Shown here in pieces: positions 1 through 64,000 of a stretch of 64,000 bases of DNA; the stretch's first letter is position 1, and every line of letters begins with the position of its first letter. Below the pieces are notes generated by a model. The model saw nothing but the letters and a program-made list of their open reading frames with translations, ran no database searches and was not told the origin of the DNA. The DNA is from Escherichia coli (GTDB taxonomy: Bacteria > Pseudomonadota > Gammaproteobacteria > Enterobacterales > Enterobacteriaceae). The stretch lies in NCBI RefSeq assembly GCF_003334355.1, contig NZ_QOWP01000020.1. One strand, 5' to 3'. Made by a program: the position numbers and the translations under genes.

Positions 1-46
1 AAGTTTGCCCCCAATTTGCCCCATTTAGTACCAGAGAACTGAAATA

Positions 47-982
47 ATGCAAGAAAATCAACAAATTACAAAGAAAGAACAATACAACCTGAACAAATTA
101 CAAAAACGTCTGCGTCGTAACGTGGGCGAAGCCATTGCTGACTTCAATATGATTGAAGAAGGCGATCGCATCATGGTTTGCCTCTCCGGGGGTAAAGACA
201 GCTATACCATGCTGGAGATTCTGCGCAATTTGCAGCAAAGCGCGCCAATCAATTTTTCGCTGGTGGCTGTTAACCTCGATCAAAAGCAACCGGGCTTCCC
301 GGAACACGTTCTGCCCGAGTATCTTGAAAAGCTGGGCGTTGAGTACAAGATTGTTGAAGAGAATACTTACGGTATCGTGAAAGAGAAGATTCCAGAGGGC
401 AAAACCACTTGCTCACTGTGTTCTCGCCTTCGTCGCGGTATCCTTTATCGTACCGCAACGGAACTGGGGGCGACGAAGATCGCGTTGGGTCACCATCGTG
501 ACGATATCCTGCAAACGTTGTTCTTAAATATGTTCTACGGCGGTAAGATGAAAGGTATGCCTCCGAAACTGATGAGCGATGATGGCAAACATATCGTTAT
601 TCGTCCGCTGGCCTACTGCCGCGAGAAAGATATTCAGCGATTTGCCGATGCAAAAGCGTTCCCGATTATTCCGTGCAACCTGTGCGGTTCACAGCCTAAC
701 CTGCAACGTCAGGTGATTGCTGACATGTTGCGTGACTGGGATAAACGTTATCCAGGGCGTATCGAGACGATGTTCAGCGCGATGCAGAATGTGGTGCCGT
801 CGCATCTGTGCGATACCAACCTGTTCGATTTCAAAGGCATCACCCACGGTTCTGAAGTGGTTAACGGGGGTGATCTGGCGTTTGATCGCGAAGAGATCCC
901 ACTACAACCGGCGGGCTGGCAGCCAGAAGAAGATGAAAATCAGTTGGATGAGTTACGGCTGAATGTGGTTGAAGTGAAATAA
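47..982 (+). CDS. ttcA: tRNA 2-thiocytidine(32) synthetase TtcA
   Basis: 311-aa ORF with PP-loop SGGKDS motif and CxxC cysteines; translation matches E. coli TtcA as I recall it. Confidence 0.93.
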
Positions 983-990
983 CCAGGATA

Positions 991-1064
991 GCGCCCGATG
1001 CGCAAGCGTATCGGGCTACTCTTATGGAGGCCGGATAAGACGCGGCCAGCGTCGCATCCGGCAA
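991..1064. repeat. REP-like palindromic units in the ttcA-dbpA intergenic region
   Basis: GC-rich imperfect palindromes (cgcccgatgcgcaagcgtatcgggc; gccggataagacgcggccagcgtcgcatccggc) of the REP type, between convergent genes. Confidence 0.6.
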
Positions 1065-1110
1065 TCCCGAATAAGATGTTTACTCTTGCACCCGGCAATT
1101 CAACATTTCA

Positions 1111-2484
1111 TTATTTTAATAACCGCACCCGGCACGTTTTTCCTTTAATCTTCCCGCCCTGTAACTGTTTCCATGCTTTATGAGCAACAGCCTGACGGAC
1201 CGCGACATAGACATGCGCCGGATGCACGGCGATTTTGCCAATATCTGCGCCATCAAGCCCGATATCTCCTGTCAGTGCACCTAATACATCACCCGGGCGC
1301 ATTTTGGCTTTTTTCCCGCCATCGATACACAACGTTGCCATTTCTGCTTCCAGCGTCGCAATGGAACTATTAGCTGGCGGCGTTTGCCAGTTAAGTTTTA
1401 TCTGCAACATGTCAGAAATGATATTGGCCCGCTGTGCTTCTTCCGGAGCACAGAAACTGATCGCCAGACCGCTATTTCCTGCACGAGCTGTACGACCGAT
1501 GCGATGTACATGAACTTCAGGGTCCCACGCCAGCTCAAAGTTCACCACCAGCTCAAGCGATTTAATATCCAGACCACGCGCAGCAACATCAGTCGCGACC
1601 AGTACACGGGCGCTACCGTTAGCAAAACGTACCAGGGTCTGATCGCGATCGCGTTGCTCCAAATCGCCGTGTAATGACAATGCACTTTGCCCTACTTCAT
1701 TCAGCGCGTCGCAGACAGCCTGGCAATCTTTTTTGGTATTGCAAAACACCACGCAAGAGGATGGCTGATGCAAGCTTAATAACCGTTGCAACAGAGGAAT
1801 TTTGCCTTTGCTGGATGTCTCATAAAATTGTTGTTCAATGGGTGGCAAAGCATCTGTTGAGTCAATTTCAATCGCCAAAGGATCGCGTTGCACTCGTCCG
1901 CTGATTGCAGCGATGGCTTCCGGCCAGGTTGCCGAAAACAGAAGCGTCTGTCGAGATGCAGGCGCAAAACGGATGACATCATCAATGGCATCGCTAAATC
2001 CCATATCCAGCATGCGGTCGGCCTCATCCATCACCAGCGTATTCAACGCATCCAGTGATACCGTGCCTTTTTGCAGGTGATCCAGCAAACGCCCCGGCGT
2101 TGCCACGATAATATGCGGCGCATGTTGCAACGAATCACGCTGCATACCGAACGGTTGACCACCGCACAACGTCAAAATTTTGGTATTTGGCAGAAAACGC
2201 GCCAGCCGACGCAATTCACCTGCCACCTGATCCGCCAGTTCACGCGTAGGACACAGCACTAAAGCCTGGGTTTGAAATAGCGACGCATCAATTTGCTGTA
2301 ACAAGCCGAGGCCAAAAGCCGCCGTTTTGCCGCTGCCGGTTTTCGCCTGCACGCGAACATCTTTTCCGGCAAGGATCGCCGGAAGCGCGGCGGCCTGCAC
2401 CGGCGTCATGGTTAAATAACCCAACTCATTAAGGTTCGTGAGTTGGGCGGGAGGCAAAACATTCAGGGTAGAAAAAGCGGTCAC
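1111..2484 (-). CDS. dbpA: ATP-dependent DEAD-box RNA helicase DbpA
   Basis: 457-aa ORF with helicase motifs (AKTGSGKT, DEAD, SAT, HRIGRTAR); matches E. coli DbpA. Confidence 0.95.
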   Translation of the reverse strand: MTAFSTLNVLPPAQLTNLNELGYLTMTPVQAAALPAILAGKDVRVQAKTGSGKTAAFGLGLLQQIDASLFQTQALVLCPTRELADQVAGELRRLARFLPNTKILTLCGGQPFGMQRDSLQHAPHIIVATPGRLLDHLQKGTVSLDALNTLVMDEADRMLDMGFSDAIDDVIRFAPASRQTLLFSATWPEAIAAISGRVQRDPLAIEIDSTDALPPIEQQFYETSSKGKIPLLQRLLSLHQPSSCVVFCNTKKDCQAVCDALNEVGQSALSLHGDLEQRDRDQTLVRFANGSARVLVATDVAARGLDIKSLELVVNFELAWDPEVHVHRIGRTARAGNSGLAISFCAPEEAQRANIISDMLQIKLNWQTPPANSSIATLEAEMATLCIDGGKKAKMRPGDVLGALTGDIGLDGADIGKIAVHPAHVYVAVRQAVAHKAWKQLQGGKIKGKTCRVRLLK

Positions 2485-2513
2485 AATCTATTCTCGTGGT
2501 CATCGACGCAAAG

Positions 2514-2687
2514 TTAGCAGGCGCGTATCCTCGCAGATCTACGCTCACGATGCGACAATTTAATCGGTTCTTCATCGGGTGGTGGGTCAGGCATGGGTTG
2601 CGGGCGAGGGATCGGATCGGGCACTGGAACAGGATCGCCAGGAATCGGTTCAGGGACAGGAATTTGCAAATAAATAAGTGTCGTCAT
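2514..2687 (-). CDS. candidate small proline-rich protein (57 aa) upstream of dbpA
   Basis: My own translation of the minus strand: ATG at 2687 preceded by agaggg Shine-Dalgarno, giving MTTLIYLQIPVPEPIPGDPVPVPDPIPRPQPMPDPPPDEEPIKLSHRERRSARIRAC, stop at 2514-2516. Below the 60-aa cut-off of the ORF track. Confidence 0.4.
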   Translation of the reverse strand: MTTLIYLQIPVPEPIPGDPVPVPDPIPRPQPMPDPPPDEEPIKLSHRERRSARIRAC

Positions 2688-2961
2688 ATTTCCCTCTGGT
2701 CATTGGGTGGACTCTTAAAGGGTAGACGCTGATAAATAACAGGCAAAAAAAAGCCGACTCATCAAAGTCGGCGTCGTACGAATCAATTGTGCTATGCAGT
2801 AATTCAAAAAAGGAAGTAAGACAATATGGAGCGCAACGCCCATCGCTTGACGTTGCATTCACCTGCAAGAGAGATATTGCCCTGAATGGGTAGAGAGTTT
2901 ATTGACTTCGCTCAAACTTTGCGGCGTTTTTGTATACAGACAGCCGGAAAAATTGCTTTTG

Positions 2962-3966
<1,005 letters not shown>

Positions 3967-4199
3967 TTATTTTGTAGTCTAGCCTTCTGGCCCTGTTACG
4001 CAACATCTCATCACCCCATTACCCTGAAATGATTAATAAAATTCTGTCTAAATTGAATACAAAAAGCAAAATGCTTTTCCGTATACAAACCGTGTGAAGT
4101 GTTAAATAGCGTCTATCATTATCAGAATTATCTGATCATATGACGTGGCTTTTTTGCGATCGGATAGCAACAAAAATTGATAAAAATAACGGGATCTCA

Positions 4200-5432
4200 A
4201 TGATTACGCACAACTTCAATACCCTGGACTTACTCACCAGTCCTGTCTGGATCGTTTCGCCCTTTGAGGAACAGTTAATTTATGCCAATAGCGCGGCGAA
4301 ACTGTTGATGCAAGACCTCACGTTTAGTCAGCTACGAACCGGACCCTATTCCGTCTCCTCACAAAAAGAACTGCCGAAATACCTCTCCGATCTGCAAAAC
4401 CAACACGATATTATCGAAATCCTCACTGTTCAGCGTAAAGAAGAGGAAACAGCATTGAGCTGTCGGCTTGTTTTGCGAAAGCTGACAGAAACAGAACCGG
4501 TGATTATTTTCGAAGGTATCGAAGCGCCGGCAACGCTGGGTTTAAAAGCCAGTCGCTCGGCAAATTATCAGCGCAAAAAACAAGGTTTTTATGCGCGCTT
4601 TTTTCTGACTAACTCTGCACCAATGTTGTTGATTGACCCGTCACGAGATGGACAAATCGTCGATGCTAACCTCGCCGCGCTCAATTTCTATGGTTATAAC
4701 CATGAAACGATGTGCCAGAAACATACCTGGGAAATAAATATGCTCGGGCGTCGCGTCATGCCTATCATGCATGAAATCTCGCATTTACCCGGTGGTCATA
4801 AACCTTTGAATTTTGTTCATAAACTGGCGGATGGTTCGACTGGTCATGTGCAGACCTATGCCGGACCGATTGAAATTTATGGCGACAAGCTCATGTTATG
4901 TATTGTGCATGATATTACTGAGCAAAAACGGCTGGAGGAGCAGCTGGAACATGCTGCTCACCATGACGCGATGACCGGATTACTGAATCGGCGACAGTTT
5001 TATCACATTACGGAACCAGGCCAAATGCAGCATCTCGCCATCGCTCAGGATTACAGCTTGTTGCTCATCGACACCGATCGTTTTAAACACATTAACGATC
5101 TCTATGGGCATTCTAAAGGTGATGAGGTGTTATGCGCCCTCGCCCGCACCCTCGAAAGTTGCGCTCGCAAAGGCGATTTGGTGTTTCGTTGGGGAGGCGA
5201 AGAGTTTGTCTTATTGCTACCAAGAACCCCACTGGATACCGCGCTTTCGCTGGCTGAAACTATCCGCGTAAGCGTGGCAAAAGTGAGTATTTCGGGCTTA
5301 CCACGCTTTACCGTCAGCATTGGTGTGGCGCATCACGAAGGAAATGAAAGCATCGATGAACTGTTTAAACGCGTTGATGATGCTTTGTATCGGGCGAAAA
5401 ATGATGGACGCAACCGCGTGCTGGCGGCATAA
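4200..5432 (+). CDS. dgcM: diguanylate cyclase DgcM (PAS-GGDEF)
   Basis: ORF 4140..5432; likely start is the ATG at 4200 (MITHNFNTLDL...); GGEEF motif present (RWGGEEFVLLL). Confidence 0.9.
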   Translation: MITHNFNTLDLLTSPVWIVSPFEEQLIYANSAAKLLMQDLTFSQLRTGPYSVSSQKELPKYLSDLQNQHDIIEILTVQRKEEETALSCRLVLRKLTETEPVIIFEGIEAPATLGLKASRSANYQRKKQGFYARFFLTNSAPMLLIDPSRDGQIVDANLAALNFYGYNHETMCQKHTWEINMLGRRVMPIMHEISHLPGGHKPLNFVHKLADGSTGHVQTYAGPIEIYGDKLMLCIVHDITEQKRLEEQLEHAAHHDAMTGLLNRRQFYHITEPGQMQHLAIAQDYSLLLIDTDRFKHINDLYGHSKGDEVLCALARTLESCARKGDLVFRWGGEEFVLLLPRTPLDTALSLAETIRVSVAKVSISGLPRFTVSIGVAHHEGNESIDELFKRVDDALYRAKNDGRNRVLAA

Positions 5433-5452
5433 GCCGCGGATGCGTCTCGAGA

Positions 5453-6016
5453 TCAACGACTGCGCTTAGCGTGGCGCTCCCAGTTTTCTTGCTTCGCCTG
5501 CGCCGTTTTACGTAGTGCGACGTAACACGCCCCGCTGCCGCCATGATGCGGTAGCGCGGTGCAATATGCCTGAACATCATCAAATTCGGTCAGCCAGCGC
5601 GCCACATAGCTGCGGACAATATTGGCATGCGATTTATCATCCCGCCCTTTACCATGAATAATCAGCACGTTACGCAAACCATCCGCCAGGGCTTGTTGAA
5701 TAAAACTGAACACCATTTTGCGGCACTCTTCCACCGGCTGGCGCAAAAGATTCAGGCTCGCCTGTTGCGGATATTTACCACTGCGCAGCTTATCCAGCAC
5801 CCCATGTTGCAACCCTTCCCGCCGAAACTCCAGCGGCTGACTTAGTGGGATGATGTCGAGAAATCCGGTGGTGAGGAAATTATCAAGCTGCAGCGTGTCG
5901 ATACGCTGCGGCGCACGTTGGTTACGCGTTGGATGCCAGTGGACATCGGTAGCACGTTTCAGCGGCTGGACATCTTCCATGGCGTCAAGAAACAGCGATT
6001 TGTCGTCAAGGTTCAT
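5453..6016 (-). CDS. smrA: Smr-domain DNA endonuclease SmrA
   Basis: 187-aa ORF with C-terminal Smr domain (LIIHGKGR...); matches E. coli SmrA/YdaL. Confidence 0.88.
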   Translation of the reverse strand: MNLDDKSLFLDAMEDVQPLKRATDVHWHPTRNQRAPQRIDTLQLDNFLTTGFLDIIPLSQPLEFRREGLQHGVLDKLRSGKYPQQASLNLLRQPVEECRKMVFSFIQQALADGLRNVLIIHGKGRDDKSHANIVRSYVARWLTEFDDVQAYCTALPHHGGSGACYVALRKTAQAKQENWERHAKRSR

Positions 6017-6179
6017 GTTACATCCTCCCGCAATTAAGAGCGCGATATGATAACCAGACCGGGTCGGTCCAACAACGTATTACCCAAATTTCCAGTAATA
6101 AGTTCCAAATATTGCCGATATTTTAAGCAAAATACTTATGCATGATTATTCATTCACGATATTAATAATGTAACTTATA

Positions 6180-6337
6180 TTTTCGTGAAATCTGTCACTG
6201 AAGAAAATTGGCAACTAAAGGTTAAAACCGTTATAACACAGTCACCGGCGCAGAGGAGACAATGCCGGATTTAAGACGCGGATGCACTGCTGTGTGTACT
6301 GTAGAGTCTGGCGGATGTCGACAGACTCTATTTTTTT
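6180..6337 (+). ncRNA. isrA: candidate small RNA (IsrA-like) ending at an intrinsic terminator
   Basis: Plus-strand hairpin tagagtctggcggatgtcgacagactcta (6302-6330) followed by ttttttt, with no plus-strand CDS upstream. I recall a small RNA (IsrA/IS061) in the abgR-ydaL spacer of K-12. The 5' end is a guess. Confidence 0.35.
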
Positions 6338-6345
6338 ATGCAGTT

Positions 6346-7254
6346 TTAACTTTGCAGATAGCCGCATTCTCGCCGGAATTGCGTGATTAATGACGCGGTC
6401 AGTGGTGTCTGGCGACTATCACGCCGCTGAATCAAATAATAGGCCGCTTTCGGTAAAATTTCGCTAACCGGCAACATCACCAGCCCCTGTCCGTGCAAGG
6501 GATCGCAGCCCATTTCTTCAGGCAGTATGCTGAGAAAATCGCTTTTTGCCACCAGACTGATACAGGCTGAGAACGTCTCGCAGACTACACCGACCTGTGG
6601 CGTTTGCGCCTGATCGTCAAGCAATTCACTCAACTGTTTGTAGTAACTGCCGTGTGGCGTCGGCATTGTCCAGCTGTAATCCAGTAACTGTTTGATCGAA
6701 CGGGCACCAATGGCGGGGTGTCCCGGGCGGCAAAAGATCGCGAATTGCTTTTCCAGTAATTTCTCAAAAGTAAATTCGTGGTCGTACGGTCCCTGATAAT
6801 AGGTATTGATGGTGAAATCCAATTCTCCCTGACGCAATTCATTAATCATCGACACCAGTTGCCCTTCCATAATGCGTACTTTTACCTGCGGATGCTGCTG
6901 ATGAAAACGAGATATGACAGCTGGCATCAGACTGCGGGAAATACTGGCCCCCATGCCGATATTAATCTGCCCTGCCAGTTGCCCTTGTCGTTGGCGAATA
7001 TCCTCTTGGGCTGCGCGCAGCTCTTCAAGAATAAGACTGGCGTGCTGATAAAAACTTTCACCGGCATCAGTTAACGTCACGCCTTTACTACGGCGAAAAA
7101 AGAGTTGCGCCGCTAACCCTTCTTCCAGCTCCTGAATAGATTTACTCAGTGCCGGTTGCGACATATTCAACATTCGGCTCGCTCCGCGAATGCTGCCCTG
7201 ACGAGCCACTTCAACAAAAGCCCGAATTTGATGAATTTTTACCTGAAAAGCCAT
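6346..7254 (-). CDS. abgR: LysR-family transcriptional regulator AbgR
   Basis: 302-aa ORF with N-terminal LysR HTH; divergent from abgA. Confidence 0.92.
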   Translation of the reverse strand: MAFQVKIHQIRAFVEVARQGSIRGASRMLNMSQPALSKSIQELEEGLAAQLFFRRSKGVTLTDAGESFYQHASLILEELRAAQEDIRQRQGQLAGQINIGMGASISRSLMPAVISRFHQQHPQVKVRIMEGQLVSMINELRQGELDFTINTYYQGPYDHEFTFEKLLEKQFAIFCRPGHPAIGARSIKQLLDYSWTMPTPHGSYYKQLSELLDDQAQTPQVGVVCETFSACISLVAKSDFLSILPEEMGCDPLHGQGLVMLPVSEILPKAAYYLIQRRDSRQTPLTASLITQFRRECGYLQS

Positions 7255-7429
7255 GACGCCACCGATAACCGTTATTTATCAGACCAAAGAAACTGGCATC
7301 TACTTTAATGCAGATGATTGTGTCAGGGTAATTTATGAACGGTTAAAACTGTGAAAAATCAGTTAGTGATAAGTAAAAACTATCGCTACGTGAACCGGGT
7401 CACACTTTTTACTGATGACGGGAAAGGTT

Positions 7430-8740
7430 ATGGAGTCTTTGAATCAATTTGTTAATTCGCTTGCCCCAAAATTATCGCACTGGCGACGTGATTTTCATCA
7501 CTATGCAGAGTCTGGCTGGGTGGAATTCCGCACTGCCACCCTTGTTGCGGAAGAATTGCAGCAGCTCGGCTATTCACTGGCGCTGGGCCGCGAAGTAGTT
7601 AATGAAAGTAGCCGGATGGGACTACCTGATGAACTCACTCTACAACGCGAATTCGAGCGCGCTCGTCAACAGGGTGCGCTAGCACAATGGATTGCGGTTT
7701 TTGAAGGTGGTTTCACGGGTATCGTCGCCACCCTGGATACCGGTCGCCCCGGTCCGGTGATGGCTTTCCGTGTCGATATGGACGCGCTGGATCTCAGTGA
7801 AGAGCAGGATGTCAGCCATCGCCCCTACCGCGACGGTTTTGCGTCATGTAACGCCGGAATGATGCATGCCTGTGGTCATGATGGACATACCGCCATTGGG
7901 CTTGGGCTGGCGCATACCCTTAAACAATTCGAGTCCGGACTACATGGCGTCATCAAACTGATTTTTCAGCCTGCAGAGGAAGGTACGCGTGGCGCGCGGG
8001 CGATGGTCGATGCAGGTGTCGTAGATGATGTTGATTATTTTACTGCCGTGCACATTGGCACTGGCGTACCTGCGGGCACCGTGGTGTGCGGCAGTGATAA
8101 TTTTATGGCAACCACCAAATTTGACGCGCACTTCACCGGTACCGCCGCTCACGCAGGCGCAAAACCAGAAGACGGTCACAATGCCTTGTTGGCGGCAGCA
8201 CAAGCCACTCTTGCACTGCATGCAATCGCCCCGCACAGCGAAGGAGCTTCCAGAGTAAACGTGGGCGTTATGCAGGCAGGAAGCGGTCGTAACGTTGTTC
8301 CTGCCTCGGCGTTGCTGAAAGTGGAAACACGCGGGGCCAGCGACGTCATTAATCAATATGTTTTTGACCGTGCACAACAAGCGATTCAGGGCGCAGCAAC
8401 CATGTATGGTGTCGGCGTTGAAACTCGTCTGATGGGTGCAGCTACCGCCAGTTCTCCTTCGCCGCAATGGGTCGCATGGTTGCAAAGTCAGGCGGCTCAG
8501 GTCGCGGGGGTCAATCAGGCCATTGAACGTGTTGAAGCGCCTGCGGGTTCCGAAGATGCCACATTAATGATGGCCCGCGTGCAGCAACATCAAGGGCAAG
8601 CCTCCTACGTGGTGTTTGGCACACAGCTGGCGGCAGGTCATCACAACGAAAAATTCGATTTTGACGAGCAGGTTCTCGCTATTGCCGTCGAAACGCTGGC
8701 GCGCACCGCGCTCAATTTTCCCTGGACGCGAGGTATCTGA
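7430..8740 (+). CDS. abgA: p-aminobenzoyl-glutamate hydrolase subunit A (M20 peptidase)
   Basis: ORF 7415..8740; likely start ATG at 7430 (MESLNQF...) after ggaaagg RBS; M20 amidohydrolase family. Confidence 0.92.
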   Translation: MESLNQFVNSLAPKLSHWRRDFHHYAESGWVEFRTATLVAEELQQLGYSLALGREVVNESSRMGLPDELTLQREFERARQQGALAQWIAVFEGGFTGIVATLDTGRPGPVMAFRVDMDALDLSEEQDVSHRPYRDGFASCNAGMMHACGHDGHTAIGLGLAHTLKQFESGLHGVIKLIFQPAEEGTRGARAMVDAGVVDDVDYFTAVHIGTGVPAGTVVCGSDNFMATTKFDAHFTGTAAHAGAKPEDGHNALLAAAQATLALHAIAPHSEGASRVNVGVMQAGSGRNVVPASALLKVETRGASDVINQYVFDRAQQAIQGAATMYGVGVETRLMGAATASSPSPQWVAWLQSQAAQVAGVNQAIERVEAPAGSEDATLMMARVQQHQGQASYVVFGTQLAAGHHNEKFDFDEQVLAIAVETLARTALNFPWTRGI

Positions 8741-10185
8741 TGCAGGAAATCTATCGTTTTATCGACGATGCGATTGAAGCCGATCGCCAACGTTATACCG
8801 ATATTGCCGATCAAATCTGGGATCATCCAGAAACACGTTTTGAAGAGTTCTGGTCAGCGGAGCATCTGGCTTCGGCGCTGGAATCTGCAGGCTTCACCGT
8901 TACCCGCAACGTAGGCAATATCCCAAATGCCTTTATTGCTTCGTTTGGTCAAGGCAAACCGGTTATCGCCCTGCTGGGAGAATATGACGCCCTGGCAGGT
9001 TTAAGTCAGCAAGCTGGTTGCGCGCAACCTATATCCGCGACGCCCGGTGAAAATGGTCACGGTTGCGGACACAATTTGCTGGGAACCGCCGCCTTTGCCG
9101 CTGCAATAGCCGTCAAGAAATGGCTGGAACAATATGGGCAAGGCGGCACAGTGCGCTTTTATGGTTGTCCTGGCGAAGAAGGCGGCTCGGGTAAAACGTT
9201 CATGGTCCGCGAGGGGGTATTTGATGATGTGGATGCGGCACTCACCTGGCACCCGGAAGCCTTTGCCGGCATGTTCAATACCCGCACGCTGGCAAACATT
9301 CAGGCATCATGGCGCTTTAAAGGGATCGCAGCACATGCCGCGAATTCCCCTCATTTGGGACGCAGCGCCCTTGATGCCGTAACGTTGATGACCACTGGCA
9401 CCAACTTCCTCAACGAACATATTATTGAAAAAGCGCGCGTACACTATGCCATCACAAATAGCGGCGGGATCTCACCCAACGTGGTCCAGGCGCAGGCAGA
9501 AGTGCTTTATCTTATCCGCGCCCCCGAAATGACCGACGTGCAGCATATTTATGATCGGGTCGCCAAAATCGCCGAAGGTGCGGCATTGATGACCGAAACC
9601 ACGGTTGAATGCCGCTTCGACAAAGCCTGTTCCAGTTATCTCCCGAATCGCACCTTAGAAAATGCCATGTACCGAGCCCTATCCCATTTTGGTACCCCGG
9701 AATGGAACTCCGAAGAACTGGCTTTTGCGAAACAAATTCAGGCTACGCTCACCTCCAACGATCGGCAAAACAGTCTGAATAATATCGCCGCAACCGGTGG
9801 CGAAAACGGCAAGGTTTTTGCACTACGTCATCGTGAAACGGTACTGGCGAATGAAGTCGCTCCATATGCCGCCACCGATAACGTGCTTGCAGCATCGACA
9901 GATGTCGGCGACGTCAGTTGGAAACTGCCTGTTGCCCAGTGTTTCAGCCCCTGTTTTGCCGTCGGTACACCGCTACATACGTGGCAACTGGTTAGCCAGG
10001 GGCGAACATCTATTGCTCATAAAGGAATGCTGCTCGCGGCGAAAACTATGGCTGCAACCACAGTCAATCTCTTCATTGATTCAGGGCTATTGCAAGAATG
10101 CCAACAAGAGCATCAGCAAGTTACGGACACGCAACCGTATCACTGCCCTATCCCGAAAAACGTGACACCGTCACCTTTAAAATAA
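8740..10185 (+). CDS. abgB: p-aminobenzoyl-glutamate hydrolase subunit B (M20 peptidase)
   Basis: 481-aa ORF; start overlaps the abgA stop (ATGA coupling); M20 family. Confidence 0.92.
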   Translation: MQEIYRFIDDAIEADRQRYTDIADQIWDHPETRFEEFWSAEHLASALESAGFTVTRNVGNIPNAFIASFGQGKPVIALLGEYDALAGLSQQAGCAQPISATPGENGHGCGHNLLGTAAFAAAIAVKKWLEQYGQGGTVRFYGCPGEEGGSGKTFMVREGVFDDVDAALTWHPEAFAGMFNTRTLANIQASWRFKGIAAHAANSPHLGRSALDAVTLMTTGTNFLNEHIIEKARVHYAITNSGGISPNVVQAQAEVLYLIRAPEMTDVQHIYDRVAKIAEGAALMTETTVECRFDKACSSYLPNRTLENAMYRALSHFGTPEWNSEELAFAKQIQATLTSNDRQNSLNNIAATGGENGKVFALRHRETVLANEVAPYAATDNVLAASTDVGDVSWKLPVAQCFSPCFAVGTPLHTWQLVSQGRTSIAHKGMLLAAKTMAATTVNLFIDSGLLQECQQEHQQVTDTQPYHCPIPKNVTPSPLK

Positions 10186-10218
10186 CAACAACGCAAACAC
10201 AACAACCGAGGAATGTCC

Positions 10219-11745
10219 ATGAGTATGTCATCCATACCGTCATCCTCCCAATCCGGGAAGCTCTATGGCTGGGTCGAAAGAATTGGTAACAAGGTTCCCC
10301 ATCCTTTTTTGCTCTTTATCTATTTGATTATCGTACTCATGGTGACGACGGCAATTTTGTCGGCCTTTGGCGTCAGTGCGAAAAACCCGACCGATGGTAC
10401 GCCGGTCGTGGTGAAAAACCTGCTCAGTGTGGAAGGATTACACTGGTTTTTACCCAATGTTATTAAAAACTTTAGCGGTTTTGCCCCACTTGGCGCGATC
10501 CTGGCGCTGGTTTTAGGTGCCGGTCTGGCGGAGCGCGTCGGCTTACTGCCAGCGCTAATGGTTAAAATGGCATCGCATGTTAATGCCCGCTACGCCAGTT
10601 ATATGGTGCTGTTTATTGCTTTTTTCAGCCACATTTCTTCCGATGCGGCGTTAGTGATCATGCCACCGATGGGTGCGCTGATTTTTCTGGCGGTGGGCAG
10701 ACATCCAGTTGCAGGTTTACTGGCCGCCATTGCAGGCGTAGGTTGCGGCTTTACGGCTAATTTACTGATTGTCACAACCGACGTGTTGCTGTCGGGGATC
10801 AGCACGGAAGCGGCGGCTGCGTTCAATCCGCAAATGCACGTCAGTGTAATTGATAACTGGTATTTTATGGCCAGCTCCGTAGTCGTACTGACGATTGTTG
10901 GCGGCCTGATAACCGACAAAATCATCGAACCACGGTTAGGTCAATGGCAGGGAAACAGCGATGAGAAACTGCAGACATTGACCGAAAGTCAGCGTTTTGG
11001 TTTACGCATAGCAGGTGTCGTATCGCTACTTTTTATTGCTGCGATTGCGCTGATGGTGATCCCGGAAAACGGGATATTGCGCGATCCGATTAATCACACC
11101 GTGATGCCATCACCCTTTATTAAAGGTATCGTGCCACTGATCATTCTTTTTTTCTTTGTGGTCTCGCTGGCTTATGGCATCGCTACTCGCACAATTCGAC
11201 GTCAGGCGGATTTACCGCATTTAATGATTGAACCGATGAAAGAGATGGCGGGATTTATCGTGATGGTTTTTCCCCTCGCCCAGTTTGTCGCCATGTTTAA
11301 CTGGAGCAACATGGGGAAATTCATCGCCGTGGGGCTGACCGATATACTGGAAAGTTCAGGGCTTAGCGGCATCCCGGCGTTTGTCGGTCTGGCGTTGCTT
11401 TCCTCTTTCTTATGCATGTTTATCGCCAGCGGTTCCGCAATCTGGTCGATTCTGGCCCCCATTTTCGTACCAATGTTTATGCTACTTGGCTTTCACCCGG
11501 CATTTGCGCAAATCCTCTTTCGTATTGCCGACTCATCCGTATTGCCTTTAGCGCCAGTATCTCCTTTTGTTCCACTGTTTCTTGGATTCCTGCAACGCTA
11601 CAAACCAGACGCGAAACTGGGTACTTACTATTCGTTAGTCTTGCCCTATCCACTTATCTTTTTGGTGGTATGGCTGCTGATGTTGCTGGCGTGGTATCTT
11701 GTCGGTCTGCCGATAGGTCCGGGTATTTACCCACGTTTGTCTTAA
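10219..11745 (+). CDS. abgT: p-aminobenzoyl-glutamate transporter AbgT
   Basis: Polytopic membrane protein of the AbgT family; start chosen at the second ATG (MSMSSIPSS...). Confidence 0.92.
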
Positions 11746-11755
11746 GAGAGAACGG

Positions 11756-12271
11756 ATGCTGAGATTACTTGAAGAAAAAATTGCCACGCCACTGGGTCCA
11801 CTGTGGGTGATTTGCGATGAGCAATTTCGCCTGCGGGCGGTTGAATGGGAAGAGTACAGCGAACGCATGGTGCAGCTGCTGGACATCCATTATCGCAAAG
11901 AAGGCTATGAGCGCATTTCTGCCACCAATCCAGGCGGTTTAAGCGACAAGCTTCGTGAATATTTTGCCGGTAATCTTAGCATTATTGATACGCTTCCCAC
12001 TGCTACGGGGGGGACGCCATTTCAGCGCGAAGTCTGGAAAACACTACGCACTATCCCCTGCGGGCAGGTAATGCATTACGGCCAACTGGCTGAGCAATTG
12101 GGCCGTCCTGGCGCGGCGCGTGCCGTTGGTGCGGCAAACGGATCGAATCCCATCAGCATCGTCGTACCTTGCCATCGGGTTATTGGCCGAAACGGCACCA
12201 TGACCGGATATGCAGGCGGAGTTCAGCGAAAAGAGTGGTTATTGCGCCATGAAGGTTATCTTTTGCTGTAA
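11756..12271 (+). CDS. ogt: O6-alkylguanine-DNA alkyltransferase Ogt
   Basis: 171-aa ORF with active-site PCHRV motif. Confidence 0.94.
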
Positions 12272-12432
12272 ACATTAAACAATTTGTGCCAGCTTGTTCA
12301 CACTTTTATGTAAAGTTACCCTTAGCAACTTAAGGGTTTTCAAATAGATAGACATATATTTACATCTAATATCGGAATTCTCTGCTGTTAAGGTTTGCTT
12401 AGGCTTACTTGCTCCCTAAAAAGATGTTAAAA

Positions 12433-12446
12433 TTGACAAATATCAA
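12433..12446. promoter_or_regulatory. FNR-box-like palindrome in the fnr promoter region
   Basis: ttgacaaatatcaa is close to the FNR consensus TTGAT-N4-ATCAA, about 20-30 nt upstream of the fnr start; consistent with known fnr autoregulation. Confidence 0.6.
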
Positions 12447-12465
12447 TTACGGCTTGAGCAGACCT

Positions 12466-13218
12466 ATGATCCCGGAAAAGCGAATTATACGGCGCATTCA
12501 GTCTGGCGGTTGTGCTATCCATTGCCAGGATTGCAGCATCAGCCAGCTTTGCATCCCGTTCACACTCAACGAACATGAGCTTGATCAGCTTGATAATATC
12601 ATTGAGCGGAAGAAGCCTATTCAGAAAGGCCAGACGCTGTTTAAGGCTGGTGATGAACTTAAATCGCTTTATGCCATCCGCTCCGGTACGATTAAAAGTT
12701 ATACCATCACTGAGCAAGGCGACGAGCAAATCACTGGTTTCCATTTAGCAGGCGACCTGGTGGGATTTGACGCCATCGGCAGCGGCCATCACCCGAGCTT
12801 CGCGCAGGCGCTGGAAACCTCGATGGTATGTGAAATCCCGTTCGAAACGCTGGACGATTTGTCCGGTAAAATGCCGAATCTGCGTCAGCAGATGATGCGT
12901 CTGATGAGCGGTGAAATCAAAGGCGATCAGGACATGATCCTGCTGTTGTCGAAGAAAAATGCCGAGGAACGTCTGGCTGCATTCATCTACAACCTGTCCC
13001 GTCGTTTTGCCCAACGCGGCTTCTCCCCTCGTGAATTCCGCCTGACGATGACTCGTGGCGATATCGGTAACTATCTGGGCCTGACGGTAGAAACCATCAG
13101 CCGTCTGCTGGGTCGCTTCCAGAAAAGCGGCATGCTGGCAGTCAAAGGTAAATACATCACCATCGAAAATAACGATGCGCTGGCCCAGCTTGCTGGTCAT
13201 ACGCGTAACGTTGCCTGA
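12466..13218 (+). CDS. fnr: fumarate/nitrate reduction global regulator FNR
   Basis: ORF 12409..13218; true start ATG at 12466 ([29 protein letters not shown]...), 250 aa; N-terminal Cys cluster plus CRP-type HTH. Confidence 0.96.
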
Positions 13219-13369
13219 TTTTTCCGCATAACTCACTATCCTTCTGTCATATCATTAAATTTTTCTGATTTATTGATCTGGCAGAAGGTTCATCACTGTT
13301 TCATTCACCAGATATGGGTTAATCTTTTAATTACAAACTGCGTTGACAGTTGTTGTAAGGAGACCCTGT

Positions 13370-14320
13370 ATGGCTATGTATCAGAACATGCTCGTTGTTA
13401 TCGATCCTAACCAGGACGACCAACCAGCATTGCGGCGAGCTGTTTATTTACATCAACGGATTGGTGGCAAAATTAAAGCCTTTTTGCCGATCTATGACTT
13501 CTCATACGAAATGACCACCCTGCTCTCCCCGGACGAACGTACCGCTATGCGTCAGGGCGTCATCAGCCAGCGTACAGCCTGGATCCACGAGCAGGCAAAA
13601 TATTATCTCAATGCTGGCGTTCCCATTGAAATTAAAGTGGTCTGGCATAACCGTCCTTTCGAAGCCATCATTCAGGAAGTGATCAGCGGCGGGCACGATT
13701 TGGTGCTAAAAATGGCGCACCAACATGACCGTCTGGAAGCGGTGATTTTTACGCCAACGGACTGGCATCTGTTACGCAAATGCCCAAGCCCGGTGTGGAT
13801 GGTGAAAGACCAGCCGTGGCCGGAAGGAGGTAAGGCGCTGGTGGCGGTGAATCTCGCCAGTGAAGAGCCGTATCATAATGCGCTCAATGAAAAACTGGTC
13901 AAAGAGACGATCGAACTGGCAGAACAAGTCAACCATACCGAAGTTCATCTGGTTGGCGCTTACCCAGTAACGCCAATTAATATCGCGATTGAACTGCCGG
14001 AATTTGATCCGAGCGTTTATAACGATGCCATTCGTGGGCAACATTTGCTGGCAATGAAAGCCCTGCGGCAGAAATTCGGCATTAATGAAAACATGACGCA
14101 CGTAGAAAAAGGTCTGCCAGAAGAGGTGATTCCTGATTTGGCGGAGCACTTACAGGCGGGGATTGTGGTTCTGGGCACGGTAGGACGCACCGGTATTTCA
14201 GCAGCATTCCTCGGCAACACGGCGGAACAGGTGATTGATCATCTTCGCTGCGACCTGCTGGTCATTAAACCTGACCAGTATCAGACACCCGTTGAACTGG
14301 ATGACGAAGAAGACGATTAA
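13370..14320 (+). CDS. uspE: tandem universal stress protein UspE
   Basis: ORF 13343..14320; likely start ATG at 13370 ([13 protein letters not shown]...), 316 aa; two Usp domains. Confidence 0.93.
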
Positions 14321-14340
14321 CGACTCTTCAATAACTGACA

Positions 14341-14367
14341 AGGCCCGAGTTATCGGGCCTATTTTTT
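14341..14367 (+). terminator. intrinsic terminator after uspE
   Basis: Hairpin aggcccgagttatcgggcct followed by attttttac. Confidence 0.7.
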
Positions 14368-14369
14368 AC

Positions 14370-14627
14370 TTACTGCTCTTCGCCGCCAAGGAAATAAATT
14401 CCCAACGGGATTGCCAGCAACACAGTAAAGACCAGGCTATAAACAAAAATCATCGATGACTGAATCACATACATTGATGTCGTCCACTCAGACAGCGGAA
14501 TATTGTACTGTTCTATAACGCCGCCGATGGTCGCGCGAGTCACAACCGACGCCGCAATAATGAAAACCGCCAACAAACCAAAGAGAAATTTCTTCCCTTT
14601 CGCTGACTTCAGTTTCGCCATAATCAT
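14370..14627 (-). CDS. ynaJ: small inner-membrane protein YnaJ
   Basis: 85-aa ORF with two predicted transmembrane segments. Confidence 0.8.
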   Translation of the reverse strand: MIMAKLKSAKGKKFLFGLLAVFIIAASVVTRATIGGVIEQYNIPLSEWTTSMYVIQSSMIFVYSLVFTVLLAIPLGIYFLGGEEQ

Positions 14628-14870
14628 GATGTAATCCTTGTGCAGACAAATTTCTTGTTACCTAAACGTAACAATACCATGACATTTCACCGTTGTCTGC
14701 TCTGAAAACCTCACCTCTTAGCTGGATTTACAATCAACGCATTGATTAGTTAGCTAATGTTGCTACTTCCTTCCCTGACTATTGATGATCTGAATGAATT
14801 GTCGCGGTAAAATAGCCCCGCCAGGGGTTTCCGGCATGACGACAATTATCTGGAGGAGCCTGATAAAACA

Positions 14871-15902
14871 ATGATCGCTGAACTGTTTACAAATAATGCG
14901 CTTAATCTGGTCATTATTTTCGGTAGCTGCGCAGCATTGATTCTGATGAGCTTTTGGTTTCGCCGTGGAAATCGTAAAAGAAAAGGATTTTTATTCCATG
15001 CGGTGCAATTTTTAATCTACACCATAATTATCAGTGCTGTTGGTAGCATTATTAATTATGTTATAGAAAACTATAAACTCAAATTTATCACTCCAGGCGT
15101 TATCGATTTTATCTGTACGTCCCTGATTGCGGTTATTCTGACGATTAAGCTATTTCTGCTGATTAATCAGTTTGAAAAACAGCAGATTAAAAAAGGTCGC
15201 GATATCACCAGTGCGCGGATTATGTCGCGTATCATCAAAATCACCATTATTGTGGTGCTTGTTCTGCTTTATGGCGAACATTTCGGCATGAGCCTTTCTG
15301 GCTTGCTGACCTTTGGTGGTATTGGTGGTCTGGCTGTCGGTATGGCCGGTAAAGATATTCTGAGTAACTTCTTTTCCGGGATTATGCTCTATTTCGACCG
15401 TCCTTTCAGTATTGGCGACTGGATCCGTTCACCGGACAGAAATATCGAAGGTACAGTAGCGGAAATTGGCTGGCGAATTACCAAAATTACGACCTTTGAT
15501 AATCGTCCATTGTACGTACCGAACTCGCTGTTTTCGTCGATCAGCGTAGAAAACCCAGGACGAATGACCAACCGCCGCATTACCACGACCATTGGTTTAC
15601 GTTATGAGGATGCGGCAAAAGTGGGCGTTATTGTCGAAGCTGTACGTGAGATGCTGAAAAATCACCCGGCCATCGACCAGCGACAAACCTTACTGGTTTA
15701 TTTCAACCAGTTTGCTGACTCTTCATTGAATATTATGGTTTATTGCTTTACCAAAACCACGGTATGGGCTGAATGGCTTGCTGCACAGCAAGACGTTTAT
15801 TTGAAGATTATCGATATTGTACAGTCACACGGCGCGGACTTTGCCTTCCCCAGCCAGACGCTGTATATGGATAACATTACACCGCCGGAACAGGGTCGCT
15901 AA
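14871..15902 (+). CDS. ynaI: MscS-family mechanosensitive channel YnaI
   Basis: 343-aa ORF; N-terminal transmembrane helices plus MscS beta-domain; good RBS (ggaggag). Confidence 0.92.
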
Positions 15903-15952
15903 ATCAGACATCACTGGCGTTATGCACAAGGGTAACGCCAGTTCCCATCACA

Positions 15953-17566
15953 TCAATGCTTCACAATATACATAGTCCGACTGTACGCCACATCTTCAGG
16001 ATTATTAATGGGATAACCTTTCAGCCACGGCTTGATTAATCGTCCATTGGTATATTGATAAATTGGTGCAATCGGTGCTTGCTCCATGAGGATTTTTTCT
16101 GCCGCGTTGTAATCGGCATTACGCGCTTTAACGGTATTTTCCGTCGATGCCTGGGCCAGAACTTTGTCATATGCCGGATTGTTAAAGCGTGAAATATTTC
16201 CTGAATGCGTTGACGTTAATAATGTCAGGAAAGTGGAGGGTTCATTATAATCCCCCACCCACGAGGCGCGGATAACATCAAAATTGCCGGTGTTACGGCT
16301 ATCGATATAGGTTTTCCATTCCTGATTTTGCAATTTAACATCTACGCCAAGGTTCTTTTTCCACATCGATGCTACAGCAATCGCAATTTTTTGATGGTTT
16401 TCTGAAGTGTTATACAAAAGCGTCAGCTTCAGCGGTTTTTGCGGACCATAACCAGCTGCGCTCAACAAAGTTTTTGCCTGCGCATTCAGTTCTTCCTGAC
16501 TCATTTGTTCAAACGGCGAAGGTTCCGGCGTAAATCCCGCGGTAACATCTGGTGTAAAATGCCACGCTGGCTTTTCGCCCGTCCCTAATACTTTTTCGGT
16601 CATCAGGCGGCGATCTATCGTCATACTTAATGCCAGACGAACGCGCTGATCTGCCGTCGGCCCTTTTTGCGTGTTAAACGCATAATAATAGGTCCCGAGC
16701 TGCGGCGGCGTATAAACCTGCCCCGGAATATCCTTCAACAGCTTCTGATACATATTTTTCGGGAAGGATTCGGTGATATCAATATCCCCCGCGAGGTAAC
16801 GCTTAGTGGCTGCGGATTCCTGATTAATTGGCAGGAAGGTCACTTTTTGCAGTACCGTTTTGGCGTTATCCCAATAATGGGTATTCGGTACCACGACCAG
16901 TTTTTCATTGACTACGCGCTCTTTAAGAACATAAGCGCCATTGCCGATCAGATTTCCGGGTTTCGTCCACTCTTTACCGCTTTCTACGTTGGCTTTTTGC
17001 ACCGGGAAGAAGGCAAAGTTAGCGGTTAAATTCACAAACCACGGCAACGGTTTATCAAGCTGAATTTTCAAAGTATGGGCATCAACTGCGGTGACGCCAA
17101 GCTGGTCAGGCGTAGCTTTACCATCAATAATCGCCTGTGCGTTGTTGATTCCCGCCAGCGCGGCAAACCATGCAAATGGCGACAATGTTTTTGGGTCCAC
17201 CAGACGTTGCCAGCTGTAGACAAAATCTTGCGCCGTTACCGGTGTGCCATCCGCCCATTTTGCGTTATCGCGCAGGGTAAAAGTCCAGATACGGTTGTCA
17301 TTACTTTTCCACTGAGTCGCAACGCCGGGGACAATCTCCCCTTTTTCGTTCTGATTCACCAGACCTTCAAACAGATCGCGAATGACCTGAATCTCTGGCA
17401 GGCCCACGGCTTTAGCGGGATCCAGCGACGCAGGCTCATCTTTAATGTGGCGCACCAGCTCCTGCTTCTCTGCCAGTACTGTGCCGCTCGGAACTTCTGC
17501 AGCATACGAAAGAGAAATGCTGCTGACCAACAGCGCACAACACGTGACTGAAACAGAGTGCTTCAT
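15953..17566 (-). CDS. mppA: periplasmic murein tripeptide-binding protein MppA (OppA paralog)
   Basis: ORF 15953..17587; likely start at 17566 (MKHSVSVTCCALLVSS...), 537 aa; signal peptide; SBP family 5. Confidence 0.93.
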   Translation of the reverse strand: MKHSVSVTCCALLVSSISLSYAAEVPSGTVLAEKQELVRHIKDEPASLDPAKAVGLPEIQVIRDLFEGLVNQNEKGEIVPGVATQWKSNDNRIWTFTLRDNAKWADGTPVTAQDFVYSWQRLVDPKTLSPFAWFAALAGINNAQAIIDGKATPDQLGVTAVDAHTLKIQLDKPLPWFVNLTANFAFFPVQKANVESGKEWTKPGNLIGNGAYVLKERVVNEKLVVVPNTHYWDNAKTVLQKVTFLPINQESAATKRYLAGDIDITESFPKNMYQKLLKDIPGQVYTPPQLGTYYYAFNTQKGPTADQRVRLALSMTIDRRLMTEKVLGTGEKPAWHFTPDVTAGFTPEPSPFEQMSQEELNAQAKTLLSAAGYGPQKPLKLTLLYNTSENHQKIAIAVASMWKKNLGVDVKLQNQEWKTYIDSRNTGNFDVIRASWVGDYNEPSTFLTLLTSTHSGNISRFNNPAYDKVLAQASTENTVKARNADYNAAEKILMEQAPIAPIYQYTNGRLIKPWLKGYPINNPEDVAYSRTMYIVKH

Positions 17567-17902
17567 AAGTTTCCCTCTAACCGACATTAAAATTGATGCG
17601 TAATTATTTGTTTCGCCTTAAAGAAATGCAAACAACTTCCATCAAAAAAGTGACAAAGGAAGCATCAAATGTTTTAAGTATCAATATATCAAATCAGATT
17701 TAGTGTAAATAATAGTCTCCAAAATGCGGTAAAGCACATAGAACTCCGAACACTACGTTCGGGCTTCGCACGTTCAAACCCGTTTTCGGTATCATAATCA
17801 GCATCTGTCGCCATTGTACGAAGAATAAAAAATGACCAAAACGTTGAAAGGAACTGAGAATACGTTAAGAGAAGAATTAAATTAATGTATCAGCAAGTAG
17901 TG

Positions 17903-18802
17903 CTAAACAGCACCTTTATACTTCAGCCTATCTATAAATAATGAGAATGCCGAGCCAGCATGTCGACGGTGTGGATAGTACAGGTGATAACCGGGTAAAT
18001 CTGGTGTGAATTTATCCAAAACACGTATCAGTTTTTTTTCTTTAATAGCCCGCTCAACCTGATCATAAGGTAGATACGCCAATCCATGCCCATCAATTGC
18101 AGCATCAATGATCAGGTCTATCGTATTCAGTAAAAGCTGACCTTCCATGCGAACACGAACTTCACGTCCACCGCGTATTAATCTCCAGCGATTTGCTGTA
18201 CCCGATGTGGGAAGATACAAATTAATTGCCTGATGATCTATTAATTGTGACACTGACGTTGGAACACTTCGGCGAGAAAAATAATCCGGTGAGCCAACAA
18301 TAGCCATTGGTATATCTGGCCCGATTCGAATGGCGATCATATCTTTATCCATCTCCCCACCCAGACGGACGCCTGCATCAAAACGTTCAGAAACGACATC
18401 GGTCAAACCATAATCAATGGTGAGCTGAATATCAATTTCAGGATGCGATTTCAGGAATGTGCGCATTGCTGGTAACAATATCGTTTTTGCTGCATGTTCT
18501 ACAGTAGTAATACGTATTGTCCCGGATGGGCGGTTCTGCAGATCGCTCAGGGATGCCATGGCTGAATCTATGTCATGCAACATAGGGCCAAGAACAGACA
18601 AAAGATGCTCGCCCGCTTCAGTTGGAACAACGCTGCGCGTGGTTCGCGTCAGAAGCCGCAATCCCAATCGTTCTTCTATACGACGCACTATCTGGCTTAA
18701 AGCTGACTGCGCCATGCTCAGGCGGGCTGCTGCACGAGTGAAGCTACGCTCCTCTGCAACGACGACAAACGCCATCAGATCAGCGATTTCTTCACGCTTC
18801 AT
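17903..18802 (-). CDS. pgrR: LysR-family regulator PgrR (YcjZ)
   Basis: 299-aa ORF with N-terminal LysR HTH. Confidence 0.88.
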   Translation of the reverse strand: MKREEIADLMAFVVVAEERSFTRAAARLSMAQSALSQIVRRIEERLGLRLLTRTTRSVVPTEAGEHLLSVLGPMLHDIDSAMASLSDLQNRPSGTIRITTVEHAAKTILLPAMRTFLKSHPEIDIQLTIDYGLTDVVSERFDAGVRLGGEMDKDMIAIRIGPDIPMAIVGSPDYFSRRSVPTSVSQLIDHQAINLYLPTSGTANRWRLIRGGREVRVRMEGQLLLNTIDLIIDAAIDGHGLAYLPYDQVERAIKEKKLIRVLDKFTPDLPGYHLYYPHRRHAGSAFSLFIDRLKYKGAV

Positions 18803-18939
18803 TCAGTATCTCCATGCAATCTATTAATCATTTAAATGATAGGTCTAATCATGATTTTGGGTCTAATCAACTTAATGATCAATATCTATAGTGATATCAC
18901 CAACCGTTAAAACGAACCGACAACTCCATGAGGAACGGA

Positions 18940-19860
18940 ATGATGAATAATAAAGTCAGCTTCACTAACAGCAATAATCCAACCATCTCTTTGTCTGCAG
19001 TGATCTATTTCCCTCCAAAATTTGATGAAACCCGTCAGTATCAGGCAATTGTGTTATCTCACCCAGGTGGGGGCGTTAAAGAACAAACGGCCGGAACCTA
19101 TGCCAAAAAACTGGCGGAAAAGGGATTTGTCACTATTGCTTATGACGCATCTTATCAAGGTGAAAGTGGCGGCGAGCCGCGTCAGTTAGAAAACCCATAC
19201 ATTCGTACTGAAGACATCAGTGCCGTGATTGATTACCTGACAACGCTTTCTTATGTCGACAATACCCGAATTGGTGCGATGGGAATTTGTGCCGGTGCAG
19301 GATATACAGCCAATGCTGCAATTCAGGATCGCCGCATCAAGGCCATCGGTACCGTTAGTGCGGTCAATATTGGTTCGATATTCCGTAATGGTTGGGAAAA
19401 CAATGTGAAATCTATTGATGCCCTGCCATACGTTGAAGCGGGTTCAAACGCCAGAACCAGCGATATTAGCAGCGGAGAATACGCCATTATGCCACTGGCA
19501 CCAATGAAGGAGTCCGATGCGCCGAACGAAGAACTGCGTCAGGCCTGGGAGTATTACCACACCCCTCGCGCGCAGTATCCAACAGCACCGGGTTACGCTA
19601 CTTTGCGCAGCCTTAACCAGATTATTACCTATGATGCTTACCATATGGCGGAAGTGTACCTGACTCAGCCGACGCAGATTGTGGCGGGCAGCCAGGCAGG
19701 GAGCAAATGGATGAGTGACGACCTGTACGATCGAGCATCAAGCCAGGATAAACGCTATCACATTGTTGAAGGCGCAAACCATATGGATCTTTATGACGGC
19801 AAAGCCTATGTGGCTGAAGCAATTTCAGTATTAGCTCCGTTCTTTGAGGAAACTCTGTAA
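18940..19860 (+). CDS. ycjY: alpha/beta hydrolase YcjY
   Basis: ORF 18928..19860; alpha/beta hydrolase fold with GXCXG-type nucleophile elbow; the start at 18940 is a choice. Confidence 0.85.
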   Translation: MMNNKVSFTNSNNPTISLSAVIYFPPKFDETRQYQAIVLSHPGGGVKEQTAGTYAKKLAEKGFVTIAYDASYQGESGGEPRQLENPYIRTEDISAVIDYLTTLSYVDNTRIGAMGICAGAGYTANAAIQDRRIKAIGTVSAVNIGSIFRNGWENNVKSIDALPYVEAGSNARTSDISSGEYAIMPLAPMKESDAPNEELRQAWEYYHTPRAQYPTAPGYATLRSLNQIITYDAYHMAEVYLTQPTQIVAGSQAGSKWMSDDLYDRASSQDKRYHIVEGANHMDLYDGKAYVAEAISVLAPFFEETL

Positions 19861-19930
19861 TGAAACATATTCAAATCCGCAATAGTGATATGGCCTGGCA
19901 TATTGCTGCCAATAATCTGGGATAATTTTC

Positions 19931-20113
19931 ATGAAAAATGTACTGATTCTTGGTGCTGGCGGTCAGATAGCCCGCCATGTGATTAATCAACTGGCAGATA
20001 AGCAAACCATTAAACAAACTTTATTTGCCCGTCAGCCAGCAAAAATCCACAAACCCTATCCAACTAATAAAATGCAAACAACTTCCGGCAAAAAAGTGAT
20101 ACAAGATCGATGA
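19931..20113 (+). pseudogene. ymjC: remnant of an NAD(P)-binding oxidoreductase (ymjC-like fragment)
   Basis: 60-aa ORF MKNVLILGAGGQIARHV... is only the Rossmann N-terminus of an NmrA/SDR-like protein and is then truncated. Confidence 0.55.
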
Positions 20114-20194
20114 CATAGCGTTGAAGAAAAGGATTTGATAATCCGCAAAATTTGCACAACACTGCCTGTAATACTTCCTGAACCAGAGACGATC

Positions 20195-20897
20195 ATGACC
20201 GTAACCCGCCCACGCGCCGAACGCGGCGCATTTCCGCCCGGAACAGAACATTACGGACGTTCATTATTGGGCGCGCCGTTAATCTGGTTTCCTGCCCCTG
20301 CAGCCAGCCGCGAAAGTGGTTTGATTCTGGCTGGCACTCACGGTGATGAAAACTCTTCGGTCGTCACGCTCTCCTGTGCTCTGCGGACGTTGACACCTTC
20401 TTTGCGCCGTCATCATGTGGTGCTGTGTGTGAATCCTGACGGCTGCCAGTTGGGGTTACGGGCCAATGCTAATGGTGTGGATTTAAACAGAAACTTTCCG
20501 GCGGCGAACTGGAAGGAAGGTGAAACCGTTTATCGCTGGAACAGCGCCGCTGAAGAACGCGATGTCGTATTACTGACAGGTGACAAACCTGGCTCCGAAC
20601 CTGAAACCCAGGCGCTGTGCCAGCTTATACACCGCATTCAACCTGCCTGGGTGGTCTCATTCCACGATCCACTGGCCTGTATTGAAGATCCCAGACACAG
20701 CGAATTAGGCGAATGGCTGGCTCAGGCGTTTGAATTGCCTCTGGTAACCAGCGTCGGTTATGAAACGCCTGGCTCTTTCGGCAGTTGGTGTGCAGATCTG
20801 AACTTGCATTGCATCACCGCAGAGTTTCCGCCCATCTCCTCCGACGAAGCCAGCGAAAAATATCTCTTTGCGATGGCAAACTTGCTGCGCTGGCATC

Positions 20898-20923
<26 letters not shown>
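20195..20923 (+). CDS. mpaA: murein peptide amidase A (gamma-D-Glu-mDAP amidase)
   Basis: ORF 20135..20923; likely start ATG at 20195 (MTVTRPRAERG...), 242 aa; M14 carboxypeptidase-like. Confidence 0.9.
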
Positions 20924-21905
<982 letters not shown>

Positions 21906-21981
21906 ATAGCGTTTGCTGTGTTATTGACAGTTAGCATAAACTAGGTGTGACGTTAACTATATGTAAACAGGAAAGATAATC

Positions 21982-22488
21982 ATGTCACAAACCGTTCATT
22001 TCCAGGGCAACCCGGTTACAGTCGCCAATTCCATCCCGCAGGCGGGTAGCAAAGCGCAGACTTTTACTCTCGTGGCAAAAGATCTGTCTGACGTCACCCT
22101 CGGTCAGTTTGCGGGTAAACGCAAAGTGCTGAACATTTTCCCGAGTATTGATACCGGTGTTTGCGCCGCATCAGTACGTAAGTTTAACCAACTGGCAACC
22201 GAGATCGACAACACCGTTGTGCTGTGTATCTCTGCCGATCTGCCGTTCGCCCAGTCTCGTTTCTGCGGCGCAGAAGGTCTGAACAACGTTATCACCCTCT
22301 CCACTTTCCGTAACGCTGAATTTCTGCAAGCCTACGGTGTGGCAATTGCTGATGGCCCACTGAAAGGTCTGGCAGCGCGTGCCGTTGTGGTTATTGACGA
22401 AAATGACAATGTGATTTTCAGCCAGCTGGTGGATGAAATCACCACCGAGCCGGATTACGAAGCAGCTCTGGCTGTACTGAAAGCATAA
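21982..22488 (+). CDS. tpx: thiol peroxidase Tpx
   Basis: 168-aa ORF; matches E. coli Tpx. Confidence 0.96.
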
Positions 22489-22493
22489 TTTAA

Positions 22494-22525
22494 TATGCCT
22501 GATGGTGTTGCACCATCAGGCATAT
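22494..22525. terminator. hairpin between convergent tpx and tyrR
   Basis: Perfect inverted repeat atatgcctgatggtg/caccatcaggcatat; flanking U-tracts are weak. Confidence 0.5.
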
Positions 22526-22531
22526 TCGCGC

Positions 22532-24073
22532 TTACTCTTCGTTCTTCTTCTGACTCAGACCATATTCCCGCAACTTATTGGCAATCGCGGTATGTGAAAC
22601 GCCGAGACGTTTTGCCAGTTTGCGCGTGCTGGGATAATTGCGATAAAGCTGGGTTAATACCGAGCGTTCAAAACGGCTGGTGATTTCGTCCAGCGAACCT
22701 TCCATCGCATCTTCGCCCACGGCTACCGTTGCGGCGTCATAATCCGGCAACAAAATATCCTGTGGACGCAGCTCATAACCGTCCAGTTGTGTCAGTGCGC
22801 GATAGATAGCGTTCTTTAACTGCCGCACATTTCCCGGCCACGCATAACGCGTAAGTACAGTATTCAGGTCAGCGGCCAGTTTCGGACGCGGCACGCCCTG
22901 CTCGTCGGCAAAGCGGGCGACGAACAGCTCAGTTAACGGCATGATGTCCTGCGGACAGTCACGTAGCGGTGGCAGATTGAGCGTCAACACGTTCAGACGA
23001 TAATAGAGATCTTCACGGAACATGCCTTTTTGCACCAGTTCGACCAGATTCTTCTGCGTAGCGCAAATCACCCGCACATCGACATGCACCTCATGGTCTT
23101 CGCCAACCCGACGGAAAGTGCCATCATTAAGGAAACGCAGTAATTTCGCCTGCATCCGTGGTGACATTTCCCCTATTTCATCCAACAGCACCGAACCACC
23201 GTTCGCCTGCTCAAAGAATCCTTTCTTCCCTTCCGGAGCATGACCAAACAGTTCACTCTCGACCGCATCTTCCGGTATAGACGCACAGTTCAGCGCCAGG
23301 TAAGGTTTGCCCGCTCTGGGGCTTGCCTGATGGCAGGCGTAGGCAAAGAGATCTTTACCTGTACCTGTGTCACCCGTAATCAGCAGCGGCGCGCTTAGCA
23401 TCGCCAGTTTCTGCGCCTGTTCGACAACATGCTTCATTTTCGGGCTGACGGCGACAATTTGACTGAAGGCGCTGACGTCCTGGGCGGCGACATTTTGCAA
23501 CTGGCGGCCCATACGAATCGTTGATCGCAACATCACCACCGCACCGGTCAGGACGTGTTGATCATTTTCATCCTGAAGATAAACAGGCGTAATCTCCATC
23601 AGGAAATTCTGCCCATTAATAACGACATGCTCGTTATGCGAATCTTGCGGTTCGCTTTCCAGCCAACGTAAAAAATTAAAGCCGTTAATCAATTGTGCGG
23701 CGGTATGGTTGCGCAGGCGATCCAATTTTTGCCCAAAAAGCTGACAGCTCGCCGGGTTCGCCATATCCACTTTGCTTTTCATATCGACAGAGAGCACAGG
23801 TTCAGGCAACGCCTCCAGTAACGCGCTCAACGCCAGATGCTCACGTTCGGAAGGCATCCACGGGACAGTACGCACATCGGTAACACCCGCAATACGGCGT
23901 ATTTCGGCCATCAGACTGCTGAAACTCTCAAACTCCAGTTCAGCAAAATTGAGGTAGATTCGCCCAATGGGATCAATCTCAATACCGCGTAAATCAATGC
24001 CTCTTAGCACGAGTAGATCGAGTAATTCGCGGGTCAGACCGAGTCGGTCTTCACAAAAGACTTCCAGACGCAT
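22532..24073 (-). CDS. tyrR: sigma-54-type transcriptional regulator TyrR
   Basis: ORF 22532..24100; true start at 24073 (MRLEVFCEDRLGL...), 513 aa; AAA+ domain and C-terminal HTH. Confidence 0.96.
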   Translation of the reverse strand: MRLEVFCEDRLGLTRELLDLLVLRGIDLRGIEIDPIGRIYLNFAELEFESFSSLMAEIRRIAGVTDVRTVPWMPSEREHLALSALLEALPEPVLSVDMKSKVDMANPASCQLFGQKLDRLRNHTAAQLINGFNFLRWLESEPQDSHNEHVVINGQNFLMEITPVYLQDENDQHVLTGAVVMLRSTIRMGRQLQNVAAQDVSAFSQIVAVSPKMKHVVEQAQKLAMLSAPLLITGDTGTGKDLFAYACHQASPRAGKPYLALNCASIPEDAVESELFGHAPEGKKGFFEQANGGSVLLDEIGEMSPRMQAKLLRFLNDGTFRRVGEDHEVHVDVRVICATQKNLVELVQKGMFREDLYYRLNVLTLNLPPLRDCPQDIMPLTELFVARFADEQGVPRPKLAADLNTVLTRYAWPGNVRQLKNAIYRALTQLDGYELRPQDILLPDYDAATVAVGEDAMEGSLDEITSRFERSVLTQLYRNYPSTRKLAKRLGVSHTAIANKLREYGLSQKKNEE

Positions 24074-24143
24074 GGGAACCTTCACCTGAAAAAAGAACAA
24101 TTAATATGATGATATGACACTATTTGGATAGCAGGAAGGTTTC

Positions 24144-24161
24144 TGTCAACAATCATTGACA
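24144..24161. promoter_or_regulatory. candidate TyrR box upstream of tyrR
   Basis: Palindrome tgtcaacaatcattgaca resembles the TyrR-box consensus TGTAAA-N6-TTTACA, about 70-90 nt upstream of the tyrR start. Confidence 0.4.
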
Positions 24162-24220
24162 CAAAGACGGAAAAACGGGCACTTCGGCGTAAAGATATCC
24201 GGTCAGCACCCGATATTGCA

Positions 24221-25282
24221 TTATTTTTCGCTGGGCGTTTTGCCTTTTTGCAGCGTTTCTTTCACCTGACCGATAAGCTGACGACGGAAATCCCCGAGGC
24301 GAGGTTTGTCATCGTCAATCCACGGCAGCGGGCGGCAAAGCTCCATAGCTTTAATCCCGAGTCGTGCCGTCAGAAGTCCTGCACCAATCCCCTGAGCTGC
24401 GCGGGTAGACAAACGAGCAGCGAGATCTTGCGACATCCAGTCCATCCCCACTTCGCGCACCAGTTCGCTGGCTCCGGCAAAAGCGATATTCAGCAATACC
24501 AGCTTAAACAGACGCAAACGGCTGTAATACCCCAGTTCAATGCCATACAGCGTGGCGATGCGATTAATTAAACGCAGATTGCGCCAGGCGATAAACGCCA
24601 TATCGACCAACGCCAGCGGGCTGACCGCAATCATCAACGTTGATTCCGCCGCCGAACGGCTGATTTCGCGCCGCGCCTGGGCATCTAAAACTGGCTGGAC
24701 CAAATGCGCATACAGGCTGACCACTTCACGGTCGTTTTGCGTTTCATGGATTGAGGCATACCAGCGTTGCAGCGCCGGATGCGACTGATCAATACCCGCC
24801 TGCTGCGCCAGTTTTTCGCAAAATGCGCGGCCTTTGCCCGTGCCGTGGCTATGCAATAAATCACGCGCTTCGTCGCGTTCATGGGCGCGCTGTCGCAAGC
24901 GCCATAAGCGCCGCCACTCTGTTACCACAGAACCTACGCCAGCGCCGATAATCAATGCCCCAGCGGCACATCCACCCAGCGCCACCCAGTCCTGGGTTTG
25001 CCAGGCATTCATTGTCCACTGTACACCCTGCCCGACAACGCTTGCGCCAAACAGAGCCAGCCCGCCCATCACCATTTTGCGCCACAGGCTGCGTTTCGGA
25101 CGTAACGCTGCGTCCATTACCGCTTCGACTTGCCCCTCTTCTTCCTGCGCTTCGTCGAGCGTGGCCGGGGCAAAATTTTGCGCCTGATTTTCGTCAAAGG
25201 TCTGCTGCGCCCTGAATTTAGGATTCTGATCGACCTCCAGAGGACCGTCGAAATCAATACGTGGTTTTAACGGTTCGGTCAT
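24221..25282 (-). CDS. ycjF: inner-membrane protein YcjF (DUF697/UPF0283)
   Basis: 353-aa ORF with central transmembrane helices; its start overlaps the ycjX stop. Confidence 0.88.
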
Positions 25283-26676
25283 CGCAATTTATCTCCTATT
25301 AAAAATTCCAGCGCAGCATCAAGACGAATATGCGGTAGTGGTTTGTCGACATCCATCACCTGCGGACGAAATGCCTCAAACTGGAAGCCTTGCTTATCCC
25401 AGAACGCCTGACCAGGCAAACGTGCGGGAACTTCGCCAGGATAAACAGTGAGCGGTGCGCCATCGCTAAGTCGATTACCACGCAGCGCCGGGATTTTCTC
25501 ACCGTTAACATCAATAATGCCGCTGGTGGTCGCCTGAACTGACGCCAGCCCCAGGCAGTCCATGCTGATCCCTTCGAACGCCGCATTTTGCCAGGCATCC
25601 TGAATCAGTTGTTGCAGTAATGAAACCATATTAGCGTGCTGATCGATGGTCACATGGTCCGCTTTAGTGGCAGCAAACAATAGCTTATCGATAACCGGCG
25701 AAAACAAACGCCGGAACAGGGTACGCTGCCCGTAGTGAAAACTTTGCATCAGCTGCGTCAGTGCCAGACGCATATCATTAAATGCCTGTGGCCCACTGTT
25801 GAGAGGTTGCAGGCAATCCACCAGCACAATCTGGCGGTCAAAGCGCAGAAAATGATTCTTATAGAACCCCTTCACCACCTTCTCGCAGTAATAATTAAAG
25901 CGCTCGCGCAGCATTCCGGCATTGGTATGCTTATCGGCCTGCGCCAGTTTGGACTCGCCCCAGGTATCGACATCCGGCCACGGGAAGAATTGCAGCGCGG
26001 GCGCACCTGCCATATCTCCCGGCAAGACAAAGCGCCCAGGCTGAATAAAGTGCAGCCCCTGCTGTTTACAGTGGTGGAGATAATCGGTCCACGCGGCGGC
26101 AATGTCCGCCAGCCGGTTTTCGTCGGCAGGCGCTAGCGGGTCCAGCCCTTCGCTCATCATTCGCCATTTCGCCGACCATTCTCCGCGCTGACCATTGAGT
26201 AAGCCCGTCATCTGGCGCGACCAGCTTAAATAGTCCTGCGCCAGCATCGGCAGGTCGAGCAACCATTCGCCGGGATAATCCACAATTTCCAGATACAGCG
26301 TGGAGGTATCCTTAAAGTGGCGTAGCAGCGAATCATTCGATTTAAAACGTAGCGCCAGGCGGATTTCACTGACGCCGCGCGTTGGCGTTGGCCAGGCGGG
26401 TGGATCGCCATATAACTGCGCCAGCCCTTCGTCATAGGTGAAGCGCGGAATGCCAAAGTCACGCTGGGGAATGCGTTTCACGCCCAGCAGGCGCTCTTCA
26501 CGCACCGCACTTAACAGCGGCAAACGTGCTCCGGCGTGAATATTAAGCAATTGATTAACCATCGCGGTGATAAACGCTGTTTTGCCGCTGCGGCTAAGTC
26601 CGGTTACAGCGAGGCGCAGATGTCTGTCGACACCCCGATTCACCAGCGCATTGAGTTCATTTTTAAGTCGCTTCAT
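25279..26676 (-). CDS. ycjX: P-loop NTPase YcjX (DUF463)
   Basis: 465-aa ORF with Walker A motif GLSRSGKT. Confidence 0.88.
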
Positions 26677-26831
26677 TGCTGTCCTGTGCTGCTCTGAAGA
26701 CCAGAAAAAAAATCATTCGTAAGGATATGAATGTGGGGGCCAGGCCATTGATTATCAACTGCCCGTGTTGTCATCGACCGGCGAACTCCATAAGATGTGC
26801 AGCATTCACGTTCGGACGGAGTTCCTGACCT

Positions 26832-27830
26832 ATGTCCCCTACTATTTATGATATTGCCAGGGTTGCAGGCGTATCAAAATCCACCGTATCACGCGTGCTG
26901 AATAAGCAAACTAATATCTCCCCGGAAGCGCGCGAAAAAGTGTTACGGGCCATTGAAGAATTACAGTATCAGCCAAACAAGCTGGCCCGCGCACTGACCT
27001 CTTCGGGTTTTGATGCCATTATGGTGATTTCTACCCGTTCGACCAAAACTACGGCGGGTAATCCGTTTTTCTCTGAAGTTTTGCATGCCATCACCGCCAA
27101 AGCTGAAGAAGAAGGTTTCGACGTGATATTACAAACGTCGCACAATCCGGCAGAAGATCTGCAAAAATGCGAAAGCAAAATTAAGCAGAAAATGATTAAA
27201 GGCATTATTATGCTCAGTTCGCCAGCGGATGAGTCATTTTTTGCCCAACTCGATAAATATGATATTCCGGTGGTGGTGATTGGCAAAGTTGAAGGTCAAT
27301 ATGCCCATGTTTATTCTGTCGATACCGATAATTTTGGCGACAGCATTGCGTTGACCGATGCATTAATTGAAAGTGGGCATCAAAATATTGCCTGCCTGCA
27401 TGCTCCGCTTGATGTCCATGTTTCGGTTGATCGCGTTAATGGTTATAAGCAGAGCCTGGCTGCGCATAATATTGCAGTGCGTGATGAATGGATTGTTGAT
27501 GGCGGTTATACCCATGAAATTGCATTAAAAGCAGCACGGCAATTATTAAGCCAGTCACCGTTGCCTGAGGCGGTGTTTGCCACTGACAGCCTGAAATTAA
27601 TGAGCATTTATCGTGCGGCAGCAGAGAAAAATATTGCTATTCCGCAGCAGTTAGCGGTGGTGGGTTATAGCAATGAAACGCTGTCATTTATTTTAACGCC
27701 TGCACCGGGCGGCATCGATGTTCCGACGCAGGAGTTAGGTCAACAAAGCTGCGAGTTATTATTCAGCTTAATTTCTGGAAAACCGTCACCACAGAATATT
27801 ACCGTTGCCACGCATATGACGCTGAAATAA
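26832..27830 (+). CDS. ycjW: LacI-family transcriptional repressor YcjW
   Basis: 332-aa ORF; N-terminal HTH ([20 protein letters not shown]) plus periplasmic-binding-protein-like sugar domain. Confidence 0.9.
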
Positions 27831-27855
27831 ATACCAGCTACCTTGCCTGAATGCC

Positions 27856-27927
27856 AGATGCGATGCTAGCGCATCTTATCCGGCCTACATTTATAGATCG
27901 GATAAAGTACTCGCGCCGCATCCGGCA
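27856..27927. repeat. REP-like palindromic units (ycjW-ompG spacer)
   Basis: gatgcgatgctagcgcatcttatccggcctac and gcgccgcatccggca are close to the REP consensus. Confidence 0.65.
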
Positions 27928-27940
27928 ATTTAGCCCATTA

Positions 27941-28846
27941 TCAGAACGAGTAATTTACGCCGACACCTGCATAATGGAATTTATCACTGTCGCCTTCGTC
28001 GTGATCCTGCCACTCAAACGCGTATTCCAGCGAAACGGAAAGTCCGTTCTGGAAATCATAACCGTAAAATAAACCTACACGGTTAAAATCATGGCCTTCA
28101 CGTTCAATATCATCCTGCCAGTCCCAGTTACTCCAGCGATCCAGCCCAATGCGCGTATACGGCGTCACCGAGTGGTTGCCGAGCGTCAGCGGCAAATAGG
28201 CGCGAATTTCTTGCGTGGAAAACTCACCGTTATTGCGGCTGTCGTCCATATTGAAGCCGCGCTCGAGATAATAGTTCACTCGCAAGGCAACCGTTTCGTT
28301 GAAGGTATATTGCAGACCTGTTTCCGTTTCGACACGGGTATCAGCGTAACCGGTAGTGTTCAGATCGTTGGCAAATTTATACATCGACAACCAACCGTTG
28401 AAACGTAAATCGTCAGTCAGTTTCACATCCCAGTCTGGCGCGATTTTCCAGCGCTGCATATTCGCCGTGTCTTTACCCGGTTCATCAACGTAGTGATAAC
28501 CATAATTACGGAAACCGCCGGTCAGGCCGAAACTGAAATCATCGTTTTCGAGGAACTGATAATGCACCTCCAGCTCCGGGCGATCAAACCACGTTCCACG
28601 TTTACCCGCGCTATAATCTACCGGCCCTTCCTGATAATAGGCCAGAGCAATTCTCCACGGCCCGTTGGCGGCATTAAAATAGACTGAAGGCTCCGCCAGC
28701 CCATCCATATCTTCGCCATAACCCTCGACGTTTTCTATTTCGTACATCGCGCCGATATTAAAGTGCCAGTCGTTCCTTTCCTCGGCCTGTGCGCAGGCCA
28801 TTCCCGCACACATCACCAGTGCGGTACAGGGTAATAACTTTTTCAT
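27941..28846 (-). CDS. ompG: outer-membrane porin OmpG
   Basis: 301-aa ORF with signal peptide and C-terminal aromatic residue; matches OmpG. Confidence 0.94.
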   Translation of the reverse strand: MKKLLPCTALVMCAGMACAQAEERNDWHFNIGAMYEIENVEGYGEDMDGLAEPSVYFNAANGPWRIALAYYQEGPVDYSAGKRGTWFDRPELEVHYQFLENDDFSFGLTGGFRNYGYHYVDEPGKDTANMQRWKIAPDWDVKLTDDLRFNGWLSMYKFANDLNTTGYADTRVETETGLQYTFNETVALRVNYYLERGFNMDDSRNNGEFSTQEIRAYLPLTLGNHSVTPYTRIGLDRWSNWDWQDDIEREGHDFNRVGLFYGYDFQNGLSVSLEYAFEWQDHDEGDSDKFHYAGVGVNYSF

Positions 28847-28890
28847 TATTGTTCCTTGTATTATCCTGGGGGAATGTCTTCCCCCTGTAT

Positions 28891-29973
28891 TTAGCGAATT
28901 GCTATTTCCGTTTCTGCATCAAAGAAATGACATTTCGTCATATCAAAATGAATAGTGATATTTTCTCCTGCATGATAATCATTTAACGCACCAGCACGGA
29001 CCACTAACTCGTGCCCCCCAACCGTGGTGTAGAGCATAAATTCCGCACCGGTTAATTCTGCCACGCTAATTTTGGCGGAAATGTTATTTTCCTCTTGCGC
29101 GTCCGGATGAATATCTTCCGGTCGTATTCCCATCACGATGGGCTTATGCAAACTTTCCTGTGTTTTCAGAACCGCTAATTTCTCTTCGGGAATGGTTAAT
29201 TTAAGCGTTTCCGTAACGAATTTATCGCCATCGATCGTGCCGCGAATAAAATTCATCGCTGGTGATCCAATAAATCCGGAAACAAACATATTCGCGGGTT
29301 GGTTATAAACGGTTTTCGGCGCACCTACTTGCTGAACAATCCCGTCTTTCATAATCACAATCCGCGTCGCCATGGTCATCGCTTCGGTCTGATCGTGGGT
29401 CACGTAGATCATGGTGGTGTTCAGTTTCTGATGCAGCTTGCTGATCTCTGCGCGCATTTGCACGCGCAGCTTGGCATCAAGGTTAGAGAGCGGTTCATCC
29501 ATTAAAAACACGCCCGCTTCGCGTACAATCGCCCGCCCAAGCGCCACTCGCTGACGTTGCCCGCCGGAAAGCGCCCCCGGCTTACGTTTCAGGTACTCAC
29601 GCAGGCCGAGAATTTGCGCCGCCCAGTTCACCCGCTCATCAATCACCTCTTTGGCGATTTTTTGCATCTTCAGACCAAACGCCATGTTGTCGTAAACCGT
29701 CATATGCGGATACAACGCGTAGTTCTGGAACACCATCGCTATATTGCGTGCTTTGGCTGGAACGTCATTCATTCGTTTGCCGTCGATCAACAGATCGCCG
29801 CCGCTGATCTCCTCAAGCCCGGCAATCATGCGCAGGGTGGTCGACTTACCGCAGCCCGACGGGCCGACAAACACGATGAACTCTTTATCGGCAATTTCCA
29901 GGTTGAAGTCCTTCACCACATGCACCTGGTTATCGTAGATTTTTTGAATATGTTGTAACGAAAGCTGAGCCAT
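28891..29973 (-). CDS. ycjV: ABC transporter ATP-binding protein YcjV (MalK-like), intact
   Basis: 360-aa ORF with Walker A GPSGCGKST, signature LSGGQRQR, Walker B and a MalK-type C-terminal domain. Confidence 0.9.
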   Translation of the reverse strand: MAQLSLQHIQKIYDNQVHVVKDFNLEIADKEFIVFVGPSGCGKSTTLRMIAGLEEISGGDLLIDGKRMNDVPAKARNIAMVFQNYALYPHMTVYDNMAFGLKMQKIAKEVIDERVNWAAQILGLREYLKRKPGALSGGQRQRVALGRAIVREAGVFLMDEPLSNLDAKLRVQMRAEISKLHQKLNTTMIYVTHDQTEAMTMATRIVIMKDGIVQQVGAPKTVYNQPANMFVSGFIGSPAMNFIRGTIDGDKFVTETLKLTIPEEKLAVLKTQESLHKPIVMGIRPEDIHPDAQEENNISAKISVAELTGAEFMLYTTVGGHELVVRAGALNDYHAGENITIHFDMTKCHFFDAETEIAIR

Positions 29974-29986
29974 GTTGATTCCTTTG

Positions 29987-30646
29987 CTATACGTTTTGCC
30001 AGAAGGCCGATAACCGCGGCCAGGTGAGTGATTCCGTTGAAGGCAACAGTAATTGCGCCCCGGTTAAGCCCGCGCCGATCCCCACCGAGCGCATACCGCT
30101 GGCGTTAATGGCGTCAATGCCCGCCTGCGCATCTTCAATGCCGATACATGCCTGCGGCGGCACGCCCAGCCCTGCACAGGCGGCGAGAAAGATTTCCGGG
30201 TCCGGTTTCGAGTTTTTAAGTTGGGAAGCATCCGCGCAGAAGGTGAAAAACTCGCGCAGCTCCAGCGCCGCTAAAATCGTCGGCGCATTCAGGGAGACAG
30301 AAGCCAGCCCAACCGAGATCTGCTGTGCACGGAGATCTGCCAGCAAAGAGCGAATGCCGGGTAGAACAGCGTTGACCGTCAACTCGCGTAGTGAGTGGAC
30401 ATAGAGCAGATTTTTGCGATACGCCAGTTGCGCCCTCTCCTGCGAGTTAAAGTCGCCCTCTTTGCCCCCGTGTTGCAGAATGCGCCGCAGAGACTCATCG
30501 CGGCTGATCCCTTTTAGGGATTCGTTAAACTGCGCATCAATGCTGATGCCAATTTCAGCGGCAATCTGCTGCCACGCCTGGAAATGCAGATGCGCGGTAT
30601 CGGTGATTACACCATCCAGATCGAAAATTACCCCTTGCAGTTTCAT
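29987..30646 (-). CDS. ycjU: beta-phosphoglucomutase YcjU
   Basis: 219-aa HAD-superfamily ORF with DLDGV motif. Confidence 0.92.
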
Positions 30647-32910
30647 TCATCCTCCTGATGTTTGGTAGCGGTCCCATTGAAGGGCAAAATAAAATCACCC
30701 AAACAGAAAACAGATTCTTCAGCCACGGTTATAAGCTGACCGTTCAAACGCAGTGAAACGGGCGCAGAAGTTCGAATCGCAATACGCTGCGCGTCAAGAG
30801 TGACCTGTAATTCGCAGCCCTGCCAGAACAGAGGGAAAGACAACTGTTGCCACTGCTCAGGTAACGCCGGATTGAGATGCAATTCACCGTCACGCACGCT
30901 CACCCCGGCAAAACCCTGAATCGCCCCCAGCCAGATAGCGCCAGTTGCGGCAGCATGGATACCATCATCACAACTATGCGGATCAGCACCAAGATCGATT
31001 TCAGTCCCCTCGCGCCAGAACTGATAACTTTGGGTCAGCAGGCCACAGCGTGCGGCAACAATGCCGTGGATTGCTTTACTTAATGACGAGTCGTGAATAG
31101 TGCGCGGTTCATAAAATTGCAGATTGGCAAGACACGATGCCGCTGAGAACTGCTCCGGCAGCATGTAATTGAGCATCACCACATCAGCTTGTTTGAGGAT
31201 CTGCATCTCGTTCACTTCTGCGCGTGAATAATCCAGCAGTATGGTTTGCTTCCCCGCCGCCGCTTTGTATTTCGCCAGATTAATCGCCGGCTTAGCCATA
31301 AACGAATCATCCTGCGGCAAAACGCCGTCGGGCTGAATTTCTGGCATCCATAGCTCTTTGAGGAACATTTCGGCGCGATGGATAAACGCATCGTCGCTAC
31401 AGCCGAACTGGCGGGCAATATTCAGCGCCTGTTGAACGTTGTAGCGGGCCATATAGCTGGTGTATGCATTATTATTGACATGTTCGGTATATTCGTCTGG
31501 CCCAATAACATCATGAATTTCCAGACGATCGTTAACTCTTACCGCGCGGCTAATCCAGAACTTTGCCGTCTCCAGAAGTAGCGCCATGCCTTCATGCGCA
31601 ATGAAACTTTCATCCCCCGTGGTCTGCCAGTATTGAATAACCGCCCAGGCGATATCGGCCACCAGATGATGTTCCGCCTGCGCCGAGGCCACTTTTTGCC
31701 GCAGCCCGGTGCGAATGTTAATGGCGGCAAATTCCGGCGTCTCTTCTTCGCCGCTGCGCGCGCTTTCCCACGGAAATAGCGCGCCCTGCCAGCCGTTGCG
31801 TCGCGCTTTCTCCTGCGCGCCTGGCAAGTTGTGCCAGCGATAACGCAGTAAACTTCGGGCAACCGTCGGATCGCTAAACAGATGAAACGGTAACAAAAAT
31901 ACTTCTGTATCCCAGAAAACGTGGCCTTTGTAGCCTTCGCCGGTTAAGCCTTTTGCCGCAATGCTGCTGCGCTCGTCGTGGGCAGGCGTCATGATGCGCA
32001 GATGATAAAGCGCATAATCTAACGCTTGCTGATCGTGCGCTTCGCCGCCATTTACCGTGATACGACGTTTCTGCCACCATTGACGCCAGTTTTCTGTTGA
32101 TGCTGCAAGAAGTTGGTCGTAACTCTGCTGCGCGCACATTTCAAGCTGGCGAAGCGACGCGCTGCCCCACTCGTCTAAAGCAGCTTGCCTGTCATCCCGC
32201 CAGTCGATCCACACCAGTTTTTGCAACGTCATTGTCTCGCCTGCATGAAGCTGCGCACTGGTATGTTGCAGTAAACGGCGCTCTTTGGCGGTATAGCATT
32301 GCTGCACATCACCGCTCACCTTACAGCAACAGCTGATGGCCACATCACTGCGTCCATCCTGGGTGGTGTAGCTCCCCTGCATCAGATGCTGACCAAACAC
32401 CCGCACCTGGGTTTCGTCGAGATGTTGGCGACCGTGATTGGTTTGCGTGGCGTCAATGCCTGTTGAAATCAGCACTGACGCGTCGGCGTCCAGTGGCGTA
32501 ATAGTGATTTCCAGCGCAATGAGCGGCAGTTGGTCTGCCGAAACAAAGCGACGGCTGGCGATGGTGTAACCTGAGCCGTTGCTGGTACGCCAGACAACAT
32601 TGCGGCGTAATTCGCCACTGGCAAAGTCAAGCTCACGCTGCCAGGCTTCGTGGGATAACGAGAAAACCTCACCATTTATGGCAATCTCCATCCCCACGAC
32701 ATCAGGCAGGTTCACCAGTTCGTTGATTTCACCTTTTCCCGCCCGATGATACAGCCCCGCCAGATACATCCCTCGCGTCTGGCGCGTGTAATCTTCTTCA
32801 TGGCTGGCGCGAAGCCCAAGATAGCCGTTCCCCTGCGCCATCAGCGATGCATACTTGTTCAGGGTATGCTGGCTGAAATGGGGTTCTGATAACGTTACTG
32901 GCCTGGTCAT
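30643..32910 (-). CDS. ycjT: kojibiose phosphorylase YcjT (GH65)
   Basis: 755-aa GH65-family ORF; start overlaps the ycjS stop. Confidence 0.9.
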
Positions 32911-33962
32911 AATTCCACACGCGTCCCTGTTTCTGCGGATTGATACAACGCCGCCACCAGTTGCTGGATGATGTACCCCTGCTCGGCGTCGGCTATCATC
33001 ACGGGCTTGCCCTGTACGTGATTGATAAAGGCTTCCATGCTGCGCAAATGGCGGTTGTCGTCTGCCATTTCCCGTTGCATCAGCGTCATTAATTCACCGT
33101 TGTTATCGGTGTAGATATGTGCTGGAAACAGCGTCGCACCAGCTTTATCACCACAAAAGCTGACGTTCATAATCGACTGTTCGCGGATGTTGAGTGCAAA
33201 TGACGTTTCCAGCCACAGAATGCCGCCGTTATGAAATTCAATGGTGCCAAACAGCGAATCTTCGACGCTGTAAGTTGCCGGATCCCACTCACCAAATTGA
33301 CCACAGCTCTTTTGCGTGCCGATCTTTTGAAAGCTATGCGCATTCACGCTTTTCACCGCCGGAAAGCCCAGCACATACATCGCAGCATCCAGCATATGAA
33401 TGCCGATGTCGATCAGCGGGCCACCACCCTGCAGTTCTTTATTGGTAAAGACACCCCAGCCGGGAACGCCGCAGCGACGCAGGGCGCGGGCGGTGGTAAC
33501 GTAAATCTCTCCCAAAACGCCGTTGGTCACCTGTTCACGCAGCTGTTGCGTATCGAGCGCAAAACGATGGTGAAAGTCGTAGGCCAGCACCTTGCCCAGT
33601 TTGCGCGCGGTATCGCACATTTCCCGCGCCTGTTCTGGCGTCATGGCGGGCGGTTTTTCGCACATCACATGGCAGCCCGCTTCCAGTGCCATCAGGGTAT
33701 GTTCGTAATGAAAACGGTTAGGTGAGCAGACGCTAACCACATCAGGTTTCACCGCCAGCAGCATGGCCTGCGGATCGTCCCACACGGATGCATTCCCGTA
33801 TTTTTCTGCCAGCGCCTGCGCCTGGGAAAGGCGGCTGTCACAGACAGCCACCAGTTCCAGATCGTTGCGGGTGCAGTAGTACGAAGCATGAACCTTATCC
33901 GCCACCTGGCCTGCGCCTATTATCGCGACCCGCAGCGGAGAGCTTGTCATTGCACTTTTCAC
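32907..33962 (-). CDS. ycjS: Gfo/Idh/MocA-family NAD-dependent sugar dehydrogenase YcjS
   Basis: 351-aa ORF with Rossmann motif IIGAGQ. Confidence 0.9.
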   Translation of the reverse strand: MKSAMTSSPLRVAIIGAGQVADKVHASYYCTRNDLELVAVCDSRLSQAQALAEKYGNASVWDDPQAMLLAVKPDVVSVCSPNRFHYEHTLMALEAGCHVMCEKPPAMTPEQAREMCDTARKLGKVLAYDFHHRFALDTQQLREQVTNGVLGEIYVTTARALRRCGVPGWGVFTNKELQGGGPLIDIGIHMLDAAMYVLGFPAVKSVNAHSFQKIGTQKSCGQFGEWDPATYSVEDSLFGTIEFHNGGILWLETSFALNIREQSIMNVSFCGDKAGATLFPAHIYTDNNGELMTLMQREMADDNRHLRSMEAFINHVQGKPVMIADAEQGYIIQQLVAALYQSAETGTRVEL

Positions 33963-33971
33963 AAAGACCTC

Positions 33972-34769
33972 TTAGCAGGTACGCAACCAGGCCAACGAAT
34001 CACGGTACGCCTGGGCAGGATCTTCCGCCCGGATACGCCCTTCGTACACTACATAGCCCTGATAGTTATCCGCGCGCAGCTGTTCAAACAGCGCGTGGAA
34101 ATCCAGGGTGCCGCTGCCCGGCTGGTAGCGATGGTTATCCGCAATATGCACATGACCGAGCAGGTCGCGGTTGTCATGCAGCGCCTGCGCCAGGTTATCT
34201 TCTTCGATATTCATGTGATAGAAATCGCCGATAATCTGTACATGTTTAAGATCGTTTTCGACGATGTAACGGCGGGCATCGGCGAGGGTGTTGATCATAT
34301 GATCCTGATAGCGGTTTAACGGTTCGAGATACACCACGGTTCCGGTACGCGCGGCGACCTGTTCCAGTACGCGCAGGGAATCACTCACCATTTTGCGGTC
34401 GCCGTCCAGGCTACGCGGCGAGGTCATCGGCGGTAAGCGGAAGGTAAACATGCCCCACGCAGCCGGAACGACGATGCCTTTACCGCCCACTTCTGCCAGC
34501 GCTTCGAGAATGCGCTCGATCTGCTTTAAGCCATTAAGACGACGCTCTTCGATAAAGTCGCCAATCCATCCGTCATAGCCACCGCAGGCGGTGGTCACCG
34601 GTAAACCGGTTTCTTTGATCGCCGCTTTGACTTCTTCGATGTTGTTAACCAGCAGTTTGCCGTCAATCTCAAAACCATCGAAGTCCATCTCTTTGATATA
34701 ACGAAATTTCTCCAGAATGTTTTCCGGAAAGAACGCCTGATTCTGTGTGCCGATTTTCATTTTTTTCAT
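33972..34769 (-). CDS. ycjR: sugar-phosphate isomerase/epimerase (TIM-barrel) YcjR
   Basis: 265-aa ORF, xylose-isomerase-like TIM-barrel family; the true start may be 3 codons downstream (MKIGTQ...). Confidence 0.88.
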   Translation of the reverse strand: MKKMKIGTQNQAFFPENILEKFRYIKEMDFDGFEIDGKLLVNNIEEVKAAIKETGLPVTTACGGYDGWIGDFIEERRLNGLKQIERILEALAEVGGKGIVVPAAWGMFTFRLPPMTSPRSLDGDRKMVSDSLRVLEQVAARTGTVVYLEPLNRYQDHMINTLADARRYIVENDLKHVQIIGDFYHMNIEEDNLAQALHDNRDLLGHVHIADNHRYQPGSGTLDFHALFEQLRADNYQGYVVYEGRIRAEDPAQAYRDSLAWLRTC

Positions 34770-34778
34770 TCCTTTGAA

Positions 34779-35831
34779 TTAAAACGTAACGCCCATTTTG
34801 ATGCTCTGTTCCGGATGCTGGTCGACATACTGCATATAGCTTTCCGGGCTATTGGCAAAGGTCACCACCGGGTCGATTAAATCTTCGCAATTGAGATAAC
34901 CGTTCATCAGCAGTTCCCAACAGGTTTCTTCAATACGCTTGCGGCTCCAGCGCGGATAATCCGGGTTCGGTTCGCTGCACGCGCGAGAGAAGACAATTTT
35001 GGCGTTATTGAAATGCGCTTCGCGTCCGAGGTTAAAACCTTCGGCAAACGGCTTGGCAAACGCGACATAGGAGATGGTGCCGCCATAAGCCAGACCGCGG
35101 AGCGCCGATTGCAGCGCGTCGGCGTAGCCGCTGGTTTCGATAATCACATCGGCACCCTGCTTGCCGGTCAGCGTTTTGATCTCTTTACCTACATCAGTGC
35201 CGATGGGGTTAAGGCAGAAATCCGCGCCGTGGCGACGGGCAATATCACAGCGATGGGCGATAGGATCGACGCCAATCACCACAGAAGCGCCAGCGCGTTT
35301 AGCCAGTTGGATGGCAATTTGACCGATTGCGCCAAGCCCTACCACCACCACAAAATCCCCTACGCGCACGTTGGCATCGCGCACGCCGCTCATGGCAAAC
35401 TGCGCCGGGTCGTAGCAGACGGCGTTTTTCCAGGAGCTGCCTTGCGGCATTTTGCGCAGCTTGTAGTTATTCACTGCGTTAATGATGACCGTCTCGGAGA
35501 GCGGGCCGTAGCCGCATACGCTGTCGCCCACCGCGTAGTCGGTAACGTCGCTGCCGCACTCGATAATGTCGCCAACCACCATGTTGCCAAGCTGGAATTT
35601 GCCAAACTCAATGCCGCGCGGCGCATCTGCCGGACGCGGAGTGAACATCTGCCATTCGCCGTTAAAGTCTTCATCAATAAACGGGCTGGCGGCGCGGAAG
35701 TCGACCACTTCCGTTCCGTGTTTCGGTGCGCCGAAACGCACGCGGATCTTCACTTCATTAGCTAAAATCGCCCGATCTTCATACTCAACCAGCGCAGCAA
35801 CACGCGGTGCTGTGGCTACTAACTTTTTCAT
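34779..35831 (-). CDS. ycjQ: zinc-dependent alcohol/sugar dehydrogenase YcjQ
   Basis: 350-aa MDR-family ORF with GxGxxG motif (VVGLGAIG). Confidence 0.9.
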   Translation of the reverse strand: MKKLVATAPRVAALVEYEDRAILANEVKIRVRFGAPKHGTEVVDFRAASPFIDEDFNGEWQMFTPRPADAPRGIEFGKFQLGNMVVGDIIECGSDVTDYAVGDSVCGYGPLSETVIINAVNNYKLRKMPQGSSWKNAVCYDPAQFAMSGVRDANVRVGDFVVVVGLGAIGQIAIQLAKRAGASVVIGVDPIAHRCDIARRHGADFCLNPIGTDVGKEIKTLTGKQGADVIIETSGYADALQSALRGLAYGGTISYVAFAKPFAEGFNLGREAHFNNAKIVFSRACSEPNPDYPRWSRKRIEETCWELLMNGYLNCEDLIDPVVTFANSPESYMQYVDQHPEQSIKMGVTF

Positions 35832-35861
35832 TTAAAACTCCTTGTAAAGAAACTGGCCGCT

Positions 35862-36704
35862 TTAGCCCTTCACGCCACCGGCGGTCAAACCACTCTTAAT
35901 AAAACGTTCCGAAAGCGCATACATAATCACCACCGGCAATGCGGTCACCAGTGAGGCCGCCATCATCCGTCCCCAGATGTAATCTGGCGTACTGAACAGC
36001 GCGTTCAGGCCCACCGGTAAGGTGAAATTGCTGGCGCTGGAGAGGAAAATCGACGCAAACAGATAGTCGTTCCACGCCACCATAAAGCAGTAGACGAACA
36101 CGGATATCAGCCCGGACATCGCCAACGGCACGGTGATGCGGAAGATAATTTGCAGACGGTTGAGGCCATCCATCATCGCCGCTTCTTCGATCTCATCGGG
36201 GATGGTGTCGAAGTAGCTTTTCAGCATAAACACGGCGGTGGGCAGAGTTTGCGTCACCATGGTGATGATCAGCGCCATCTCAGTGTCGTAAATGCCAAGC
36301 GCGGTGATGATTTTGAAAAGCGGCACCACCAGCAAAATGCCAGAGAACATATACACCGTGTAAAAGCTGGCGTTGATGGTCATCCGACCTTTAAAGCGCA
36401 GGCGGGAAAGCGCGTAAGCCCCAAGAATGCCGAGGAATACCGCCACCACGGATGAAACCACAGACACCACCAGACTGTTACGGAAGTAGTCGACAAACGG
36501 GAAAATCATCGGGTTAAAAATGTCGACGTAATGCTCCAGCGTCCACTGCTGCGGCAGCAGCGTAGGATGCAGTGAGATCGCCTCTTTCGCGCCCTTGAAC
36601 GAGGTCATCAGCATCACAAAAAATGGAAACAGCGTGATGATGAGAAACAGCGCCAGCCCGCAGTAAAAACCGATGCGACTGAGTGTGCGTTTATTTGTTG
36701 CCAT
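35862..36704 (-). CDS. ycjP: ABC sugar transporter permease YcjP
   Basis: 280-aa ORF; MalG-like permease. Confidence 0.9.
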   Translation of the reverse strand: MATNKRTLSRIGFYCGLALFLIITLFPFFVMLMTSFKGAKEAISLHPTLLPQQWTLEHYVDIFNPMIFPFVDYFRNSLVVSVVSSVVAVFLGILGAYALSRLRFKGRMTINASFYTVYMFSGILLVVPLFKIITALGIYDTEMALIITMVTQTLPTAVFMLKSYFDTIPDEIEEAAMMDGLNRLQIIFRITVPLAMSGLISVFVYCFMVAWNDYLFASIFLSSASNFTLPVGLNALFSTPDYIWGRMMAASLVTALPVVIMYALSERFIKSGLTAGGVKG

Positions 36705-37572
36705 TGAGGTTCACCCGTTTCCTGGTCAGCAGAATGACAGCGAAAATAATGATGAAGAGCACCACCGAGATCGCCGCCGCTTTTCCTAAATCATTAAAGG
36801 CAAAGGCGGTTTTGTAGAGATATACACCGAGAATATCGACCTTGGTCGTCAGCAAATAAACATCCGCGAACATGTAGAACATCCAGATGGTGCGCAGTGT
36901 CACCACCGTCGCCAGGACCGGCATAATTGCGGGCAGCGTGACGATACGAAACCGTTGCCAGGCATTAGCGCCATCCATCTCTGCCGCTTCGTACAGCGAT
37001 TTGTCGATGGTCTGCAAAATCGCCAGAAACGAGATAAAGGCATACGGGAAGTAGCGCCAGATGGCGAACAGCACCACCAGCACAAAGCTACTGCCCGGAT
37101 TATCGAACCACAGCGGTGCCTGCTCATAGAGATGCAGAAGATCGACGCCGAGGTAGTTAACAATGCCGTAGCCGTTGTTGAACATGTATTTCCAGGCGAA
37201 CACCAGCGAAATGGACGGCGTTACGTAGGAGAGGATCACCAGCGAACGCGCGGTTTTGCGCAGGCGGAACTCGCGGTTGAAAAACATCGCCACCGCCAGC
37301 CCGAGCACGGTGCTGCCCGCCACCACCAGCGCGGTATACCAGACCGTCATCCACAGCGAATGCCAGAAGCCGGGATCGGAGAGGATACGCACATAGTTGC
37401 TCACCCCAACAAACGTTGACTCGATGTTGGGATTGAGCGGCAGACGTAAAAAACTGATTTCGATATTCGACACCATCGGCCACGCCACCAGACCGCCCAG
37501 CAGTAATAAGCTGGGCGCGAGAAGCAGCAGCGCAAAGGGCATATCGGAACGACCTGAAAAAAGTCTGTTCAT
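36691..37572 (-). CDS. ycjO: ABC sugar transporter permease YcjO
   Basis: 293-aa ORF; MalF-like permease. Confidence 0.9.
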   Translation of the reverse strand: MNRLFSGRSDMPFALLLLAPSLLLLGGLVAWPMVSNIEISFLRLPLNPNIESTFVGVSNYVRILSDPGFWHSLWMTVWYTALVVAGSTVLGLAVAMFFNREFRLRKTARSLVILSYVTPSISLVFAWKYMFNNGYGIVNYLGVDLLHLYEQAPLWFDNPGSSFVLVVLFAIWRYFPYAFISFLAILQTIDKSLYEAAEMDGANAWQRFRIVTLPAIMPVLATVVTLRTIWMFYMFADVYLLTTKVDILGVYLYKTAFAFNDLGKAAAISVVLFIIIFAVILLTRKRVNLNGNK

Positions 37573-37592
37573 TGCGGATTCCTGTCCTGGGT

Positions 37593-38885
37593 TTAGTGCT
37601 GTTCGATCAGTTCATCCAGTTTTTTCTGGCTCGCTTGCAGCGTAGTAGAGAGATCGGCTTTACCCACGGTGACGTTATGCACCATTGAACTCACCACGCC
37701 AGAACCCGTCACATCACCCATGCGGGTAAAGTTTTTATCCCCTACTGCGCCAAAAACCTGAATATTTGGCAGTTCACCGATTAGCTGATTCGGTAGTTCA
37801 CCCAGCGCCTTAATAACGTCGTTGTCTTTCCAGGTGGCGGTAGTCACCACCGCTTTATTCACCGGCAGCGCAGCACCTGGCGACATCATCACCCAGTCGG
37901 CAATGTTGTCTGCCTGCTCCATAAAGGTGACAAATTTTTCTGCTGCTTCCGTCTCTTCGGTCTTTTGCCCGGCGGTAATGGTCAGCGAGGTCAACATGCC
38001 GTAGACCGCAGAGTTTTTCTCGGTTGGCACCACGAAACCGACGTTTTTCGGGTCGCCTTCTTTAATCACAGCCGGAAGGATATAGGTGGAGTAAATCGCC
38101 ATCGGCGCGGTGCCGTTCATAAAGGCGTCTTTCACTTCCATGATGTCGTTAGAACCCGGCATAGTGTTGGCAGCAAGGTCGCGGTAATAGGTCAGTGCCT
38201 GCATCATCTCTGGTGTATCAAGGGTGATTTTGCCTTCGGCGTTAAAGACGTTAGCCTGGTTGGATAACGCAAACTGGGAGAAGGATTGTTCCGTCAACAC
38301 GCTTTCTGCTGTAGGCAGCGCAATGCCGTATTTTTTATTCGCCGGGTCATTCAGTTTCTGTGCAACGTCCAGCAGCTGTTGCCAGTTTTTCGGCTCCTCA
38401 AGCCCCGCTTTTGCCAGCACATCTTTGCGATACCAGATACCGCCAATCCAGGCGCTGACAGGAACACCGGTCCATGCGCTACCATCTTCGGTACGCACAA
38501 TACGCAGTACGCCATCGTAAAACGCGCCTTCACCAACGTTGCTGATGACTGTGGCAACCGCTTTGCGATCGATAAGCTGCTCTTTGTCCATCACTTTGGC
38601 GTAGTCATGGCTGGTTTCGATCACTTCCGGCAGCGAACCGCTACGTGAAAGAGTAATGACTTTAGTGTTATAGGCATCTTCTTCCACGGGCACTTGCTTA
38701 ACGGTGATGCCAGGGTTTTCTTTTTCAAAACGGGCAATCAATTTACTGATAACGGCCTGGCGCTCCTGCTCCACCGAAGAATGCATAAATTCGATGGATA
38801 CATTCGTTTTATTTTCTTCTTTACAGCCTGAAATCAGGGCGCATGAAACCAGTGCTGATAACAGCACGATTTTTGATTTAATCAT
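37593..38885 (-). CDS. ycjN: periplasmic sugar-binding protein YcjN
   Basis: 430-aa ORF with signal peptide / lipobox-like N-terminus; SBP family 1. Confidence 0.9.
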   Translation of the reverse strand: MIKSKIVLLSALVSCALISGCKEENKTNVSIEFMHSSVEQERQAVISKLIARFEKENPGITVKQVPVEEDAYNTKVITLSRSGSLPEVIETSHDYAKVMDKEQLIDRKAVATVISNVGEGAFYDGVLRIVRTEDGSAWTGVPVSAWIGGIWYRKDVLAKAGLEEPKNWQQLLDVAQKLNDPANKKYGIALPTAESVLTEQSFSQFALSNQANVFNAEGKITLDTPEMMQALTYYRDLAANTMPGSNDIMEVKDAFMNGTAPMAIYSTYILPAVIKEGDPKNVGFVVPTEKNSAVYGMLTSLTITAGQKTEETEAAEKFVTFMEQADNIADWVMMSPGAALPVNKAVVTTATWKDNDVIKALGELPNQLIGELPNIQVFGAVGDKNFTRMGDVTGSGVVSSMVHNVTVGKADLSTTLQASQKKLDELIEQH

Positions 38886-38898
38886 GAGATGTTCCTTT

Positions 38899-40578
38899 TT
38901 ATTTAATCCACATAACCTGCCAGGGGCGCAGCGTTATTTCATTACCCAATATATCAACTTCACTAATCAGATCCCGACCATGCAGATTAGTAATATTTAC
39001 ATGCTGAATATTTTTACTGACATTAAACAATCCAGTCAGACAATTACCATCAGCGTTACTTCTTTGAATACGCATTACGGATGAATTAATCGTATCAATG
39101 GTAAAATTATTATCCGGATGAAACTCGTTATGGCTGCGACGAAGTGTAATTAAACGCGACAACTCATGATATACCGCATGCCTTAATGTAGCTTCATCGT
39201 TCAGTTCTCGGGTTATCTCTTTACTGTGATATTTTTTACGGTTAATCGCACGGTTATATCCGAGTTTTTCGACACCTGCGTAATCATTACGCGAGCCAAG
39301 AATACTTTGAATATATATCGCTGGCACACCGGGGAAACTTAACAAAATCGCATGGGCAAGGATAAACCTGGCGCAACGTTCTTCATCGCTACTCTCACGG
39401 CGGCTTAACGCATCCATATAGGTCACATTTATTTCATACGGACTGCGTGTACCGTCGGGATTATTTTTCCAGTTTACTAATGCACCTTCCTGCTGTAACG
39501 CCTCGACCAGCTCTAATATTTCGCTTTCAGGCAACAAGCCCCGTAGCGGGTTTAGCCCGATGCCATCGTGAGAGGCGAGGAAGTTAAACCAGGTGGTGTT
39601 GCTGGAAGGTAGTGTCAGGTTTTGCGCCCACGCACAAAGCGCCTCAACGTTCTGTTTTTGCACCGCATGCAGCACCAGTGGCGGCAGCGAGAACTGGTAC
39701 ACCATATGTGCTTCGTCATCGCCTGCGCCAAAGTAAGCAATGTTGTCTTTATGCGGAACATTGGTCTCGGTAATGATCACTGTACCTGGCGCAACGTTAT
39801 CAATAATCGACCGTAACAGTTTGATAATCAGATGTGTTTTTTCCAGATGGATGCAGCTTGTTCCCGGCTCTTTCCACATAAAGCCAACGGCATCCAGGCG
39901 GACATACTCAGCACCTTTCGCAAAGTAACAGAGTAAAACATCCACCATCGCCAGCAACACTTCAGGGCTACGGTAATTCAGGTCAATTTGATCGTCACTA
40001 AAGGTGGTCCATAAATGGCGCGTTGAATGATCGCGCATCTGGAATGGCGTTAATAACGGTAACGCACGCGGGCGAGTGACGGCGCTGAGATCGGTTTGCG
40101 GGTCAACGGCAATAAAAAAATCTTCAAAACCTGGATGCTGTTGTAAATAGTTTTTAAACCATTCACTTTTTGCCGACATATGGTTGCAGACAAAATCAAA
40201 CATTAAATGACTGCATTCACCGAGTTGCTGAATATCCTGCCACTCCCCCGCTTCACTGGCGACCTGATGATAATCAATTACCGAAAAGCCATCATCAGAT
40301 GACCATGGATAAAACGGCAACAAATGAACATGTGAAAAAATGCTTTGCAGCCATTGATGGTAAAACTGATTAAATGTGGGTAATGGTTTTAAATCATTGC
40401 TGTGAAATTGATCGGCATAGGTAATTAACACGACATCACTTTCATCCCAGTGTTTTTTACGTCGCTGTGTAATTAATCGTTTCGCACTCTCAAGACGCGT
40501 TACAAGTTTCTGTAAATGAGTTGCGGTAAATGTTCCACCGTAGATTTCGTCCAGGTAATCCGTAATTTTCTGTTTCAT
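38899..40578 (-). CDS. ycjM: glucosylglycerate phosphorylase YcjM (GH13_18)
   Basis: ORF 38899..40605; likely start at 40578 (MKQKITDYLDEIYG...), 559 aa; sucrose-phosphorylase-like GH13. Confidence 0.9.
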   Translation of the reverse strand: MKQKITDYLDEIYGGTFTATHLQKLVTRLESAKRLITQRRKKHWDESDVVLITYADQFHSNDLKPLPTFNQFYHQWLQSIFSHVHLLPFYPWSSDDGFSVIDYHQVASEAGEWQDIQQLGECSHLMFDFVCNHMSAKSEWFKNYLQQHPGFEDFFIAVDPQTDLSAVTRPRALPLLTPFQMRDHSTRHLWTTFSDDQIDLNYRSPEVLLAMVDVLLCYFAKGAEYVRLDAVGFMWKEPGTSCIHLEKTHLIIKLLRSIIDNVAPGTVIITETNVPHKDNIAYFGAGDDEAHMVYQFSLPPLVLHAVQKQNVEALCAWAQNLTLPSSNTTWFNFLASHDGIGLNPLRGLLPESEILELVEALQQEGALVNWKNNPDGTRSPYEINVTYMDALSRRESSDEERCARFILAHAILLSFPGVPAIYIQSILGSRNDYAGVEKLGYNRAINRKKYHSKEITRELNDEATLRHAVYHELSRLITLRRSHNEFHPDNNFTIDTINSSVMRIQRSNADGNCLTGLFNVSKNIQHVNITNLHGRDLISEVDILGNEITLRPWQVMWIK

Positions 40579-40748
40579 GTTGCCTTTCCGTGGTAGCGGT
40601 CCCATGAAACGAGAGACTACTCCGCAGAAAATAAACTGTCAATTGAGCACAAGGGTTTTAGTCACGCAGGAAATCATTTTTTACCAGGGAAAAAGCGTAT
40701 TTGTGAGCTGACGCAAATAATCTATGGGGATGTAAATAAGGTGTGACA

Positions 40749-40778
40749 GAAAAAAAAACGGCGCATAAGCGCCGCTCA
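40749..40778 (-). terminator. intrinsic terminator of the psp operon (after pspE)
   Basis: On the minus strand, hairpin agcggcgcttatgcgccgt followed by a U9 tract. Confidence 0.8.
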
Positions 40779-40790
40779 TGGTGAATTCTT

Positions 40791-41105
40791 TTAACCTTTG
40801 ACCTTCGGCATTGCGATGTCTTTCAGGCCACCGGCGTTCTCAACGTGGGTATATCCCATCTCGCTAAGGATCTCTTTTGCTTGCCCTGACTGGCGTCCGG
40901 CATTGCAATACACTTTCACGGTGTCGTTTTTATCCGGAACGGCGGTGGCAATGCGCTCTTTCACTTCCTTCAGGGGAATATTGATGGCCCCCTGAACGTG
41001 CTCTTGCTGATACTGCTCTGGAACACGAACATCGATCCAGTGTTCAGCGGCGAAAACGGGCAGTGAAAACACCAGTGCCAGAGCAAGTAAGCCTTTTTTA
41101 AACAT
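40791..41105 (-). CDS. pspE: periplasmic rhodanese PspE
   Basis: 104-aa ORF with signal peptide and rhodanese active-site Cys (YCNAGRQS). Confidence 0.94.
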   Translation of the reverse strand: MFKKGLLALALVFSLPVFAAEHWIDVRVPEQYQQEHVQGAINIPLKEVKERIATAVPDKNDTVKVYCNAGRQSGQAKEILSEMGYTHVENAGGLKDIAMPKVKG

Positions 41106-41179
41106 GTAAGCGTCCTTCTATGGATGAAAATTGCCATCCATTATACGCCTGAGATTTAACAATTTTTGCGAAACTCCCC

Positions 41180-41401
41180 TCACCTTTTATAACGCTGTGC
41201 CAGTTTATTAGTAGCCCGACTTAACAGCGGTTCCAGCGCCACAGCCAGCAACATTTTCAGCGGTCGGCGAGCAACTGATTTTATCGCCCAGCCCGCCACA
41301 CCCGCCGGGCCATAGCGCAGTGCGGTAAGAAGTACCAGCTTGCCTGCTAATTTGAAACCAGGCTTTACCTTTTGCCCGGCCTGTTGCCAGCGAGTATTCA
41401 T
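41180..41401 (-). CDS. pspD: phage shock protein D
   Basis: ORF 41180..41413; likely start at 41401 ([10 protein letters not shown]...), 73 aa. Confidence 0.9.
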
Positions 41402-41409
41402 AACTTTCC

Positions 41410-41769
41410 TCACAGTTGACGGAAACGGCTACGTAACGTGAAAGTATCGGAAGTGACATAACGTTCCATCTCGCGTAAACGCGTTTCACTTGCCGCCAGT
41501 TCACGGTCGACTTCATCCAGCAATTCGCTGCTGGAAGGTAGCTGCTCACCAAAGGCCATGTTGTCCGGCATTGGATCAAGCGCAAATGACAAAATGATGT
41601 AAGCAACCAGGGTAAACAGCGCCAGACCGAAGAAAATCGACAGCACCACCAGGATACGCACCAGTTTTACCGGTACATCAAAATAGTTGGCAATCCCGGC
41701 GCAGACGCCGCGGACCATGCCCTGCTGTGGAATACGCCATAATTTTTTATTGAGATTAATGCCCGCCAT
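41410..41769 (-). CDS. pspC: phage shock protein C
   Basis: 119-aa ORF with one transmembrane helix; PspC domain. Confidence 0.94.
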
Positions 41770-41993
41770 TAGCGATCCCTCCAGTTCGGATGTTCTGCAT
41801 CAAGAATAGATTCCAGCGCCTGAATACGTTCGCGCATCCGTTTTGCTTCATCAGCCAGTTGCGCTAATCGCTGCTGCTCACTTTGCGACAATTCACTGCG
41901 ACCAGAACGATTGCTGTAATGCAGCCATAACCAGATCGGTAAAACAAACAGCACAAAAATGGTTAACGGAATAGCCAGAAATAACGCGCTCAT
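41769..41993 (-). CDS. pspB: phage shock protein B
   Basis: 74-aa ORF with N-terminal transmembrane helix; overlaps the pspC start. Confidence 0.94.
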   Translation of the reverse strand: MSALFLAIPLTIFVLFVLPIWLWLHYSNRSGRSELSQSEQQRLAQLADEAKRMRERIQALESILDAEHPNWRDR

Positions 41994-42046
41994 AAGTACT
42001 CCTTAGACGATGAGCGGCGGCGCGTTCGGACGCCGCCTGGATGTTA

Positions 42047-42787
<741 letters not shown>

Positions 42788-42881
42788 TTATCTTTTTGAT
42801 TTATAAAGATCTGATTGAAGAATCAACAGCAACATGCCAGGATGAGTTAGCGAATTACACTAACAAGTGGCGAATTTCATC

Positions 42882-43859
42882 ATGGCAGAATACAAAGATA
42901 ATTTACTTGGTGAGGCGAACAGCTTTCTCGAAGTGCTGGAACAGGTTTCGCATCTCGCACCGCTGGACAAACCGGTGCTCATCATCGGCGAACGCGGCAC
43001 CGGTAAAGAGCTGATTGCCAGCCGCCTGCATTATCTCTCCTCCCGTTGGCAAGGGCCGTTTATTTCCCTTAACTGCGCGGCGTTAAATGAAAATCTGCTG
43101 GATTCCGAACTGTTTGGTCACGAAGCGGGGGCGTTTACCGGTGCGCAAAAACGTCATCCAGGGAGATTTGAACGTGCCGACGGCGGTACGCTATTTCTTG
43201 ATGAACTCGCTACGGCACCGATGATGGTGCAGGAGAAATTATTGCGCGTGATTGAGTACGGTGAACTGGAGCGCGTTGGCGGCAGCCAGCCATTGCAGGT
43301 GAATGTGCGGTTGGTATGCGCGACGAATGCCGATCTCCCGGCGATGGTCAATGAAGGCACTTTTCGCGCTGACCTGCTCGACCGACTGGCTTTTGATGTT
43401 GTACAACTGCCACCACTGCGCGAGCGCGAAAGCGACATAATGTTGATGGCAGAACACTTTGCCATCCAGATGTGTCGGGAAATCAAGCTGCCTCTGTTCC
43501 CGGGGTTTACGGAGCGCGCCAGAGAAACATTGCTGAATTATCGTTGGCCGGGAAATATTCGTGAATTGAAAAACGTGGTGGAACGTTCAGTGTATCGCCA
43601 CGGCACCAGCGATTATCCGCTTGATGACATCATTATTGATCCCTTTAAACGGCGTCCGCCTGAAGACGCTATCGCCGTTTCAGAAACCACCTCGCTTCCA
43701 ACACTGCCGCTGGATTTACGTGAGTTTCAGATGCAGCAGGAAAAAGAGTTGCTGCAACTCAGTTTGCAACAAGGGAAATATAACCAGAAGCGCGCGGCTG
43801 AATTACTGGGGTTAACTTATCATCAGTTCCGCGCGTTGTTGAAAAAGCACCAGATTTAG
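42882..43859 (+). CDS. pspF: sigma-54 activator PspF
   Basis: ORF 42867..43859; likely start at 42882 (MAEYKDNLLGE...), 325 aa; AAA+ with GAFTGA motif and C-terminal HTH. Confidence 0.95.
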   Translation: MAEYKDNLLGEANSFLEVLEQVSHLAPLDKPVLIIGERGTGKELIASRLHYLSSRWQGPFISLNCAALNENLLDSELFGHEAGAFTGAQKRHPGRFERADGGTLFLDELATAPMMVQEKLLRVIEYGELERVGGSQPLQVNVRLVCATNADLPAMVNEGTFRADLLDRLAFDVVQLPPLRERESDIMLMAEHFAIQMCREIKLPLFPGFTERARETLLNYRWPGNIRELKNVVERSVYRHGTSDYPLDDIIIDPFKRRPPEDAIAVSETTSLPTLPLDLREFQMQQEKELLQLSLQQGKYNQKRAAELLGLTYHQFRALLKKHQI

Positions 43860-43880
43860 CGAAGTTGAGCAATACAACTT

Positions 43881-43958
43881 GCCGGATGCGGCGTGAATGC
43901 TTTATTCGGCATACATAATCAATACGTCGTTTGCAGGCCTGATAAGCGCAGCGCATCA
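43881..43958. repeat. REP-like palindromic units (pspF-puuE spacer)
   Basis: gccggatgcggcgtgaatgctttattcggc and aggcctgataagcgcagcgcatca. Confidence 0.6.
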
Positions 43959-43978
43959 TACATTATTGCGTTGGGCTA

Positions 43979-45244
43979 TTAATCGCTCAGCGCATCCTGC
44001 AAAATTTTCATTGCCGCATCGAATTGCGCATCCGGGATGGTCAGCGGATACAGGAAGCGAATCACGTTGCCGTATGCGCCACAGGTCAGCAGGAGCAGCC
44101 CCTGCGCCAGCGCGCGTTGCTGGATTTTCTGTGCAATCGCCGCTGACGGCTCGCCCGTTTGCGGATCGTTAAACTCTACCGCAATCATCGACCCCAGGCC
44201 GCGTACCGCAGCAATGGCCGGAACGCTTTCTTTGGCATCAATCAACGTGTTTTTGAGACGCTGGCCCAGTTGATTCGCGCGTTCGCAGAGTGATTCTTTG
44301 TCGATAATATTGAGCACCGCGTGCGCGGCAGCCACCGCCAGCGGGTTACCGGCGTAGGTGCCGCCAAGCCCGCCCGGCGCGGGTGCGTCCATAATATTCG
44401 CGTTACCGACCACGCCCGAAAGCGGCATCCCGCCCGCGAGGCTTTTCGCCATCGTCATTAAATCCGGCTTATCGGCGTAATGATCCATGGCAAACAGCTT
44501 ACCGGTACGCGCAAAGCCGCTTTGCACTTCATCAGCAATCATCACAATACCGTGCTCGTCGCACAGGCGGCGAATAGCGGCAACCAGCTCTTTTGGCGCA
44601 ACGTTGAAACCGCCCTCGCCCTGCACCGGTTCGAAAATAATCGCCGCCACCTGCTTCGCTTCGATGTCTGATTTAAACAAGCGTTCGATGGCGTCGAGGG
44701 AGTCCTGTGTTGAAATGCCGTGTAAATCTGACGGATAAGGTACGTGATACACCGAACCAGGGAACGGGCCGAAGCCGATTTTGTACGGCGCAACTTTTCC
44801 GGTCAGCGCCATGGTCATATACGTACGACCGTGAAAGCCGCCGCTAAACGCAATCACGCCAGGGCGTCCGGTATGGGCGCGAGCAATTTTCACCGCGTTT
44901 TCCACCGCTTCCGCACCGGTGGTGAAGAACGCGGTTTTGGCCTGCCCGCTCACCGGGGCAAGGGCGTTGATTTTCTCCGCCAGGGTGACGTAGCTTTCAT
45001 ACGGCACAATCTGATACGCGGTGTGGGTAAACTGTTGCAGTTGCTGCTCCACCGCCGCGACCAGATCAGGGTGGCGATGTCCGGTATTCAGCACCGCAAT
45101 GCCTGCGGCGAAATCGATGTACTCGTTGCCCTCAACATCCTTCAGCGTGGCGTTTTCAGCCGACTGGGCGAAGAAGTTACACATCACGCCAACCCCGCGC
45201 GGAGTGGCAGAAAGACGACGCTGATGGAATTCATTGTTGCTCAT
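43979..45244 (-). CDS. puuE: 4-aminobutyrate aminotransferase PuuE
   Basis: 421-aa class-III PLP aminotransferase. Confidence 0.94.
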   Translation of the reverse strand: MSNNEFHQRRLSATPRGVGVMCNFFAQSAENATLKDVEGNEYIDFAAGIAVLNTGHRHPDLVAAVEQQLQQFTHTAYQIVPYESYVTLAEKINALAPVSGQAKTAFFTTGAEAVENAVKIARAHTGRPGVIAFSGGFHGRTYMTMALTGKVAPYKIGFGPFPGSVYHVPYPSDLHGISTQDSLDAIERLFKSDIEAKQVAAIIFEPVQGEGGFNVAPKELVAAIRRLCDEHGIVMIADEVQSGFARTGKLFAMDHYADKPDLMTMAKSLAGGMPLSGVVGNANIMDAPAPGGLGGTYAGNPLAVAAAHAVLNIIDKESLCERANQLGQRLKNTLIDAKESVPAIAAVRGLGSMIAVEFNDPQTGEPSAAIAQKIQQRALAQGLLLLTCGAYGNVIRFLYPLTIPDAQFDAAMKILQDALSD

Positions 45245-45281
45245 GTTTCACACCTTTTGACTCTTCACGGTTAATCGGAAA

Positions 45282-46562
45282 TTAAACGCCCAGACGATCG
45301 CGCAGGCTGTAATACGCCGCGCCCATCGCGGTAAACGGCACACGCAGCGTGCGCCCGCCGGGGAACGGGTAATGCGGCAGATTGGCGAAGGCATCGAAAC
45401 GTTCGGCGTCGCCGCGCAGCAGTTCGGCAATCAAACGTCCGGCTAGATGAGTACAGGTCACGCCGTGGCCGCTGTAGCCCTGCATGTAATAGATGTTGGT
45501 ATCGAGGCGACCAAACTGCGGCATACGCGACAGGGTCAGCAGGAAGTTGCCCGTCCAGCGGTAATCAATTTTCACGCCCTTCAGCTGCGGGAAGGTTTTC
45601 AGCAGTTTCGGCACCACAAGGCGCTCAACGTCATCCGGGTCGCGCGCGCCGTAGACCACGCCGCCGCCGTACAGCAGGCGGTTGTCGGCGGTAAGACGGT
45701 AGTAATCAAGCAGATAGTTACAGTCTTCCACACAGTAGTTTTTCGGGATCAGCGAACGGGCTAAATCTTCCGACAGCCGTTCGGTGGTGATCACCTGCGT
45801 GCCGCACGGCATGCTGCGTTTCGCCAGTTCCGGCTCTACTTTATCGCCCAGATACGCATTCCCGGCGACAATCACATACTTCGCCGTCACCTGACCTTTG
45901 GCAGTTCGCACAACGGCTGGCGTGGTGTGCTGGATCTGCGTCACGGCAGAAAGTTCATACACGCGCCCGCCGTTGAGGCGGATGGCGTCCGCTTCGCCAA
46001 TGGCGAGGTTTAGCGGATGAATATGCCCACCGCTGTGATCCAGCAGCGCACCAGTGTAGCGATCGCTGGCGACCTCGCGGCGAATAGCGTTGGCGTCCAG
46101 CAGCTCCAGCTGATTATTGCCGTAGCGTTCCCAGTTCTCTTTCTGCTCTTCGAGTGTGGCGAGTTGTTTATCATTCATCGCCACAAACAGACCGCCGGGA
46201 CGATAGTCGCAGTCAATCTGATAACGTTTGATACGTTCGCGGATGATCTCGCCACCCTCGAACATCATGCTGCCGAGCATACGGGCGGTGTCCATGCCGT
46301 AGTTTTTTTCGATCACGTCGATGTCGCGGCTGTAGGAGTTCACAAGCTGCCCGCCATTGCGTCCGCTTGCGCCGAAGCCGATGCGTGAGGCTTCAAGAAC
46401 CACCACGTCAAAGCCCGCTTCCGCCAGATGCAGCGCGGAAGAGAGCCCGGTATAGCCGCCGCCGACCACGCAAACGTCGCAGGAAATCGACTCATTCAGC
46501 GTGTCGAATGGCGCGTATTTATTCGCACTGGCGGCGTAGTAACTGCTGGTATGTTCGGTCAT
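45282..46562 (-). CDS. puuB: gamma-glutamylputrescine oxidase PuuB
   Basis: 426-aa ORF with FAD-binding GxGxxG (VVGGGYTG). Confidence 0.94.
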   Translation of the reverse strand: MTEHTSSYYAASANKYAPFDTLNESISCDVCVVGGGYTGLSSALHLAEAGFDVVVLEASRIGFGASGRNGGQLVNSYSRDIDVIEKNYGMDTARMLGSMMFEGGEIIRERIKRYQIDCDYRPGGLFVAMNDKQLATLEEQKENWERYGNNQLELLDANAIRREVASDRYTGALLDHSGGHIHPLNLAIGEADAIRLNGGRVYELSAVTQIQHTTPAVVRTAKGQVTAKYVIVAGNAYLGDKVEPELAKRSMPCGTQVITTERLSEDLARSLIPKNYCVEDCNYLLDYYRLTADNRLLYGGGVVYGARDPDDVERLVVPKLLKTFPQLKGVKIDYRWTGNFLLTLSRMPQFGRLDTNIYYMQGYSGHGVTCTHLAGRLIAELLRGDAERFDAFANLPHYPFPGGRTLRVPFTAMGAAYYSLRDRLGV

Positions 46563-46563
46563 T

Positions 46564-48051
46564 TCAGGCCTCCAGGCTTATCCAGATGGTTTTCAGTTCG
46601 GTGAATTTTTCAAGGGCATGCAGGGATTTGTCGCGACCGTTGCCGCTCTGCTTATAGCCGCCAAACGGCACGGTCATATCGCCGTCGTTGTAGTTATTGA
46701 CGAAGACGGAACCAGCCTTCAGGCGGCGGCTCATGCGGTGCGCGCGGGAGAGGTCGCGCGTCCATACCGCCGCGCCAAGGCCGTACTGGCTGTCGTTGGC
46801 AAGCTGTAGCGCCTGTTCTTCTGATGTGAAACGCGTGACCACCAGCACCGGACCGAAAATCTCTTCGCGGCTTAAGGACGCATTCGGGTCTACATCCACA
46901 AAGATGGTCGGGCCGATGGCGGCAGCCAGCTCAGCGTTACGACCATCCAGCAGCAGTTGCCCTTTGCTTTCGCCTTCCCGAATAAAGCTATGGACCGAGT
47001 CGGCGTGGGCGCAGTCGATTAAGGTGCCCATGGTGGTTGCGGGATCAAGTGGATGGCCCGGCTGCCAGTTTTGCGCCTACTGTTTTAACAGGGCTAAGAA
47101 TTCATCGGCGATGCTCTCTTCCAGCAACAAACGCGTTCCGGCGATGCACACCTGGCCCTGGTTGTAGAAGATGCCTGCGGCGGTGGCGCTTGCCGCTTTT
47201 TACAGATCCGGACAATCGGCGAAAACGAGGTTGGCGCTTTTGCCGCCCGCTTCCAGCCAGACGCGTTTCATGTTGCTGTCGCCCGCATCTTTCAGCAGCT
47301 GTTTCCCGGTACGGGTTGAACCGGTAAAGGCAATGGCGTCGATATCGTTATGACGCGACAGCGCCTGCCCCGCTTCATGACCAAAACCCGTCACCACGTT
47401 CAACACACCATCCGGCAAGCCTGCTTCTTTCGCCAGCCCCGCGAGACGAATCGCACTGAGCGGTGATTTTTCAGACGGTTTTAGAATCACGCTGTTTCCC
47501 GCCGCCAGCGCCGGGCCGAGTTTCCAGCAAGTCAGCAACAGCGGGAAGTTCCACGGCACGATGGCGGCAATCACGCCGACCGGTTCACGCACGATCATCG
47601 CCAGCTCATGGCTACTGGTGGTCGCCACTTCGCCATACACTTTGTCGATCGCTTCGGCGTACCAGCGAATGGCGCGCGCCGCGCCGGGAATATCATCACG
47701 CAGACTGTGACGAATCGGTTTGCCGGTGTCGAGAGTTTCCAGCAGTGCCAGCTCTTCGGCGTGGGCTTCCATTAAATCGGCGAGTTTATTCAGTACCGCT
47801 TTACGTTTAGCCGGAGAAGAGAGTGACCAGTCGCCGCGTTCAAATACGCCGCGTGCTGCGCTCACCGCACGGTCGATATCGACGCTCTTGCCGCGGGCAA
47901 TTTTCGCCAGCGGTGCCTGGGTGACCGGATCAACGGTTTCAAAGGTTTCATTTTCCGCCGCAGCAGTATATTCACCGTTAATAAATAAGCGGTTTTCAAT
48001 GGCGAGACTTAACGCTTTATCCTGCCAGTAAGCCAGATGATGAAAATTCAT
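46564..48051 (-). pseudogene. puuC: gamma-glutamyl-gamma-aminobutyraldehyde dehydrogenase PuuC with two in-frame stop codons
   Basis: Aldehyde-dehydrogenase reading frame runs from the ATG at 48051 to 46564 in a single frame but contains TAA (47200-47202) after ...FADCPDL and TAG (47077-47079) after ...LALLKQ. Sequence between and after the stops remains ALDH-like (KAASATAAGIFYNQGQVCIAGTR...; AQNWQPGHPLDPATTMGTL...). Confidence 0.8.
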
Positions 48052-48325
48052 TATGACTCCTGTTTCACGTCTATCAGATATATGCAGTTTGTGAACGTCA
48101 GGGCGCAGAGATCCCCGGGCCGTATGCCCGTTTATTTCTGGCGACATTCTTTATATACACTTCATCCTTCAAGCCGCCTCTGCCTTGGCTGCGTTCGCTC
48201 CCCCGAATCACTTACCTGAGTAAGCTCATCGGGATTCGCTCACTTGCCGCCTTGATGCAACTTGAATGATTTTGTGTATAGATTGCCGGGCGCATTGCGC
48301 TTACCCGGCTTACAGAACAAAAAGA

Positions 48326-48883
48326 TTAAAACGTGGTGGGCGTATGGGCGCTGATAATTCGGCAAATACCTGCCGACGTATTACTGAAACTGTGCGGGAT
48401 GCCGGTATTAATGGCATAACTTTGCCCCGCGACGAGGTGGTAATCCTGACCATTAATCGTCAGAACAATTTCACCTTCCAGTACTGTGCCTATTTCCTCA
48501 CCCTGATGCTTAATTCTTTCCCCAGTGGTTGTGCCCGGCTGGTACGTTTCAAAGATCATCGCCAGCGTGCGATTCGGGTTACCGTTATGAACCAGCTTCA
48601 TTGACACACCCTGACTGCCCATCTCAATTAAGTCGTCCTGATTAATGACGACCTGCGGCTCATCAGGTTTTTCCGGCTCGGAAAAGAATTCCGAGAGTGA
48701 CAGACCATACACCTTCAGCAGCTTTTGCAGCGTACTGATGGCAGGGCTGACTTTATCTTGTTCTATCGTACTGATAGCACTGTGAGTCAGCCCGGAGAGT
48801 TCGGCGGCACGACGTTGTGAAAGCCCCTGCTGCTGGCGGATTTCCGACAAGCGTTTTCCTGGCGCCAGTCCCTCATCACTCAT
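48326..48883 (-). CDS. puuR: HTH-type repressor PuuR (XRE HTH plus cupin)
   Basis: 185-aa ORF; N-terminal HTH (LSQRRAAELSGLTHSAISTIE) and C-terminal cupin. Confidence 0.94.
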   Translation of the reverse strand: MSDEGLAPGKRLSEIRQQQGLSQRRAAELSGLTHSAISTIEQDKVSPAISTLQKLLKVYGLSLSEFFSEPEKPDEPQVVINQDDLIEMGSQGVSMKLVHNGNPNRTLAMIFETYQPGTTTGERIKHQGEEIGTVLEGEIVLTINGQDYHLVAGQSYAINTGIPHSFSNTSAGICRIISAHTPTTF

Positions 48884-48909
48884 ATTTGCATTTCCTTAAA
48901 CTGTAGTGG

Positions 48910-49674
48910 TCAGAGTCGCTGTTTTTCAGCGATATGGTGCTGACAAGCGGTGATAAAGCCCTCGAACAATATACGCGAAAGCGCGTACTCGCTACTGTTC
49001 CATTCCGGGTGCCACTGTACGCCCAGCGCAAAAGGATGATTGATGACGCTAACCGCCTCAACTAAGCCATCCGGCGAGCGAGCTTCAACACGCAACCGTG
49101 GGCTAACGACCTTCGCCCCTTGTCCATGCAGAGAGTTTACCCAAAAGTTGCTACATTCAGGTAACAACGCAGACAGTAATCCCCCCTCTTCAACCTGAAC
49201 TTCATGCGACGGTGCATATTGCTGTTCCACCGGCAGTTCGGGATCTTCCCGATGTTCCAGCAATTCAGGCTGTTCGCACAGCTTGCGATGCAACGAACCA
49301 CCGGTTGCCACCACCAGTTCCTGTAAACCCCGGCAGATGGCGAAAATGGGGATGCGCCTTTCGAGTGCGGCATTAATTAACGCCATGCTCAGAAGATCAC
49401 GCCCGGGATCGGCGTCAGGCTCATCGCCGTTTTCACCATATAGGTGCGGCTGCACATTGCTGGGACTACCAGGAAGATAAATGCCATCGAGTTTCGGCAA
49501 AAGTTGTTCAAGTAATGACGGTTCCGCCAGCGCATGTGGTAACGCAATTGGCAAGCCGCCTGCGTGGATGATGGCATTCAGGTACTTTTCTTGCAGAGTC
49601 TGGGTCGCATGACCCTTAAGCCTGTTCCTGCACATTACGACACCGATAACCGGATTGTTCATTATATTTTCCAT
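48910..49674 (-). CDS. puuD: gamma-glutamyl-GABA hydrolase PuuD
   Basis: ORF 48910..49686; likely start at 49674 (MENIMNNPVIGVV...), 254 aa; class-I glutamine amidotransferase-like. Confidence 0.93.
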   Translation of the reverse strand: MENIMNNPVIGVVMCRNRLKGHATQTLQEKYLNAIIHAGGLPIALPHALAEPSLLEQLLPKLDGIYLPGSPSNVQPHLYGENGDEPDADPGRDLLSMALINAALERRIPIFAICRGLQELVVATGGSLHRKLCEQPELLEHREDPELPVEQQYAPSHEVQVEEGGLLSALLPECSNFWVNSLHGQGAKVVSPRLRVEARSPDGLVEAVSVINHPFALGVQWHPEWNSSEYALSRILFEGFITACQHHIAEKQRL

Positions 49675-49885
49675 GCTCAATCTCACAAAGTGGACTAAAT
49701 TATCGCCATTACTGCGCTTTAAATGACCTTTATGTTCAATATTTTTTCAATCTAGCAGTGGGTTTTCATTTTTGCAAACTCAATTTAACATTTGACAAAC
49801 ATTTAGTTTGCATACAGATTCGAATGGTGGTCATTATATTTTACGCTTTGATAACGAGCGGAAAACAAACCAAAGGCGAAGAATC

Positions 49886-51303
49886 ATGGAAACCAATATC
49901 GTTGAAGTAGAGAACTTTGTTCAGCAGTCAGAAGAGAGGCGGGGTAGCGCCTTTACGCAGGAAGTGAAACGCTACCTGGAGCGCTACCCGAATACGCAAT
50001 ATGTTGATGTTTTACTTACCGATTTAAATGGTTGCTTCCGTGGAAAGCGTATTCCTGTTTCAAGCCTGAAGAAGCTCGAGAAAGGGTGTTATTCCCGGCC
50101 TCGGTATTTGCAATGGATATTCTGGGCAACGTAGTAGAAGAAGCAGGTCTGGGTCAGGAAATGGGCGAGCCGGATCGTACCTGTGTTCCTGTTCTCGGTT
50201 CCTTAACTCCTTCTGCCGCCGATCCAGAGTTTATCGGTCAGATGCTCCTGACCATGGTCGATGAAGATGGCGCTCCCTTTGACGTTGAGCCGCGGAACGT
50301 TCTTAACCGCCTGTGGCAGCAGCTGCGCCAGCGCGGATTGTTCCCGGTCGTAGCGGTAGAGCTGGAGTTCTATTTACTGGATCGCCAGCGCGACGCTGAA
50401 GGGTATCTGCAACCGCCCTGCGCGCCTGGCACCGATGACCGCAATACACAAAGCCAGGTTTACTCCGTTGATAACCTCAACCACTTCGCCGACGTGCTCA
50501 ATGATATTGATGAACTGGCGCAGTTACAGCTGATTCCGGCAGATGGCGCGGTCGCTGAGGCCTCGCCGGGTCAGTTTGAAATCAACCTTTACCATACTGA
50601 TAACGTGCTGGAAGCCTGCGATGATGCGCTGGCACTAAAACGCCTGGTGCGTCTGATGGCAGAAAAGCATAAGATGCACGCCACTTTTATGGCGAAGCCG
50701 TATGAAGAGCACGCGGGCAGCGGAATGCATATCCATATCAGTATGCAAAATAATCGTGGCGAGAACGTGCTTTCTGACGCGGAAGGCGAAGATTCGCCGC
50801 TGCTGAAAAAGATGCTCGCCGGGATGATTGACCTGATGCCGTCGTCGATGGCGTTGCTGGCACCAAACGTGAACTCGTATCGCCGCTTCCAGCCGGGAAT
50901 GTATGTGCCGACGCAGGCGTCGTGGGGCCATAACAACCGCACCGTCGCCCTGCGTATTCCGTGCGGCGACCGTCATAATCACCGCGTGGAATATCGCGTG
51001 GCGGGTGCCGATGCCAACCCATATCTGGTGATGGCAGCGATTTTTGCCGGTATTTTGCATGGCCTTGATAACGAGCTGCCGTTGCAGGAAGAAGTCGAAG
51101 GCAACGGGCTGGAACAGGAAGGCTTACCCTTTCCGATTCGCCAGAGCGATGCCCTGGGTGAGTTTATCGAGAATGATCACCTGCGCCGCTATTTAGGCGA
51201 ACGCTTCTGCCATGTCTATCACGCCTGTAAAAATGATGAGCTGTTGCAGTTTGAGCGCCTCATCACAGAAACAGAAATTGAGTGGATGTTGAAAAACGCG
51301 TAA
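49886..51303 (+). pseudogene. puuA: glutamate-putrescine ligase PuuA disrupted by a 1-bp deletion
   Basis: N-terminus METNIVEVENF...LEKGCY is in one frame and stops at 50132-50134. The glutamine-synthetase-like remainder (FPASVFAMDILGN... to MLKNA) is in the -1 frame (ORF 50032..51303). The junction is at tgttat-t-cccggcc (about 50090-50094), where one T appears to be missing. Confidence 0.8.
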
Positions 51304-51605
51304 TACCCCTTGCGGGGTTGTTTCATCGGCCTGAGCGGAGCCAGGACTGACATTTGCTGGTAATCCAGACATTTCCCGGATGTCGCGTTATGGAGCGCGG
51401 GCGGCAACGGGCTTCCGTTAACGATTAAGACTGTGACGAGGAAATGAGATGATGCCGATGATTAAATCCCCGCATGGCGAGGGAGGCTGCGTATGCGCCC
51501 CTCCTGCTACTGACTGGACTCCGCCCCCTTTGCTTCCCTTGCTAAACAGGTTTGATTTCAGGTCGACACGACCGCAAACCTTATTACGCAGGGGAGGCAG
51601 CAATT

Positions 51606-52991
51606 ATGGCTATTAATTCACCACTGAATATTGCTGCGCAACCCGGCAAAACCCGTCTGCGAAAATCACTGAAATTGTGGCAGGTGGTGATGATGGGTCT
51701 GGCCTATCTCACGCCGATGACCGTATTTGATACTTTTGGTATTGTCTCCGGCATTAGCGACGGTCACGTTCCGGCGTCCTATTTGCTGGCGCTGGCGGGT
51801 GTGCTGTTTACCGCTATCAGCTACGGCAAACTGGTTCGCCAGTTTCCGGAGGCCGGTTCGGCCTATACCTACGCGCAAAAGTCGATTAACCCGCACGTCG
51901 GATTTATGGTCGGCTGGTCATCGCTGCTGGATTATCTCTTTTTGCCGATGATTAACGTCTTGTTGGCGAAAATCTATCTCTCCGCCCTCTTCCCGGAAGT
52001 GCCGCCGTGGGTGTGGGTGGTAACCTTCGTCGCCATTTTAACCGCCGCGAATCTGAAGAGCGTCAACCTGGTCGCTAACTTCAATACCCTGTTTGTACTG
52101 GTGCAAATCTCCATCATGGTGGTGTTTATCTTCCTGGTAGTTCAGGGACTGCATAAAGGAGAAGGCGTTGGCACCGTCTGGTCACTTCAGCCGTTTATCA
52201 GCGAGAACGCGCACCTGATCCCGATTATTACCGGGGCGACGATTGTCTGTTTCTCCTTCCTCGGTTTCGATGCGGTGACCACGCTTTCGGAAGAGACGCC
52301 GGACGCCGCACGCGTGATCCCGAAAGCCATCTTCCTGACGGCGGTCTACGGTGGCGTTATCTTTATCGCGGCGTCGTTCTTTATGCAGCTGTTCTTTCCC
52401 GATATCAGCCGCTTTAAAGATCCGGATGCCGCACTGCCTGAAATTGCGCTGTACGTCGGCGGCAAGCTCTTCCAGTCGATTTTCCTCTGCACCACGTTTG
52501 TGAACACGTTAGCCTCTGGCCTGGCTTCACATGCCAGCGTGTCGCGTCTGCTGTATGTGATGGGGCGTGACAATGTGTTTCCGGAGCGCGTGTTTGGCTA
52601 TGTGCACCCAAAATGGCGGACTCCGGCACTCAACGTCATTATGGTCGGGATTGTCGCGTTGTCGGCGCTGTTCTTCGATTTAGTTACCGCCACAGCGTTA
52701 ATTAACTTCGGTGCTCTGGTGGCGTTTACCTTCGTGAATCTGTCGGTGTTTAATCATTTCTGGCGGCGTAAAGGAATGAATAAAAGCTGGAAGGATCACT
52801 TCCACTATTTGCTGATGCCGCTGGTTGGCGCGCTGACGGTGGGTGTGCTGTGGGTTAACCTCGAGTCAACGTCACTGACACTCGGTCTGGTATGGGCTTC
52901 GTTAGGCGGCGCATATTTATGGTATCTGATCCGCCGCTATCGCAAAGTGCCGTTGTATGATGGTGACAGAACGCCGGTGAGTGAAACGTAA
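51606..52991 (+). CDS. puuP: putrescine importer PuuP (APC family)
   Basis: ORF 51552..52991; start ATG at 51606 after gggagg RBS ([12 protein letters not shown]...); 12-TM amino-acid/polyamine permease. Confidence 0.94.
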
Positions 52992-53124
52992 TAGTCGGAT
53001 GCGCGGCGCATTATCCTGCCTGAGGGTAACGCGCCGCGCCATTAACTATAAAAAGATGTATGACCCGGATCACGAGTGCTATCATCCGCCCTTATGCTTA
53101 GCGCATTAACCCCAGGGGCAAATA

Positions 53125-53370
53125 ATGAACCACGATATCCCGCTAAAATATTTTGATATTGCCGATGAGTACGCGACCGAATGCGCAGAGCCTGTCGCAG
53201 AGGCTGAACGCACACCGCTGGCCCACTACTTCCAGTTACTGCTCACCCGTTTGATGAACAATGAAGAGATCAGCGAAGAAGCCCAACATGAAATGGCTGC
53301 TGAAGCGGGGATTAATCCCGTACGCATTGATGAGATCGCAGAGTTTTTGAATCAATGGGGTAATGAGTAA
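53125..53370 (+). CDS. ymjA: small acidic protein YmjA (DUF2543)
   Basis: 81-aa ORF; matches YmjA. Confidence 0.85.
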
Positions 53371-53682
53371 TGATTTAATTGCAGACGATCGGTCAGTATC
53401 GTTGTCCGGATAAAGCGTTCACGCCGCATCTGGCTAACAATGACACGCACTGCAGCGTGCTTTAATGGGTTTCTCACGATCGTACCGCTCTGCTCCTCGC
53501 TAAGTTGTTCTGTGAGTTATAGTTATAGAGAAATCACGGGTACGAATGTTGAACAGATGGCGACGTCACCTGTTCAACGACCAACCACACGGCCCTCATT
53601 ACGACCCCTGAACACAAACGGTAATGGCAAATGTCATTAAATATTAGTAAGATAGCCTCTTTACATAAAATCCCTTAATATT

Positions 53683-55326
53683 ATGCGCCAGGTATTATCG
53701 TCTCTTTTGGTGATTGCTGGACTTGTGAGTGGTCAGGCAATCGCCGCGCCTGAATCTCCCCCGCATGCTGATATCCGCGACAGCGGTTTTGTCTATTGCG
53801 TCAGCGGGCAAGTCAACACCTTTAACCCATCCAAAGCGAGCAGTGGGTTAATTGTCGATACCCTTGCCGCCCAGTTTTATGATCGACTGCTGGATGTCGA
53901 TCCCTATACCTATCGCCTGATGCCGGAACTTGCCGAAAGCTGGGAAGTACTCGACAACGGCGCGACCTATCGCTTCCACCTGCGTCGCGATGTTCCGTTT
54001 CAAAAAACCGACTGGTTTACTCCCACTCGTAAAATGAATGCCGACGATGTGGTGTTTACCTTCCAGCGAATTTTTGACCGCAACAACCCGTGGCATAACG
54101 TCAACGGCAGCAACTTCCCCTACTTCGACAGCCTGCAATTTGCCGATAACGTGAAAAGCGTCCGCAAACTGGATAATCATACCGTTGAGTTCCGACTCGC
54201 CCAGCCGGATGCTTCTTTTTTGTGGCACCTCGCAACCCATTATGCTTCGGTCATGTCGGCAGAATATGCCCGGAAGTTAGAGAAAGAAGATCGCCAGGAG
54301 CAACTCGACCGTCAACCGGTCGGCACCGGTCCGTATCAGTTGTCGGAATACCGCGCCGGGCAATTTATTCGCCTACAACGTCATGATGACTTCTGGCGCG
54401 GTAAACCGTTAATGCCGCAGGTAGTGGTGGATTTAGGCTCCGGCGGCACCGGACGTCTGTCGAAACTCCTGACCGGGGAATGTGACGTTCTGGCCTGGCC
54501 TGCTGCCAGCCAGCTATCCATTTTGCGTGACGACCCGCGCTTGCGTTTAACGCTGCGTCCTGGGATGAACGTCGCCTATCTGGCATTTAACACCGCCAAA
54601 CCGCCGCTAAATAATCCCGCTGTCCGCCATGCACTGGCACTGGCGATTAATAACCAGCGCCTGATGCAATCCATCTATTATGGTACGGCTGAAACGGCGG
54701 CCTCTATTTTACCGCGCGCCTCGTGGGCCTATGACAACGAGGCTAAAATTACTGAATACAATCCGGCGAAATCGCGCGAACAGTTGAAGGCGTTGGGGCT
54801 GGAAAACTTAACGCTGAAACTGTGGGTGCCCACACGTTCGCAGGCGTGGAACCCCAGTCCACTGAAAACTGCCGAACTGATTCAGGCGGATATGGCGCAG
54901 GTTGGCGTAAAAGTGGTGATTGTGCCGGTAGAAGGTCGCTTTCAGGAGGCGCGGTTGATGGATATGAGCCATGATCTGACGTTATCCGGTTGGGCGACGG
55001 ACAGTAACGACCCGGACAGTTTCTTCCGTCCTTTACTGAGCTGCGCGGCAATTCATTCACAGACCAACCTCGCCCACTGGTGCGATCCGAAATTCGACAG
55101 CGTGTTGCGTAAGGCGCTCTCCTCGCAGCAGCTGGCGGCGCGTATTGAAGCCTATGACGAAGCGCAGAGTATTCTGGCGCAGGAATTGCCCATTTTGCCG
55201 CTGGCGTCGTCATTGCGTTTGCAGGCCTATCGGTACGATATCAAAGGTCTGGTACTTAGCCCGTTTGGTAACGCCTCCTTTGCTGGGGTGTATCGCGAGA
55301 AACAGGATGAGGTGAAAAAACCATGA
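53683..55326 (+). CDS. sapA: periplasmic binding protein SapA
   Basis: 547-aa ORF with signal peptide; SBP family 5. Confidence 0.94.
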
Positions 55327-56288
55327 TTATCTTCACCTTACGCCGCATTTTGTTATTGATTGTCACCTTGTTCCTGCTGACCTTCGTTGGCTTCAGCTTG
55401 AGCTATTTCACCCCTCATGCGCCGTTACAAGGCGCGTCACTGTGGAATGCCTGGGTGTTCTGGTTTAACGGCCTGATCCACTGGGATTTTGGTGTTTCCA
55501 GCATTAACGGTCAACCGATTGCCGAACAGTTAAAAGAGGTCTTCCCGGCGACGATGGAACTGTGCATCCTCGCCTTCGGTTTTGCGCTGATTGTTGGCAT
55601 CCCCGTGGGGATGATTGCCGGGATTACGCGCCATAAGTGGCAGGATAACTTGATCAACGCCATCGCCTTACTGGGCTTTTCAATCCCGGTGTTCTGGCTG
55701 GCGCTTCTGTTGACGCTGTTTTGTTCACTCACGCTAGGTTGGTTGCCCGTTTCAGGGCGTTTCGATCTGCTCTACGAAGTGAAACCGATTACCGGTTTTG
55801 CGTTGATTGATGCCTGGCTTTCGGACTCACCATGGCGGGATGAAATGATCATGAGCGCAATCCGCCATATGATATTGCCCGTGATCACCCTGTCGGTTGC
55901 GCCAACAACTGAAGTGATCCGCCTGATGCGTATCAGCACTATCGAAGTGTATGACCAGAACTATGTAAAAGCGGCGGCGACCCGCGGTTTGTCGCGCTTT
56001 ACTATTTTGCGTCGCCACGTTCTGCATAACGCGTTACCGCCGGTTATTCCTCGCCTGGGCTTACAGTTTTCCACCATGCTGACGCTGGCGATGATCACCG
56101 AAATGGTTTTTAGCTGGCCGGGTTTAGGGCGCTGGTTAATTAACGCCATCCGCCAGCAGGATTACGCAGCCATTTCCGCCGGAGTGATGGTGTGTGGCTC
56201 ACTGGTCATTATTGTTAACGTGATTTCTGATATTTTGGGTGCCATGGCTAACCCTCTGAAACATAAGGAATGGTATGCCTTACGATAG
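55323..56288 (+). CDS. sapB: ABC permease SapB
   Basis: 321-aa permease; overlaps the sapA stop. Confidence 0.94.
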
Positions 56289-57165
56289 CGTATACAGCGA
56301 AAAGCGCCCGCCGGGCACGCTGCGTACCGCCTGGCGCAAATTTTATAGTGACGCCTCTGCGATGGTCGGCCTGTACGGCTGCGCGGGGCTGGCTGTACTG
56401 TGTATTTTTGGCGGCTGGTTTGCGCCTTACGGCATCGACCAGCAATTTCTCGGTTATCAATTATTGCCGCCGTCATGGTCGCGCTATGGCGAAGTTTCTT
56501 TCTTCCTGGGGACTGACGACCTCGGACGCGATGTTTTAAGCCGTTTACTGAGCGGAGCTGCGCCAACCGTGGGTGGCGCATTTGTGGTGACGCTTGCCGC
56601 GACGATCTGTGGCCTGGTACTGGGCACCTTCGCCGGGGCGACACACGGCCTCCGCTCAGCGGTGCTTAACCATATTCTGGATACCTTACTGGCGATCCCT
56701 TCGCTGCTGTTGGCAATTATCGTTGTAGCGTTTGCCGGACCGAGTTTGTCCCACGCTATGTTTGCTGTCTGGCTGGCATTGCTGCCGCGTATGGTACGTT
56801 CGATTTACAGCATGGTGCATGACGAACTGGAAAAAGAGTACGTTATCGCCGCCCGTCTGGATGGCGCATCAACGCTGAATATTCTCTGGTTTGCTGTGAT
56901 GCCAAACATCACCGCCGGGCTGGTCACCGAGATCACCCGCGCACTGTCGATGGCAATTCTCGATATCGCCGCGCTGGGCTTTCTCGATCTCGGCGCACAA
57001 CTCCCCTCGCCTGAATGGGGAGCGATGCTCGGTGATGCGCTGGAACTGATTTATGTCGCCCCGTGGACTGTCATGCTGCCAGGTGCGGCAATTATGATTA
57101 GCGTGTTGTTGGTTAACCTCCTTGGCGATGGCGTTCGTCGTGCGATTATTGCGGGGGTGGAATAA
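56275..57165 (+). CDS. sapC: ABC permease SapC
   Basis: 296-aa permease. Confidence 0.94.
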
Positions 57166-58157
57166 TGCCATTACTCGATATTCGTAACCTGACCATTGAA
57201 TTTAAAACCGGTGATGAGTGGGTTAAAGCCGTCGACCGGGTAAGTATGACCTTAACCGAAGGTGAAATCCGCGGTCTTGTTGGTGAATCCGGTTCCGGCA
57301 AGAGTTTGATTGCGAAAGCGATTTGTGGGGTGAATAAAGATAACTGGCGTGTTACTGCTGACCGTATGCGTTTTGATGATATCGATTTGCTGCGTCTCTC
57401 CGCACGCGAACGGCGCAAACTGGTTGGCCATAACGTGTCGATGATTTTCCAGGAACCGCAGTCGTGTCTTGACCCTTCAGAACGTGTGGGTCGCCAGTTG
57501 ATGCAAAACATCCCAGCCTGGACCTATAAAGGCCGTTGGTGGCAGCGTTTTGGCTGGCGCAAACGCCGTGCCATTGAACTGCTGCACCGCGTGGGGATTA
57601 AAGATCACAAAGATGCGATGCGCAGTTTTCCCTATGAGTTGACCGAAGGTGAATGTCAGAAAGTGATGATAGCCATTGCACTGGCGAATCAACCGCGTCT
57701 GCTGATTGCTGACGAACCGACCAACTCAATGGAGCCAACAACCCAGGCGCAAATCTTTCGCCTGCTGACGCGTCTCAACCAAAACAGCAATACCACTATT
57801 TTGCTTATCAGCCATGACTTACAAATGCTTAGCCAATGGGCGGATAAAATTAACGTGCTTTACTGCGGTCAAACAGTGGAAACCGCGCCGAGTAAGGAGT
57901 TGGTGACGATGCCACATCATCCTTATACCCAGGCGCTGATCCGCGCGATACCAGACTTCGGCAGCGCGATGCCGCATAAAAGTCGCCTCAATACGCTACC
58001 CGGCGCTATCCCACTGCTGGAACAGTTACCGATTGGTTGTCGTCTGGGGCCACGTTGCCCGTATGCACAACGAGAATGCATTGTGACGCCACGTTTGACG
58101 GGGGCGAAAAATCATCTCTATGCCTGTCATTTCCCGCTGAACATGGAGAAAGAGTGA
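57165..58157 (+). CDS. sapD: ABC ATPase SapD
   Basis: 330-aa ORF with Walker A GESGSGKS. Confidence 0.94.
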
Positions 58158-58158
58158 G

Positions 58159-58965
58159 ATGATCGAAACGCTGCTTGAAGTGCGTAATTTAAGTAAAACG
58201 TTCCGCTACCGGACCGGCTGGTTTCGTCGTCAGACCGTAGAAGCGGTAAAACCCTTGAGCTTTACGCTACGTGAAGGCCAGACACTGGCGATTATTGGCG
58301 AGAATGGTTCGGGTAAATCCACGCTGGCAAAAATGCTGGCGGGAATGATAGAGCCTACCAGCGGCGAGTTATTGATTGACGATCATCCGCTGCATTTTGG
58401 CGATTATTCCTTCCGCAGTCAGCGTATTCGCATGATTTTTCAGGATCCTTCGACCTCGTTGAATCCCCGTCAACGTATCTCGCAAATTCTGGATTTTCCA
58501 TTGCGTCTGAACACCGACCTGGAACCGGAACAGCGTCGCAAACAGATTATTGAAACGATGCGTATGGTTGGGCTGCTACCGGATCACGTCAGTTACTATC
58601 CGCATATGTTGGCACCCGGGCAAAAACAGCGTCTGGGTCTGGCGCGCGCGCTGATATTGCGCCCAAAAGTCATTATTGCCGATGAAGCCCTCGCTTCACT
58701 GGATATGTCGATGCGTTCGCAGTTGATTAATCTGATGCTGGAATTACAGGAAAAACAGGGCATTTCGTATATTTATGTTACCCAGCATATCGGAATGATG
58801 AAGCACATTAGCGACCAGGTGCTGGTGATGCATCAGGGCGAGGTTGTCGAGCGAGGCAGCACCGCGGATGTGCTGGCATCGCCGCTGCATGAACTCACCA
58901 AACGGCTGATTGCCGGTCATTTTGGCGAGGCATTGACGGCGGATGCGTGGCGTAAAGATCGCTAA
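58159..58965 (+). CDS. sapF: ABC ATPase SapF
   Basis: 268-aa ORF with Walker A GENGSGKST. Confidence 0.94.
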   Translation: MIETLLEVRNLSKTFRYRTGWFRRQTVEAVKPLSFTLREGQTLAIIGENGSGKSTLAKMLAGMIEPTSGELLIDDHPLHFGDYSFRSQRIRMIFQDPSTSLNPRQRISQILDFPLRLNTDLEPEQRRKQIIETMRMVGLLPDHVSYYPHMLAPGQKQRLGLARALILRPKVIIADEALASLDMSMRSQLINLMLELQEKQGISYIYVTQHIGMMKHISDQVLVMHQGEVVERGSTADVLASPLHELTKRLIAGHFGEALTADAWRKDR

Positions 58966-59032
58966 TTTTCTGAATCCTCCTTCCAGATTATTCACCTCAT
59001 TCTGACAAAAGATTAAATCTTGTCAGAATGAG

Positions 59033-59479
59033 GTGATAGATAAAATTAAATCAAATGCGCGTGATTTAAGACGCAATCTCACTTTGCAGGAACGAAAGCT
59101 CTGGCGATATCTTCGCAGCCGACGTTTTAGTGATTTCAAATTTCGCCGTCAACATCCAGTGGGGAGCTACATTCTCGATTTTGCTTGCTGCTCGGCGCGT
59201 GTAGTCGTTGAGCTGGATGGTGGGCAGCATGATTTAGCAGTTGCCTATGATTCCAGGCGCACTAGCTGGCTTGAGTCGCAGGGCTGGACCGTGCTGCGTT
59301 TCTGGAATAACGAGATTGATTGTAATGAGGAGACGGTGCTGGAGAATATTCGGCAAGGTCTGAACCGTCCCAGCCATCGCCATGAAAGGGTTAGGGGCTG
59401 TATGAGCCTGTTTGTTGCTGGGGTAACAATATTTGCACAATACGGTCCCCTCGCCCCTCTGGGGAGAGGGTTAGGGTGA
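59033..59479 (+). CDS. ycjD: DUF559 endonuclease-like domain protein (YcjD-like)
   Basis: ORF with a Vsr/DUF559-like core (...VVELDGGQHD...). The 148-aa reading frame continues into the GC-rich repeat at 59440-59500, so the C-terminus is probably extended relative to K-12 YcjD (about 117 aa by my recollection). Confidence 0.7.
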   Translation: MIDKIKSNARDLRRNLTLQERKLWRYLRSRRFSDFKFRRQHPVGSYILDFACCSARVVVELDGGQHDLAVAYDSRRTSWLESQGWTVLRFWNNEIDCNEETVLENIRQGLNRPSHRHERVRGCMSLFVAGVTIFAQYGPLAPLGRGLG

Positions 59480-59512
59480 GGGGAAAAGCGCCCCCCCCTG
59501 CCGCAGCCTGCT
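59441..59512. repeat. GC-rich repetitive element (boxC-like) upstream of fabI
   Basis: ggtcccctcgcccctctggggagagggttagggtgaggggaaaagcgcccccccctgccg is an imperfect palindrome of the kind described as boxC in the envM/fabI region. Confidence 0.5.
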
Positions 59513-59648
59513 CCGGTCGGACCTGGCAACTATAGCTACTCACAGCCAGGTTGATTATAATAACCGTTTATCTGTTCGTACTGTTTACTAAAACGACGAA
59601 TCGCCTGATTTTCAGGCACAACAAGCATCAACAATAAGGATTAAAGCT

Positions 59649-60437
59649 ATGGGTTTTCTTTCCGGTAAGCGCATTCTGGTAACCGGTGTTGCCAGCAAAC
59701 TATCCATCGCCTACGGTATCGCTCAGGCGATGCACCGCGAAGGAGCTGAACTGGCATTCACCTACCAGAACGACAAACTGAAAGGCCGCGTAGAAGAATT
59801 TGCCGCTCAATTGGGTTCTGACATCGTTCTGCAGTGCGATGTTGCAGAAGATGCCAGCATCGACACCATGTTCGCTGAACTGGGGAAAGTTTGGCCGAAA
59901 TTTGACGGTTTCGTACACTCTATTGGTTTTGCACCTGGCGATCAGCTGGATGGTGATTATGTTAACGCCGTTACCCGTGAAGGCTTCAAAATTGCCCACG
60001 ACATCAGCTCCTACAGCTTCGTTGCAATGGCAAAAGCTTGCCGCTCCATGCTGAATCCGGGTTCTGCCCTGCTGACCCTTTCCTACCTTGGCGCTGAGCG
60101 CGCTATCCCGAACTACAACGTTATGGGTCTGGCAAAAGCGTCTCTGGAAGCGAACGTGCGCTATATGGCGAACGCGATGGGTCCGGAAGGTGTGCGTGTT
60201 AACGCCATCTCTGCTGGTCCGATCCGTACTCTGGCGGCTTCCGGTATCAAAGACTTCCGCAAAATGCTGGCTCATTGCGAAGCCGTTACCCCGATTCGCC
60301 GTACCGTTACTATTGAAGATGTGGGTAACTCTGCGGCATTCCTGTGCTCCGATCTCTCTGCCGGTATCTCCGGTGAAGTAGTCCACGTTGACGGCGGTTT
60401 CAGCATCGCTGCAATGAACGAACTCGAACTGAAATAA
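59649..60437 (+). CDS. fabI: enoyl-ACP reductase FabI
   Basis: 262-aa ORF; matches E. coli FabI. Confidence 0.97.
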
Positions 60438-60456
60438 TCGTTCTGTTAGTAAAGAT

Positions 60457-60483
60457 GGGCGGCGTTCTGCCGCCCGTTATCTC
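60457..60483 (+). terminator. intrinsic terminator after fabI
   Basis: Hairpin gggcggcgttctgccgccc followed by a T-rich stretch. Confidence 0.7.
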
Positions 60484-60580
60484 TGTTATACCTTTCTGAT
60501 ATTTGTTATCGCCGATCCGTCTTTCTCCCCTTCCCGCCTTGCGTCAGGATAACGATTTCCTTTACGACCAAGGAGCGCCC

Positions 60581-61708
60581 ATGGAACAACGCCACATCAC
60601 CGGCAAAAGCCACTGGTATCATGAAACGCAATCCAGTACTGCGGAGTATGACGTTCTGCCTCTGGTCCCGGAAGCCGCAAAGGTCAGCGATCCCTTTCTG
60701 CTCGACGTGATCCTTGATGAAGAAACGCTGGCTCCCTTCCTTTCATGGCTGGTCCCTGCGCGCGTTCTTGCAGTGGAATTGTTCCCTGACCAGCTTACCG
60801 TGACCCGTTCACAGACCTTCACCGCTTATGAACGCTTGTCTACGGCCCTGACGGTTGCTCAGGTTTGCGGCGTCCAGCGGTTATGTAACTACTATTCGGC
60901 GCGACTTACGCCGCTCCCCGGGCCTGATTCCTCCAGGGAAAGCAATCATAGGTTGGCACAAATCACGCAATATGCCCGCCAACTGGCTAGCTCGCCTTCT
61001 ATTATCGACAACCGATCGCGCCAGCATCTGAATGACGTCGGTCTTACTGCCTGGGACTGTGTGATCATTAACCAAATCATTGGTTTTATTGGCTTTCAGG
61101 CGCGGACCATTGCGACATTTCAGGCTTATCTCGGGCACCCGGTACGCTGGTTACCCGGTCTGGAAATACAAAACTACGCCGACGCGTCACTGTTTGCTGA
61201 TGAATCAATACGCTGGCGAAGCAGCTATGAGGTGGAAAAACTACCTGAAGAGTACACAAAAAGTTCAACTGCAGAACTTTGCCAACTGGCCGAAACACTC
61301 TCTCTCCACCCTATTTCACTTTCCCTTCTCGAAAGGTTGTTAAACAGTACACGGGTTAATACACAGCCGGATAATAAGCTTGCGGCGTTGTTATGCGCGC
61401 GGATAAATGGCAGTCCTGCTTGTTTTGCCGCCTGTATGGATTCATCAAATGAATATAAAAAAATCAGCGCTCTTGTGCGCAAGGGCGAAAATGAAATTAA
61501 CCAATGGGCTGACCGTCATTCTGTTGAGCACGCTACCGTTCAGGCGATACAATGGCTGACCCGAGCACCCGATCGCTTTAGCGCCGCCCAGTTCAGCCCT
61601 TTACTCGAACACGAAAAATCATCAACGCAGATTATTAATCTGCTGGTATGGAGCGGGCTGTGTGGCTGGATAAATCGCTTAAAAATCGCGTTGGGTGAGA
61701 CATATTAA
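60581..61708 (+). CDS. yciW: YciW (AhpD/CMD-like oxidoreductase family)
   Basis: ORF 60503..61708; likely start at 60581 (MEQRHITGK...) after aggagcg RBS; 375 aa. Confidence 0.88.
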
Positions 61709-61775
61709 CCTTGCCGCGTCAGACAGATTCGCGTAAAACTGTCAGCCGCTCTAATGGCCACCAAAATAGACAATT

Positions 61776-63710
61776 ATGTTTCAGGACAACCCGCTGCTAG
61801 CGCAGCTTAAACAGCAACTGCATTCCCAGACGCCACGCGCTGAAGGGGTGGTAAAAGCCACAGAAAAAGGCTTTGGCTTCCTGGAAGTCGACGCGCAAAA
61901 AAGTTATTTCATTCCGCCGCCGCAGATGAAAAAAGTCATGCATGGCGACCGAATTATCGCGGTGATCCACAGTGAAAAAGAACGTGAATCCGCAGAGCCA
62001 GAAGAACTGGTTGAACCGTTCCTGACTCGTTTCGTGGGTAAGGTTCAGGGCAAAAATGACCGTCTGGCCATCGTTCCTGATCATCCACTCTTAAAAGACG
62101 CCATTCCTTGCCGCGCAGCCCGTGGCCTGAACCACGAGTTTAAAGAAGGCGACTGGGCGGTTGCCGAAATGCGCCGTCATCCGCTGAAAGGCGATCGTTC
62201 TTTCTATGCAGAACTGACACAATACATCACTTTTGGTGACGATCACTTTGTACCGTGGTGGGTTACCCTTGCACGCCATAATCTGGAAAAAGAAGCACCA
62301 GACGGCGTCGCTACCGAAATGCTCGATGAAGGTCTGGTTCGTGAAGATCTGACCGCGCTGGATTTTGTCACCATCGACAGTGCCAGCACAGAAGATATGG
62401 ATGACGCCCTTTTCGCTAAGGCGTTGCCGGATGACAAACTTCAGCTGATTGTGGCGATTGCCGATCCAACCGCGTGGATTGCTGAAGGCAGCAAGCTGGA
62501 CAAAGCCGCGAAAATTCGCGCATTCACCAACTATCTGCCTGGCTTCAACATCCCTATGCTGCCTCGCGAGCTTTCTGACGATCTCTGCTCACTGCGCGCC
62601 AATGAAGTCCGCCCGGTACTGGCATGCCGCATGACGCTCTCCGCTGATGGCACCATTGAAGATAATATCGAATTCTTTGCCGCCACCATCGAATCCAAAG
62701 CAAAGCTGGTGTATGACCAGGTTTCTGACTGGCTGGAAAATACCGGTGACTGGCAGCCTGAAAGTGAAGCAATTGCCGAACAAGTCCGTTTGCTAGCGCA
62801 AATTTGCCAACGCCGCGGCGAGTGGCGTCATAACCACGCACTGGTGTTTAAAGATCGCCCGGATTACCGCTTTATTCTCGGTGAAAAAGGTGAAGTGCTG
62901 GATATCGTCGCCGAGCCTCGTCGCATTGCCAACCGTATCGTCGAAGAAGCGATGATTGCCGCTAACATTTGTGCGGCCCGCGTACTGCGCGATAAGCTCG
63001 GTTTTGGCATCTATAACGTGCATATGGGCTTTGATCCGGCGAATGCCGACGCGCTGGCAGCGTTGCTGAAAACGCACGGTCTGCATGTCGATGCCGAAGA
63101 AGTGCTCACGCTGGACGGTTTCTGCAAACTGCGTCGTGAACTGGATGCGCAACCAACTGGTTTCCTCGACAGCCGCATTCGTCGCTTCCAGTCATTTGCT
63201 GAAATTAGCACTGAACCCGGTCCTCACTTTGGCCTCGGTCTGGAAGCATACGCCACCTGGACATCGCCGATCCGTAAATATGGCGACATGATCAACCACC
63301 GTCTGCTGAAAGCGGTTATCAAAGGCGAAACTGCGACGCGTCCACAGGATGAGATCACTGTCCAAATGGCCGAGCGTCGCCGTCTCAATCGGATGGCAGA
63401 ACGTGATGTTGGTGACTGGTTATACGCACGCTTCCTGAAAGACAAAGCCGGGACCGACACCCGTTTCGCGGCGGAAATTGTCGATATCAGCCGTGGCGGC
63501 ATGCGTGTTCGTTTGGTTGATAACGGCGCTATCGCCTTTATTCCTGCACCTTTCTTACACGCTGTGCGCGATGAAATGGTTTGCAGCCAGGAAAACGGCA
63601 CCGTACAAATTAAAGGTGAAACGGTTTATAAAGTAACTGACGTTATTGACGTCACCATTGCCGAAGTCCGCATGGAAACCCGCAGCATTATTGCGCGCCC
63701 GGTCGCGTAA
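61776..63710 (+). CDS. rnb: exoribonuclease II
   Basis: 644-aa ORF with RNB domain and C-terminal S1 domain; matches RNase II. Confidence 0.97.
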
Positions 63711-63720
63711 TCTCCTTTCA

Positions 63721-63752
63721 CGGCCCATTCCTTATGAATGGGCCGTTTATTT
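63721..63752 (+). terminator. intrinsic terminator after rnb
   Basis: Hairpin cggcccattccttatgaatgggccg followed by tttattt. Confidence 0.8.
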
Positions 63753-63820
63753 CCCCGCTCTACCTTCATCATATCCCGGCAGTTTTTTAACTGACTTTCG
63801 TTTGAAAACTGGCGTTTTTC

Positions 63821-64000
63821 GGTGATGCTGCCAACTTACTGATTTAGTGTATGATGGTGTTTTTGAGGTGCTCCAGTGGCTTCTGTTTCTATCAGCTGTC
63901 CCTCCTGTTCAGCTACTGACGGGGTGGTGCGTAACGGCAAAAGCACTGCCGGACATCAGCGCTATCTCTGCTCTCACTGCCGTAAAACATGGCAACTGCA
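63821..64000 (+). mobile_element. IS1 insertion sequence, left end, truncated by the window edge
   Basis: ggtgatgctgccaacttactgatttagtgtatgatggtgtttttgaggtgctccagtggcttctgtttctatcagc... matches my recollection of the IS1 left terminal inverted repeat and the beginning of insA. Confidence 0.9.
63876..64000 (+). CDS. insA: IS1 InsA (partial, 5' part only)
   Basis: GTG start then [40 protein letters not shown]..., the InsA N-terminal zinc-finger region; the ORF continues beyond the window. Confidence 0.85.

Follow-up and report, generated by a model that had tools for sequence, protein, structure and literature searches.

BoxC-type triplex motifs flank YcjD-family genes, and a rare, probably derived deletion allele of ycjD reads into one such motif in Escherichia coli

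The window analyzed here, an Escherichia coli DNA stretch of 64,000 nucleotides, carries the gene order sapD-sapF-ycjD-fabI-yciW. Within it, ycjD occupies positions 59033..59479 on the + strand as an ORF of 148 codons, which starts with GTG at 59033 and ends with TGA at 59477-59479 (+ strand), the stop lying inside the third block (GGGTGAGGG) of a BoxC repeat. Its predicted product has 148 amino acids vs 117 in K-12, an excess of 31 codons that bears out the estimate of about 30 made in an earlier note on this DNA. In the alignment of the two proteins residues 1-107 are identical (to ...NEETVLENI) and the sequences diverge from there on: K-12 continues with LQELNRRSPSP and a stop, the window with RQGLNRPSHRHERVRGCMSLFVAGVTIFAQYGPLAPLGRGLG and a stop. 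The gene's 3' end is thus altered relative to K-12, as the earlier note had suspected, and the reference protein has neither the length nor the C-terminus of the window protein. The native C-terminus LQELNRRSPSP is absent, and residues 108-148 form a 41-residue substitute tail in its place; its final 10 codons come from BoxC and codons 113-122 from a second, degenerate BoxC.

At the other end of the gene, a near-perfect hairpin of ~20 bp lies between sapF and ycjD (58992..59036, + strand; arms ttcacctcattctgacaa...ttgtcagaatgaggtga), with the ycjD GTG (59033) in its 3' arm. Folded as RNA it reaches -30.1 kcal/mol (z -6.7), with 0 of 200 shuffles equally good, and the start codon is accordingly sequestered within a 20-bp hairpin of about -30 kcal/mol. 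Hairpins of the same type (ttctgNc...gNcagag) stand directly 5' of the ATG in enterobacterial ycjD orthologues at other loci, and a related hairpin follows sapF in O157, which lacks ycjD.

The DUF559 domain of the window protein is intact, scoring 261.4 bits against the NCBIfam equivalog NF007294 (cut-off 218) over residues 1-117. Residues D49, E60, D62, H66, R89, W91 and N92 (K-12 numbering) are invariant in the family alignment and present in the window protein, and close YcjD homologues carry PF04480 and PF18741. YcjD has been listed as a PD-(D/E)XK member (Feder and Bujnicki, 2005). The only solved relative is PDB 3HRL (E 4e-42 for the family profile), and YcjD shares the family HMM and the conserved acidic and histidine residues with such Vsr/DUF559 endonuclease-like proteins. 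No cytosine methyltransferase, such as Vsr has beside it, was seen next to ycjD, and PADLOC returned no meaningful defence-system match. PGAP annotates the allele found in the window as a pseudogene 'missing C-terminus' in PSS-12, HS and FDAARGOS_1058.

The repeat that supplies the stop codon is a BoxC / PIT / TMECO element at 59448..59483 (+ strand; CCCTCGCCCCTCTGGGGAGAGGGTTAGGGTGAGGGG; type A, one mismatch). It is built from a C-block (CCCTCGCCC), a loop CTCTG, a G-block (GGGAGAGGG), a loop TTA and a second G-block (GGGTGAGGG) followed by G, and the inverted arms of the palindrome span 59446-59456/59474-59484. The GC-rich imperfect palindrome that the earlier note described in the 3' region of ycjD is therefore present, and it occurs once in the window: the BoxC 37-mer has one copy vs 0 expected from 100 shuffles, and the same stretch, 59448-59483, is the sole match of a generic triplex detector run over the whole 64 kb. 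Its naming as boxC-like was apt, since the 36-mer is identical letter for letter to TMECO no. 9 of K-12 (type A mm, 1,351,239-1,351,204, antisense; Holder et al., 2015, Table 1, PMC4666352) and fits the TMECO pattern CCCTCNCCC-N3-6-GGGNGAGGG-N3-GGGNGAGGG[GTC-] given by the same authors. Holder et al. (2015, PMC4666352) equate TMECO with the BoxC repeats of the 1990s and with the PIT (potential intrastrand triplex) elements (Hoyne and Maher, 2000, 2002), and list 23 copies for K-12 and 19 for HS; a 661-nt megablast query containing the window's BoxC matches a median of 4 places in each E. coli genome. For the first description of BoxC the same authors cite the sequence paper on envM (= fabI) by Bergler in 1992, and the copy in the window is therefore the archetype of the family. 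Its position relative to fabI is the same in K-12 and in the window. What differs is the setting, intergenic and 167 nt from ycjD in K-12, inside the ORF in the window allele, and this is a consequence of the deletion described below, not of a different element. Just downstream, a poly-C tract (59491..59498, + strand) has 8 C in the window and 7 in K-12 and other alleles.

The block pattern of the element is compatible with an intrastrand purine-motif triplex (G*G, A*A and T*A triads; detector match), a structure for which CD and NMR evidence exists in this sequence type (Holder et al., 2015, PMC4666352). BoxC is best understood as an element acting at the level of DNA, a predicted intrastrand purine-motif triplex or hairpin that would promote local instability. 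The strain-to-strain rearrangement at the ycjD locus is of the type that Holder et al. link to such motifs.

The earlier note had left two explanations for the changed gene end, a tail encoded by the repeat or a repeat that itself altered the gene. The first holds; the second does not, because BoxC has the same place and the identical sequence in K-12 and the cause lies upstream, in a 106-bp deletion. In pairwise and multiple alignments with K-12-type strains, the window is missing 106 columns between two 23-nt repeats. The sequence GGAGACGGTGCTGGAGAATATTC has two copies in K-12 with a start-to-start spacing of 106, the first inside ycjD (codons ETVLENI) and the second past the stop, where it is followed by a diverged copy of the last ycjD codons. 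A single copy remains in the window (59329..59351, + strand), and the alignments with their flanking SNPs mark it as the recombination joint. Directly after it comes the vestigial 3' end of a duplicated module (59352..59398, + strand; RQGLNRPSHRHERVRG), with a degenerate antisense BoxC at ~59368-59398 whose loop TGA is out of frame. This stretch is homologous to ...ILQELSRLLPSP (then stop) plus CCCTCTCCCTGAAAGGGC.GGGGGC of module 2 in the divergent allele N96, and to module 1 of all alleles. Each module comprises the ycjD 3' end (last ~15 codons), an antisense BoxC and a spacer, GGGGGCTGTATG.GCCTGTTTGTTGCTG; its imperfect tandem duplication is seen clearest in the divergent alleles N96 and CH4796, where sense BoxC no. 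9 follows it. The spacer includes a weak terminator-like hairpin with a T-rich run (59395..59419, + strand; GGGCTGTATGAGCCT GTTTGTTGCT; pattern scan), which is now in the ORF and whose sequence also occurs in both N96 modules.

These alignments suggest how the allele arose. Most ycjD-bearing E. coli carry ycjD, then a ~106-bp imperfect tandem copy of the module, then sense BoxC no. 9 and the presumed fabI promoter region. In the lineage of the window, 106 bp were probably lost between the two identical 23-nt stretches of GGAGACGGTGCTGGAGAATATTC, either by homologous recombination or by replication slippage; a RecA-dependent recombination and a slippage event would give the same sequence outcome. 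The deletion would have created an in-frame fusion in which the intact DUF559 body runs from codon 107 straight into the second, vestigial 3' end. Old indels have put the vestigial TGA, in the BoxC loop, out of frame, and the frame is therefore open until the TGA of BoxC no. 9; translation would continue across the degenerate BoxC and the spacer, terminating in the third block of the sense BoxC. In its 23-nt identity, 106-bp unit, hybrid junction and recurrence on separate haplotypes, the event resembles direct-repeat copy-number loss in other short tandem duplications, the only oddity being the triplex motif in the duplicated unit, a type of motif reported to raise local instability.

To place the allele within the species, a 43-nt junction probe, which at the E-value used can match the deleted form only, was searched against 5,426 complete E. 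coli genomes. It matches 44 of them (0.8%), including HS, NCTC86, PSS-12 and a set of ST167 NDM isolates; all others among the 3,346 genomes with ycjD are matched in two pieces, the two-module state. Two-module alleles include those of K-12, AR_0162, S1-NGR, CH4796, the divergent N96 and cq9, and the E. ruysiae protein ends in SPSPQPSP, as two-module alleles do. The window allele agrees with the K-12 haplotype at 14 of 14 flanking SNPs. A second deletion haplotype is found in four genomes (FDAARGOS_1058, CE0026f, CE0032f and N51), and the FDAARGOS_1058-type allele shares 13 of 15 sites with the two-module cq9 haplotype, the exchange point falling within the repeat. Since the deletion is rare and each of its two haplotypes matches a two-module one, we regard it as derived and as having arisen at least twice. 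The opposite polarity, with one module as the ancestral arrangement and the K-12-type allele produced by a 106-bp insertion or duplication that shortened the K-12 protein, could draw on the existence of both states and on the 23-nt direct repeat flanking 83 bp, which could be the footprint of a duplication. It is a very improbable reading and already largely refuted by the rarity of the one-module state (just 0.8% of genomes), by its occurrence on two haplotypes that are each otherwise identical to a common two-module haplotype, by the two modules or module-1 type C-terminus of N96, the ST69-like CH4796 and the E. ruysiae protein, and by the orthologues of other genera, which end in PSPRPSP like module 1 and unlike the window tail.

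The 41-residue tail is most likely a neutral by-product. YcjD proteins of 112, 117, 120, 134, 144, 147/148 and 159/160 amino acids are found for E. coli in the databases, and these length variants differ only by indels and frameshifts in and around BoxC sequences. The ycjD ORF has been reported to be 12 nt longer in ST69/ST182 (the eefRABCD paper, PMC12817139); the longer form simply has the complete antisense BoxC (SPSPQPSP), of which K-12 has lost 12 nt. That the longer tail of the window allele is instead a selected C-terminal extension, for instance a hydrophobic segment (CMSLFVAGVTIFAQY) that alters localisation, might be argued from the same fusion having arisen at least 2 times and persisting in the HS, NCTC86 and ST167 lineages. 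We give this very little credence: the repeat structure would by itself lead one to expect recurrence, the DNA that encodes the tail is vestigial and non-coding in origin, YcjD C-termini vary freely in E. coli, and the allele frequency is 0.8%.

Downstream of BoxC lies the fabI upstream block (59526..59648, + strand), which is conserved in 5,426 of 5,426 genomes, including those in which eefRABCD replaces ycjD. The alternative occupancy of the sapF-fabI site by eefRABCD or ycjD has been published previously (PMC12817139); in 38% of the genomes the eefRABCD efflux island stands in place of the entire ycjD/BoxC segment, and the fabI block is retained. Genomes lacking ycjD match the 661-nt query from position 527 onward only, with which the O157 sequence agrees, and the conserved block begins 43 nt 3' of BoxC. 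Judging from this conservation and from a TATAAT at 59556-59561, the fabI promoter and leader presumably lie inside 59526-59648.

GC-rich 3'-terminal hairpins are known mRNA stabilisers in other repeat families such as REP. The earlier note had suggested that BoxC may stabilise or attenuate transcripts ahead of fabI, and such a role at the RNA level, as terminator or stabiliser of the ycjD transcript or as attenuator of read-through into fabI, whose expression its placement within the ORF would then alter, is suggested by the element's location between ycjD and fabI on the same strand and by the stabilising effect of REP-type hairpins. The evidence at the locus makes it improbable. A promoter and terminator scan found no terminator-like site at BoxC (59448-59483), the sole + strand candidate within the ycjD tail being the weak one at 59395-59409. 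The Watson-Crick fold of BoxC (z -2.0 as DNA, -1.3 as RNA) is not better than shuffles, so that nearest-neighbour folding lends no support to a conventional hairpin role, and Rfam in E-value mode gave no family match at 58900-59700. Moreover, fabI keeps its conserved block, which starts 3' of BoxC, where eefRABCD replaces ycjD and BoxC together, and Hoyne and Maher (2002), as reported by Holder et al. (2015, PMC4666352), saw no promoter or terminator activity of PIT elements. The proposal of the earlier note is thus not upheld.

The association of BoxC with ycjD extends to the coding sequence of other alleles and orthologues. The C-terminal SPSP of K-12 YcjD, followed by its stop, is encoded by a degenerate antisense BoxC, and the normal C-termini PSPRPSP, PSPQPSP and SPSP are all encoded by BoxC. 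Read in antisense, GGGAGAGGG-CCG-GGGTGAGGG gives PSPRPSP, and the first loop supplies the stop. Among 114 homologue tails with a recognisable domain end, PSPxPSP occurs in 69, mostly as PSPRPSP directly before the stop, and some motif-encoded peptide in 95.

To assess how far this coupling reaches, we examined 80 YcjD-family loci in species-representative genomes, taken as the best tblastn matches to K-12 YcjD; the result therefore concerns the YcjD subfamily and not all of DUF559. Search patterns for these loci were drawn from the conserved domain core and not from the tail. Motifs were called with a self-made triplex detector, tuned on the E. coli motif, that asks for an 8-nt pyrimidine arm, a complementary purine arm and a third block mirroring the purine arm (G*G, A*A, T*A), with <=1 mismatch each; it gave 0 matches in Markov-resampled loci and a background of 0.081 per kb at more than 1 kb from the gene. 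A 3' motif, starting within -60..+150 nt of the domain end, is present at 61 of 79 loci (binomial tail 1e-91), and an upstream motif, ending <=300 nt 5' of the gene, at 49 of 78 (binomial tail 2e-55), an enrichment of ~60-fold over background. Motifs stand on both sides of the gene at 41 of the 80 loci, and at 27 a +/- pair encloses it. The 3' motif is antisense in 50 of 61 cases and the upstream motif sense in 38 of 49, and the G-rich blocks therefore face the gene from both sides. The stop codon falls in the motif or <=30 nt from it at 41 of 61 loci. The 80 loci represent 58 distinct genomic contexts, with a 3' motif in 43, a 5' motif in 40 and both in the same locus in 33, and in most of the 19 loci scored 'negative' the same motif is there but its second loop is longer.

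The K-12 query itself ends in the repeat-encoded SPSP, and ranking could slightly favour loci with such tails; of the 19 loci in which the match reached no further than residue 112, 12 still have the strict 3' motif. Independent of this possible bias are the upstream enrichment and a test that starts from the motif. In 120 metagenomic contigs (1.32 Mb) with 163 strict TMECO matches, we found 5 YcjD-like genes, 4 of which have a motif adjoining the 3' end at 0-17 nt (background ~10%), and DUF559 was the only ORF cluster enriched beside motifs.

The sequence of the blocks varies by taxon and the three-block logic is constant: enteric motifs are built on CCCTCTCCC/GGGAGAGGG/GGGTGAGGG, those of some Nitrosomonadales and Gallionellaceae MAGs on CCTTCCCCC/GGGGGAAGG/GGATGGGGG, and those of AT-rich Gastranaerophilales on CCCTCCCT/AGGGAGGG. 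A Neisseria gonorrhoeae relative of 3HRL is surrounded by an array of copies of a local motif variant. E. coli, this window included, and other enterobacterial orthologues have the 3' motif only, the upstream one being absent. These enterobacterial orthologues had been expected to lie between sapF and fabI as in E. coli; 0 of those returned do. Rfam in gathering mode, run on 11 related loci, returned nothing on the motifs. Triplex motifs of BoxC type are a conserved flank of YcjD-family genes and not a chance neighbour of ycjD.

Collectively, we put a probability of nearly nine in ten on the reading in which the window holds a rare, derived ycjD allele produced by a 106-bp deletion, with an unchanged BoxC that is not a regulator of fabI, a neutral tail, and triplex motifs that flank the YcjD family as a whole.

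A more tentative proposal, which we place somewhat short of even odds, concerns the reason for this flanking arrangement: BoxC/PIT/TMECO triplex repeats may be the cognate DNA elements of YcjD-family DUF559 (Vsr-like PD-(D/E)XK) endonucleases, in a system like that of REP and RAYT. Its 'master' unit would consist of the gene and the inverted motifs on either side, and convergent gene-less motif pairs together with scattered solo motifs would be its non-autonomous derivatives. Such a selfish or domesticated system would use a different nuclease fold from its REP/RAYT counterpart, and a triplex instead of a hairpin, and would range from Enterobacteriaceae to Xanthomonadaceae, Comamonadaceae, Nitrosomonadales, Deltaproteobacteria, Chloroflexi and Gastranaerophilales.

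The motif(+)-gene-motif(-) geometry of these loci is that of the gene-less convergent BoxC pairs in the K-12 intergenic regions hrpB-mrcB, ygfF-gcvP and alx-sstT, each of which consists of one type-A and one type-B copy. The type-B copy at enterobacterial ycjD ends has an outer extension (TTTTCTCCCTCTCCC) in common with dispersed type-B copies. The likeness to REP/REPIN and RAYT lies in an old, usually single-copy nuclease-type gene that is bracketed by inverted short structured repeats, and in a repeat that is dispersed intergenically as singlets and inverted pairs, with ~1 gene per 20-40 repeats. The two systems differ in that RAYT is an HUH Y1 transposase and YcjD a PD-(D/E)XK / Vsr-like DUF559 protein, and in that REP is a simple hairpin and BoxC a three-block triplex motif; the enterobacterial YcjD genes differ further in having the motif on the 3' side only. 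Being a DUF559 / PD-(D/E)XK protein, YcjD is therefore not a RAYT, only possibly its analogue, and a nuclease-repeat relationship of the REP/RAYT kind appears plausible.

We also considered an IS-like, recently transposing gene and rejected it. Four MAGs have paralogues within one genome; these are old, have diverged and have nothing but the motifs in common, which makes active transposition of the IS type unlikely. A tblastn search of plasmids (35 records, many of which are in fact chromosomes or chromids entered as plasmids) gave no clear plasmid-borne spread, and the Klebsiella and Lelliottia plasmid copies of the gene are frameshifted.

For comparison across E. coli, strains of the 56-genome set of Holder et al. 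were grouped by what we take to be their phylogroups. On that grouping, motif counts are 19-30 in most A/B1/C strains, 13 in UMNK88, 1-2 in B2 and 6-15 in D/E/F (Holder et al., 2015, Table S7), and ycjD is carried by phylogroups A, B1 and C (PMC12817139). With ycjD status assigned by phylogroup, the higher counts in ycjD-bearing phylogroups are suggestive and at the same time confounded by phylogeny. Genomes of P. aeruginosa, Legionella and Neisseria, like B2 E. coli, have just 1-2 motifs.

The main rival to a nuclease acting on the motifs is an adjacency unrelated to nuclease action, in which the motifs serve as expression or insulation (boundary) elements of the gene, or in which new copies nest beside old ones. 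This is possible, though we hold it to be on the improbable side. Clusters and arrays of motifs near the gene (the Neisseria array; -+ and +- pairs) speak for this rival, as do the diverged paralogues of single genomes that share the motifs alone and the 6-15 motifs still found in E. coli phylogroups without ycjD. Against it stand the specific arrangement, with G-blocks facing the gene on both sides and the stop in or <=30 nt from the motif at 41 of 61 loci; its recurrence in at least 33 unrelated contexts, which range from Enterobacteriaceae to Gastranaerophilales and differ in block sequence between taxa; the lack of any other gene family enriched beside motifs; and the fall in counts from 19-30 (A/B1/C; 13 in UMNK88) to 1-2 (B2), though this follows phylogeny.

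In the searchable literature, which leaves the two Hoyne and Maher papers outside its scope, we found no link of DUF559/YcjD to BoxC/PIT/TMECO or of RAYT to BoxC; DUF559 goes unmentioned in Holder et al. (2015, PMC4666352), where ycjD is listed in the flanking-gene table only. The repeat in the window is itself already known (BoxC no. 9), and the deletion allele is an ordinary repeat-mediated variant, present in databases only as a pseudogene call. As a local event it is minor: it accounts for what PGAP calls a pseudogene in HS, NCTC86 and some strains of ST167, and it offers a clean natural case of recurrent deletion at a BoxC-containing tandem duplication. The coupling of BoxC to the gene explains the frequent PSPxPSP and PLPxGEG-type ends of YcjD-family proteins.

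Since its description in 1992 BoxC has been assigned no origin, mobiliser or function, and tests of function made on the repeat by itself have been negative. Its oriented, cross-phylum attachment to one small nuclease-fold gene family supplies a concrete candidate partner protein, and with such a candidate the BoxC question becomes directly testable by YcjD biochemistry and by ycjD-dependent instability assays. If true, the proposed relationship would be the first hypothesis for DUF559/YcjD, a widespread family of 'unknown function', and the BoxC-type repeats at the ends of ycjD-family genes may tell who spreads these repeats.

The C-terminus of YcjD is hypervariable in Escherichia coli, with protein lengths of 112, 117, 120, 134, 144, 147/148 and 159/160 aa among the alleles compared (database proteins P0005-P0020 and the strain loci L007, L008 and L100). 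Behind these differences are indels, frameshifts and read-through in the two modules that contain BoxC, and in some forms both modules are read through, so that the protein ends at the second antisense BoxC (...SLSPQPSP). A short way 3' of BoxC lies a poly-C tract (window 59491-59498), which has eight C here versus seven in every other allele compared, K-12 included, and is likely a slippage-prone site.

At the 3' ends of DUF559 genes in several taxa, the second loop of the triplex motif has grown to 15-60 nt (loci L018, L022, L025, L050, L052, L057, L065 and L080), sometimes through a small nested palindrome, for example cggcgctgacgcgccgg in L025; such copies keep all three blocks, yet are missed by strict triplex detectors. 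The DUF559 gene of Neisseria gonorrhoeae, a relative of PDB 3HRL, is followed by an array with a period of ~281 nt (L096 1993-2688), in which triplex-type motifs of a local variant alternate between sense and antisense, in the forms CTCTCTCCC-TGT-GGGAGAGAG-CTA-GAGAGAGGG and CCCTCCCCC-GT-GGGGGAGGG-CTG-GGGAGAGG.

On one metagenomic contig (L129 2436-5045), the DUF559 domain adjoining a TMECO (BoxC) motif forms the last part of an open frame of 870 codons, which in its N-terminal part resembles the methylase subunit of a type I restriction-modification system; the two may be fused, or the frame may simply be unbroken. The ycjD-like genes carried on a plasmid or chromid in Klebsiella pneumoniae (pVA126-339, L097) and Lelliottia (L099) are frameshifted or contain stop codons, with their flanking BoxC-type motifs retained.

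In E. coli, the interval between sapF and fabI (window 58966-59525, the left edge being approximate; alternative content at 4788-14000 of the comparison locus L090) holds ycjD and its BoxC modules in ~62% of complete genomes and, in ~38%, an efflux island of the eefRABCD type, which is 9 kb long, lies on the opposite strand and in its O157 version carries an IS1203 insertion and pseudogenes. The right-hand junction of the variable content falls at window 59526. The ycjD/eefRABCD alternative has already been published (PMC12817139), with no mention there of BoxC elements at the junction. On the far side of fabI, yciW (CMD domain) is an open frame of 401 codons in the window (60503-61708), and is marked incomplete by PGAP in strain PSS-12 (L001 3082-3661; 100% identical over the query).

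Between sapF and ycjD lies a near-perfect 20-bp hairpin (window 58992-59036; -30 kcal/mol, z -6.7), both arms of which have promoter-like site scores and inside which the GTG start of ycjD is buried. In Enterobacter, Pluralibacter and Lelliottia, whose orthologues sit at unrelated loci, a hairpin of this type is found ahead of the ATG, accompanied by a second small hairpin (CTGGAAG...CTTCCAG), and a related hairpin is still present 3' of sapF in O157, which is without ycjD. The hairpin may act as a translational lock on this predicted nuclease gene, or may mark where the enterobacterial unit ends on its left side.

Follow-up and report, generated by a model that had tools for sequence, protein, structure and literature searches.

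IS1 elements are normally 768 bp long and duplicate 8 or 9 bp of target DNA, and the promoter of the element is very weak (PMC12428005). The IS1 'consensus' copy of E. coli K-12 MG1655, IS1A (NC_000913.3 19796-20563), occupies a chromosomal site other than rnb-pdeR. IS1 ends are also known to make fusion promoters with the sequence beside them; Table 1 of PMC9330008 lists such cases at bla-TEM-1 and acrEF (Prentki et al. 1986; Olliver et al. 2005). Here we describe an IS1 end that lies between rnb and pdeR at the edge of a 64,000-base stretch of E. coli DNA, referred to as the window. It is an ordinary IS1 insertion, an event of a familiar type, seen here in a rare E. coli lineage, and a public RefSeq genome, that of strain PSS-12, already has this insertion annotated.

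The window closes with 180 bases (63821-64000, + strand) that are the left end of an IS1 element, for which a full length of 768 bp is expected. They comprise the left inverted repeat (IRL) and the first 41 codons of insA, and insA/insB are co-directional with rnb and pdeR. The 23-bp IRL (63821-63843, +) reads GGTGATGCTGCCAACTTACTGAT without a mismatch. A scan of the 64-kb window that tolerates up to three mismatches finds this site alone, where shuffled sequences would give none, and reveals no second IS1 copy. The insA frame begins with a GTG at IS1 position 56 (window 63876), and 41 full codons, covering the zinc-binding domain, are visible before the window ends (63876-64000, +). Their translation scores 43.5 bits against the IS1/IS1595 N-terminal zinc-binding domain (NCBIfam NF050000), for which the cut-off is 28. 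Against the model of the full-length IS1 transposase the score is 34, with a cut-off of 100, a low value that is explained by just 41 residues lying in the window.

At the nucleotide level, the 180 bases are identical to the IS1 of PSS-12, which was isolated from human faeces in Ecuador (180/180), and differ at one position from K-12 IS1A (179/180) and from the IS1B of strain TUM1881. The single mismatch to IS1A and IS1B, a T for C at IS1 position 127, keeps the threonine codon. All the defining features of IS1 for which the window can be tested are present, namely the IRL, the position and domain of insA, and near-identity to the reference copies. The earlier note, written from the sequence of the window, had read these bases as the left inverted repeat and 5' insA region of IS1, and the exact IRL, the perfect match to the PSS-12 element and the insA domain match all confirm that reading. 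A promoter-like site, CTGCCA-16-TATGAT, lies in or beside the IRL (63828-63855, +). It is a match to the consensus, found by scanning the identical sequence in the PSS-12 comparison region (L001 8529-8556), and its position is where the weak IS1 transposase promoter is expected, making it a candidate for that promoter.

The comparison region for PSS-12 (L001) was put together from three retrieved segments. In the final 24 kb of the window PSS-12 is the nearest genome, at 99.9% identity versus 99.4% for the next best. Across all 64,000 bases the two are collinear and 99.96% identical, differing by 26 substitutions, spread evenly, and by two indels of one base each. Shigella, a group rich in IS1, seems an unlikely source, as the window has a single IS1 end in 64 kb and this close a match to an E. 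coli genome. The junction on the rnb side is the same in both (701 of 701 bases), with IS1 in the same orientation. The sole structural difference is an IS1203 element (IS3 family) inside yciW of PSS-12 (L001 4658-5871), whose 3-bp target is unoccupied in the window (61213-61215, within yciW at 60503-61708, +). With its yciW free of IS1203 and 28 positions at which it differs, the window comes from a sister strain of PSS-12 and not from the PSS-12 assembly. One or more later IS events thus separate the sister strains. The junction that they have in common is best accounted for by a single insertion in a shared ancestor.

The two strains also differ in the putrescine-utilisation (Puu) genes. 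In the window, puuA (49886-51303, +) carries a 1-bp deletion near 50092, absent from PSS-12, that leads to a stop at codon 83, and puuD (48910-49686, -) is intact; in PSS-12, puuD is frameshifted in a C run. The gene puuC (46564-48051, -) has a stop at codon 284 in both strains and a second one, at codon 325, in the window only. From their reading frames, the Puu genes look to be decaying in this lineage. The single-base indels in puuA and puuD could be sequencing errors, which is less likely for the puuC stop that the two strains share.

The PSS-12 genome contains the complete element. This copy (AABK13_RS04385; NZ_AP027697.1, 878888-879655), annotated as 'IS1-like element IS1A family transposase', is 768 bp long (L001 8522-9289). 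Its right inverted repeat pairs with the IRL at 18 of 23 positions, an A6C motif, AAAAAAC, the kind of site at which a -1 frameshift yields the InsAB' transposase of IS1, is found at position 307, and the transposase is annotated as intact with a programmed frameshift. The element is flanked by direct copies of cgtttttc (L001 8514-8521 and 9290-9297), and none of the flanking sequence has been deleted. The left copy of this octamer is present in the window at 63813-63820, with the right copy expected past position 64000. The earlier note had proposed a longer duplication of 9 to 10 bp, ggcgttttt(c) at 63812-63820; this has to be shortened, as the duplication in PSS-12 is 8 bp, cgtttttc, corresponding to 63813-63820. 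A length of 9 bp is rejected because the right copy in PSS-12 is preceded by a C, the last base of IS1, where a ninth duplicated base would have to be G. At the empty sites of K-12 and of strain QL57EC (L002 6514-6521) the octamer is single-copy. In PSS-12, pdeR starts 132 bp past the right end of IS1 and has no internal stop, and its product differs from K-12 PdeR at seven residues.

Upstream of the insertion, rnb (61776-63710, +) encodes an intact RNase II of 644 residues; the annotations of PSS-12, QL57EC, TUM1881 and K-12 likewise show rnb here. It is followed by an intrinsic terminator (63720-63752, +), identified by a terminator scan and by reading of the sequence. The terminator consists of a G+C-rich hairpin of 11 pairs, ACGGCCCATTC-CTTAT-GAATGGGCCGT (63720-63746), and the tract TTATTT; the scan was made on the identical sequence in the QL57EC (L002) and PSS-12 (L001) regions. 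Both rnb and its terminator lie upstream of IS1 and are untouched. IS1 starts 110 bp past the rnb stop codon and 68 bp past the T tract, and the 68 bases in between are an AT-rich spacer. This distance fits the earlier note, which had placed the element directly 3' of rnb and about 70 bp beyond the terminator. Its suggestion that K-12 has no IS1 here is also correct: the rnb-pdeR interval of MG1655 contains no mobile element and only ymiB.

In K-12, ymiB is a putative ORF of 34 amino acids on the strand opposite to rnb and pdeR, with the translation MTYMKLTAAKRIVFFIYLFVIQFWKNASFQTKVS in both K-12 and QL57EC. The insertion point is 34 bp from its 3' end, and the last 8 codons are lost. By comparison with the K-12 annotation and the translations, the 34 bases before IS1 in the window (63787-63820, -) are the 3' remnant of ymiB that the element has detached. 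In PSS-12 the frame is 27 amino acids long and terminates in the right end of IS1 as ...FWKNG*, versus ...FWKNASFQTKVS* for the 34-residue form. No function for ymiB was found in the literature that we searched.

We asked how often the rnb-pdeR spacer, 234 bp in length, is interrupted. An empty-site query of 481 bp, centred on the insertion site and counted when at least 80% of it was covered in one place, is covered in 5413 of 5426 complete E. coli genomes. The spacer is thus almost always intact, being disrupted or missing in about 13 of the 5426. As one unbroken 100% match, the rnb-IS1 junction is found in PSS-12 only (1/5426), and a query for the right-hand junction likewise retrieves PSS-12 only. 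The exact 36-bp junction has no match in contigs representing one genome per species or in JGI metagenome contigs.

Other IS insertions are found around pdeR in four further complete E. coli genomes. TUM1881 carries an IS1 (L003 7214-7981) 19 bp upstream of the window's site, in the same orientation and with the target duplication gactttcgt. Beside this IS1B copy, an IS200C (L003 about 6454-7160) directly follows the rnb hairpin, replacing the T tract. In 1919D3 (L008 about 843-1611) and AR_0369 (L009 1-248), IS1 lies in the opposite orientation, about 25-33 bp and about 47 bp, respectively, before the pdeR ATG. In QL57EC the element is inside pdeR (L002 7250-8017), with the target duplication tgtttcgca. 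The IS1 insertions of TUM1881, 1919D3 and AR_0369 are within the same 234-bp spacer as that of the window. All four resemble the window's insertion in element family and in the small region that was hit, and they represent independent events, as the sites, the duplications, the IS1 variants and, in 1919D3 and AR_0369, the orientation differ from it.

Taken together, the data make it very probable that a complete, ordinary IS1 transposed into the rnb-pdeR spacer in an ancestor shared with PSS-12 and was then inherited vertically. In this event the element would have landed in the AT-rich 234-bp spacer and duplicated the 8 bp cgtttttc. Past position 64000 we would expect, most likely, 588 further bases of IS1, containing the rest of insA, the A6C site, insB and the right inverted repeat, and this right half is most likely the same as in the PSS-12 copy. 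The right end should be followed by a second cgtttttc and then by CAAAACTGGATTAC... / CAAAACTGG..., and pdeR, predicted from PSS-12 to be intact, should begin 132 bp past the end of IS1 in the window strain as well.

As the window ends inside IS1, 180 bp into the element, the same 180 bases could in principle bound an IS1-mediated deletion or inversion, or a composite segment, peculiar to the window strain, in which case pdeR would not come next. IS1 copies able to recombine are numerous in genomes of this group (21 places with IS1 in PSS-12; median across genomes, 10), and the IS1203 in yciW already distinguishes the two strains by at least one IS event. The sole genome that shares the junction, however, is also the nearest relative, and there the flanks are intact and contiguous and the 8 bp perfectly duplicated, as in a simple insertion. 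The window is otherwise strictly collinear with PSS-12. A rearrangement is therefore improbable, and the two accounts predict different sequences: for a simple insertion, the right end of IS1 would run into cgtttttccaaaactgg (cgtttttccaaaactggattac), with pdeR next. That the IS1 end was misjoined to the rnb contig during assembly is hardly credible. Repeated IS copies do commonly induce such errors, but an independently assembled complete genome, PSS-12, has the identical junction, and the right junction with its target duplication in PSS-12 could not be produced by a misjoin.

PdeR, a c-di-GMP trigger enzyme, holds DgcM and MlrA in check, gating csgD/curli expression, and its gene entered the literature as gmr, a modulator of RNase II. 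The gene of its diguanylate cyclase partner, dgcM, is present in the same window (4140-5432, +), about 58 kb from IS1, and appears intact as an ORF of 430 residues. Pesavento and Hengge (PMC3367168) locate the motif CAAAACTG in the spacer of the sigma-S-dependent promoter of yciR (= pdeR = gmr), which Cairrao et al. 2001 had proposed, and describe FliZ as shielding DNA from the promoter spacer through the -35 element and farther upstream. We find CAAAACTG once in the 7.5-kb rnb-pdeR region of K-12, at -124 to -117 from the pdeR ATG, and its first base directly follows the target octamer cgtttttc. Since the insertion adjoins this spacer motif, IS1 is placed at about the -35 side of the published pdeR promoter. 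After the insertion, as seen in PSS-12, the 8 duplicated bases alone separate CAAAACTG from the right end of IS1. The sequence upstream of about -35, and with it the more distal portion of the FliZ footprint, would thus be displaced by 776 bp, with the right end of IS1 in its stead. Our literature search for pdeR together with IS1 returned nothing on the rnb-pdeR locus.

We scanned the empty and the occupied site for promoters. A stringent scan with the sigma-70 consensus detects no promoter in the empty site, and in the occupied site only the one internal to IS1. A relaxed hexamer scan gives weak candidates only, with at most 8 of 12 matches and equal scores with and without the insertion; the best -35-like hexamers match at 3 of 6 positions both before and after. 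A candidate hybrid promoter, TTGGAG-17-AAAACT, has 3/6 matches to TTGACA, 3/6 to TATAAT and 4/6 to the alternative -10 hexamer TATACT.

These observations raise the question whether the insertion is also a regulatory mutation. By splitting the pdeR promoter at about -35, IS1 might lower the expression controlled by sigma-S and FliZ, or a hybrid promoter or read-through from IS1 might take over; we regard such a change as possible but, on balance, doubtful. With the same reserve, either outcome is predicted to shift the PdeR-DgcM-MlrA switch for curli and biofilm, and possibly RNase II levels. The proximity to CAAAACTG and to the DNA protected by FliZ, the fusion promoters recorded elsewhere for IS1 ends and the intact pdeR of PSS-12 all speak for an effect, as do the insertions in other genomes, with three further independent IS1 copies in the same 234-bp spacer and one inside pdeR. 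On the other hand, the 8-bp duplication restores the bases beside the promoter spacer, the -35-like hexamers are equally poor with and without IS1, and promoters recognized by sigma-S are established to depend little on the -35 element. Disruption or loss of the spacer in only about 13 of the 5426 genomes also argues against it. A stronger proposal is that IS1 at the -35 edge is a selected change that uncouples PdeR, and with it curli, biofilm and RNase II, from stationary-phase control, and that the recurrence of IS1 in the spacer reflects selection on pdeR expression and not just a preference for AT-rich DNA. We consider this proposal unlikely. As judged from sequence, a regulatory effect would be compatible both with the anatomy of the insertion and with its origin as a simple insertion.

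The insertion is mainly a lineage marker that ties the window strain to PSS-12, the one carrier among 5426 complete genomes. Its position on the pdeR promoter gives it possible physiological relevance: an effect on pdeR expression is possible, and if expression were altered, biofilm behaviour would change.

Comparison with the described systems places this element close to the archetype. Length (768 bp), inverted repeats and the arrangement of insA and insB are common to K-12 IS1A and the PSS-12 copy, which differ at 5 of 768 positions. As in the fusion promoters of bla-TEM-1 and acrEF, the right end of IS1 abuts the gene, here at about the -35 position of the pdeR promoter. Unlike in those cases, the hybrid promoter at pdeR is a weak candidate.
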